Source: Marsupella aquatica (lineage: Eukaryota > Plantae > Marchantiophyta). Taken from it: DNA of 64,000 nucleotides. This document shows, in pieces, positions 1 through 64,000 of the stretch. Made by a program: the position numbers and the translations under genes. The stretch is taken from NCBI GenBank assembly GCA_973895155.1, contig OZ316898.1, positions 18,115,292 through 18,179,291 of the forward strand. Direction: 5' to 3'. The notes beneath the pieces are model-generated. The model did no database searches and was not told where the DNA came from. It saw only the letters and a list, made by a program, of their open reading frames with translations. Position 1 is the first letter of the stretch. Each line of letters opens with the position of its first letter.

Positions 1-310
1 AGACACGGTGCCCGTAATTATTGGGGGTCGAGAGCCACATCTTTCCAAAGAGAATACTGGAAAGGGTACGATAGAGTGATCACTGAATAGCCATACGATT
101 GCTTGGCGAGCAGAAAGCCCTGGCGAAAGTCAACGTCCTGTGGGCCCATTTTTATTTTGAGTACCGTACCGTATAATTCGGGCCGGTACGTATCTCGACC
201 GAGTCTCAGCTACAGAAAAGGACCGCCGGTCCGACGCATAGCCAGCTCAACGTCATCTCGACACTGTAATAATTAAGTTGCGCTGTTCAGAGTCTACAGG
301 GCCGCCAATT

Positions 311-957
311 GGGACGGTAAACTGTACTTTGTCCAAATTAGTAATCTGTTTCTAGAACTAATTTTAATTTCTAGATTGTGTTCACAATTTTATACCCGGT
401 TTGGATTTGTCGGACAAATAGCAGTATTTACAAAGACAAAAAATATGTCGTCCCGGTCGATCCCGGCCGCAAAGTGAACTGACGGCCCGGCCCCTTCGCC
501 CCCCTCGCCCGGCCTCCCTCCCGGCCCGGTCTCCCCACCCTCCCCCCCCGGCCTCTGTCCCGACCCCCCCTCCCCTCCCTCCCCCCCGCCCCGCCCCGGC
601 ATGGTCTCCCCACCCTCCCCCCCAGCCTCTGTACCCCTCCCCTCCCCTCCCCCCCGGCCCCCGTCCCTCCCGAACCCCCGGCCGGGAAAAAATTTGACTA
701 GGCCGGGAGAGTGTGGTGCTCAGCTGGGAGGGGTCGGGAGAATTTGACACCGGGCCGGGGAATATAAGAGAATATTGGACAAATAAAAGGTTTTTGGATG
801 GACAAGTTGTCATTTGTCATGTCGGACAGGACACATATTGTCCGACAGTGAAAACCTGGATTTTATATATGGCACGGTAAACTGTACCTTTGTCCAAATT
901 AGTAACCTGTTTGTAAAACTAATTTAATTTTTAGATTGTGTTCACAATTTTATATAT
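311..957. repeat. ~87-bp tandem duplication interrupted by the MITE
   Basis: ACGGTAAACTGTAC...TTCACAATTTTATA occurs at ~314-394 and again at ~874-954. Confidence 0.85.
395..859. mobile_element. GC-rich non-autonomous hAT-type MITE
   Basis: Imperfect TIRs: CCCGGTTTGGATTTGTCGGACAA on the left and, as reverse complement, CCAGGTTTTCACTGTCGGACAA on the right. Perfect 8-bp TSD ATTTTATA at 387-394 and 860-867; 8-bp TSDs are typical of hAT elements. The interior has a long C-rich tract. Confidence 0.85.
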
Positions 958-3900
958 GAGTTGGTTTAGTTGAACTCGAATGACCTGAGATGATATGTGA
1001 TTGATTTGTGGACACATTGAGTCTCTTTATTTGCCCATGCTAACCCCATCCAACCATGTTAGGCATTTATATTTAGGTCTAGGGTTACAACTACGATAGT
1101 AATTTGACTAACCTTAGCAGCGGACTTGGTTAGGTGCACACCCAACAAGCAGGTTGTTGTTTGTGAATAGAAACTCAGGTTCATTGTGATGTATAGAGCA
1201 AGTTAAGAGACAGGAGAGCTTGTGTTGCGGAGACTCAATATGGCCGGCGGACCTATATAGAGAAGTAAAATTCTTGTGTGTTCCTGTGGACATCCCGATG
1301 GACATAAACTCATCTGAGATGAACACTGACACATCTCTTAGTGATAACTACTTGTTTGTTGGATGAACATGGACATGTTGTTATGAATGACGTCTTTGCT
1401 CAGCAAAGCATACCTTCACCATAGACAATCCCATATTCCCCAGAATGGGGGTTATTAGTGTTACAAACAAAACCTAGTCTGTTTTGGTCCCGTGCATTCC
1501 CCCCACTTTCATGGTTAAAGCAAGTTACCTTTGACAAATTATGAGCCTCCACATATCCCTAGGCCAATGCATTTCATTTTGGTTAAGTCTAGTTTGGTTA
1601 GGCAAACTGTAAGATTGGCGCCCAATGTGATAATTAATTTAGAGCATCTTTCACTTGAGTTGAGACTCATTGGTCTAGAGTTCAAATGTTGTGGCCTGAT
1701 TGTTCCCTTTATGTGGAGTTTCACAGATTTCCCCTTAAAATATTCACAAAAAGAAAGATTGAGGGCAATGTGATAATTAAATTAGTTTTGTGAACATATT
1801 TATAAAATTGATAAGTTTGGGAGACAGGAAAGTAAAACATGTTTAGCAATAAGAGGGCGCCTCAATCCCAGAGAGAATGGCAAACAGGCAGTTACTGCCA
1901 TCCTGGTTCAGGTGGGATTTGCACAAAATATTAATCATATCTTTTGACAGGAAATGACATAACATCATTTGTTATCGACCTGATTTTGTTTTTTAATTTT
2001 TGAATCAATGTATACTTTGAAAAGGCAAGGTCTGCAAGATGCTTAGAATATTCTTTAAATTTAGATCCAAATTCTTTTGAGTTTTATAAGCGCTGTCAGA
2101 TGTTTTGCTAGGGGTCCAGAATCTTAATGAGTATTTAATATTTGAGAAAACAAGATGCAATTCTGGTATTCTTGTAGTCAGGTGAAAAGTTCCCCAACCT
2201 ATGAAGCTTGAAAAATTAGGGGATCACTACACTTAGACTTCCTATTTGTGTAGGGTGCAAAATTTGAATCTCATGAGGAATAGTGTTACTAGCCTTACTA
2301 GGAATACTCAACTTTAAACTCTTTGTCATTCGTCTATAAAAATAATCTCTTTTCAACTAACAAATCTAATGTGTACTTTTCTATTTCTATGATTTCACTT
2401 TATGTGAATGGGGGCAAGCATATGTCCAAATGTTTTTTAAGTGTGTTATATATATATATATACATAATATATATTTTAAGTGTAATTGAGGCCTAGTTAG
2501 ATCTTCTTTTCAGACCCACCTACATCAACTCAAGGCTCAATTTCAAAGGACCTTAAGATTGGGGTCCTTTTATGGATTTTCATTGTGTGAGTCTAGGTGT
2601 TGGTGTAGGTGCATCTATGCCCCAAGCTAGGATTTCCACTTTATTAATTCTTCGTTGTATAAAGTTTTGGGCTAGGAAAATGTATGATTTAAGTGCAACA
2701 GTCGTAATATGAGTTCCCTCGAAAAGTGTATTTTATAAATGAGGGGGCAATGGTGGGATTGGATATTAGAGTGTTTAGATTACAAGTAAGAGAAGTTAGA
2801 TTCCTGAAGAATCCAATGCAATAAGACTTAACAAGAGCAAAGCAATTAAATTTGACACCAACTAGCCTTCCATTGTACCTGTTCAACAGATGTGTCTGGG
2901 TGAGTTAGGGGCTGGGTGGGCTCCCAGACCCCCTTTGTTGGTGTGTAACTTTTACTTTGCTATGGCATTTTTCCTGACAATGATAGGTATTTTTAAGATT
3001 ATCATTGTTAGACAACTCCTGCATTCGTTAAAATTTGGAGATACAGTACTTGAGACATTACGAGAGACTTCATATGTTATAGTATGCACTCCAGGCTGGT
3101 CTAAAAAACTCTGTTAAGTGTTTGCCTTGGGCTTCTTCCTGAGAGTGTGCTCTTAGAGAGAGTCAATTGTATTTAGACAGACCCGCAGCAAAATCCAGGG
3201 GGCAGCAGCCAAGAATGATGTTATAGGTCAAGAATCTTAAACCTTTCAGTGGATGTCTGTTGCACTACAAAGGGTTCCGCATTCATTATTCTTTGGAATC
3301 AGTTGGTTTTAGGGTTTTTGAGACAAATTTCTCTCCTAGATGGTTTACTCTAGCGGTCTACCAAGATTTTTAGTTTGTTGCTCAATAGGGCTTTTTTCTT
3401 TTGCAATGGTTGGGGGTTGTTAGGGGCTTTTGGGCTTTGTGGCTCTTTGGTCTTCATGCATTTTCCCCCTGGATTTCTCTCCTTTTATTGGGTCTCCAGC
3501 CTTTGGGTTCCTGTTCCCTGGTTAGGTGCTGTTTGTTATTTGGCAGCAGTATAGAAATATTAGTGGGTCTCGTGCCTAGGGGATCTTGTCTCCCTGTTGG
3601 GCACATTTTGTAGGCATTGTGATAGATATTTCAGTGGGCCAATGTAATTAGAGAGGTTTGATACTTTTAAAGTCCCGGAAAGTCAAGCCAATGGAGAGTT
3701 AAGAGTTCTGACACTAAGTCGGCCATAGGAAAGTTAGTAAAGTCAACCATTCAGATACACTTGGATCATAGGTAGCATTCCATTTTCCAGCTGTGATGGG
3801 CTCCTCTAAGAAGGCCACTGGAAATCCATAAGAAAACGTGCTGACTGCAGGTATTTTTTTTCATGAGGGGAAACGGCCCATCAGCAGAAACCCCTGGTTT

Positions 3901-5968
3901 TTTTGGTCTGTTTTCGAATCAGTTCCGACACTATTACAATCGCCTTTGGCATATAACACATTAAACTTGTCTGAAGTGGACCCATGTTAAATGCAGAAGC
4001 AGAACCCATTGCCACACCAGAACTAAACTGGAAGCAGCATTGTCTAGTCAGGGATTGAAGTTGAGACCTGTTGGTAACAAGCCCTGGTCACTTCCCTCCA
4101 AGGTGCTTGGATACAAGCAATGTTGGCTTTATAGAAATAACTTGATTTGCAAAGAAAAAAATGAAAGTTTGGTGTATCTTATAAATCTTCAATTACAAGC
4201 TAGAGTTGGGGCCTAGGCTTCTAGAGTGAAGCCTCTAGACCGTAACTCCATGGCTCATCATGTGGATGAGAAAACTGATGTCTATGATATATGTCATGAT
4301 AATCATGACTACTTTTTGTTATGATTTCTATTTGTATTAAAAATTGATGTCTATAGCCCCACCATATTATATGTGCATAAGTAGGATGTGGGATAGAAAA
4401 ATTGAAAGTGGGATGTGCATAGAAAAGAGTACTATGGTATGTTATGTATGATTATTAAAATGATGATATGTTTGATAAATTTTTTATCATTTCATTAACC
4501 TTCAAAACATGTGAATAAGGAATATATTTTGGTGACATTTTTATTGTCCTCCCCGCTATTCATGTTCAAAGAACGGGTAGTCGGGGCAGTATCATCTATT
4601 CTTGAATGATTTACATGGGTACTACAGTTCACAACAGTCATTCATAAGCAAACAACAGTCATTCATAAGCAAATGCAGAGAAGGCGAATGAAGAAAGATA
4701 TTGGGTGGGAGATACTATTCAATTAAAAATGGAATCTTGCCCCAATCTGGCTTTCCCTTCCGTTTGTAAGGCCTAGCTTTCAAAATGAGGCCTTACTTGA
4801 GATGGGAATGCACGAGTGGGCCCAACACACAAACATGGTTTAATGCAACTGAACACTATTTTGTAGGGCTTCGAACTTCGCATATTCTCAACTCTGCTGT
4901 AGCAAACTCTCAGCATCCATTAATTGTTGCTACTAGCATCAACAGCTTCCATACAGCAAGAATTAAAATTTCAATCATGATGTGCAAACGATGGACTTCC
5001 TTACTCTCTGAAGCGTTCTTGCATCAGCGCTTTGCTTTTGCATTGAATGGCAATGGACTAAATGTGGACTGATTGATTGTGATCATGCCCGTCTTCGATG
5101 GATTTTCAACAGGGATTATACTCTCAGACATCAGCGAAAACTTGCGACTCTATTGTTGTTGTGAGAGGATGCTCTAAGTTTTTAACGGTTAGTAAGACAT
5201 TCTTGTCGTGGTAAGAGTTCCTTTAGCCGTTAGTTATATGAATATGTACCCATGATCAAAAGCGTTCAAGATGGCGATGTGAACAGGTCCGAAACCACTC
5301 AAACTAGGTCACAAGTAGATCCCGAAGGATAGAACTTCAAGGCCATCCCAATCAAGCGGGACGAATTTAGTTTAGCGTAGGGCCCCAAACAACCAAGTCT
5401 TGGCGGAATGCTTCCAGATGATTTTATTCTCGAATAGGTGGAAAGAATTTTAGCAGTCAACACCCTATGAACAGAAGGATGAACTTATGGATTCCATCAT
5501 ATGATCTGTCATAAACTATTAGCAATGGTGCGAAATCGCTTCAAAAGTGCCAAACGGTGCCCCTACTATTTCGTTCCGGAGTGAAAGGAGATTTCCCAGG
5601 TGCACTGTACACTAGGCTTTTGAAGGAATCTGACTCTAACTAGTGAACAGAAAACGCGATGTCCATAAAATGAGGACCCCGCAACAGAACAAGGTGAAAT
5701 TGCAACGGTATGTTTAACTTCTGCAACTATGACAGGTGTTCACAGCAGTATGACTTACTGTATGGCTAACTTCGCGCAGCAACTTCAGAATCCTGGGTTT
5801 CCGACAAGTATCAGAATCAAATCGAAGACTTCGACAGCTCATATCAAGAAACAGTTCAGCAGTGTCACTATTCAATATGAATGTGCCTGAAAACTCATTG
5901 CCTACAAAATAAATTGCTTGTGGAAGAGTAACACGGTGGTGCTTCAAAAACACTCGGCTGTACAGCCC

Positions 5969-8252
5969 TTATAAATCTGTTGTATCTTCTGCACTATCAC
6001 CCACTTCTGAGGAAATTTCTGACGATGGTGCTGGGGACTCTTCTCCAGGAAGTTCATCTTCCAAGCCTGGAATGTACAGGAGATTCACGTCGAAAATCAC
6101 AGGGCTAGCAGGTGGAACCCTTGGTCGCCCAGCAGCAGAATTCAAACCCTTCGGAAATGCGAGCTGCCACATGGGTGCATTTTGTTAGTAAGAGCAGGTC
6201 CTGATTCAACACTAAGAAGGTGTGTGTTCGGTTTCCAAAACGGACCGGCATTTACAGCTGCTCCAATTTAAGAAGAGAGTACCGATACAGAAGGAAAAAC
6301 CAAACCTAGAAGATCTCAATATCAGGTATGCCCAAAACTTCGCAACAAAGGGTGAACACTTGTTCCCAAACAGGTTGGCTTAGGGCCCTCAGGAAGAATA
6401 GGGTCATACTAAAAAAGCTAATGGGTGGCCAGTCCTTTCTTAATTAAACATTCTTTCATGACATCTATTCTAGCCCTTAAAATGCAAGCAAGACATTTGC
6501 CTGGCTGAAAGGAATGACACTTTTAAAGAGGTGAATCACGAAACAAACAACGACTGCAACAGAAATAGGATAGTCGTTGATGTTGTACTTGTCCAGGGAT
6601 GTAGAGTCGGCGTACTCCACCAACTTTCATGGTTAAGATACCTTCATCCAAGCCCTGGAGGATCTGCAGGCCAAAATTTATAAAAGAGCCCACACGTCAC
6701 TGTGACATCCACACCTCCAAAAAGGAGAACGGGATCCTTTTAATGGAAGTGAGAAGTGCAGAGAACGAAGGTACAAGCCATGCCTACCTGGCCTGATCCA
6801 ACCCTAAAGATATACGGTAGTCCTCTGTCCAACGAGCTGCAATATCCAGCACAATGTGGTCCACGTCAGCGGTCAAGGTCACAACCAATTTCACTAAGCC
6901 CAGAGTATTGAGAAAAATGCGGATAGAGTAATGTCCTCGGAGCACATATCTGAAGTGTACTGCGCTTAATTGAGTAAGAAAACTCGTACCTGTCAAATAC
7001 TTTGCCTGTAGGGATCATTGCCACATAATTTGCTGCCACCTGGGATGTGTCCATGGAGCGTAAGCACTAAATGAAAGATCAATATTTTCTCAAAGTTGTG
7101 TGATCTAGTGACGCCCTTTCAACTTCAAAAACACTTCGTAGAAGACCCTAGGCAACACCTACAAGCAGTGCTCAATGGAGACCACATTTTGAGCTGAATG
7201 GTGTTACAACCTCTACAAAATCAGTTCGATATGTCAATTACGATAATAGCATTTTATCTTTTCAAGTCTGTAACTACAACGAGAACTGCCGTAAGAATCA
7301 TTGCACCTATCAAAATAAACTATACATACGTGATAGTAGTAGTGGAGGATTTCGCACCTGGAAACCCTTCAGAGGGCTAGGTCCCTTTCCAACAATTATG
7401 TCCTTGTATTGCAACCCCGATGGAGTGGTTTCTGTTGGAATCTGCAGACAATCCAACAATAAGTCATTTGGGCAAATGAGACTTGTACCCAACCCCGCTG
7501 CCAATGCTACTCGCCAATCATTCAGACAAAAAAAGAAATTGCAAACCCTCCCAGGATGGTATCTAGGAGAAATTACATGCGAAAACCGGGTACAAGGACG
7601 CAAATATACAATTCCTCTGGAAGTCAACGCCGAAAAGGACCGATCCAAGAACGAAATCCCAGCCAAACGAAATTGCCTACTACTAGAAAGTATGGCACTA
7701 GAGGCCCTACCTAAGAAGTGCAGGGTTCTTAGATGCCCCGTTTTAATGAACTAAAGGGGTGTAAGTTTTTCCTTTAGATATTCATGATTGCGTTGCCCTG
7801 GGTTGCAGTTCTCGGTCACAGTTGAGGGTCGAGCCTCTTTTTGCAAAGAAAAAAAGCATGCAGGGAATTCCCGATGGAAATAAGCAGGTTAGCGCAATGG
7901 CCTTGGAGAAGAAAGCAATATATATTAGCAACTAAGGGTGTTAGGTTTGCTGGAACAGCTACCTTATCTAGGTCCTTCTCACAGTCAGCGTCACAAATCC
8001 GAGGCTTCTCTTCCTCTGGCAATCCCGCTGCGTTAGCAGCTGTCCTGTCATTGCAAGGCAGCAGAGAAAGAGTTGCAGCTAACCCACACAGTCCCATTGC
8101 TTCTCTTCTGTTGACGGTGACGGGCAGCTCTTGACTTCTCTCGCTGATATTTTCGTTTGTATTTCTGGCGTTGGTGACACAGCGGGTAAGAGTCGGCCGA
8201 ATTGAGGAATATCCATGGCGTATTTGCCTTGAAGAACTGCTGGGACACAATC
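5969..8252 (-). CDS. FKBP16-3: Thylakoid-lumen FKBP-type peptidyl-prolyl isomerase (FKBP16-3-like); start codon unresolved
   Basis: Exons ~8252-7963, 7441-7358, 7039-6990, 6836-6788, 6663-6589 and 6163-5969 join in frame: twin-Arg NRREAM, AGLPEEEKPRICDADCEKDLDK-IPTETTPSGLQYKDIIVGKGPSP..VAANYVAMIPTGKVFDSSLDRGLPYIFRVGSGQ-ILQGLDEGILTMKVGGVRRLYIPG-LAFPKGL..PVIFDVNL. A stop lies just upstream of 8252 in frame, so a further 5' exon is needed; one candidate is ATG-G at 8525-8522. Confidence 0.93.
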
Positions 8253-8913
8253 CTGCGAGTCGGAGTCATCCAAGCGTGATTTGTCTGAATTGGAAATGAT
8301 TTCTGCCCTGAAACGGAAGGACGAGTTCCGTGACAGGGAATCGCCCCCTCCAACTTTCATCCCATTCCGGATACAATTCTGCATTCGAATGACAACAATC
8401 GAAAGACAAACGACAAACACAGAAGCTCTAGAGAGCTATGGAACGACATTTTGCGAATTCGGGAGCAAATCAAGCCACATTGGGCCATTGAATTCAACAA
8501 CACGCTCAAGATTGCACAAACCCATAGCAATCGGCCTAACCGAACTCAGATAGTCGCAAAAGATTCACAGGATGCATGAATAAAGGAACGAATGAGACTC
8601 GTTGTCCACAGGGCCCAGTAGGAAGACGGTGCTAAATGTCAAGGTGAAGTAACGGACGATTAAGTAATTGAATGGCACAGTCAGAAGAGAGACCTCGGAC
8701 CTGATCATGGGACTTGACATGAACAAACCTTGCGAATGGCAATGCACACAGCGTTCGGGACTGTGCGGCGGGCAGACTTCCAAAAATCAGAGAACGAGAA
8801 GATTGAAGTGAATTGCACAATCCCACATACCCCCACATGAGCAAGACAGATGCCCAGATGAAGCAGGCAGTGAACAAACAACCCAGCAGCCCACAGACAC
8901 AAAAGCTTGGGTT

Positions 8914-8935
8914 GCAATGCAATGCAATGCAATGC
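8914..8935. repeat. (ATGCA)n pentanucleotide microsatellite
   Basis: GCAATGCAATGCAATGCAATGC. Confidence 0.8.
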
Positions 8936-11079
8936 CGTGGCTGGTCAAAACTGCGAAGATGAGGAATGGAGGGAAGGAGCTGAAACTGAAACAGAGAGAG
9001 GGAGAGGGAGATGTGGGCAAGGATACCCACCAGTGCATTGCAGGCTGGAAAGAGCCGCCGGCATGGCTGCTACGAAAGCACCAGACGCCATTCTACTCCA
9101 ACTTCCTCACGTAATCAGCTCCGCTACTAGAGATTGTAAATTCCTGGGTTGGTCTGAATTCCTCCCACCACCTCTCCTCGCCCAACAACGATCTCACCCG
9201 CCCAATTCCTCAGTTCCTCTGCTGCGACACAGAGCCACACTCTCGTTAGGAGGAGGATGATGCAAGTCCTTCTGTCCGATTTGCTACTGGTGCCAAGCTT
9301 TCACTGAGCCCGATGTCCATGGCACTTGTCCTGAGCTCTTCGAGCACCAGCAAGGCAGGAATGGCATTCGTTATCCACAAAACATCAATCACGGACAAAA
9401 CTTCTGTCCAGCGTAATCTTTAAGGTTTTTACTTTTTCGCCAGAGTGGCGAATGTCGACTCTATCAAGGAGAAGATGCTCAAAAAATTCTATATCTTTCC
9501 TGGGAGGACCGTTAGATCTCCTTAGATTTAAGGATGACCATTAGATACTTGCTAATGGGGCTTGTGAGACAGAGAAAAACTAGCCATTTTTTGCCAAAAG
9601 TGGAATCTGGCAAATTTTTGCCACTAAAAAATACTCTGCTTCTGTCATCCACCAATGCAAAGCAAGGAGGTGGTTCCATGATCAGTTTGTTTCTCAATCC
9701 CTGGTAATAAGGCATTGTGAGCTAGTATGAATTTCCAAAAATTGTTATCTTGTTTTTTTGGTCATATTTTCACTCCTAGGTGTAATATGTATCATCTGAC
9801 CAAAACGAGGGTTTCATTGAGGTCCAGCATTGTTGCAAACCCTGACATCTAAATTTTCAAGAGTTTGGCTTGAGAACTATTTATTATAAAGGGAAGGTTT
9901 TGAAATTTGGCACCTTTTTATCTCTTTTGTACCTTAATCACTGGATCAATAGTTCTCCATTTCATCCCACCTTAATGACTTGGGTGAAAGGTGATAAATA
10001 CCGCCCCCTTTATGACATACCTTAGCTCCAAGGACAACTTTCACATATAATCCTCTTGCTGGAGTTCATAGTCATGGGAGTTTCAACTCTTATGGCATAC
10101 GTGAAGCTCCCATAAGAAGGTTCATATTGAGTCCTCTTGCTGATATTCTTTATTTTCCATTCTTTGAATCTACTTATTATTTATTAAATCCCTTAACTCT
10201 TACTGAGAGATAAAAGCTTACACAAGGGACTTTTGTGTGTATTTGATACAGCCATTCATAGGAAGTGGTCCCCTAACAAATGCTGTTAAGAGTTCAGTGT
10301 CTCCAGTTTGTATTTGATATGGTCTTTTGTACCACATGGTACCCTAATGAATGTCCACCCGCCCACAAAGATGAGCAAGGCTGCCCCTATAGCTCCCTTA
10401 CAAGGTATGACGTTGATCATATACTTTGGGAGTTGCAACTCTCAAAACTCTAGCAACCCTAATACTGTACATAGGTTTGGGAGTTGCAACTCGAGAAATT
10501 ATATGATGCAAGCAGACAGGAAATTATGCTAGCGTGGTGAGTATCTAGTTAGTCACAAGAGTGGTCCTTAATGCCTTTTCATTTTGCCTGACTTTTGCAT
10601 TTCTAAGACCCCATATGGATAGCCAGTTACCTAGCCAAAAGAGATATTAAAATTGGGTTTTAATACAGAACGACACAAAATTTAAGATATGTGAAACCGA
10701 GTTTTGGCTGGTCTATGTTTGTGGCTTTTTCCTCCAAGGAGAAAAACGTATGGTGTTGGGATCTTTTTTGCTGTCATGCTACAAACTAAGAATTAAAGAC
10801 AAACAAACAAGACAGTGTTAACCACTCAACATTACACGTGAAGAAGGGCATAAGGAAAGGTCATTCTTCACTTGTGGGTGTATTCGGTTGCTGGAGCTCG
10901 TAGAAGCTCTTGCTCTGGAATCTATCTACCTTGGAAGAAAACGACTGAAATTGGATTGAAGAGATGCGCATGTCGGTCCCGACATTCTTCTTAGCTCAAC
11001 TGCGAGCTCTATTCGTTTTTTGAGCACATTTCGAGGACCCTGGTATCCAACACTCTGCAGATTGTCGAGTCGTAGACAG

Positions 11080-13047
11080 ATGGTGGACGACGATGACGAC
11101 TACATGGCTGATCTCTCCAAGTTCTTACCGACCGAATCTTCCGCTCCTGTTGCTCAGGTTTTTGCCCTGCTCCTCCTCGTCATCTGGTTGTGGGCTTGTG
11201 GGAGTTACATTGTAGGTGGGTTCTACAGTTTGTGGGTGTTTTGATGTTGCATTCGATCCCCTGCTCACTCTACACTTCTGACTGCGACTCCACCAAAGCC
11301 ATTCTATGAAGCCCAGATATATTCTCAGCCGGGGGAGATTCTCCTCCCAGTGATAGAATGAATTGTGTGATTGCCTGGGATTGTGGGCTGTGAGTAGAAT
11401 CGATGCGTGAAGCCTGGACGAGGAAACAAAGTTCGTGTAAGTTCTTCGAACAAGAATAACCTAGCTGACCTCGCAGGCTCTAGTATGTGAGAAGGTGTTC
11501 TTTCCGTTTAGGAGATTAAGCACCGACTGGGACGGCTGAGCATATTGCCTAGAGGAGAGCTTCGCAGTGTGGAATTACCTAGTAGAAAGATAGGGGAGGG
11601 AGGACTGGCGTTGTTTTAATGACGATCTCCTAAATGACCTAGAATTAAGCTGCTGCTTCCCATGCTGAAATCCGTTCACCTAGTGTTACTCTCCAAAAAT
11701 GCACACACCTGAAATGATTTTCCTTTACATTTAGGGTTCTGAAGTGAAGGGCTTCACTGCAGACAACTAAAATATGTTTCTGAATGATGATATGGGTACT
11801 TTGAATTTAAGAAAGAGAAGACAGTGGCTTAGTTTTTGTCCTTTAATTCCCAACAATCAGTCCTGACGTTGATATTTTATTTTTTCTAGAAAGGGAATGG
11901 AAAAGTGTCAGCGGATGCGAAAAGTAAGCTGCCCGGGAAGGAGAAGAGAAAGGTAGTTGTGCAGGAGCAACAGAAAAAGGCTGAAGAAGAGCAGCGTAAG
12001 GAAGGGCTGGGGTCCGCCATTCCCTCGTCCAACATAGGATTCAAAATGCTTCAACAGATGGGCTACAATCCTGGAACTGCTCTCGGAAAGCACGGGCAAG
12101 GACTTTTGGAGCCTGTCAACATCGACCTGAAACGTTCTAAAACAGGTCTGGGACGAGATGATGCCGTTAAGGAGGAGCAACTAGCCAAAGCCAAGAGGGC
12201 AGAGGTTGAGGCTATGAGGAATAGGCAAAAGGAAAAGGAACTGAGGGCTGACTTTCAAGTACGGAGGAGAGATTCTTGGCATTCTCGAAAAATAAAAAGT
12301 GACTATCGGAAAGCTTGTGCCACGTATCTCCAGCTTGAAGAAAGCTCTCCAAGCTCTTCCTCTGCTGAGCAACCAGGCAAGGATAACATTCCCACTAATC
12401 AGGAAACCGCGCTCGTCAATGATGGCTTGTCCACTTCCGGAGAAGCTGAGGACAAAGCCGAAGAGGAAGAAGAGGAAGAGGAAATCACTGTAGAGGTACT
12501 GTTGTTCGCACGGCTTCTGCTTGTATTCCTCCGGTGTATATGCAGGACTAGCTAAGTTATCTCAGGACTTTGCCAGTCTGACCATCATTTTGGATACAGC
12601 TGGGTTGAGGATGAAGAGGTGTCAGAAGAAGCTCTTCAAGGCGCCTAGCACTGTAGTAGACTCGACGATTCTCTCTGGAGCGTCAGTTTTGGAGACAGCT
12701 GTCTTTTGGGATGTGTTATCGAACGAGTACATGCGTTCGAAATTTGGTGGAATCAATAGCGAGGTTTTGAGGAATAGCTTTTCTGTTGCTTTTGGATCGC
12801 AGATGTTGCAGGAAATGTTGCGGAAGTTGCGAGACCAGTACAACTACTGTTTCTACTGTGGTTATAAGGTTAGATGCCTTGTGCCGGACATGTCAGCAAT
12901 TCAGTTGTCTGATGGTTCTATGGATCAGTTAATACATTTGCTTGGTTCTACGAGTCTGACATCCAAAACCTTGCTGTTATTTTACAGTACGAGTCTGCTG
13001 CAGCATTGTCAGCTAATTGTCCTGGCTTGGAGGAGGATGCTCACTAA
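11080..13047 (+). CDS. GPATCH11: G-patch domain protein with C-terminal DUF4187-type Cys domain (GPATCH11-like)
   Basis: Exons 11080-11157, 11890-12495, 12803-12868 and 12988-13047. N-terminus DDDDYMADLSKFL; G-patch SSNIGFKMLQQMGYNPGTALGKHGQGLLEPV; C-terminus LRDQYNYCFYCGYKYESAAALSANCPGLEEDAH*. Confidence 0.92.
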
Positions 13048-14449
13048 CAGGACCTCAGATTAAAAGCTGTATCCCTTCAGATCTGACATTTCATCAAGAT
13101 TGCAGGTAAGAACATTCAACCCTTTCGCATGACTTCAAGAAAGTCACTTCAGGGAAGCATCGTGGTCTTAACACCTCTAGATGGTCTACGCAACACCAAA
13201 AGCATGATTCATATCTTAGGGATCTTCCTTAGAAGTAGTCCCCTCAAGTTAGAATTCTCTCAGGTCTCTCGATTTGCTCTTCTACATCTTTCTGTCAATA
13301 ATAGCTGGGACAAAATCCCTTTGTTCCTGACGAGACTCTGCGATGAGTACAGAAATCTAACATAGAAACTCTGTTACATACAATTTTTTCAAGTTACTGT
13401 ACCCTTCCTTCTTGTGTGGTGTACTCGCGAGAATTGGTCCATTTCTTTTGTAGTAATATGTTTGGTGGTTGTGTGAGGTAAACAGATGGTAGCTTCCCCT
13501 TTGATGCAATGTATCTCGGTGGACTCTGGGATTCAACGCTTCCGCATTAGATGATCAATCCACTGCTCTCAGTGGAAGTAACGTCACGGCGTAGTTGATA
13601 AGGATGGACCGGCCAAACCTAGAGCACCACGGACCATACTATCAGCGCGCAGTGATTGAAAGATACCAACTTGGACTCTTGAATTTAATTGGTATCAGCT
13701 TAGAAGGTAATCCTGAGAAAGTAATTCAAAACCAGGGCAGCCCATATAAATCCTACTAGAGCATCAAAAATAATGGTTAAGGCCGAAATCTGTCTTAAAT
13801 CATTTAGGATAATGCCAGAGAAAGCTGCACCTATGATGATCACAAAGCTGGAGGATTACATGTTAGTTTCATTGGCAGAGGTCTGCTATCGATTTTGACC
13901 CTTGGAGTTACAAGGGCAAGCTTTTCCTCGCATTCAGTGTGCAGTAAAAGCAATTGCCCCTGCATCTTAGTTTCACACATTGGTATTCGTGTCCAGTTAG
14001 TGTAAAATGTCACACTGAAGCACTTCTCTGAGTTGTTGCATGCTAACGAGATGATCTGCGATGGAATTGCCATAAAGAGCTGACATCTTGTTGCATACCT
14101 GTTCTAAAGAATTTTGTTGCATATCGATGAACTAGACGTCTTCATCCTCTATGTGTGAGGCATCCTCTATGTTTGAGCATCACTTTTTTCTTGTTTCGTT
14201 TTCTTGGTTGGGCGTTTGCAGATGACTTGAGACCTTGTGACTGGCTGGCGTTTGCTTCCATAATCCGAATGAAATGTTCGAGAAGGTGCATAGGTGCATT
14301 TTTGGATTGAGTTGCATCCCTCTTTTGAGTCCTGCCCGAAGGCACATCCTTTGAAAGTAGTCCTCTTGGATACTCGAAAACGTTGATGCAGCTGAATTGC
14401 TTTATGATTGATTTTTGAAACTCTCTTGTGGTTTGGAGAAGGATTGAAA

Positions 14450-14790
14450 ATAAGGGTGGCTTTACAATACCTCCTGGCCCATTGCTTCAATTTATTCCCC
14501 ACGATAATAAATTGGAATAGTGTAATGAGTGGACATGGCTAAGAGTGGAGCTTGGTGCCCATTCCGTCAATTTATTCCTCTCTGAGATTAAATTGGTAGT
14601 TTACATTCCCTGTGAGATTAAATTGGGATATCATAATGAGTAGAAATGGCCAAGGGTGTCTTTACAAGACCTTGGGGCCCATTGCTTCATTTTTCTCCTT
14701 CTGAGATTAAATTGCTATGTTATATTCCCTGTGAGATTAAACTGGCATATCATAATTAGTGGAAATGGCTGCAGTTGGTTTTACAAGAAA
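14450..14790. repeat. Degenerate tandem repeat, ~120-bp units with GAGATTAAATTG subunits
   Basis: GCCCATT(G/C)C...GAGATTAAATTG...ATATCATAAT...GAAATGGC...TTTACAAGA repeated about 3 times. Confidence 0.7.
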
Positions 14791-17060
14791 GGGGGGTTCC
14801 TTTTGGATATGAGGCCTATTGTGGGCCCAAAATAAATGTTGACTTGAGGTGTTTCTTTTGTCTAGAATTTTATATCACCTCAAAAACTGACCCAAACATT
14901 TTCAAACTTTGGCCCCTTGTTGCATTTATTGCATATCATTTCAATTACCTTTAGTTTGGAGTTAGTCTCTTGAACAAGAAGTGGCCCTTAACTCTTGTTA
15001 GGTGATAAAAGTCACAAGTGCCACTTAAGTCTGGTAAAGCTACCCTCACATTATTATGGTAGGCACAACTTATGAGTAGTAAAAACACCTTCAAACACAC
15101 ACCTTGGGGAAGGTTCCAATACACCTACCATGAGTATATATCTAACTAGGATCAGGGTCAGCAATCCTTAATGGGTGGGCCTGTTTTTGGATTGGCCTTG
15201 AAATCAAGACCTGCATGGTGATTTCAAGTCATGCCATCAGGGTGATTAATAACATATTAAACATAGACAGAGGTTACTGTTGTAATTAATTTATCAATCA
15301 ATCTATCAGAGTCCATTCCTCTGTCCATGTTTTATATGGAGGTCTTGATTTTGTCTTGTGGTACGAGCTAAAAACCAATCAATCTGTCAGAGTCTAAATC
15401 TCAGGAATTTCCTTGTGTGTTGTAAGAAAAGTGAAATCTCAACTTGCATGAGATTTGAGGTAATCATGTGCGTGACTAATGGTGATGAAGAACCAAAAAT
15501 AGTAAGAACAAAAAGTTATTTCTGGATGAAAGTTTATTAGCTCCTTGTTACCCAGACATTATGGGGCATTGATAATAGTCCCTCAAAACCTAGACTATAG
15601 CCCTCATCTTTGGGAGCATTATAGCCCGCAATGACCTGGAAACAGGACAATATTATATATGTAATCCCCCTTTTGGTTTTTCTTTTGTAAATTGGTGCAT
15701 TCCAGTATGCTTAATGTCCTTCCTGATTTTTGTCTTTGTAATTTGTGGTCTTTTTATAGAGAAGAATGCAGTCAAGATTTGGATAAGGGAATCATGAATC
15801 TTCTCATCTACTATTACTATAATTAGTGGGAATTAAAAGTCCCTTAAAAGCCTTAATATAAATGTCATATTACTATAGTATTGTGTACAATAATAGCGCC
15901 TCAAAACTCAAGCTAAAGCCTCTCTCTTTTGAGGCCTCGTGGTCCATAATGCCCTAGTTCCAAACAGTTACTATATACTTAAATCCCTTCAAGATTTAAA
16001 AGGCCTTGAATGATAACTTTATCTTAACTTATGCCCTTCAGTGTTTATTATCATATTACAAGATCATCTACTATCTACTAGTATGATAACCAATCCCGCC
16101 AAAAATGGTGGGTCATCCTGATACAAACCCAGGGAATGCTTTATGACCAGTAGATTTATACTGTGTGTTGTTATAGCCTTTGATTAGCCTAAAATTAATC
16201 TCACAGTACACAAGACAAAGTACTTACAATAAAGATTCTCTATGAGGAACAATCAAAGTTTCCTTCTCCACAAAGTTTCCTTCTACGAAAAACGAACAAA
16301 CCTCCCACCAACCATTTCATCTTCTATCCTTCTTCAATCCAGTTTTCAATCCACCAAAATTTGCTTCTACCATGAAAGAACAAACCTCCGACTAACCACT
16401 TCATCTTCCGTGCTTATGATTGTTAATTGTGGGACAAATAGTAGCAATTCATTTATTTTCTCATGTCCTTTGTAAGTTTAAGCACAGCTTCTTCTTGTCA
16501 ATTGTCTTACTGAAGGGTGTAACTGACTAACAAGCAAATGCCAAACTGCCGTTCTTTTGCTACCTTTCTGAAGGATCTCAAACTCTCAATCTTCCTTATC
16601 AAATTCCTAAGCATTCTTCGACTTTTCTTGGGTTCACAGGAGCGAAAGAACATTAAATAGACCTACCTGACAACAACATAGATTCGAGGAAAATGCTTAA
16701 GACAACGCGATTGACTACGGCGTTAATTTCAATGGAAATTATTGTATGACATTGCATACAATTAGAAAGGCTCCAATCAAGACCGGAAGCAAACTGAAGA
16801 ACACCTGAACGAAATTCACATGTCATATACCAAGATCTACTTCTGATTGCTGGACACTACCAGCCAACACCTACGAGCCGTTAATTGGGATTCTGTCACT
16901 TCGGGATAGCAAGAACCACTTTTTGCAGAACAGTACGTTATTTGCAACGAAACGATCCCAGTTCATACACGATAGTACAAATAAGAAACTCAAACTGCAC
17001 GAAACGAGACCACAAGTTTATGTAGTTCAGACAACTCTCTTTGGTATTTATAGTTCCCAA

Positions 17061-20000
17061 TCAGTGTGACCGTTGAAGCATATCTTTATGATCAAAATTG
17101 GCATAGCTAGCAATTTCTAGTGCACTCAAAAGTGGGGTCATGGAAGCCTTGGCAGAAGCAAAATGACGCTTGAATACTGTATCTGCAACTAAGCTTTCCC
17201 TTAACGCAACCATGCCAGCCTCTTTACACAATCCCGCTAACTCTGCACCTGTGAACCATTCAGTTTCCCCAGCTATTTGTTCAAGACTGGCATCACTTCC
17301 GATTTTCATCCGGCGGGTGTGAATCCTAAGGACTTCCAACCTTCCCTCCACATCCGGAGGTGGCACAAAAATGACCTGAAACACCACATGATTGAGGTTG
17401 GTAGAACGCCGTGAAAAATGATGACAGTAAGAGGTAGGCTTTCTGCAAGATTCTCTCTATAGAAATAAGAGATTTAGATTGTACCGAGTCAAAACGACCT
17501 GGTCGCATTAGGGCTGCATCAATTGTTTGTGGACGGTTGGTGGCTGCCAGAACAAGCACCCCCTGATAGCATCATGAAGTAACTGTCAGAAAAAAAGCGA
17601 TTACCTTTGACTGTGAACAATGAACAGGCTCCATGATAATGTAATACTGAAGGCTCAAGCGAACTCTTCTTCAAGAGTCAACCAAATAACAGCAGTTTCA
17701 CATGGGTAGCACCTGGGCCTGTTCCAACCCATCAATTTCGGTAAGCAATGTAGAGAGAAGCTTTTCTGCCACTGTTGTGCCATCGCCACCAGACTTGCTA
17801 CGTGACGCTGACATCCTGGACGCACATCATAATCTCAAATAGATGAACTTTGTGCTCTCGAAATATGAACAATCCCTTTTGAACCAATTCTAAACAGCGA
17901 AGAGTCGGCTATCTACGGTGGCTGAAACTACTTTGCAATACTAAAAAATCCATCCTCGCCGAGAGAGATGCAGTCTTAACATCATATTTAACTTACCTCC
18001 TGGAAGCAACTGCATCAACCTCATCAAAGAAAATGATGCTGGGAGCAGCTAAGCGGGCTCGACAGAAAGTTGACCTAACGAGCGCCTCTCCCTCCCCTAC
18101 GTACATGGAATATAGTTCTGCCCCACTACGACACACCACCTGATCTCAGCATCCAGATGAACTCAAAGACCTGTATTCTTGCATCATTGGCTCAGTACGT
18201 AGAGGCGTTTCAAGTGATTTCACACCAGACTTCACGAGAGCACAATACAGGAAATATGATGCTCCACTACAGAACTACGAGGCCCTCATCATCATCCTGC
18301 CTTTCCTTTTCCTGCTTAGAATCTACAACCTGGATGGAAAGAGAAGCTTTTCTCACGTGCATTGTTTTAAACACCGTTGTATAGAGGACCTTCATTTCCC
18401 AGTAAAACATTGGTAGCTTAACTGGGAATAATGAAGCAAAGAACTAACAGGAGGACATTCATACTCGTTGGACAGAGAATAGTGGCATGAGATTATGCAA
18501 AAAAGACAGGAAAGGAATCACCATTTATCTATCTATATATACATATATATTGGGTCCTCGCAAACAGATTCTGGAATTCCTGATTATGTAAGTGTGAAGG
18601 ATTATGGACCTGGAAACCTCACTCTTTCCCGAAGACAGAACTAGCCCTTTCGAGCAGCAAAGAATGATATCTACAGGAGATATACAAGAACAACATATCC
18701 TGTTCAAACTCTGTTATTGCAGCGCATCAGCTACAAGAGTAAAGCAAGGTATACCACCTCAGAGAGATCAGAGTGGCTTGGGCAGCATGTGCAGCAGCTC
18801 TAACAAGAGTGGTTTTACAGCATCCGGGTGGTCCATGGAGAAGAACTCCACGTATTGGCCTTATGCCAAGTCGAGAGAAAGCATCGCTATGCTTGATGGG
18901 CCACTCTACGGCTTGTCGCAACCTTAGCTGTTCAACAACACTTCAGGATGAGACACTTCAAACTCGATGAATCAGTGCATATGTCGAGCAAGTCGGCCAT
19001 TGCGGTGCCAGTTTAGCGACGTCTTGCTGTCCCTACCTTTGCGCACTCTACAGAAGTAAGAGGCAAATTGAAACACTGAATTCACAATGGACCAGTATGG
19101 AATAACAAAATGGACTTCAGCTTGCGTTGACAAGGATCGTGTGAAGCACACCTTAACCTCATGAAGCCCACCAATGTCGTCCCACGAAATTTTCGGCACC
19201 TCGGCTGCTATCCCTCGCACAACACTTGGTCCTACATTCTTTCGTGCGTCTTCCCATTCCTCCATCCCAACTACCTTAACCTGACCTTCTTCGAGTCCTT
19301 CTTTGAGACCCCTCTGTAGGGCAGACATAGCGGCTTCTCGGCATAAAGCTTGGAGGTCTGCACCAACGTAGCCATTGCACATCGCAGCAACGCGGTAAAG
19401 ATCCACCGTCCCGTCTAGTGGAAGGTTATTGGCATGGAGCTGTGAATTACAGAAAATCACTGTTAATTTCACGGAATATTGTAGCAGCGGCTTCTCGACA
19501 TAAAGCTTGGAGGTCTGCACCAACGTAGCCATTGCACATCGCAGCAACGCGGTAAAGATTCACCGTCCCGTCTAGTGGAAGGTTATTGGCATGGAGCTGT
19601 GAATTACAGAAAATCACTGTTAATTTCACGGAATATTGTAGCATTGATATATGGTACGAGCATCCTATAAAGTTTTGCAAGGAGGAATATAGGTTACATG
19701 ATCCTCACGCGAAGTATGTCATAGCGTTCTTCTGTGTTGGGTGAGCGAATTGCTAACTCTCTATCAAAACGTCCAGGCCGACGAAGAGCAGGATCAATCG
19801 CATTAACTCTGCAGAGAGGATGAAAATGAGAAATCAGCATTTCCAATTCAACTCTTTCATTCAGAAACCGTGAAAACATTCTCCTCAAGATGCTCATTGA
19901 AGCAATATCATAAAATCGGGGAGAGAACAGAAACAGTATATCTGCTTCTGGGCATCATAATAAAAAGCGAAGCCTCCGCTTCAAACTCAGGTTCTTGCCG

Positions 20001-21319
20001 ATGCAAATTTCAGAAGATAAACATCCATGTCGCCCTATTTTGATAGCTCAAAGAGTAAGCACGTCATGTCAAATTACTTACCTATTTGTAGCGGCAACGA
20101 CAACAACGCGTGAAGAACTCCCCGATTTGGATCTAATTCCATCCATTAACGTGAGAAGTTGTGCCACAATTCTTGTCTCCTGCTGTTGCCTGACCAATGG
20201 GCCCTGCCAGTGCTAATTAGCAACGATATCTCGTGAGAGGATTAAGGAGACGAGAAAACCGGCTATTTCTTGAAATACTGAGGAGAAAGTGTTCATAAAC
20301 TTTCAATAAAAGAAGAAGAAGGAACATGAAGAAGGGACTGTAGGTAGTATTCTGTAGTCATCTTCATCTGTATACCAAGGAAGGTGTGTGAACGCGGGTC
20401 ACTCTGAAAGGTCAATAACTTAGTCATCTTTGCGAGCCACTCTGAAAGGTCACTACTTTAGTCATCTTTGCCGTGTGAGGTTTGCAGTATGACATACCGG
20501 GAGTCTCTCGGAGGGCAAAGTGTATCAATTTCGTCGATGAAAATTATTGCTGGTTTACCGGAAGCTGCTTGTGATGCTGCCTCAAGAAACGCTTCTCGCA
20601 TCAACCGTTCGCTCTGTCCAGCATAAGATCTATGCAAAGAACCGCCACTGCACAAATTGATTCCCTCCCGGTCAGAATGATAAATACGGTACCAGATTTG
20701 GTATCCCTGTTTCCCCGAATCTGCGTACAAAGGCAGAAAGTCCACTCGTCGTTTTGTTCCACCAGTTCGGAAAATCTCGTGATTGTACCGAACAGGACTT
20801 GTCCACAATCACTACGACAAACAGTACAAAATACCTGAGAGATGTGAAATGCGCATCACATTCCTTAGCCACGGCGTGCACCAAGCTTGTCTGCATTTAA
20901 ACACGCCTTGCCCGTCATGTCCAGCGGAATTTAGAGAGGGCATGAAAAGCTCCAACATCCACAGAACAGTTCTCAAAAGGAGCAAGATAGAGCATACCTT
21001 ACCCGTGCCTGGAGGTCCATGCAGCAACAGTCCTTTAGGCCACTGCCACACGGATTCAACACCAGAAAAATCATGAATCCCTGGTACAACACTTGGGCTT
21101 CTACACGATAGAACTGGCAAGGAATACTCTAAATAATATGCCCAAACGGGAAAGAAAACAAACCTTGAGGCCAATCGCAGCTGCTTCTCGAGCGTAGAGG
21201 AAAGGCCAGATAACCAATTCGCGCAAGGATCGTAGTGGGGCTGCCATTCCTGCGAGTGCAGCCTCGGCACGCCACACTGGATCTTTCATTACAGAGTCTG
21301 ATTTCTCCACCTCATCCAT
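17061..21319 (-). CDS. CDC48B: Two-AAA-domain ATPase, CDC48B/AFG2B-like (multi-exon)
   Basis: Starts [19 protein letters not shown]1 has Walker [12 protein letters not shown], Walker B IIFIDEID and [13 protein letters not shown]2 has [39 protein letters not shown] and [11 protein letters not shown]. The short N-terminus without an N-domain fits plant CDC48B. Confidence 0.92.
19329..19642. repeat. 2 x 157-bp tandem duplication spanning an intron/exon boundary of CDC48B
   Basis: Copies 19329-19485 and 19486-19642 differ at only two positions that I could see. Confidence 0.95.
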
Positions 21320-21839
21320 GATTTCTTTAGTGGTTCATTTCACGCAAAGCACTCTATCACAGGGTTCTGCATAACCTGTTCCACAGGACAAGTCCGGAGA
21401 CGAAGAATATTGCAGAATGGCGGAATCCTACCCAGCCGACAAATTGCCGTGCAGATCGACTTTCACAGCCCCGTCTCTAATTTATTTGGCAACTGTCGCG
21501 GTGGTTTTGCGGCTTCTGTTCAAATGCAGAAGTCATGCATGGTAGTGTCCCGCACAGAGATCATGCCAGAAACACACAAGAAATTGCGCAGGATTGAGTG
21601 AGGTCGTCAGAGCGCATACGCATGGCAGGGAAGAAAAGTTGAAATGGAACTGAGTTACAAATTGTGTCGACTCCGGACTACACAATGCCGACTGTGGTGG
21701 ACTGGTTGCGTTTTACAGTCGTTCGATAAACCCTAAACTCAAACGGAGGATGGTTGGCAAGATGACTGTTCGACTCACTACGAACAATTAAAGCTCGGAT
21801 CGATAGACAATTCACACGTGGATCGACCGACGCTGGAGG

Positions 21840-22177
21840 CCGGGTCCGGTTAGGGAGTGGTTCGGGTGGGGTCCTGGCTGGGTTGGGCCGGGTTCGGACA
21901 GGGTCCGGGCCGGGTTCGGGTGAGCTGGGGCGGGGTCCGGGTGAGTTCCGGGTGAGGTCTGGGCGAGTCCGGGCCGGGTTTGGTTGGGTCAGGGAAGTCC
22001 GGGCTGGGTTCGGGTGGGCCGGGGCTGGGGTTCAGGCTGGGTCAAGCCAGGGTCCGGGGAGGGAAGTCCGGGGGAATCTGATGGAATATGCGTCAAATTG
22101 GACATTTTTTGGCTATCATTTGACGGGTTTACATGCCCGGCAAGCCATCAACTTGCCCGTCGGGTTAAATCTGACTA
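21840..22177. mobile_element. Partial GC-rich MITE (G-rich half), related to the 45794-46247 element
   Basis: GGG-run array followed by GGAATAT...CAAAT...TTTACATGCCCGGCAA...CTTGCCCGT, matching GGAATAT...TTTACGTGCCCGGCAA...CTTGCCCGT at ~46143-46233. Left end and TSD not found. Confidence 0.55.
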
Positions 22178-22382
22178 TAAAGCCCCATGAACAAGCCAAA
22201 CTTGAAGAGAAATATGCTTGGATACTACTGTTTATTTTTTACTCTTATGTCCAAAAGTACGTTGATCACCATTTTTGTCCAGTTTTCTATGTACTGGCCA
22301 GATCAGTGATTGCAAGTTTGGGTTCAATTCTCTTAAACTACAACTAGGGGGCATAAAGCCCCTCAGCCCTGCCCGTGCATGC

Positions 22383-22495
22383 TGGCCAGTCTATTGCGTC
22401 TATTAGGTCTGTTAGGTCTTCGGTCAGGGGGAGGGCGAACAGAGCAGGCCAAAAAACCAGACGCAACAGACCTAACAGACGCAACAGATTGGCCA
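22383..22495. repeat. ~31-bp inverted repeat (hairpin)
   Basis: TGGCCAGTCTATTGCGTCTATTAGGTCTGTT pairs with AACAGACCTAACAGACGCAACAGATTGGCCA, with 3 transition mismatches. Confidence 0.8.
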
Positions 22496-23253
22496 GATCA
22501 ATGATTCCGAAGGACTGCATTCATGTTTCCAGAGTCAGACTGGCTAGGTTTAGGGAGAGTCCAACAACTGTCATAGTTTACTCAAAATTTCAGGCCAATG
22601 TTGTGAGCGTCTGCATGTTTAAATGTTTCTTTTGCTAGGATACAGGCAAAGGAATCAGCTGCATTTTTCAAATGTGACTGCCCCTTTAAGTTAATGTATT
22701 GAGAAGATTCCAAATTTTACAAGAGGGAATAACTGCTGAACGTAGATGTTTTGTTTTTAAAACACTAAAATTACAAAGTTAGGCACAATTACGAGCTAGG
22801 CATGAATGCATTCGTTACCCATCTGGAAGCCAAGAAATACAATGATGAACTGAGGAAGAATTCATTGGCAAGAGTTTGAGCTCAGGTGATCTTCCACGGA
22901 ATAATCAACCCCTCATAACTTAATGACTCAAACTAGACTGGGGCCGGACTTTGCAAAGCGGGTCAAAATGTGTCAGCCATTGTCAGCCATTGTCAGCCAT
23001 TGTCAAACAATTGCCTCCATGGAGTCCAAGTTTTCTTTTCTTTTGAAAACCGGGACAATACCCGAGAACCCTCCATGGAGTCCAAGAAATTTAAATTAAA
23101 TGTTAGCTGTCAAAAGATTGCCTCCACGGAGTCCAAGAAATTTAAACAAACACAGTCACAAACAGATGCAAGATAAAAAAAAGCACTACACAAGAGGAAT
23201 AAGAAAGTGGAATTAAGTTAAGTCTCAAATTGAGAGGGAGCCAGGGCAGCTAG

Positions 23254-23678
23254 TGTAAGGTCATGGCCCGAAAAATAAAGAGAGGTGCAAAAGGGGGGGA
23301 ACTCAGGGTGCTCCTTCCAATAGGCTATGGGGGAGTCCCCAGGTATAGTTGTCGCACCCCTACCCTGGGCCTTAAATCCGGGTTAGTGTCGTGGTGCGAC
23401 CTCGACCACCAGTAGGGGTGAGGGTTCGGGCAAGGAGGTGTGTAGTGACCTTCAATAGCCCTAAGTCGGGCTAAGCCGCTATACTTACTGGTATAACACT
23501 CGCATAATTCGTACTTGTCATAGGTATATTTATTTTCCACCGCTGGAATTTTCCCTCAGTTAGTGACGCGGACTAACTCCCGACTTGGGGCTTTTCAAGC
23601 CATCGACGTGACAGGACCTTGTGACATGCAATGAGTGGCAATCCCTACCATTAGTCCGCACCCGGTACGTCCCTTAAA
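23254..23678 (+). mobile_element. Putative 5' LTR of a Ty3/Gypsy (Athila/Tat-like) retroelement
   Basis: Starts TGTAAGG and ends CCTTAAA, one mismatch from the inverted CCTTACA. Immediately followed by a PBS-like sequence. No second LTR in the window. Confidence 0.55.
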
Positions 23679-23679
23679 A

Positions 23680-23696
23680 TGGCGCCTTTGCCCGGA
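23680..23696 (+). promoter_or_regulatory. Primer-binding-site-like sequence (tRNA-Asp type)
   Basis: TGGCGCCTTTGCCCGGA matches TGGCGCCGTTGCCGGGG (complement of the plant tRNA-Asp 3' end, an Athila-type PBS) at 14 of 17 positions. Confidence 0.5.
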
Positions 23697-24330
23697 CAAA
23701 GCATACACACAACACCAGTTACTCTCAGAAACATTAAGGGGAAAAGACTACATTTACTCAGCGAAGCATCAGTTTACATGGTTGACTCGACTTCAAAGGG
23801 GGTCAGCAGGCCCAACGGCAGTCAATGCCCAGTCTCTACGAGGCCCTGCCTCGCACTTGCCCAGCAAGCTCGACTCTGGCTCTCACTCCTTGGTACGCTC
23901 TGACCCTACTCAGGCCGGGACTCCCCGTGCCTCGCCTTTCTTCTGCTGAGATAACTAAGCCTTCTCCCCCTTCCCATCGCGGAAGGGGATGCCTAAATAC
24001 TACCATAGCGGAGAGAACCGGAGGATACTACCTTCCGGGTACTACCTACTGACTAACTAACTGCTGACTACCGGTCGCGCTGTACTGACCGGTTGACCGT
24101 CGACTACGAGTGTGCCAACCGGAATGGCGGCGGCCAAGCCTACTGACAACCTCTAGTCCGTTGATGGACTCAATCCTACGTTGGCTGATCCTAACTGACC
24201 GGCCCTAATTCTTCCTACTGCCGCTAATCGGTGCCTAATGACAGCCATTCTGTCGTTACGCCTAACTAAAAGATGCCGCTGACTTAACCGCCTCGCGCGG
24301 TGCCTGCTTCTACCCTTCGCTAACTACCCC

Positions 24331-27060
24331 TTACGTGTGTGCAGTGGTTGGACCAGGGCTGGTCCCCTTGTCGGGGCGAGACCTCGAGCCGCCTTGATCA
24401 GAGGTGGGCCCAGGTTTTCCCCGCTGGAGGACGAGCAGGGTGACGCGGTCCTGCAAAGCCTTGTTGTCCCGTAATGCTTCCTCCGCCTTGTTTGCGGCTT
24501 CGTCGGCTTCAGTCTGGAGCCGCGCCACCTCCAAGTTGAGCTGGTCGATGGCGTCGCGATGGACCTGGTCCTGCGCTAGCAATTTATCTCATTCGGCGGA
24601 GAGACTAGCCACCTGCTGTGCTGCCTGCAGGAATTGTTTGTTGAGGTCGGTCAGGCTGGTAACCCGAGCCGAAGATTCTGAGCGTAATTGAAGCACGGTG
24701 TCGTCCAGCTTCTTGAATTCGGCCTGCGCTCCGCTTAACTCCTGGGTTAGTCCGTCCCTCTGTTCGACAATGCGGACTAAATCCTCGCGGCGGGTCGTTG
24801 TCTCCTCCTCGAGGTGCTCTACCAGCATCTGGAGACGCCCGATCTCATTCCCCTTCGCCATAAGTTCTTCTTCCAAGCGGCTGACGATCCGTGGTTGGTG
24901 CTCTAACATGAAGAAGGCTGGCTGAAAGTACGCCGAGACTTGTTGTCCGATGTATGTTGCCAACTCCCCAGACATAGTCTGGCTAAACTTCTGGACCAGG
25001 TCGTAGGCCATGGTCCCCGGGGCTACTTGGTAGTCCTCCATCCTCTCGGGTACCGGTGGTTCCTCGGCAGGGGCAATGAGCTCCTCCGTAGTCAGCGCTG
25101 GGGAGGGGAAGGTTTCTTCAGGTGGTGGAGGGATTGGGGGTGGTTGTACTGTAGGTAGCGGAGGCTCAACGGAAGGAGGCGGTGGAATTTCCGCAGGGTG
25201 CGGTTGCGGAGTATTAGTCGGGGCTTCCGGCTCGGGGTTTGTCCGAGGGACAGTAGTCCGCGTAGTCGGGGTTGCCTCCTCTAGGGCGGGGGTGTCATTA
25301 CCCGGGGCTGAGGTGGCCATATTCTTTCCTCTGGCCTCCCGCCGTGCCTTGTACCAGGCGAGGATAATGGCGATATGACTCCCCAAGTAAGTCTTCCCTC
25401 CAATAGCCATACCACCCTGAGCCCGCTTCAGCTCCCCCGAGAATCTTCGGTAGAAGAATTGGGCCCAGTTTCGTCGTTTGTACTGTTCCACCTGCACTAT
25501 CGTGCAGAGGGAAATCTCGGATCGTGGCTCAATCATGTGTAGGGTAGTCCGTATGAAGTTAAGCCGCTCCATACAGGTTAAGTTGGTGCACGCCCCCTGC
25601 TTGTATCCGTTGTCCGTCTTACCCTCGGGTTTGAAGTGCCGCGGCGTATACTCCTTATCCCGAATTCGGATTTCCACCGGCACCGGCCCGGTTGGTAGGC
25701 CGGAAATTTGCGTTAACCGATGCTCCGTGAGTGATAAGGTCTGCCCCGAAACCTTGGTGGTTGACGCATCAGTGTCGAAATTGGAGATGAACTCACAAAT
25801 CTCCTTCGGCCCGGCGGCGCACGGCCTCCATAGTAAGTGGGCGAACCGCTCCAACTGATGCTCCTTGAGATAGTCCGCATGTTCGAGTTTCTTGATCGCG
25901 ATCCAGACTACCTCGGGGACGCGGATTACCTGTAATAAGTTGGACTTCGGGTTATCCGGGGGCCGTCGGGTCTGGTTGGTCGGGGGGTTTGCCGGGGCAG
26001 GTGCAGGCGCGGCGTCGGTCTGTGTTGATTCGGGGGCCGTCGCAGTCCTTGACCGCTTACGAGGACGTTGTTCGAGTTGCGGACTAGCTCGCTCGGAACC
26101 CGAAGAACACTCCGCGTTGATTATTGGACGGACTTGGGACTGGTTCGGCGGTACTCCGGTGGTCATCGGTTGAGGCGCTGGGGTAGCCATATCCCAATTG
26201 AAGGCGTTGGAGCTTTCCCCGAGGAACGTGAGATTACGCGCCGCTTCCCGTTGTCTGCTAATGTCTTCTTGGCGCTTTTCGGCTGCGATCTGCTGGTCTA
26301 GGTACCCCAGAATCTTGTCGAACTCCGCTTGAGTAAGCCGCTGGTTGCCCTTCAGCTTAAAGAACTTAGCTGGAACCTCAAGAATCGCCTCTGCTATCGA
26401 TCTAAGCCCTTCCTCGCTGAGATATAGTTCGGTGATGTAGTCTCGCAGCTCGTTATAGCTAGAATCCTTGGTGATGGCTGTCCTTTCGCAATTAACCAGT
26501 GCTACCTTGGTTACCAGCTTCGCGTACCTTCGTTCGTAAGCGGCTTTCTCGGGGCAAGAGTACTAGTAAGTCTCGGAGAACTTAGCACCTACCTCGCCAA
26601 ACAAGGTCCAAAATCCCAAGGCTGTGAGGGTCATACTAACCTCGTAGTCCGGTTCGTTGCGTCCACGTTCCCACCTGGCTGGTCCTTTTTCACGGAGGCC
26701 TCGCTCGTCCTAACTAAATCTCGCCACATTCCGCTCTTCTCCCTCGATAGTTTCCTCGTAAAGGTCGACTGGATTCAATCGAAAAGGCGAGCGGATGGCA
26801 GCGTCCGTGAATTCCAAAAAGGTAAACGTGAGCGAATGGCCCGCAGTGCCATCGGCTCCTCTCTTATGGAGGTGCCCGGACGAGCCCGAGCGTGAGAAGG
26901 TCAGGCCGTTTGGTCATTGATAACGAGCTGAAGTCGGCGTCTCGGTCCAAGCGTGATTCTTCTAACTGATTTTTACTCCGCTGCCGCCACCATACCTCGG
27001 TTGTGCGTAATAATCCCTTTCCTGAACTCGTAATTATTCGGTTATCTTAACCTACTCCTA
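24331..27060 (-). pseudogene. Decayed retroelement accessory ORF (~900 codons): unknown N-terminal domain, plant-transposon-protein-like domain, Pro-rich linker, coiled coil
   Basis: The 533-aa ORF (26190-24589) and the 83-aa ORF (24582-24331) are in the same frame, separated by one TGA. The same frame continues upstream past in-frame stops at 26563-26565, 26710-26712, 26914-26916 and 26962-26964. The motif EICEFISNFD..TKVSGQTLSLTEHRLTQISGLPTG resembles accessory proteins of plant LTR elements. Confidence 0.75.
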
Positions 27061-27227
27061 ATCTAATCATAATGGCAACTTGACGGCTATACGTGCTATT
27101 CTACGCTATGGCTACGGTCCTAATGACCGTATAAGTCCTAATCTACGACCTGGGTTCGGTCAAGTGACACGTTACCCGTGTCACAATAGTTAATGCTGTT
27201 CCAGGGACTAGTCTCTTTGAATAGGAG

Positions 27228-27519
27228 CCGTGTATTTTTTAAATGCAAATTTTAGCCAAATTCCACCTCCCCAAAAAACTTTTGTCACTTTTGGTTAATA
27301 TTGGCTACATTTTTTTGACACCATTAGCCACTCTTCCACCAAATCATGAACCCCATTAGCCAGAATCTGCCGGTCCTCCTTAAATCTAGGGATATCTGAC
27401 TATCATAATTTAATTCAATAAAATCTGATAGAGAATATTCCTAGAATCTACTCCCTTAGAAAAGCAAACATTAGCCACACTACTGGCTAAAAATTAAAAA
27501 AACCTTCAAAAATACACTG
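27228..27519. mobile_element. AT-rich MITE with hAT-like C(A/C)GTGTATTTTT termini
   Basis: Left CCGTGTATTTTT..ATTTTAGCCA and right TGGCTAAAAAT..AAAAATACACTG are inverted. Internal TTAGCCA subterminal repeats. No TSD seen. Confidence 0.65.
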
Positions 27520-27559
27520 GTTAATTACGTATATGTTTATGGTCTCTAGATGCTCCTTA

Positions 27560-29338
27560 ATGGAGTATTTGGACGACCGTATGCCTACCCGCGGGATTCC
27601 ATCTTCGTATTTGGACGACCGTATGCAATCCCAGTGCTGCGGTTGACCAGTGGGCTACTAATCGTCTCAATAAATATCGTGAGTTTAAGGGACTGAGCAC
27701 AACCATTGGATTCAAAGAGCTCCCTGGTAAGGATTGTGTAAAGCTTTTGATGAAATTTTTCGAGCAAGTCTGCAAGAAGAACGGTAGTCTGTATCCATCA
27801 CAGACACTGATGGGGCTCTACCGAGCATTTCACCGCATTCTCAGGAAGCAAGAGAAGAGAGTCATTGAGTCAGGTAACGAGGAGCCTATTTTTGATATGC
27901 GGTCGTCCCCTCTTTTCAAACCTGTTGCTATTGCTTGTGTATTGGCTATGGAGCGATGAAAGAAAGCTAGAGCTAATGTTCCAAGGAAGAAGGCTTCTGT
28001 GATAACATTTGCAGATGAGGCTACCATACTAGCTCATCCGAGTACATCAATCTCACACTCAAGAGGGATGCAGTGAAGGGCGGTATTCTTTTTGCTCAAT
28101 CGTTTTTGCATCTGTGGCGGCAAGGAACTGTACAGTCTGATGAAATCTGATTTTGAGTTTGGAGCTGACGTCCATGGTAGATTTGTTAAGTATGATGAGA
28201 GGCTTAGCAAAAACTACCAGGTCAGTATGGACCGATACCAAGAGGAACACTTTAGACCTGTTGTTATTAACTATGATGCTGATGTTATTGAAACATTGAG
28301 AGAGCTGATCAGTCACCTACCAGCTACTGCCACATTTCTCTTCTATCAATGTATTGACCATCCCAGAACACATGCCTGGTTCTCCACATTGAGGCTTGGT
28401 GAGCGAACTCTTGGCACTTGTCTTAAAGTGATGCATCAAGAGGCTGGCCTCGATACTAGTGGTGTCTCCAATAAGACAGGACGAACAACATGTATCTCAA
28501 GAATGGGTGTAGAGGGCGTTCCTCCGAAGGTCGGCATGAAGATCTCAGGCCATAAGAGCGAAGGCGCATACGAACGATACGACCGCAGTGCTGATGATCA
28601 AGTTCGTGTTGCACTGAGGTGTGCTACCGAGGGCACTCCTTACTTGGCTACAATGACTGAAGAGACAGAGAAGGGTAAGAAACGTCTGATTGAAGGTGGT
28701 ATGGGGAAGGAAGTCGGTCCAGATGTTCCCATCATGGAGCAACAACCAGTTACGAAGACAATGGTGATTCCAGAAGAAGGTAACTTGTTTATTGTTTGTG
28801 TTGTTTGCAAGCTCATTATTCTTGGAATATCTTTCTGACTGTTTATTTCCATTTGCAGTTGCTGAGTCCACTACACAGTCAACCTTACCTGCTGCCATGG
28901 ACTTTGTGTCGAACATTCTTGCTGAACCAAGCACTGAACAAGTCCAGGTGGTCAAGGAGCTGGCACCTGGTGAGGGTGAAGTGGTCATGGAAGATGTCAG
29001 CAATGAGAATCAAATGACCAACCCGGTGCTGGAGGCATTATTGAAACCTGATGCTCAGATGCGTTTTCAGTAGGAGACTCGTTTTACTGACTTCGATTGC
29101 TTTTTGAATACTCTCGACTGGGATGCCTTAAAGCTCTGACCCGAGGTTTAAGGGTATAGCAGCAGCGCCCAATGTGACAATCCTGAATCCAGTTAACATG
29201 ATTTTTGATAGCGTGAAAGCCATGACCAACTGCACCATGAATGGCTATACTTTCAGCCTAAATTTTGGCCCACACGGAGGAGGAGGACCTGGAGGAGGAG
29301 GACCTGGAGGGGGGCCATTTGGATCTCCATTCACCTAA
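27560..29338 (+). pseudogene. DUF3504/CryptonA-type tyrosine recombinase pseudogene with a spliceosomal intron
   Basis: One frame from ~27636 to 28779: QWATNRLNKYR..LMKFFEQVCKKNGSLYPSQTLMGLYRAFHRIL..FC-I(C)GGKEL..YDERLSKNYQ..WFSTLRLGERTL..AGLD..SNKTGRTTCISRM..GMKISGHKSEGAYERY. In-frame TGAs at 27957 and 28074. GT-AG intron 28780-28858 is in phase. The C-terminal MTNCTMNGYTF and a Gly-rich tail follow further stops and a frameshift. Confidence 0.85.
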
Positions 29339-29917
29339 GCAACCAGGATCCAGTGATTGGAATGTAATAGCCTGTGAGACACCATAGATTACGTTACATT
29401 ATGTACATTACAGAGTAGATATATTACAGATTTTAGTTTCATAGAATCATAACATACGCATATTACATAGTAGAATTGTATTCTGACTGAACCATAGCCT
29501 ACGGACATTGTCTTCTAGGCGTTCACGTACTATAGACACATACCATGCATATCATTCATTTAGACTCTCATGAGTCATTGAAATGTAATTTATGTTTACA
29601 ACTACCAATAAAGTTTCACCCCTACTGTGGGATTTCTCTTTACTTTCAAAATTTTCTGATTTCAAATTTTGCCAGCTGGATTTCATAAACCTATCGTGTA
29701 CAAATATTCTTGCAAAATACAAATACCTGCGTACAAATATGGTGAACAATTATTAAATATAAAACATGCCCATGTGGCATGAACTGGTTGGCCAGGAGCG
29801 ATAAACATTACCCCACGATCCTTAACGAGTGTGCAGCAGAGGGAAGATTACGGGAATGGAGGGTACCGACGGGAAACTGTACCCACTGGTAAGGTAAACA
29901 GTAACCCTAAAAGTTAC

Positions 29918-30900
29918 GTGGTGGACGTTCTGCTGGTGGAGCGCCACAAGCAAGGACGCTTTCTATGGGGATGCCTTCGTTTTGTTTGGGGCTCCAACAC
30001 AGGTGGATTTTGCCCTGCAGAGGAACAGGCTGAAGATTGGTCGTCGTTACATTGAAGTCTTTCCGCTCCAGGAAACATGACTGCTACCAGGCAGTGGCAG
30101 CTAACGTCGCAGAACAAAACCAGGATGACATAGGAGGACGACGGATGTGCAGCCCTCCCAGGCAAGCGACCCATCTCTGAAAAGGATCGCGTAGAGCACA
30201 CTGGGGTTTTGAAGCTCCGTGGCCTCCCCTTTTCTGCCTCCAAGCGTGACATCATCGACTTCTTCAGGGAGTATGGGGAGCTGACAGAGGACAACGCCCA
30301 CATCATGACCCTAGCGAATGGTCGAGCTTCTGGAGACGCATTTGTGGAGTTCGCCACTGCCTCGGAGGCCAAGTCAGCAATGAACAAAGGCAAGATGATT
30401 CTAGGAACTCGCTATGTTGATCTGTTCCCCTCTTCACGAGAAGACGCTACCACTCGAGCTGCCTCCAGAGCGAGATAATTCCTGATCCTGAATGGTGGAC
30501 TGCCATGTGACAGACTGACGGGTTAAGAGCTCAATAGAGAGGTAGAAGATAAGAAGACGAGAGGGAAGGAGTGGAGAGCGCGAGATAATTGTTCACGAAA
30601 TTTGGTTTGTCCCCTCCTCCAGAGACAGATAGAGAATGCGAACGGGAGTGAGGAATCAGAGAGAACGAGAAAGCGAAAGTGAAAGAGGAAGCGAAAGAGA
30701 AACAGAAAGAAGCGATACGAGCAAGGGGAGATATTTCCTAAGTCTGCTGTAGAACCCCACCTCCTCATCCCCAACGGATAGATGTGACCAACAGAAAGGA
30801 TGGAACCAGAGAGGCGGTTTTACTGCGATGTAATTTAGCCTCAACGCAGGTGGGAGAGATTTTAATTGATTCCATTATCCTCTGCGTCCACACAGACCGT
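29918..30900 (+). pseudogene. 5'-truncated duplicate of the hnRNP H/F-like gene (3' two-thirds of CDS plus 3' UTR)
   Basis: Highly similar to 31971-32951. A 1-bp insertion (GTCTTTCCG versus GTCTTCCG, ~30060) shifts the frame. Lacks the start codon and the start of qRRM1. Confidence 0.92.
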
Positions 30901-31509
30901 CGACCCTCCCTCGAGATGCATATGAACGAAACGGCCCTTTCTCTTCTGGCTCTGTGATTCGGTGACCATTTTCTTGCGTGACTCGTCTGTCTGTTAGGGT
31001 TTCTGTTACTTGGCGATTCTGTATCGTAACTCCGCTTGCTTTGGTTGGTTGGCTACATAGTTGGCTCGTTGGTTATGGCTTGTTTGTGTTGATATGTCTG
31101 ACTTGGATGAATCAGTCTTCCTGGCGAGGTGGGGTCGGTTGAGCTGAGTCGAGTAAGGGGAGTTGTCTGGGGCTCTGGGGGTTGGAGGTTTGCTACGAAC
31201 GAAGGTGTTATTCATTCTGTGCAATTGCACTATTGCAGGCGAAAAATCGCTGAAGCGGTTGGAGAAATGCGGTTGCGCATGATGGGAGGCTGTAGAGTGG
31301 TGGCATTTTGGGTGCGGTGAATGCTCTCTAGGAGGGAAAGAAAGAGGGAAAGGTCCTGTTGCCGGTGCAGGTGCTGGCGAGGAGGATTGGGAGAGTAGAG
31401 GGAGGGGCATTTCGTGGGGTGTGGTGCGTAGAAACAGCCGCCACCTTGGCTGGGCTTGGGTTCATAGGAATCCTTTTGTGGTGGTGGGTGGCATCGTCGG
31501 CAGGCATTC

Positions 31510-32528
31510 ATGATGTACTCCAGGGGGTAAGTGAATTAACCCGAGCTCACTAGACATAACTGAATGAACCATAATTTCCAAATTCTATGGACACGGGAAC
31601 GGAACAGTAACTGTATGCAAGACGAGGAGTTGTTGGTTTAGGAGTGGTGGTAGGAGATGAAATCCGTATTGACGAGGTCGGAGGGTGGTGGGCTGGAATG
31701 TCTGTTTGAAGGAATGGTTTCGACAGCGTGATAGATGATGGCTACGAGGTGGGAGTTAAGAGGCCACGATCAATGGATCGAGGGCCTGGGGGCCCCTGGG
31801 CAGCCCTTATCCCACGAGCCTCCCAGCAGCAGCTCATAGGGGGTTATGGAAGTAGCCAAAATGCCATTCTGGCCGCCCGGCAACCACGTTCTTTCCCGGT
31901 TGTAAGGTTGCGAGGGCTGCCCTTTAATTCAACTGAGGGTGATGTCTGTGAGTTCTTTGCTGGGTTGGATGTGGTGGACGTTCTGCTGGTGGAGCGCAAC
32001 AAGCAAGGACGCTTCTCTGGGGATGCCTTCGTGGTGTTTGGGGCTCCAACACAGGTGGATTTTGCCCTGCAGAGGAACAGGCTGAAGATTGGTCGTCGTT
32101 ACATTGAAGTCTTCCGCTCCAGGAAGCATGACTACTACCAGGCAGTGGCAGCCAACGTCGCAGAACAAAACCAGGATGACATAGGAGGAAGACGGATGTC
32201 CAGCCCTCCCGGCAAGCGACCCATCTCTGAGAAGGATCGCGTAGAGCACACTGGGGTTTTGAAACTCCGTGGCCTCCCCTTTTCTGCCTCCAAGCGTGAC
32301 ATCATCGACTTCTTCAGGGAGTATGGGGAGCTGACAGAGGACAACGTCCACATCATGACCCTAGCGAATGGTCGAGCTTCTGGAGAAGCATTTGTGGAGT
32401 TCGCCACTGCCTCGGAGGCCAAGTCAGCAATGAACAAAGACAAGATGATTCTAGGAACTCGCTATGTTGATCTGTTCCCCTCTTCACGAGAAGAGGCTAC
32501 CACTCGAGCTGCCTCCAGAGCGAGATAA
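31510..32528 (+). CDS. hnRNP H/F (ESRP-like) RNA-binding protein with two quasi-RRMs
   Basis: Exon 1 is 31510-31526 (MMYSRG, donor GTAAGT); exon 2 is 31727-32528. Motifs DGYEVGVKRPR, FPVVRLRGLPF..RRYIEVFRS and GVLKLRGLPF..GEAFVEF..LGTRYVDLFPSS. Confidence 0.93.
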
Positions 32529-35500
32529 TTCCTGATCCTGAATGGTGGACTGCCATGTGACAGACTGACGGGTTAAGAGCTCAATAGAAGAGGTAGAAGA
32601 TAAGAGGACGAGAGGGAAGGAGTGGAGAGCGCGAGATAATTGTTCACGAAATTTCGTTTGTCCCCTGCCCCAGAGACAGGTAGAGAAGGCGAACGGGAGT
32701 GAGGAATCAGAGAGAAAGAGAAAGCGAAAGTGAAAGAGGAAGCGAAAGAGAAACAGAAAGAAGCGATACGAGCAAGGGGAGATATTTCCTAAGTCTGCTG
32801 TAGAACCCCGCCTCCTCATCCCCAACGGATAGATGTGACCAACAGAAAGGATGGAACCAGAGAGGCGGTTTTACTGCGATGTAATTTAGCCTCAACGCAG
32901 GTGGGAGAGATTTTAATTTATTCCATTATCCTCTGCGTCCACACAGACCGTGCGAGATTCTATGGATTTGACTGTATGTGCACAAAGGAGGATCAATATG
33001 CAGCATTTGTTGTATGTAGTCTTTGGACCACAGATCCGTGCCTGGGATGGATGTACAAGACTCAAACCAGGGAGGACCAGAGAGAGTGCAGTTGAGGAAG
33101 TACGCAATGCAGCCAATGATCCGTTCATTCGGACTGCAATTCCAGAGTGAAAACATGGGTCACATTGTTAGAACACATTAGTAATGATTTGGGAAACCAA
33201 TAGCCAACCGTTATGTAGATTCCTTTCTTTGTCCGTGAAAAAGGTCCAGGGTTTGGCCTGGATGAGATGAGAAAGTAAAACAAGAACAGATTGAATCAGG
33301 GCTTCTGGTGTCGATCAATTCATTTTGATTTCTGATTGGTTTTGGGTCTTTAGTACTGCTGTCATGCTTGTGGGAACAAGTGACTCAAAGGTTCTTCATG
33401 TGTTTGTGACATCCCCACGTTAACCCTCCTTTCAAAGAACCAGAGCAATTGATGTTTCTCAGGATCAATTCGCTACCATGTTTCTTATTGACCTGGGCTC
33501 ATTGGGGAAGATATGTATTCTGACTCCCTGACCTTTGGTCCTTACCTTGCACATTGGCAACCTTATGACTCCCATCTACGCTCATTCCTGATGCTGAGAT
33601 TTGACAATAAGTTGGCAGCTTTTGAGCGTTCTCATCGGAAATGGAGTTCGTAGCTCCAGCTGTGACACCATAGGTCTACTTCGATTCACCTTTTCGTCCA
33701 GTGAGATGATGTGCACCCCACGTCAGGTAATTAGTTTCAAGTACTGGAATTTTCACCTCCTGAGCATAGGAAATTGTAGAAAACATATGCCAACCACTGC
33801 TATTACGACTGTCCTGGTTTTATGTTCTTATGACATCTAATACAAAACAAAACTCGATGAGGGCCTGAACTGCCTAGCTAGCTGAGTTGGGATGTCCTAT
33901 AATAGTTGGGTTTAGGGTTTAGTTGGGTCCTGTTACAATCTAAACCGAAGGTTCTTTAAATTCTTCAGTGGGGACATGATCTACTCATTCTCTCTTCTTT
34001 GTCACGATTGTAATTGAGACTTCTTCTAAGTCCTTCGGTGGGTAAACAAGTTGTCCACCTCATTTTTCTACAAATGCCCTCCCATCGTCAACAAAACAAC
34101 TCAAATGATTGGCAACCACCAGTAACGACATAGCACTCATTTGTAATTCGATGTAGTTTTCACATGCGTCGAGGGATTGTGAACCGGAGCTCACCTGAAG
34201 TAAGATCAAAGTCTCCACCATAAATTCAGCTCAACTTTATTATCATAAATCGTAAATATCAGCTGCAACCCCACTGGGAATAGAACAGTTGATTGCAGAT
34301 GATGGGAGGTGTTCGAGAGGCCTCCAAGGACCTTGTCTGAATTTCAAGACTGTGAACCTTGTAAAATACTGTTGTAGATTGGTTCACTTGTGCTGCAACA
34401 TGTTGACTAAGACTTTTCTATTTTTTTATGAATAGAATTTTGGCTTGCTCCTTGTTCTTTTGAATGAATGGGGAAACAGGTGGACACAGGAACCCTAGTA
34501 GCAGTTTTCAAGACACTACGGTTGCTGTACATGCAGAAATTTTAATTCCTCCGAAGAGTTTTGGAGTTATCTGAAGTTTCCTGAGAAAGACAGTTCCCTA
34601 AGAAAGACGATCTACAGATAACGGTTTGATTTTGCGATCAGCAAAATTCTACGATTAGGTGACAGCAAACTGGGGATCAAATTCTGGCCGTCATTTGGAT
34701 TTTGGCTACCATCTGATCTAGCCCTAGGATGACAATTCCTCCCTCGTTTTCTAGAAACAGGAGAGGTTCTCAATTTCCATTTCGAGTTGGTGGTATACTG
34801 AACAAACGATGGAGGTTAGAATTGGCGTTTGGGAAAAAGTTCAAAAATCTGGGTACATTTCTCTCCCAGGCTCCAAAAGGTCATCTTACTGAAACCATAT
34901 AGAAGTTGATGAAGGCCTTTTCTGACCCCCAAGAATGCTTCCATTTCTACGCTTACGATGAATTGAAATCACCATTTAATTTTCCTCAAATTAGAATATA
35001 ATCTACAGTAGTCTCTTTTATAGTCGGCGGTCTTCTCCTTGGATGACTGGCCACATTCATTGAAAACACTTCATGCAAGTAAGTGGCGAGGAGCTTCAAA
35101 AGTATCCTGTCGAGCTCAATTTTACACAATTCGTGCATTCAGAACAGCCAGAAGCTTCGAACCTCATACTTAACGTACAATCTAGATTCATGTAAGGCAC
35201 TTCATGCAATAACAGGTCAAGCAACTTCAGACCGTCATTGAACATCTCTGGTGGGAAGGGACTCAATGCGATTTCGTTAGCGAGTAGCTTCACACTCTGA
35301 TATCAGACGAATGATCGAGATTCACTGAAGAAAATTCAGGCAAAGTAACGCAAGAGTTTCAAGTAGCCTGCCTGGTGTATGACTCCACTTAGAAGCCTCA
35401 GAGGTCCGTATTGTCCCGTCTCTACACTCATGCAAAAAAGCGTTCAGGTGTCTCCTTGATTTGAGATCGCCACCGTTATGCAGTGGAGATCCCCTTATTT

Positions 35501-38500
35501 GGGAAAACTATCTCCAGTATGTCAAGGAATGAGGAATTTGACCAACTTGTTTCAGGATCAGCTACCTTACATGGGGTTATGGGGTTAACGGAACCCCACT
35601 ATGGACATGCATTCCATCATCCAATCTATCCCCGTCTGTTACTTGATTGTTCCCTGTTCAACCGAAATTGGAATACAACAGTAGATCAGGGTAACAGAAT
35701 TGAAGCAAACTTGACGGTACTGTATGTTGAGTCTGCAGTAAACGTCGTCTCAGTGCTGCCCAAGTTTGTCAACCCAACTTCCTATTGGACCCAAACACGA
35801 ACACACAACAGTACATTTGGAGTGTAAAGTGGACCACGGCAATGTTGGAGGAAAGTTGATGGCCGATCAAGTCAATAAAATAAAATTCACAGTTATACGT
35901 CAGAGCATGGAAATCAGAATAGCCTTCAGATACGTCATTTTTTAAAACTCATTTTGGGTCTACCATTCTATTGCATAATGTGAAGTTTCCGACATGCAGT
36001 GAAAGTTAGGAGATATTAATTCCTCTCCACCGCCTTGGGCTACAATCTCAAAAAGCAGTTTGCACATTGTTCGAAGGTAGTGTTGACAGCAATCAATTCT
36101 CAAATGTTGTTCTCGCCATGTCCGTTTGATTAGATTGGCCTCCTGCTAGATCGTCATGAAGGCTAGACTCCTGCTACATTTGAGATGGGTCCATTTTGTA
36201 CATCGAAATAAAACGACTGTAGCTGCTCTTTATCTGTGGCTTCTTGTTCAAGTTGCAAAGTTGACATGTGGCGTCAAATATCTCCTGGCGTTTGAATTCA
36301 CTTCGAGTTTACTAACGAGAACTGTGAATCTCCTCTGTCTATCTGAAGAAAAGCAATAACACCTGATCATTGACGCCTCCAGGAATCACAATTATTTGGA
36401 CCGAAAGGTAGGTTACGAATGATCCAGAGCCCATTCCTTCAGGAGGTCCCATGTCTTCTGGAGACCCCACCAAGCAGATACTTTCGAGATTTTTAGCAAC
36501 CCATATAATTGAGCTGGGGACATTTCGGTAAAACTTACCTCTCGTTTTCTCTTCTTGAACGGCCCTCAGAACGGTCTGCCTTTTTCTTGAACAGTAACGT
36601 TTCTGATGGTTCATTTTAAGAACCTCCCATAAATTTAGAAGATAATTCGTGTGACACTATACATAAACTTAACATGAACAAAACGATGGAGTCTTAATCT
36701 TCAACTAATTTTTGGGTTTGTAGATCCTAAGTGCACTGTGTTACTTGTGGGACCATTTCACCCTTTTTAATTTTAACATAAGGTGACAGTGAACCCAAAT
36801 GAATTCTACCGAGCCGAGGCCCTTTTTTATTTTAACAGCAAAGTGACAGTACACCCAATGAATTCTACTGAGCCGACGCAGGCCAGCGTGGCACAGCGAA
36901 AAACAGGCCCAAAGGACCATAACACAAGTTATGAGCACTGCAGCATCAGGAACTGTCCATAAGGATGCTAGTAAATCGAAGCCAAATAAAGTATATGGGT
37001 AGGGAAATATTTAAAGAGAAATACGGGGATAGGGGTCAATTGAAAAGGGGGCTAAAAAGAGGACCTATTAACAAATTGTTGGGCATAATCAAATACAAAT
37101 CCACAGAAAACACAAAGAACGGTCTCCATAAGGAACATTTCAACTTTAACAAGTGTCACTGAAAAAATAGCAGCTAGAGAGCAGGTCATAAGGGATTCTC
37201 TACATGGGTCTTTGTTTAACCTTGTCAGGCATCACTGAGGTTTTAAGTCATGCCACTTGGTTTCTCCACACACATTTCAGAATGATGATAGTTTTGATCA
37301 GGAGGTCAATGAAGCAAATCGGCCTCCACCTCACACCAAAGATGTAAGGGGGAGGATATTCTGTTCCTATCTTTTTGACATTGGAGAGTTTGTAGAAAGT
37401 TGTTATGCCTGTTACTTCCCCATCGCTGAGTACCTTTTGGGGGAAGCAACAAAGATGATGACAAGGAAAATGTCCTATATTAGTGAGTCCCCACCAACAA
37501 TAATTGATGGATAGGGACAAAGAAGGCAATCCCTTAGTATGGAGGTTGATTTTCATCTTTTGTTGCCCCATTATTATTTCTTTCCCAACCTCAAATCTGG
37601 AAGGGATTTCACAGTTCAATCCTCCACGTGGGATGCTGAATACTTTGTGGTCCACGAGGCATGTTTTAGATAGGTCAAGTCACGCGTTGTTAGACCATAG
37701 AATGATGTGTGCCACAGAAAAGGTTAGTGGACTTACTCCAAGTGCAAACCCTGGATACCAGCAAGGTATCCCTTCTTCCACTTTTTCTTCACCATCTTGC
37801 ACTTTGCTGCACCTTTTGTAAATGCAACAAGGGTTCCACTAAACTGCAATATATAAGTACGAATCCTTTATACAAGTTTTTGCACACTTGTGGGTAAGCG
37901 CTCAATTTCTTCTACTACCCTTGTTGATAAGTGAAAGTCATTTTACTTAGAGTAAAGTAAACTTTGCACTTTTGAGGATCATGCTTAGGGCAGGGATGTA
38001 CAGCTTAAAAGGGAAGTCACAAGAATGCTGAGTGACAGAGGGCCCATTCCATGGGAAGGCCCGACCATCATCAATAAATGCAAATATCAGCTTATGATAT
38101 AGTGCAAGCCCCACTTTAGTGCACACCCAGAGGCCAAGTCCAAGGAATCCGCACTTAGATCTGACTCTACTCATGTCAAGGACATTGTTGAACCTTTCTG
38201 GCAAGTGCACATAAAAAAGCAAGAGCACACTGTGTATTTGCCTGGGACGGTGCCATGTGGCATGTGCCACACATGAACTTTTCATACCACATAATTATTC
38301 ATAAACTTTTCATAAACCCTATTGTTCATTTTATATTATAATATAACTAGGTACTCCATAGACTAGGCTGCTCCATTTTTATGTGCAGGTTATCTAGACG
38401 CATTGTTGAGGGTCTAGTTGCTCACAAAATGCTGCCAATGACTTGTACTCCACCTTTCCCCATTGTTGGATGCTCCCTTTCTCTTTCTTTGCCCCATTAA

Positions 38501-39261
38501 TGAGAACCAACTGCAAAAGGTGAAAATCACTTACAAGGCACAGAAGGCACAGTTCAATCTTATTTTTAAACATTTCTAGCCGGTGTGGCTATTGTGAGTC
38601 TCTATGAAGGAGGAGATGCTAGGAATGTTTTTTTTTCAAGGGGAAATCTGTGCAACCCCACAGCAAGGAGCACTAGGTCACAACATTTGAACCCAAGACC
38701 TTCAGTCTCCACTCAAGTGAGCTAAGCCTCTCTGGACATGCTAGGAATATTTTTAATTTATTTTTCCTGAAATATTTTGTGACAGTCAGAAATACCTAGA
38801 TTTGTGGACAACCCTTGGATTCTGGCAAAACGGGTCCATGATCTGGTAAAAAACTGGCAAATGTATGCAAAGAATCTAGCAAGTTCTTGCCAAATGGTGA
38901 ACACTTTTTGGAGAGGTACAATTTGGCAAAAATTTGAACCTATAAAATATGCTGCAGGTCCAGTCCATCCCCACTCGTGGAGAAATGACCCTGGGCCCTC
39001 ACTAAGGGAAATGTAATGAGATATACCTGTCACCAAAGCCTCCCAAGGTACCCCTTGTTATATTTTGGAGGAACATTTAAACTTATCTTGTTCGTTCTAA
39101 AAAGAAATTTCAGTCCTATATAAAATCCTCCTAGGTTATTATAATCTTTGATATTTTAGGATTTAAATACCCTTCATTTGTTATAAAAAAAAAAGGTTTA
39201 GAGGATGCATATAAGCATCTTCTTCACATGGGGCCATCCATTTCTAGGGCAACCTCCCATT

Positions 39262-39619
39262 TGTTAGATATTGCTCTAGTCTTGTGACTCATGAGCTAAC
39301 CACACTTAGTATAACTCGGGTTAGGACTTAGCTAAAGTTAGCGGTGGTGCTGTTGTGCATATAGCCAGGGCTGATGCCAGACCCTGGTGGAACTTAGGCT
39401 CATTGTTACGGAGCTAGTTGAGAGATAGAGAGAGCTTGTGCTGTGGATGTTTGATATGGTCGGTCGGCCTAGAGTGCAGTAAAGCTCTTGTGTGTTTCCG
39501 TGGATGTAGCCTCATGTGGAGGTGAACCACGTATCTCTTTGTGTCGACTATTGTGCGTTGGATGGTTCATGGGCTTGCCCTTGCGAATGTCGTCTATGCT
39601 CAACAAGTGGTATCAGAGC
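39262..39619 (+). mobile_element. 5' LTR (~344 bp) plus tRNA-iMet PBS of an LTR retrotransposon (probably Copia-type); rest degraded
   Basis: TGTTAG...CAACA termini (39262-39605), a 2-nt spacer, then the canonical TGGTATCAGAGC at 39608-39619. No gag/pol or 3' LTR recognised. Confidence 0.8.
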
Positions 39620-42187
39620 ATGCTTGGGAGGTGACAAGGTTTTTTTGTGACAAGTTTTTCCAACGTTCATTGTCGATGGTACATTCGGAGTTTCGTCGCA
39701 TGAAACTTGAATGTGTGTGGTTGAGCGGATAGGTTAGTGAGAGGGCTTTCTAACGGTGGTTAGAATCGCTGATTGGTATCCGTGGTGCGGAGGAATTGAA
39801 TTTTGCGTCGTTCAGGGTTTATTCGTGTTTGATGGTATTTTGGGGGAGAGACCAGAGTTCGCATTTTTCAACGGTGTGAGTTGTGCAGTGCGAGAGTGAC
39901 TGCACATTATAGCTCAAGTTGAAGGTTGAAGCGAGTTGGTCATTTCGGTAGCTGATTTGCTGCCAAGTTGTTACCGAGTGCGACGTGACGAGTGAAGGAG
40001 GCGTTCAGGTTTTTTCACAAGCTATGGACTAAGCTTGTTCTCATCTGAATCGGGTTTCTCTTTGTGACGTCCGACTCGGTGGAAGAAATGCGAAGTGCTA
40101 CGGCTCAATGGTTTGATCGCGGCAAAGCGGTCATTTTGAGCCCGGGATTGGCACTTGATGCGGAGTGAAGGCGACGCGATGGATTTTTTTTACTCTGCTG
40201 GAGCAACAGACTGTGCCGATGCAATTCGGCAAAATTTCCCGTTGGCGGTGAACTGGTACAGGCAACTGTAGCTACCTTTGTGAGTTGTATCCTAGTTTCA
40301 CTCCTCTCGGCCTCTTAAGGATAAAGGCAGATTGCGTTGGTGCTAGAGGTTGTTGGGCGGCCGATTTGCTTTTTGCGAGTGGAAGTTGATGGTGCCCGCC
40401 CTACATCTGTGGGCGGGCTAGTTCGAACCAAAGGGGAGCGTCCCAAGGGGAGGACAATGGGTCCGACAAGTTTGGAGTTAGCTTACCCGTTTGGACTGGC
40501 ATCATACTTGGATAAGTGGGATAGGTTGGAATTTCCTAAGTTTGGAATACGCATACCAACCTGGTTTGCATCAGCCTTATGGGCAAACCATTTGTTACCT
40601 CATAAAAAATTTTAAGGCCCAAAGTGGTCTAGGCGTGTTGGAACATTTACTTAGGTCACGTGGACGTGACCATTTTTAAGGGGGGGTGCAAGTCGTGGAA
40701 CTCGACTACCTTAACACTTAGCTCCGGCGTCGCTGACTCCGACGCCGAGTTCCCTTATGGTCCAGGCCCGGATAGGCCATCCGGGGAGGACTTAGCATGG
40801 GGAGACTTGTGGGCAATGAGACGTGGCACTAGCGAGGCAAGGGGCCAAGCTGGGGACACACACTAAGGACTTGGACTAGCCTATGGCTGGTTGGGTCAAG
40901 GGGAAATGGGCCGGGCTCAAGGATGGCCGTCCGGACCGTCGGATGGGCTTTGAGTTCTGAGGGTTTGGGAGTGAGCTCCTCTTGGGCCCAAGGCCAATGG
41001 AGTTGACGCCATTGGCAACGGACGCTTGGGGCGCAAGTTGTGGCCTGATCTGGGTTGGGCCGGTCGGGGGCCCCGAGCGGCGATCAGACCTGAGGCCTAG
41101 GTATGAGCACTGGGTCGGCCCGGTCACAACGGGCTAAGGCACTCCGCTTGCGGATGCCTATCAAGAAAGTTATGGGCGTTGCCAGTTGGTGGCGCCCCCA
41201 TTATGCGCGATGGGATCCGGGTTGAGGGCCAAATGTTTAGGGACCAAAGTTGGTCCGGGGGTGGCAGGTCTCCAGAAGCATATATGAGGGGAGTGGTGCC
41301 TCCCTGGGGGCTAAGGCCAAGCCGAAGTCGTGAGCCGCGGCGGTCGCGACACTAAGAGAAACCGCCAAACGGAAATGGCGATATCTTCCCAACGGGAAGT
41401 CCGTTGGAGGACTTCTTGGGTGCGTTGGAAAGCTCTTGAGGACGGTTATGCCCTCCTGGTCTCAGATGGGTCCGGGGGTGCCATGGATTCTCGTGGTTTG
41501 CGGGTGTTAGCTCGCCCGCTTGCCAAATCCTGCCGAACAGCAGCCAAGCCGCGTTCAGCCTCCCAAGGGAGCTTCCGTTGGGGAGGCAAGGCCAAGTAGG
41601 TATGGAGGCTGAGTCCCAAGGCCGCTCGGTCCTTAGACCATCAGTGGGGCAAACCGGGAGCGGTTGTTAGAGTCGGGGCCGTTCCGGTCCCGGCGTGTTG
41701 AGACAAGCTTGGAACAAACTTTAGGACAAGCTATGCTATTTGGGCCATGAGCATGTCCTGAGGTCAGGGCGGTCAGTTGGTGATGGATAGGTACGAGGGG
41801 GAACCCGGGCCGCGCCCAAGGAAGGAGCTATCCTGGACGGACAGTGGGCGTGGGTTCTGGTTCTGGCTTATGACATCGGGAGGACCTATCGCTGACCTAT
41901 TTACCAACGTCTATTGAGGTTGAGTTAGGATGCTAGACTGGACGAGTTCTAGGTCCGAAGGGGTTACTTACCGAGGTGCTTGGTTGTTTGTGCAGACAGT
42001 GAGGACCGTTGAGTAGCGGTCGTGTAGGTGAGCAAGTGCGGCTTCGTATGGGAGTGGCCGCAGGTGGTGCTAGAGGCACTTGGATGCTTGCTCGAGGTAT
42101 TCCGTGGAGGCGTTCGGGCACCAAGGGCACTTAGGCGCAAGTGCTAGGATTGGTGAGGGCGCTGGGTGGCGAGGTCCACCACTGTAG

Positions 42188-42873
42188 GACTTTGCGCCAT
42201 CGACTGCGGGTTTATGTTTTGGCACATTCGCTCGCTCCAACCCGAACGACTTAAGTTTGTGTCAACGACTTCTTCCTTGTGGAGTCGTGGTTTATGTTCT
42301 GGCAAATCTTCTTTCCAACAGAGTTATATTTTCTTTGTAAGAGAGTCTAAGTGTTCAAGGCAAGCCTAGTACTTTGGTTAAGAGTCATGATTTATAGAGT
42401 CTTGGTTTATGTTGTGCCAAATACTTATCCTCTATGGACTTGTGATTAATGTTTTGGCAACACTTCTTTCCAAGGGAGTGATGTTTGTTTAGTAAGACAG
42501 TCTAAGCATTTAGGCACAACCTAGTATTTTGGTTAAGAGTCATGATTCTAGAGTCTTGGTTGATGTTTTTCCAAATGCTTCTTCTCGATGGAGTCATGGT
42601 TTATGTTCTGGCAACACTTCTTTCCGATGGAGTCATACCTATTTTGTAATAGAATCTAAGTGTTCAAGGGGAGCCTAATACTTTGGTTGAGAGTCATGAT
42701 TGTTAGACTCTTGGGTTATGTTATGCCAAGTACTTATTCTCTATGGAGTTGTGGTTTATGTCTTGGCAACACTTACTTCCAAAAAGTTGATGACACAAAG
42801 TCGATCAGGCTGGAGCGGCCGACAAAAAGTGATGGGTGCCAAAACATAAACCCGAAGTCGATGGCGCAAAGTC
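42188..42873. mobile_element. Foldback-like element: 38-bp inverted termini enclosing a ~154-bp tandem array
   Basis: GACTTTGCGCCATCGACTGCGGGTTTATGTTTTGGCAC (from 42188) is inverted at 42836-42873 with 1 mismatch. Array units start at ~42283, 42438, 42591 and 42747. Confidence 0.75.
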
Positions 42874-44547
42874 GATCGGACCGGAACGCATGCGTTAAAT
42901 CGTAGAGTATTGGTTTATGTTCTGCCAAACTTGGGCCGGAGCGGGCAGCAGCATCGGGGATTGGGACGGGCAGTGTACGGCGCCCCGGGAAAGTGGGGGA
43001 GCATTAACTTGACGTAGATTTAACTCAGGGTCAACTTTAGTGTTGTTGCCCTTGTTGAGCCTCACCCAACATTTGTACATGTATGACAAATCAAACCAAT
43101 AAGAGTTCATTCAAGGAGCTAAGTATCGTAGCAAGCAAAAATTGCTTCATTGCTTTGATGAAAGGTCAATGATCGATAACAACATCCCCATGTAAAAGTG
43201 GAGGGATTTAACTGAGCATGTATGGCTAGCAAAGTTTTGGGTTTAGCAAAACAAATTCAGGCCTGTTTGCTAAACCCTATACCCTTGATATGTGCACATA
43301 AACACTTTTTGGTAGGCACACAATCCATCAGATAGATTTCACTGACTGATTAGCGCATGGCATGTTTTAGTTAAGTTAAAATTGCAGTTATGGGGCAGGA
43401 GCCAAATTCAGGGCAGGGAAGTACATTTTAGGGTGGGAGTCACAAGACTCTTTAATGATGGAGGAAAATTGCACATTTAACAAGGAGAGGTAAACCACAC
43501 ACACTTTTGGAATTGCACAGGTTTGCAATATCACCCTGGTTTAGTACACACTGGATGCTTCTTAACGATGAGTGTGCACTTAAAGCGAGCCTCCTGGAAA
43601 CTTACAGTCCTACCAACTAGGACTTTTTCTTATTTTTTCCATATTTCTGAAGTTAAGATACCTAAGGTTTCACTCTATACCTAGCTTGAAAATCTAGCTT
43701 TGCTAGTCGTTCATCGTATAAATTTGCCTGCACCTAGTCTACTGTAGTAGGGGTAGTGATACTAGTCATTGCAGAACTCCCAAGACAAATCATGTTGTAG
43801 CTGAGCACTCTTATAGACTGGGCTTTTAGGTGGCTTGGTTGTGAAGGGACACTGTGAAGTACAAGAAAGTACTCTTCCGTATGCATTATTGGGTTTGGTC
43901 TCTTTTTGCCTGTGCCCTCCTATTCTGTTTCCACCCTCAGTATAGTTTCTCTTCCTTGAATGAGCATTTTTTACCAACCACTAACAACTAAAAGGAAGCC
44001 ATAAGCTCGCTGGACCCCAAAGTTTGACAAACCACTTGAATGGTTCGTCTCAACTTGGATGGACCGTTTTCAAACATTAGGTTGGCATAACATAGTATCA
44101 TAAAATTGTTTGTAATATCATCCTGAAATATTTTCTGTAGAACAGGAAAAACATGGTGGACACCAAGAAGGCACCATATAACACCATCAAAAAAATTCAC
44201 CATACAACAAGTAAACTTCTAATGAGCCAAAGGCTGGTTGGAGGGCTAGCATTCTTGGTCTGGGTTTCTCCCCTTTGCTCTTCCCCACCAAAAATCAAGG
44301 TGAAATTCCCTTGATGCATTATTAGGTCAGGGCCCTTTTGTCTGTTCCTATCTCTTTTGTGCAAGCTCCAAACAAATTTGTCATGTAGATGTTAAGAATA
44401 ATCAAAGTATCTCGATACGATATTCATCTACTGTAGACACTGACTTTTCTACAATACTTTTTAAATGAGCAAGTAAAAACAAAATTTTTTGACCTAGCGT
44501 TATTTTCTGGATAAAAGTATACATAATCACTAATTTTCGCGCAGAAA

Positions 44548-44851
44548 CCGGGATGCACCACGGTACCAGTAGGGGCAGCGGGCCGAGGGGATCCCGCATG
44601 CCCGGACTGCCCGCTCCCAACGCCCTCATGCCTGAAAAGCCCTTCCCACGCCCTGCCCGTCTGCCCGACCGCCCATGTCTTGCCCTGTATCGCTGGACCA
44701 GGTGGCACTGAGTTGCCAGGCCTCATAAACATCGGACCGTCTGCCCGGCTGCCCGAGTACCCGTAACGCTTGTCTTTGCTCCCGGAGTCCCGGCCCTCTC
44801 CCTGCCCGCGGCCCTGCCCTTGAGACTGTTCTGCCCCGATAAAGCAACCGG
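44548..44851. mobile_element. Possible GC-rich MITE-like insertion
   Basis: Abrupt GC-rich block with GCCC/CTGCCC repeats and weak CCGG..GC termini. No TSD. Confidence 0.3.
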
Positions 44852-45339
44852 ACTGTAGTTGTCTTTGTCGTCTTACGAGGTTACCCGCCATAAATACGGA
44901 GAACCAACTGTAGTAGGGTAGTGGTGACTGTAGATGTCTGGCGACTTTACAGTAACTGGCTTAAGTTATTCATGGACAACATGGCGGTCCCTCCATCGGT
45001 AGTAATAATGGATGTCGACTGAGTTTGTTGATAGCAGCTGCTTCAATGCTTATTTGTATTAATTGACAAAGCTACAGTCAAAGTTGAAAGTAGGCTGGGG
45101 GCGGGGACGGCAGTGCAATTCATGAGGGGGCAACAAGAACTCTGGTCAAATTTTCCCCATACAGTACTAGGTATTGAAATGTGTGAATTGCCACAATCCT
45201 AGGTATTGAAATGTGTGAAATTGACACTTTGCATGAACTTGGGGGCACCATTAGTGTTCCTGGTCACCTGCTAGTGGGTCCCTTTTTTCTTCTGTAGAGG
45301 TGGCCATCTTTTTGTTCTTTGAAAAACTTAGACTTCGAG

Positions 45340-46665
45340 GTGGTGGAAAAGAATGGATTCCCAATAACCTCGTCAAGAATCTTGAGAAGGACAGGAATGA
45401 ATGAATGGATGTGATGAGGGAGACACTCTCCTTCTGAGTTGGGTGGAGGCGGGTGAAGATATAGGTGATCATAACTGAAGGGTTAACAACCTTGAGTCAA
45501 CAAGGCTCTTGAGCTTCAGTGGTAGAGGTGATTGGTTAGTGGGGTTAAGAACTTCAATTCCCAGTAACCTCCTTGAGAATCTTGAGGAGAAATAACAAGG
45601 CTCATGAGCTTCAATGCTAGAGGTGATTGATTAGTGATGGGGTTAAGAACCTCTATTCCCAGTAACTCATTGAGAATCTCGAGTAGACAAGGAATGAATG
45701 AATGAATGTAATGAGGGAGATACTCCCTTTCTGAGTTGGGTGCAAGTAAGGTGAAGATATAGGTGATCATAAATGAAGGGTTAACAACCTTGAGTTTGGA
45801 CTTGCCCGGCAAATGGAGCCTTTGGAGCCTTTCAACCGGCAAGTTGTCACCCGGACCCTCCCGGCCACCCCATGTCCACTGCCCAGCCCGAGCCGGTTCT
45901 TCCCTGAAGTCCCCGGCCCGTCCCCCCGGCAAAACCCCCCCAGTCCCGGTCCCCGGTCGCCCTGCCCCAAGTACTCACCTAGGCCCGGCTCCTGGCCCCA
46001 TCCCCCGGTCTCCCTTCCCGGTTTCCCCTCCCCCGGCCCGGCTGCCACCATAGCTGGGGTGGGGTCCGGGGCAGGGGAGGATTAGGGCAGCAGGGTCCGG
46101 GAATGGTTCGGGAAGGGACGGGGCCAGGCCAGGGAATAATCGGGAATATCTGGCAAATAGAGCCATTTTTGCCTGGCAAATGAAGACTTTACGTGCCCGG
46201 CAACTGGGCACGGCAACTGGGCAGCTTGCCCGTAACTTCAAACCGGGCCTGAGCTTCAGTGGTAGAGGTGATTGATTAGTGGGGTTAAGAACTTTGATTC
46301 CCAGTATCCTAGTTGAGAATCTTGAGGGGAAAAAACAAGGCTCCTGAGTTTCAATGGTAGAGGTGATTGATTAGTGATGGAGATAATTAAGAACTTCGAT
46401 TCCCAGTAACCTCGTTGAGAATCTTGAGGAGAGAAAACAAGGCTCCTGAGCTTCAATGGTAGAGGTGATTGATTAGTGAGGAGAAAAAACAAGGCTCCTG
46501 AGCTTCAATGGTGGAGGTGATTGATTGATTAGTGATGATGAGGTTAAGAACCTCGATTCCCAGTAACCTCTAACCTCGTTGAGAATCTTGAGGAGAAAAG
46601 GAATGAATGAAACTGGTGAATGAGGCACCCTCGTTCTTCTGAGCTGGGTGGAGGTACGGTGAAGG
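45340..46665. repeat. Complex tandem array (~80-100-bp units plus a longer unit)
   Basis: AACAAGGCTC(C/T/A)TGAGCTTCA(A/G)TGGTAGAGGTGATTG..GTTAAGAAC..ATTCCCAGTAACCTC..GAGAATCTTGAG is repeated about 6 times, and a GAATGAATGAA..TTCTGAG(T/C)TGGGTG segment 3 times. Confidence 0.85.
45794..46247. mobile_element. GC-rich hAT-type MITE, same family as 395-859, inserted in the tandem array
   Basis: Right end, as reverse complement, reads CCCGGTTTGAAGTTACGGGCAAG. Left end GTTTGGACTTGCCCGGCAAATGG resembles the left end of 395-859 without its first bases. The element is C-rich then G-rich. Confidence 0.75.
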
Positions 46666-47437
46666 TACGTCCGCTCATTCCGCATGCTCCTCAATTTCCT
46701 GGCTGGCAGCATTTCACTCACGTCAGCCACCCACCTCTGTGTGAGCTTGTTATTAGTGTAGCTGCACAATCCAATGGGTTAATCAAGGGAGCAAGTGAGG
46801 GAGGGCAGCTTAGTGCTGGCGTGGCTAGCGTGCCAATTCCTTTCGCAGACTGACTGGAGATGCTGGATGATGGAATCGCAGTGTCGCATACAGATGTGAT
46901 GGGCTGGATGATTGTCTGAATCTGAATGCTCACTTTCGTGGTGGTGATGCAGCCTTTCACCACACGGTAGGCCACTCCAATCCTGCCTGGGATCCAGCAT
47001 CCTGCCTCCAGCCTCTCCTCCACGCTCTGCGTGTATCTCATTTGAGGAGCTTTGTCCCGGGCGTCATTATTGTTGACAATGGTAACTGATTGATTGATAT
47101 TTCCATGGTAATGGAAAGGTGGATCCTGACTCGAGTGATGAGTGAATGACGAGAGCTGGCTTGGAGAATGCCTTTGCCCCCATGTCACGCTCCATCCAAA
47201 GTTGGTGAGTTGTGAACACCTGTTTTACGAGACGAGGCAATGAGAGAAGAGGAGAGATGGGGGGAGGTGGTGGTGGCATGGAAGTGATGGCTGGGTGATT
47301 CTTTTTCTCCCGTTGGAGATTGCTGTCAATTTTCTCGCTCTCTTTTTGTGTGGTAAGTCCGACGTGGGGAAACCACTGTAGTTTTGGTTAGTTGGGCTAG
47401 CAAAGTAGCGGCATGGCAAGCTGCGAAAAGCTATAGT

Positions 47438-47547
47438 AGCTGACTAGCTGCTCTCCATTCACGTTTGTGTCGCTTTTTGTTCTGTGGGACGGAGCTGACT
47501 AGCTGCTCTCCATTCACGTATGTGTCGCTTTTTGTTCTGTGGGACGG
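47438..47547. repeat. 2 x 55-bp tandem duplication upstream of the FLA gene
   Basis: AGCTGACTAGCTGCTCTCCATTCACGT..GTGGGACGG twice, with 1 mismatch. Confidence 0.9.
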
Positions 47548-48082
47548 GATGTGTACTTGATGAGTGATGAAGAGAGAGTGATGGATGGATTGATGAATCA
47601 ATCAATCAAGCAGTGCCTGAATGAGGTGAGCACAACAATCAGAGCATGTGCAACCGGCAGGTCCAGTTGCAAACAATGCTGTAGTACTAACTGAACATTT
47701 TCACATACAGACGAGGCGGAACGAGGACGAGGAGGAGATGATACCTCACTCACACACGACCAGCCTGAGCAGCTGCTGGACTTGATTGGGCTGGTAGTTG
47801 TCAGGTCCCACTCAATCAGGGAGAAATGAGGCAGCGGGGAAAAGTGGAGCAGGGGAAGCTGCAGGAGCAAGGGAAGCTAGAGGAGGGCAGGAGGAGGGGA
47901 GAGGGAGTAGTGGTACGGTGAAGCAAGGGCTACCATACGTGCTGAAGAGCCCGAGCTCAAGCTCCTTGATGCCGGCACTGCGGCCAACCCAGCGTGCGGA
48001 TTTCTTACACTCGTTTCGCATGCCCTCTCTCGATTGCTCCTTCGGTTAGCTAGACAGCTCTTCGCTTGGTGGTTTCCCAGCG

Positions 48083-50731
48083 ATGGGAGCCCGGATGGGC
48101 TTGCCAGTTGCCCTTTTCCTCTGCCTCTTCTGTTCTGTATCATTTTCCTCCTCTAGCAGCATTGTTGTCAATGCAGCTTCTCTGTCCACCTCCTCGGGGA
48201 TCAACGATGGATCAGGGTCAGTGCTGGAAGCTTTGCTAGAATCGCACTATTCAGAATGGATGGAACTGGTAGAGAGGGCACAGATGCTGCATCCTCTGGA
48301 GCAGCTCGTGGGATCGGGTGACAAACTCACCATTTTTGCCCCTCAGAACCACCAGATGCATCCAGGACTCAAGGCTTTCCTGCTGAAGCCACCCAATGCC
48401 CACCTGCTGAAGCAAATGGTGCAGTTTCATGTCCTTGCCCAGCGTGTCACCGTTTCCCAGTGGAGTGACACCACCATGAAGTCCCTGGCTGGCGATTCTG
48501 TGACACTCCGGTCTGAGACCTCCGAGGACGATGTGAAGTTGTATGTTGGTGAAGCTGAAGTTGTGGCTCCAGAGATCATAGTCCGGGCTGATGGAATAGT
48601 CCATGGAGTAGATCAGATGATGCTCCCAATGTCCGTCCAGCAATCGTATATAGCGTTCACCACCCGTCATCTTGCCATCCCATTACCCACAGGAGCTCCA
48701 ACACTGGACACTAGGCGAATAATCCTCGCTGGAGAGGGAAAGCTAGTCACCACTGCTGCCAAAATCGTGAAGAAGAAGCCGTCGGTAGCAGCAGCTCCAG
48801 TCTCAGCAACTGCTCTGTCTCCCGCCTTCGCTCCTGCCCCGGGACCGGGACCTTCTGGAGCACCACAATTTTACGGCTCCGGCTCATTTGGAGAATTGGA
48901 GGTCACCACTTTCGTCACAGCTATGTCTCGCTTCGGAGGCTATACAGAATTTGCAGGGTTGTTGGTAGACTTGACGAGCGTGGGATATGAGATTTCGAGA
49001 CTTGTCGACCGCGGGCGAAAGCTCACAATTCTGGCTCCGGACGACAATGCCTGGAAGGAAGCCAACCTGACCCCGGATCAGCTTAGCTCCCCCACGGAGC
49101 TGGAGCATATCCTAAAGTATCACATCATCACGGAATATCAGACTGAGGAGAGTCTTTACAGCACTTTGAGACGGATGGGGAAGACTTCGTTCAACACTCT
49201 CCATGAATCCGCCACCCTGAGTGCACATGAGCAGGACGGGCTGGTGGTGTTCGGGGAGAAAGTTATGGAGGCCGGAGTCTTCGACCATGACATTTATACT
49301 GATGGAAGTATCTCGGTACAGGGAGTGGACAAAGTGATCATTCCGCCCAAGACCACAACCAGCAAACCCACAGACTTGAAACGCCCCAGATCAGTGCTCG
49401 AAATGCTGCAGTTGCCTTCCAGAAAATCAGTCGTTGGAAACTCAGGTACGTCTACGCTTTTCACTCTTCGTCCCCGATTGAGGAAATTGATCCCTGTTTT
49501 TCTTAGACGTCTTTGGCGTTCTTCGTGAGGTGTTTATGTTTTAGACATAGTCCGTGTCTGACAGTAGTGTCTAGATGATGTGTTTCCTCGGAAGCTCGAT
49601 TGCACCAATGGAATCGGTCCCTGTATTGATGCACCGAGAATGGACTTCCACATCGCACTTCGTATCACCCGAAATCTGAGACAGGACTAAAGTATTATTA
49701 CATTCGGTGGTTGCCCTCGGAGATGGTCGTGCTAGTCATAGGGGGCTATATCAATCAATCCCCACGGGAGACTCTGGCGAACTTCCTTACTACGAACCCA
49801 CAGGGCCCCACTTAGCAGAGTAAGAGAATGTTAAACAAGGAATGAATGGCTCCTTGGTGGAGGCCCAGTACTAGTTGGGTCACAAGCATTTGCGGCTCTT
49901 GGGATTTCACAGGAAGAAATTGGTTCCTAGGAGTGGAGATGTACAGTTGTAGTCGGCACAGGCAGCATGGTTCCAAGCGAACAGTAGCATTTTGCATGAA
50001 AGAGCGGCGAAGGGACTGAAGAAGGAACGTGGAAGTGACCTCGAACTCAGGATCTTGGACATCGATGCACAGCAGAAGTGCTGGGTGGACTGGTTTTTTT
50101 CCTCGGACGATTGACCAATTCGTCGTAGTGGGCCCTTCAATTGCAAACGAGATCCTTGCGGTCGAATCGTGCACTGTAGTGACTGTGGAACTACAGTGGA
50201 CAGCTGGATCCTGCTTGGAATTAGGGATCTCCCTCATGCAAACAAAATTTCAGCACTCGCAGGCCTTATTAGAGTCTTGTCCTTGAATGGGGAGTGGGGT
50301 ATATTCTATCCTTGCTCGTCTATGTCGTAACACGTAGTCACCCTTTGCGAATGGCTGAACGAAGTGACGCTGACAAGGTGAAGAACGGAGATGCCTCCCT
50401 CAGTCAAACCGGCTTCTACGACAATCATAGAGCGATGGGGCCCGAACTAGAGACAATAGTGAGGAGTTTTAGCTTGTTTGGCCTCGAGCTTACGTAATCC
50501 ATGGGTGGACGTTCGTTGGATCCAGCTGCGGGTGGTTGTGAACCAGTTGTGGACGCATGGTTTATTTTTGCATTTCGTCAACTCTACTTTCTCTTTCTGG
50601 CTCTGACAACTGTGCTACGTCTTGGCTGCTTTGATTGATGTCCAGGACCCAGGAGGACGGTGGCATCAGCCGCATCCTTCGCTGCAGTGGTTTCAGTCGT
50701 TGCCCTTTTCGTCATCAACATCCTGGTATGA
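48083..50731 (+). CDS. Fasciclin-like arabinogalactan protein with two FAS1 domains (group B, FLA15-18-like)
   Basis: Signal peptide; SVLEALLESHYSEWMELVERA, LTIFAP, IIVRADGIVHGVD; AGP-like APAPGPGP; LTILAPDD, ILKYHIITEYQTEESLY, DIYTDGSISVQGVDKV. Exon 1 is 48083-49445. A proposed exon 2 at 50646-50731 is phase-compatible but less certain. Confidence 0.92.
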
Positions 50732-52083
50732 GAGAAGGTGACAAGGCTCCTCGCCTATTACTGTAGATTGGCGGTTGGAATCCCCAGGAAAGTCTGCAAC
50801 TCGGAGATTTTTATCATCAAGAGGGATTGAGACCTGACATAAAGACTGCTCTCTATAGTATTTGTTATAGTATCGGTTCGGATCGCATAACGCCATAACC
50901 CGACCTGTCCAATGTCGACGACTCTTCAAGCATCTGTTCTGTCGACCATTAAAGGGCCGTCCAGTCTGATCTCGTTGTCGTAAAAGAAATGTGGATTTTG
51001 AGAACGAATGATAGGGAAGTCCCATCTGAGTAAAATTATATGGCGGTAGCTTGCGACATGTATTTCATAAACACTGCAACATTTTGCAGTGAGCTTTGTA
51101 CAAAATTGTTTACCAAGGCTCACCACCTTCAAAGCATCTGAAGCCTCCACAGACGGGCCAACTCATGTCAAAAGGTGTTGGACATCGGGTTCTCAAATTT
51201 GTCAATTAAAGCTGGTTGCCGCATAGTATTGGAGTCTAGTTCAGTGCCGAATCTATCTTGTACTATATTATCTTCGTCGGTCTCCACAAGTTGAGGGTTT
51301 TGGCCCCACATGATTCTAAAAGGGGCATTCAATATTCTGTACTGATTAGGGTAGGATTAGAATAGGATGTGGGTAATAAAACGAGATCATTCAAAAAGCG
51401 TCTCTACATTGAGAACCCAACCAATCTACCCTCCTCTAGCCTCCTCGAAGCTTGTTCATCATGAATATTTCATGAGGGTTATCAGAAGTGTGACGATGAG
51501 AATGAGTATGATAACACCCTGCACACCCTGCTGTCAAGAGGGTGGTTTGGCTTATAATTGTTTGAGGGTGCTATTATAACATGGCACCCTCAAGTGATTC
51601 TAGATCAGGACATTTCTGTGATTGGAACACTTTCAAGAAATTGTTTCATGAAGCCGGACATGCTTTTATGATCCTGCCCTCCAACACATCCAGCACAAAC
51701 AAGGTCCAAAGTGGTTTAAGTATTGCGAGTAACCCATGGTACTCGTTTCAATATACAATGTATACAAACGAGCTATCATTCACCACATGGGGCAAAAACG
51801 AAGATCTCCTTGACATCTACTTTCAACCAAAAGTGCATCAAAAATAGTTCATACTGTCAAGAATTCAAGAGACAATATTAGAGTACGAGGTCCTCTGGAG
51901 AGAAGCAAGTGGATGCGAACCAGGTCCTCGTGTTCACCTTAGTAAGTGAACAGGGGCCCACTAAGACAGGCCCCTTTATGGTTGCATCTGTGGTTTAAAC
52001 GGCCACTGGCCATATAAAGGAGGGGGGGGGGGGAAGTGTTTTCACTTTGCTCTCATTCGTTTCCTTTCCCATTCCATATTGTT

Positions 52084-52320
52084 ACACAAATTCAGGAAAT
52101 GATAATTCAGGAAATTATATTATTTATGGTGAAACCTGGTGTAACCAGGTTTTTGTCATGGCTAGTGATGATTTAAGATAAGTAAAAATGGTGACTTAAC
52201 AAGACTCCTCTCCATATTGCTCCACAAATTCAGGAAATTATATTATTTATGGTGTAACCAGGTTTTTGTTATGACTAATGGTGGTTTAAGATAAGTAAAA
52301 GTGGACACTTAACAAGACTG
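52084..52320. repeat. Diverged ~140-bp tandem duplication
   Basis: CACAAATTCAGGAAAT..TATATTATTTATGGTG..TAACCAGGTTTTTGT..TTTAAGATAAGTAAAA..CTTAACAAGACT twice. Confidence 0.8.
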
Positions 52321-53478
52321 GTGTGAAGAGGATGGAGACACTCCAAGCACAAATCACATTTGAGTCAGATCCAAATGTTGTCCTCAACCAACTGAAAAGT
52401 TGAGAATACAGGGCTTGATTTAGTTTGTGTAGTATGCGAGAAACCCTCCAGAAATACTAGTCCTGCTGAAATAGAAGCAACCGCATTGGTAAATTCTCAT
52501 TATCCTATGTACTGTGAAATTACTTGTGCAGCCGTTCCCTTTAAACACATCCACTTTACAAGACCAGTCCCGGCAAATTCATGGCATCTTATACATTTTC
52601 GAATCACTTGTCCAGCCGTTCCCTTTACACACATTAGTTACAAGACCAGTCCCAAGGCCCAGGAAGATGCCAAACTGAACGATCTTTGACTAAAATTATT
52701 GAACTGATGGTATGAATGACAAGGCCACATATTCAGTAATCTTCCAAACTTTCCATTTCAGGCAGCGGAAGAAGATCTGGTGCAGTTATGAAAACTGAAA
52801 GATGTTGAATTTGTAATTACTCTAGATGCCTACATCCGAGTAACAGCCATATTCGATAATGACAAGACTGGGATGGATCGCAGGCAGACACAAGGCTTTG
52901 ACAGATCTCTAGACGATGTGAAATCATGCCGCATGAATCTCTTCTAATCTGTTGGAGCAATGAAATCAAATTGAAATCAGATGTGAAATCATGCCGCATG
53001 AATATTCATACAACCCTTTCAAAGCTTTCACGAGAAAACATAACTCTAGGAGGGAAGACCAAGCTGACCACTGAAGAAATCTTGCATTGCATCTGTTATT
53101 TTACTCATGAAGAATATCACAGTACATCAATGATTACAAGAACCAATGCACCCACTCCTTCAGTTTCTTAAACGTCATCAGCTACGGCACGATCTCTTGT
53201 CAGCCTGCTAACTGCTTCATTGCACTCCAATGATTTGACCGCAGGTTTGAAATCCCCAATCCTGCTAATGATACGTGACATTTATGAATATAAGGGAGTG
53301 TGGGTGTACTTCAGGCACAGATCAATATGATCATTGCTTCACGGACTTAGATGGACACTGCTCGGACCAGAGTGACAGCACAAATGCAGCTCTCTGATGC
53401 AAATATTACTCAAAGACGTTCCGTTGGTCTACTACACTTCGAAGAAAACAATCCAGTCAACAATTTCGCTTCTTCCTT

Positions 53479-56400
53479 TCAAATTGTTAATGTGTTGTTC
53501 TTCCATACTTTGCCAAGAGTCCTCCGGACAATAGATCGCAATTGGTGAAGTAATGATCCATAGAGCAGTCCAAATCTGTAACTCAGTTCAAATACCTCTG
53601 CACAAAAAACACAGATGATCAAATCACAAGATCTCAAAGTAGACCATAATGCAAAAATCCAAACTTGCATTAACCTCGAGTGAAAGAGCTGAGTCCTTCT
53701 CCATGGCAACAAGCAGAACAAAGAGTATTAAAGCGGAGCATAAAAAGAACTCTGCCTTCAGGAACTGCTATCTGGAAATGAAATGGGGTATTAAAGCATT
53801 TTCTAGCTGTAATTTAACAATTCACAAGGCCGCAAGTTATTTGTAAGACCAAACGGTTTGATTACCAACCTAATCGGATCCTTAGATTTGCATAATCATA
53901 GAAAGCTTTTGTGTTCGCTTTCCAGCCTCTAGTGTCTCTTCCTGTAATTGTAACCAAGCTCACAGATGTAAATCAGAAATCGGGCAATGACTTTGATAAC
54001 AATCTAGAACAAAAGCGTAAGCCATCCAGCTAAAGTCACAACCAGTGATAGATAACATACCTGATCCCCTACGATCCTCTAAGGCAAGCCCCATAACTGC
54101 ATATTTGGCATTTGCCATCAAGCGCATGCGAGGCTGTGCTCCCAGTTTATGGGTTATAGACCTTAGGAGTCCACTGTTTCAGGGAAAACAAGATGTTAAA
54201 AGAAATCCAGCTCTAAGACTATTCAGCTGCTGGCAGCCAACATCATTACGGACTATCAAATGCAACCATAGAACTACTGAAATTTTAATGGTTTTTGCCA
54301 CATTTACGGAATTCCAACCCAGTCGCTACCTGAAACGTGCTCCTAAACACAAAACTTCGTAACGGTGTTGGGAGATTTTCATTCAAAAATAAAGTCAAAA
54401 GATACGCAATCTCACAGTAGTTAGTCACATGATATCACAATTACAAGGTCTGCGAGAAGAGAGCAGGGGATGTTAGCACTTTGTCCTACTCAGTTCGCAG
54501 GACAGTCAAGAAATCTCGAGGTAAACCCTCCATAAACTCAGAAATGTCACCCATGGTGAAATGTTGGACCTCTGATCTTAGGTGGGCCTTCTCTTCTGAA
54601 GTCATCCCCTTCCCCAACCCACCCTTGCTGCACAGTGAAGAGTGGTAAAGTCAACTACAAGCAAACTTACGAGCTGTATTTCTGTGATGCTACATAAACA
54701 TATTTTATGGCAAGCACACAAGTAGACCGGATCAAAACCTCTGAAATCGTGAGCTTCTCGTACAAAAAACAAAGTTTTAACCGCTTCCTGGATCAAAAAG
54801 TGACTACCGACCACAACTATAGCCAAACAAAGTGCTCTACAGCAACGAAAATTAGGACATAAGTTTCCATCTTTTCCTTCCGGCTTAAGAACAGTTAGAT
54901 GTGTTGAAGTCTCACCTGCCTATTGGACGCCCAGTGAAAATGACAGGTAGGTACCGGTAATATTTTCCAGCACCAAGCCGATCACCAATCTTCTCCATTT
55001 CATTTGGGTCAAGCAAAATCAATGCCTTCCAAAGGCGACAGTAGTCAGCTCTAAATCGATCATCCAGTTCTCTGTATAGTCCATGGTCTAGCAACACTGC
55101 GTTGGCCACCTCCAACCAAAACAAATGAATACTACATGAGTGTCCTCTCCTGAATAATTGGCGAATCTGTGTTCAAGGATGTGAATTTGTTACCAATACC
55201 ACAGAGCGCTAGGACTGAAGGTCACCAACTACTCACAATAATAACTCAGGAGATTAGCATTCTAGATAGAAATTGACGTACCTAAATCGAAGTTTCGTTT
55301 CCCTCTGCTCTCATCTCGGCGATGGATGAGAATGTTCCCAGGATGAGGATCCCCATGTACAAATCCATGGCAGAAAACCATTTCTGCAAATACCTCAATT
55401 AACAGCTCCGCTACCTGCCATCAAATGCACTTTCTATTAGGATTGCGGCTTCTTCCCATAAACAACAATTATTCACTGCGGCCTTTAAGATAATTCGTTC
55501 GTCAAAAGCTCAGAGAGGACAGTAACGAGGATATCACAATAACATGCAACAGCTTTCTGACACAATAAAGGCAGCAAATTTAACAACAATTATGGAGGCA
55601 GACTTCTGAACACCTTGCGATTCTCAATTGCACGTCCCATTTTCAAAGGAATCATTTTCGTACATTGAAGACAACAATTATTCGTTTCTAAGTCTGGACA
55701 ATACAAGCAATATGAAGGTCCAACGTTTGAAGAGAATTTGTGACACACTTGTAATGGATCGACTCCCGCCTTCGTCAAACGTTCCACGTCATCAACCTTG
55801 AAAAACGCTCAGCCACGTAAGAACCAGCCCTTTGATTATGACCCTCCATAGTTTGCATGCATCCACAACCTAAGTTCTTCCTGCGATGCTAGCAAGCAAA
55901 AGACAAGTAATACACCATGTGCCTTCTCAATTTCAAATTTGTGGAGGAGTAAAAAGACTGCCCAGCGAATGGAAGCTCTGCATACCTTACAGCCATCCAT
56001 GAATTCCATGGTCAAGACACGCTCCGTAGTGTAGTCCTGCAAGGTGGAAAATACCTTCTGTTACTTGACTAGTACTTTAGGGTATAATATGGCTCCGATA
56101 GTAATAGGATCCGATAAACAACCAGTACAAAGCTACGCCACGGCAACATACCCAAAATATATGTGGCACTTTCAAATGATCATTATTGATGAAATTCCTC
56201 GCTGTGTGCTCTGCATTCTTTCCTTCCATGAGGAAATCTGCACAACGACATTAGCATTAGCCTCCACATGCTTCTCACCCTTTCTCTTCCTTAGTTGACA
56301 GGTTCACTTGCCTCCTTGTGATTCGACCGAATATCTAATTTAAGTTTCAGCAATCATTGCCCGGATACAACAAAAATCAAAGCAGTTACGTACTTAATTC

Positions 56401-59400
56401 TTTCGACAAATTCTTCTCAAACTCTGGCACAATCCATTCGAACTGATAATCTGGAAATAGCTGCAAAAGCAAGAGCCAGCAGCAACAGATGAGAACCAGA
56501 CTATTGTGAGAGACCCAAAGAAACGGCATGCTCCTCTGTGATTGAGATGACGTTCAGTACATGAGTAAGTGATTAGCAACATGAGCTGGAAACAATTACT
56601 ATTCGCAATGGTCAGAAATGCATACAATATCCGTTCTTGAGATGTCCCTACTGCAGGTATCCGAGATATTGTCAACCAAAGTTTTCTTGGACTTGTCCTA
56701 ATATGAGAGACACTATTTCTTTGTTCTGAAATGAAACCCGATGAGAAAGCATGTGAAGTGATTAATAAGACAACTCATACCCATGAAACAGCCTTTGACA
56801 GAAAGGCCATTGTGTTGACATCCGTCTGAAATTGTTCTTGAAGCTGTGGATATTGGACCTGTCTTTTGGGATACACGGTCAATAACAGTTATCCTGGTAG
56901 ACTACAATTAAATTGTTGGGGTACCTGAATCCACATGCCTCTAACTTGGGTCAAGACTACTAAACTCAGACTGAAAAAGAAGAGGTGTAGACAAATTAAA
57001 AACAGAACTCTTGTGCTGACATGTTGGTTATAGATCAATATATTTTCCCTCCTTTCTTCAAAGAAAACCTGAACTTGAAACATGAGCATCAACTATTTCC
57101 AAATGCCAATGAAACTTACCTTGACAGCGACACCTTTGCCATCTTTCAACACTGCACGGTGCACTTGTGCAAGAGAAGCAGCAGCAATAGGTTCCTTGTC
57201 GAACTCTGCAAATCTGTCAGAGCAACCAAACCCATGTCATTGGTATGAAAGACAGGAACAGTTCACCTACAATGATTAACATCCATTCTGCTAATGGAAA
57301 TATTTAGATCCATTGTTCCCTGTTGCCTCCTGCAAACTTCATTAATTCTTCACCATGGAGTACAAGGATTCAACAAATACTTGGACAACAGATAACACAC
57401 ATGGTAAACTAGTTGTCAATTGACCCTGAACTATACAATTACCCTAAATTCGAATATTCTCATAATCTCTCATCATAATGGTCCGTAGCACGGTGCTCCT
57501 TCATTTGGAGATCTGATCCATCAGTATAATATGACATCCTTGCTCAAAATTCAAAAGCCGTAGATCTTGGTAGTCTGCTCATCGGCATCCATTAAATGAA
57601 CAAAGGAAATTTTACTCACATGTCTAACACTTCGTTGCCAAATTCACTGACAAGAACACGCTCTATAGCTTGAAATGGCCTCGACCGGGCCTGAAGTCAT
57701 CCAACCAAAATTGACATCAACGGATTGAACCATGTTGACCATAAATCCCGTTCTTTAGGTGAGTAGCAGATGTCAATGGGAGATCTACACCCACTGCCGC
57801 CTCAGAATACTTTGATTAGTCGAAACAAAAGCGTTGCACTTTCTTTCTAAACATTCAACAGTTTAAAAAACATATGTACTATTAAAGTGATCCCTCTCCA
57901 CTCACTGGATATTGAACACATATTTGGCTACATACTCGAATGTCTATTTCTATCTTAACACTATTGAGTTAACATTGTGTCCCTGAACACAAGGAGTAAA
58001 AACAAGACTTAAAAGTGCAATAATCTTTTAACATGCCTCGTTTACGCGAAGGGACATAGAACAGTAGAACTATCTTCTGATCTTTATCCGGATTAAGAAG
58101 ACATCCTTACTTGGTCTTGTAATACAGCGAGTGTTGATGCAAACTCCTTGGGGATATTTTGCAGAGACCCAACGAATTGCCCAGCTTTGATATAAAATCC
58201 TCTATTAGCCTCGCAAAGTTCTAGAATGCGCTGTGCAGCACGTTTATGAACCTGTCAATGAACAGACGTTATACACAAAAACAGATCCACAGAACTCTTT
58301 TGCTAGTATTTAACAGTCGTGCATATGGCAGAAAACATCGCTTTGAATTGTTGTATGACGATTTAGTTGCGAAAACACATGACAGGGTCAGGTTTGACAA
58401 GTAATGTCTGCTCATTAGAAGCACAAATCCTGACTCTTGTCTGGAAATCCAATTGAGTAAATTTTACTTAAATATTACGTCCTCTCTTGTGTTTCACGAT
58501 TGCGTCGATTTCCTTCAAGCTACTCATTACGACACCTTGTGTGACCTGTCCAAATTCATGCAAACCTTCAGAAGGGATCTCCATGGAGGCTAAATATTGA
58601 AGCAGAAGAGGAGAGGAGCCAATCCCCTCAAGTTGCCCCTCGTTAGATGTTATCAGCTGGCCCTGGACTAATATCACAAGGACTGTGTGACGGTCTAATT
58701 CATCATCACTGCAACTGAATGTGCCGGGAGGTTAATAATGCCCTAACCCTGTTTCTTTGACAAAATTAATTGGTTTCAGCAGTGTACATCGTCATCTTTG
58801 GATAAACCATTTACACCCTCCCTCAAAATAATTCCCTATCTCAGATTACATAAATAGGGCGATTTCGTTCGTGCACATGCTACATAGCAGAATTGTGAAG
58901 CGCTATAGTTAGAAACATCTGAGAGAAGATGGCATGGAGGGAGCTTCACCTCAGAACGGGCCGCATAATAATCAGGCGACTGGTCGTCATAGCCACTTAG
59001 ACTGAACTTATAATCGCAAGAATTTAAAGCAAACTGCACTAGCAACAAACCACCAAGCTCAAATTAATTTCTTAACTTAGAGGACAAGTCAAAAGCTGCA
59101 ACATTAGGAACATCAACAAAATCTGATGATCGCTCATAAGCTGAATCGTCAACCTGCCTCTAAACAATCTTGAACGACGAATTGAGTTTAGTAAAATGTC
59201 AAAGCACTCGAGAAGGACATTGGGGGAAGGGAACCTCAATTGCAGCACCAACTCGCTCCTACGAAATCAACTTGATGAAGAAAAGAAAACAGAAAAATTG
59301 ACAGAGACACGGGAAAACTGTCATGGACGTAGGAGAAGGGGGGCTGGGTTTATGCACCGTGTAAATGGCACGCGAAGAGCGAAGCAAACCCTGCTGAGCC

Positions 59401-59597
59401 GCAAGAACTGAGGCAAACGGACCACCATCAGAGCCCACGTCCCAAAAGGATGAGAAAAATGACAGAGGATGGTCCGCCGAGGAGAATGTGACGGCCACTC
59501 TGGTGGAGGCCGACGTAGTGACAGCAGCTGCGGCAGCAGTGGAGACGGCGGCCACAGTCAACACGCGAGGCACCCAACCTCGCAATCTCTTCGCCAT
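53479..59597 (-). CDS. ABC1K14: ABC1/UbiB atypical protein kinase (ABC1K14-like, ADCK1/5 group), about 16 exons
   Basis: [90 protein letters not shown] and [14 protein letters not shown] all lie in GT-AG-bounded exons. Stop at 53481-53479. Confidence 0.92.
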
Positions 59598-59896
59598 ATA
59601 TGAAAGCAATCAACCAATTCACCCACCCACAGGACCCAGCAGAGCCAAATCCGATAGAATAGATTCTTGTTTTCAGTTCTTTCCCGGTCCAAGTGAATCT
59701 CGTCGATGGTGTTCACAGTTCATGTTCTGTACATGAGCCTCGCAATTTCTTTGCCATATATAAAAAGCAACCAACCAATTCACCCACCCACAGAGCCCAG
59801 CAGAGCCAAATTCAATAGAAAAGATCCTTGCTTTCAGCTCTTTCCCGGTCCAAGTGAGTCTCGTCGATGGTGTTCACAGTTCATGTTCTGTACATG
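59578..59896. repeat. 2 x 160-bp tandem duplication including the ABC1K14 start codon
   Basis: Copies start CCTCGCAAT at 59578 and 59738 and are moderately diverged. Confidence 0.92.
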
Positions 59897-62749
59897 CGCC
59901 AGCTTCTTCCAAGCTTCAACCGAGCTTCAACCGAGCTTCTTCCGAGGCTGTTCCTGCTGTTGGAGTGTCAAGTAAGGCATTTTGGAGTTGTGTGAACGAA
60001 GGAAGAGCTGCGCTGAAGTGCCATTCATGCAATCATTTCATTCAATCATTTCGGCAAGAACGCTTTGTGGCATCGGAAATGAATTGCGCGGGCCTGATTG
60101 ACGTTGCGTCTCCCACGATGCACGATTTTTTTCTGGCCACTGAATCGCCCACTAAACCTTCGGGCTCTGTCTCGTCCCAAGCCCGAAACGAGGTTTTTGG
60201 CCCTGCTTTAATTTAATGCCAAGTAATGTTGCATCGTGCGAGGTATTCTATAATGCTAGCAAACTCGAATTTTGTTAGCGAGACACTTGAGTTTTTAAAT
60301 TTCTTTTGTTTTTTCTTGTCTTTTATATTTTTTGTGTGGTTTTTATGACTCCAGATCGCTAGCTATATCCCTAGCAAAAAGAGGAGTCCCCAAAATGGAT
60401 GTTATCAACCAGGTACTGGTTAGCTAGACATTTGCATGTAGAAAAATTAGGGGTCATGTGAGTAAAAATTTTGCTAATGCAAGGAAACTTTTTACTGTTT
60501 CCTCACACGGTTACAATGACCCACATCGTGCTCACTTGGGTTCCATTCATAGATGCACACATAATCCAATTGACAATTTTTGCCACAATGTTTTTATCTA
60601 CAAACATGTCAGGATTTCATACATGGAATACAAGATCACTACCTTCATGGAATAACCTACATGGAATTGGAAGGTCTTATCTTTAGTGGCAATGTCCAAA
60701 AAAAAAAAGTTGTTTCTTTACATTCTAGGGAGTCTCAAAGCTTCATAGTTAGGGATGATGGCTTTGGCGATAAACAAATGGCCATAGCTTTTTTTCACTG
60801 GCATATGACAAGTTTCTATGGCATTGCATATGGCAAGTTTTATGGCATTGCATATGGCCATAAAAACTTAAATCTATAACTCCTTTCCTCGATTTGATTT
60901 AGTGGGCAATTTAGGACCATCAAACCCGCCATCAAATTCTAAGGTTTGAGACCCTTTACTTGTCTGATTGCCAGTTTTCTAGCACAAATAGAGGTGAACA
61001 TAGAGAGAGATGAGGATAGCCTATTCTTTGAGCATATATAGAGTACATTCAAGTCCATTGCCCATTTATGTTCAATTGATAAAGCACTTAGTAATTGAAT
61101 CAAAGCCTTGGAAGGTTCTTGTACGATTGAACGCAGAGTTAAGTTGCATTCAAACAAGCAGCCCTATTTTTTAACACCCAAGGCCCAGGCCTGATATTAC
61201 TCAGACTAAACACTTCATACTCGGAAGGTAATGATTAGTTATTCAAAGGAAATATGCTATTCTAAGTTCAAATTGAGTTTTATAACTGTCTATGCAGCAG
61301 CCACTTTGCTAATCCTCCTCCAAGGAGACTCTTCGGACAACAAAATTCTTGACTTTCCTGACAGCTGAGACCTCAAAGGGCTATTTGTAAAGATCTAACT
61401 GTCACCCTTAGTCTCTGGAGGATCTAAAGGTCAGTGTCAATGTGTAAGGTGAATATTGTCACAGATTCCTTCCTCTCTTACTATATGATGAACCAATTGC
61501 ACTATTCTGGAATTTAACAGGAAAATGGCTGACTTGCAGGTTTTGACAGTCTATCCAAGCATCTTGTCAAACATTTTGTTCTATGGGGGGTTAGGTTCCA
61601 GGAACTGACTCTACACTGTTTGCCTTTATTGGTCTTATTGCCAAATTCCGAGTTGTCTGTAATTAACCTTGGTAACCCTCATTTGAGAGTGGAGTCAGCT
61701 TCAGCAGAAAATAACAGCATTAGAGTGGGTTGTCTTACTACTGCTATTGTGGATTGCAATTCCATGACAAGTAATTTCCGCTTGTCAAATCCTACAATTG
61801 CTGTGCTATCGCAATGTTTGCTCATGTTCTGTCTTGTTTGAGATTTGGTCAAGATGCAAACAAGCCCAATGTGTCTTTGAAATGTGGTTCCCTTGATTGT
61901 TTCACTTGATTTTGCTTTGGGGTCACCTTGCTCTCGAAAGAGTGTGATGCCCCAACAAAATTAGCTGTACCCAAATGTTTCTTAGGGTGCATTATTAGTG
62001 TCAGTCCTTAATTAATGTTTTTTTAACTTGAAATGAAGTGTAACAGCAAAAAAGATTAGGCTCCACAAATAATGTTAGCATCAATTAAGGTGAAAGGGTA
62101 GATACTCCACTGAAAACATTAGGCTACTTAAATAGTGTTACCAAGAACAATTACAGCCAAGAGTGTTAGGTTGTGCCTCTAGTATAGTTAATTTATTTCA
62201 TCATACTAATAAGATAGCAAGTGTTTGAGTTTCAGGCTCCTATAGACCATGGGAGAGGTTATACCCAAGGGGACAGAACTTTATGCTCATACTTGAAGGA
62301 TCACTCCTTAGGTGTAAAGGAGTGGGGTGAAAGGAGAAACTCTAGCTCATTGGCTATGTAGGGTGCAATCAACTCATATTACTGGTTTTTTCTTGCGACT
62401 GTGTACATAGCCACGACGGGGTGAATACAACCTTCAATGATGCTCTTGCTAAATGTTTATATACATGTGTTGACGCTGTCTTGTTTGACGTAGGTTACTC
62501 TCCAACAAAGGGTAGATGGTCCCTCCATACACCCGGAAAATGGGTACCAGACTGGTTGTAGCAATTCATCCAAGCACCTTGTCAAGCCTTATGGGAATTG
62601 GGTTTCCTTGAAACCCACACTAGATCCGCCCCCACATTCAGAGCCTTCCCAGTTCCCACAGCCCACCTTTGGTGTGAGAAGAATTGCTTCTCTAGGAATC
62701 ATCGATGGCGGAGTCCCCATAACCCAAAAGCTCCTTTCTTTCCTTGTCT

Positions 62750-62790
62750 TCCCTCCCTCCCTCCCTCCCTCCGTCCCTCCGTCCTTCCTC
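62750..62790. repeat. (CCCT)n pyrimidine-rich microsatellite upstream of the lipoyl synthase gene
   Basis: CCCTCCCTCCCTCCCTCCCTCCGTCCCTCCGTCC. Confidence 0.75.
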
Positions 62791-63384
62791 CTCGTGGGTA
62801 CCTTCGCTCCACATGAATGGAAGAAAGAAATCAATTCTTCAATTGCTCTCTCTCATTGAATTCGTCTGCCAATTCTGCAATTTCTCATTTGTTCTTGAAT
62901 CGGTGTCCCAGACAGAAGATGGTGATTTCTCAGCTGGACTGAGCCTGTGAGAGGTGATTCTTGGTCGATTGCATTTTTCTTTGTCCGTCTGGTGTTCTCA
63001 ATTCACAATCGTGTGAGGCAGGAAGGAAGGGAAGGGAAGGACACGAGAAGTGCCCAAGGAAGAAAGTTGAGGAAGGAGATTGGTGTGCATCTTCGCTAAT
63101 CGTCGTTTTCTTCTCGTCCTCCTCGAGCTCAAACGAACTTCTCCATTTTCGCAGTCCCATTTCTCATCTCTCCTTATGCCCAATTCCTGGTTCTTCTCCC
63201 TCTCCAGCCAGACCGCCAGCCACAGCTCAATTCATTTGTGAAGCAGCAGTTAGGGTAATGATGCTGCCGCTGGAGGAATCGCAGCAAATGTGAAGGAGGA
63301 ATTACTAGACGGGACTGGATTGTGCCCCATTCTACATCGGGTTGCTTTTCGGCATCTCTGTTGAAAAGAGGGAGGGTTTTGGGT

Positions 63385-63837
63385 ATGGCGACAGCAATTT
63401 GTGGCCATGTGCTGTCCGGCGGGGTTCAATTGCAGTCATCTGTGTCAACAGGAGGGAATTTCTACAAGCAGGTGGAAAACAAATGCTTAGGAGGAGTAGT
63501 GGCACGAAAGCAGCAGGCAAGGCTAAGAATCCTTGCAGAGGCGACAGAGACTTCGAACTCTTCTTCTGCAGCTCCTCCGTCTTCAACTGCTGCTGCTGCA
63601 GATGTAAATATGAATCCCTCTTCAACGCTTTTTGAGGCTGCAGGCAAGCGGAGCGGAAGCGCCTCGTATCCTGGTGGATTGGGCCCGCACACTGGGAGGG
63701 ATCCGACCGTGAAGAAGCCGGCATGGCTGCGGCAAAGGGCTCCGCAGGGTGAACGGTACTCTGAGATGAAGGAGAGTCTCTCCTCTCTGAAGCTGAATAC
63801 GGTGTGTGAAGAAGCGCAGTGCCCGAACGTCGGCGAG
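63385..63837 (+). CDS. LIP1P: Plastid lipoyl synthase, first coding exon (gene continues beyond the window)
   Basis: Ser/Ala-rich transit peptide, then [40 protein letters not shown] (start of the CX4CX5C motif) and a GT donor at 63838. Confidence 0.93.
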
Positions 63838-64000
63838 GTACATCTCAATACCCTTCTATCTCCCTCCTGTTGTTGACGCTCTGTGTTGGCAGTGGACTTG
63901 TACAACATCAATTCATTCATTCATTCACGAGTTGATGCATTCTAGTCATCCATTGACGTCCATGAATGGTTTTCCCTTAGCATTTTAGAGCTTTTTTTCA

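Follow-up and report, generated by a model that had tools for sequence, protein, structure and literature searches.

Does a reading frame that resembles a tyrosine recombinase (YR), lying in the genome of the liverwort Marsupella aquatica, represent a transposable element of a type that is not expected in land plants, or the relic of an ordinary gene? The frame is on the forward strand of the 64,000-nt stretch of DNA analysed here (the window), and an earlier note had described 27560-29338 as a decayed copy of a plant Crypton-like family. Land-plant transposon reviews omit tyrosine-recombinase elements; the review of 2022 does not mention Cryptons and excludes DIRS elements from land plants (PMC9033089), no plant elements are reported in two papers on Cryptons (PMC3212892, PMC13465315), and the literature that could be reached yielded no description of land-plant Cryptons. 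We consider it probable that about 27524-29909 is a dead, internally deleted, low-copy element without reverse transcriptase (RT), whose gene encoded a Cre-like YR of a land-plant clade related to DUF3504/CryptonA. The label 'Crypton' would be given on the grounds of protein kinship and the absence of RT.

Comparison of sequences confirmed that 27627-29338 (+ strand) is the remnant of a real YR gene. One frame, 27627-28779, holds all the YR motifs that had been quoted from it (KKNGSLYPSQTL, ICGGKEL, ERLSKN, SNKTGRTT and SGHKSEGAYERY), and the quoted C-terminal tail, MTNCTMNGYTFSLNFG, is also found before the stop codon at 29336-29338. The first part of exon 1 (27627-28076, +) encodes the N-terminal, core-binding-type recombinase domain, as judged by tblastn, alignment and hhalign, and the second part (28077-28779, +) encodes the catalytic domain and the start of a linker, as judged by Pfam, phmmer and the catalytic columns. 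They are followed by a putative 79-nt intron (28780-28858, +, GT..AG, leading from frame 0 to frame 1), by exon 2 (28859-29136, +) with an acidic/Ser-Thr linker and an F-D-x..L-D-W-D motif, and by the C-terminal tail (29137-29338, +) with the conserved ..NPVNMIFDSVKAMTNCTMNGYTFSLNFG and a Gly/Pro-rich end. When relatives were compared with the window by tblastn (E 1e-105 to 1e-128), coding homology started abruptly at exactly 27627; therefore the first 67 bases of the interval originally proposed (27560-27626) are non-coding.

The reading of the gene as a decayed copy was borne out, and the lesions are more numerous than had been described. The two stops in the core are TGA (27957-27959 and 28074-28076) and the first catalytic Arg codon is TGT for Cys (28113-28115), as the earlier note had said; the active site reads C-K-K-R-H-Y. 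In addition, there are a third in-frame stop in exon 2 (TAG at 29071-29073), a frameshift near 29137, at a point where the relative on Logan contig L008 from SRR18067352 stays in one frame, and a 5' deletion of about 1.6 kb. The proposed cause, C-to-T decay of CGT and CGA codons, fits most of these lesions but not all: the codon of L008 at 28113 is CGT, the aligned relatives carry Arg codons (CGC, CGT, AGG) at 28074, and position 29071 is C in a paralogous contig against the T of the window TAG, whereas at 27957 the aligned relatives carry Ser or Ile codons. The locus is a fossil, and its only present role is to mark the family.

The GT..AG stretch at 28780-28858 is needed to join the catalytic domain in frame 0 to the conserved tail motifs in frame 1, and its 3' part is rich in pyrimidines. 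In L008, a T-rich GT..AG stretch lies at the homologous place after P-S-E-G (P-E-E-G in the window) and is then followed by a frame change. Since two copies whose silent sites are saturated have this position in common, a real intron is favoured over a random frameshift, in line with the single GT-AG intron noticed earlier. The tail motifs, F-D-x-W..D-W-D and N-P-[IV]..F..K-I/M..M-x-N-C..[SI]-[IL]-N-F-G, recur in protein P0004, in Calypogeia L001 (9813-10091) and in L008, and more loosely in fern proteins; the tail region is of low confidence in the AlphaFold model of P0004.

Searches were made with separate pieces of the window gene, not with a joined or repaired protein; a read-through with X at the breaks served for the display alignment and, in its exon-1 part, for the tree. 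The 234-aa catalytic piece gave 376 proteins at E<=1e-3 in a phmmer search of 1.84 billion proteins. The best matches were from Calypogeia fissa (E 2e-70), Logan and JGI contigs, Adiantum capillus-veneris and A. nelumboides, Ceratodon purpureus (a moss), Riccia sorocarpa, Marchantia and Selaginella; a homologous-protein search from P0004 gave four proteins. The plant family that had been postulated from one locus is therefore found by phmmer in liverworts, a moss, ferns and a lycophyte. Calypogeia, Riccia, Marchantia, Ceratodon and Adiantum are members of the land-plant clade, and the lycophyte (Selaginella) match is a more distant one. Calypogeia has three or more divergent copies and Adiantum six or more proteins of the family, and intact ORFs of 556-642 aa exist in liverworts.

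The kinship with DUF3504, also claimed in the earlier note, is visible between profiles and in direct protein matches, but not above threshold in Pfam. Among five pieces of the window gene, the only Pfam match was a sub-threshold one of the catalytic piece to Phage_integrase (E 0.0018), with no match of any piece to DUF3504, and on the plant proteins the best DUF3504 match (E 4.4e-5) stayed below the cut-off. Weaker direct phmmer matches (E ~1e-7) were obtained to proteins of Octopus, Pecten and Branchiostoma, in which Pfam recognises DUF3504, QRICH1 and Phage_integrase domains above threshold. Moreover, a plant-only profile was aligned by hhalign with the animal DUF3504/QRICH1 profile over 326 columns and both domains (probability 100, E 7.5e-49), the N-terminal domain of the plant profile being aligned with the region of the animal proteins in which the QRICH1 domain lies. 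These alignments show that the plant family is recognisably a YR family of the DUF3504 type. UniProt already labels the Marchantia member DUF3504-containing, so the homology was already visible in databases. With regard to structure, the catalytic piece gave nothing meaningful against PDB sequences by phmmer and the plant-only profile had no match in the PDB; with a mixed profile, QRICH1 (9hjt) was the best solved-structure match (E 4e-18) and Xer proteins were matched too. The AF2 model of P0004, an intact relative of 556 aa, has pLDDT >90 over most of residues 70-430 and is superposed on Cre over ~350 columns, with TM ~0.7 on Cre and a Foldseek E of 2e-8, and it also matches Tn1549 Int and XerH/XerA in Foldseek. 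The two-domain Cre/Int fold, which agrees with the YR fold expected from the motifs, is thus predicted for the plant family from the model of P0004.

In the alignment of the catalytic columns, all the non-plant rows read R-K-H-R-H-Y, whereas the plant rows read R-K-K-R-H-Y or, in a few, R-K-R-R-H-Y, with Lys in place of the box-II His in the former; R-K-K-R-H-Y is retained in most of the full-length plant rows. K-type plant rows and H-type non-plant rows are split by one branch with an SH-aLRT of 100 in the maximum-likelihood tree, and the idea that the K-T-G-R box of the window is a lineage variant is thereby upheld. Type IB topoisomerases carry Lys at the position equivalent to the box-II His. 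By analogy, the Lys variant need not be inactive, and catalysis by it is plausible. The nearest relative of the window copy is P0156 on L008, to which it is 79-80% identical in amino acids and 73% in nucleotides. For this pair pS is 0.80, which is saturated, and pN is 0.12; therefore the protein was kept under selection during almost the whole time since the copies parted, and the breaks came late. These values argue that the protein of the window lineage was functional until recently. L008 is broken independently, by Cys at the second catalytic Arg, a premature stop and C-terminal frameshifts.

The left end of the unit is a remnant at 27524-27593 (+), which begins ..ACGTATATGTTTATGG and preserves the left side of a terminal palindrome, namely one arm and half of the apex. 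Next to it lies a deletion junction (27594-27626, +), made of 13 nt of filler and of a second copy (27607-27626) of the 20-mer GTATTTGGACGACCGTATGC, whose first copy stands before the apex at 27565-27584 in the same orientation. Positions 93-163 of L008 match 27524-27593 with 83% identity and 1770-2828 match 27625-28680, and the ~1.6 kb between them (164-1769) is without counterpart in the window. What is missing is the leader, the N-terminal coding part and the right half of the palindrome, and the window copy has lost the N-terminal 66-190 residues. The palindrome of L008 is near-perfect, 127 nt long (101-227), and as single-stranded DNA folds with -50.7 kcal/mol (z -11.2); in the window, where the right arm is gone and the break is at the apex, that is at the palindrome centre, z is -1.3. 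The window junction looks like a break at the palindrome centre that was repaired. Similarity to L008 at the DNA level sets in ~8 nt ahead of the palindrome, and the left end was accordingly taken as ~27524. Despite proteins that are only ~50% identical, the palindrome recurs upstream of the Calypogeia L001 gene, 320-470 nt before the start codon, where it is 150 nt long and has the same layout (z -8.8). The outer edge is alike in L001 and L008 (GTATATGGTTACG against GTATATGTTTACGG) and the apex is similar (CGTATG.CGAC.CGCG.CAGCG.GGAGG..TACG). It is absent from L003, L004, L010 and L017, of which L017 may be too short. Of two metagenome scans with palindrome-apex patterns, the first gave 0 matches and the second gave two, both due to chance, in bacterial contigs rich in GC. 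A DNA comparison of the three Calypogeia loci showed no similarity beyond the coding sequence.

The locus is covered by contigs from four runs with two organism labels. From 27588 to ~29900, the summed contig depth is ~2.5-4 times as high as for contigs with an exact match, and contigs differing by 5-15% are found over, for example, 27848-28143, 28526-29038 and 29393-29816. We infer from these contigs that each of the four runs holds about three diverged copies per host genome, with 85-95% identity. The 3' non-coding part of the repeated unit (29339-29909, +) is delimited by contig depth, its right end being uncertain and only bracketed at ~29909-29917: a contig of the X3 run leaves the window at 29909 and, after 15 other bases, continues at 27482. 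This head-to-tail junction brackets the unit at ~27482/27524 to 29909/29917, and may reflect a circle, two copies in tandem or an arrangement with split direct repeats. Another contig joint, from 27223 to 29837 with 24 nt between, has sides of 30 nt. No terminal repeats, direct or inverted, were found between 27482-27626 and 29339-29960 at k=9, and the only 9-mer common to the 3' region and the left end of L008 is TATGTTTAC at 29591. The left flank (26300-27587) is repeated thousands of times and includes an LTR fragment and a MITE-like unit (27233-27481). On the right flank, at 29918-30900, 983 bp of the neighbouring RRM gene (31971-32951) are present a second time with 97% identity, beginning at a sharp edge. 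Capture of this fragment by the element is not supported: its depth corresponds to two copies, both within the window, which means that the fragment is not carried by the element family. The neighbouring FLA gene has 75% identity to Calypogeia fissa and 57-58% to Marchantia.

Three other explanations were weighed. The idea that the frame arose by chance or belongs to fungal or animal contaminant DNA can draw on the weak Pfam match of the window copy and on nothing more; it is refuted by the tblastn E-values to liverwort sequences, by the presence of the locus in contigs of all four runs and both organism labels, and by flanking genes that are those of a liverwort, and we give it practically no weight. 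It is also very unlikely that the gene is the recombinase remnant of a DIRS/Ngaro-type retroelement after loss of its RT. The joint from 29909 to 27482 in the X3 contig would be expected of an element with split direct repeats (A..B-A-B), and one gene model of the fern Adiantum (P0058) joins a YR fragment to a following RVT_1; this model, with 492 aa spread over 7.4 kb, is probably a chimera. The earlier note had held that homologues always belonging to RT-bearing DIRS/Ngaro elements would speak against a Crypton, and no RT or RNase H was found in the window unit or in L008. There is no ORF of RT size in 27524-29909, where the largest other ORF is an antisense one of 152 aa, and in the 3.4 kb of L008 there is no RT between the palindrome and the gene, an upstream ORF being without Pfam match; the 1.6 kb deleted from the window corresponds there to leader and N-terminal coding sequence, not to RT. 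RT and integrase (rve) ORFs near L001 and L004 are of the copia/gypsy type and 4-6 kb away. Furthermore, the nearest non-plant relatives are Crypton-like proteins of the DUF3504/QRICH1 type. The unit therefore appears, from its ORFs, to be a YR gene without RT or RNase H.

More serious, though still unlikely, is the explanation that the locus is a pseudogene of a host family derived from a recombinase by domestication, whose paralogs arose by ordinary duplication and of which this copy died later. Low copy number, introns and strong purifying selection are points against an element, and the conserved intron position, together with this selection and copy number, would suit a host gene. P0057 from Marchantia, a gene with several exons over 7 kb, shows 95% identity between M. 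polymorpha and M. paleacea, more than the 92% of a host gene of the neighbouring type; being a conserved host gene, it means that part of the clade behaves like ordinary genes. Moreover, P0151 was at apparently one locus across metagenome samples, and a local gene duplication abuts the window locus. On the other side, P0057 reads R-K-R-R-T-Y, unlike the liverwort subclade of the window, which retains the full catalytic set, unlike domesticated DUF3504 genes (PMC3212892). Such genes are single-copy with a degraded site, a description which P0057 fits and the window copy does not; a single-copy conserved host gene, which the earlier note had named as a finding that would speak against it, is at odds with the ~3 diverged copies at this locus and with the active site kept in the subclade. 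The window copy and L008 have decayed independently, and the palindrome is conserved exactly at the edge of the DNA homology, both of which are traits of an element, and the window copy sits among repeats, beside the LTR fragment and the MITE. We therefore keep to the reading of a dead RT-less element as the probable one.

Compared with known systems, the plant family shares with the CryptonA/DUF3504 elements (PMC3212892; Glomhopper, PMC13465315) a single YR gene without RT, often bearing introns, a two-domain protein homologous over ~326 columns in which R, K, R, H and Y are conserved, and the lack of long terminal or inverted terminal repeats at both ends. It differs from them in box II, which is K-x-x-R (Arg for Lys in a few) instead of H-x-x-R, in the conserved tail F-D-W-D...N-C-x-x-N-x-x-G, in the 127-150-nt left-edge palindrome borne by two plant copies, half of which is present in the window, and in its hosts, which are land plants. 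Cryptons are defined by short (4-6-bp) terminal direct repeats, whereas the plant family is likened to them by its protein and its RT-less unit. Both domains of Cre of phage P1 are matched by the predicted fold of P0004, with the same catalytic positions, but the identity is ~15%, His289 of Cre corresponds to Lys in the plant protein, and the latter carries a long extra segment at its N-terminus as well as a C-terminal tail. With DIRS, Ngaro and PAT elements the family has the encoded YR in common, and the possible head-to-tail junction recalls their split direct repeats; the plant unit differs in being without RT, RNase H and methyltransferase and in being smaller, ~4 kb when intact. The domesticated ZMYM2-4, QRICH1, KCTD1 and WOC belong to the same protein superfamily; domesticated DUF3504 genes are orthologs present in single copy, from which most of the catalytic residues have disappeared, whereas the window subclade keeps the residues and its copies decay one by one. 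The member found in Marchantia has the look of a domestication that took place in parallel.

If intact members work as has been proposed for Cryptons, the recombinase would excise the unit as a circle, which would be re-inserted by site-specific recombination, and the best candidate for its site of action is the conserved left-edge palindrome of 127-150 nt. The window copy is inactive because its N-terminus, leader and right palindrome arm are missing and because it has Cys for Arg, three stops and one frameshift. The family is probably a land-plant branch of Crypton-type elements that is absent from the reachable literature. More tentatively, and with somewhat less than even probability, land plants may carry an old CryptonA-related lineage of their own, with a topoisomerase-IB-like Lys, the N-C tail and the palindrome as a site of recombination or replication, of which some members may still be active in liverworts, given the intact ORFs there, and one may have been domesticated into the highly conserved gene of Marchantia. 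If true, the inventory of land plants would gain a class of transposons with this plant-wide clade related to Cryptons. The clade would also provide natural plant Cre-like recombinases with an unusual Lys variant of the active site, and a plant counterpart to what happened in animals, where Crypton recombinases were domesticated into transcription regulators. The value of the window locus itself is that of one more dated broken copy, whose comparison with its relatives exposed the terminal palindrome.

The closest relative of the window copy occupies nucleotides 1-3467 of L008, a Logan contig from SRR18067352, where the complete left part is retained: the palindrome spans 101-227, the leader measures 1.2 kb and the region encoding the N-terminus is present. 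This relative is also decayed, since Cys replaces the second catalytic Arg, translation would end prematurely at a stop codon (2834-2836) and frameshifts precede the tail. In addition, a short GTAGA..TATTACAGATT motif lying soon after the stop codon is common to the 3' untranslated parts of the window copy (29395-29440) and of L002, the contig of the intact relative (1890-2000); either conservation of a signal or chance may account for it.

Immediately to the left of the recombinase unit is a MITE-like unit of about 250 nt (27233-27481), which also occurs on the minus strand at 38738-38949 and 9408-9560 and is present thousands of times in the host according to contig depth; a weak match to it (67%) is found at 4679-4844 of the Calypogeia locus L001. 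On the right side, an internal piece of an RRM (hnRNP F/H-like) gene is duplicated over 983 bp with 97% identity and sharp edges. The copy (29918-30900) is located 2 kb upstream of its source (31971-32951), and it begins 9 nt past the last base common to the recombinase unit and the paralogous contigs. The contig depth of the 983-bp piece is consistent with two copies only, and thus gives no sign that the recombinase element family carries it. Moreover, two odd joints are found in the contigs of the sequencing runs. In run X3, position 29909 is joined to 27482, which makes a head-to-tail junction of the recombinase unit with 15 nt (GGTTACGTCTGCCAC) in between; it may stem from a circle, from two copies in tandem or from an element with split repeats. 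In runs X1 and X4, a joint from 27223 to 29837 omits 2613 nt and carries 24 other bases instead, with sides of only 30 nt.

Among the other members of the plant clade, the protein P0151 from JGI metagenome contigs (L010-L016) consists of 843 amino acids, is encoded without introns and has the catalytic set R-K-K-R-H-Y. It recurs in many metagenome samples with constant neighbours, since a 132-aa ORF precedes it and, where L010 and L012 are concerned, an LTP_2 gene follows it. This recurrence suggests that these contigs represent one fixed locus in a plant. The same clade contains the 603-aa product (P0057) of a multi-exon gene of Marchantia polymorpha, MPTK1_5g04240 / MARPO_0141s0031 (L005-L007). 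This gene looks like a domesticated Crypton-derived gene and, if so, would be a plant parallel of the animal ZMYM/QRICH1 genes. P0057 shares 95% identity with its M. paleacea counterpart, without any difference across approximately residues 80-298, whereas a host FLA gene pair is 92% identical. Its catalytic positions read R-K-R-R-T-Y.
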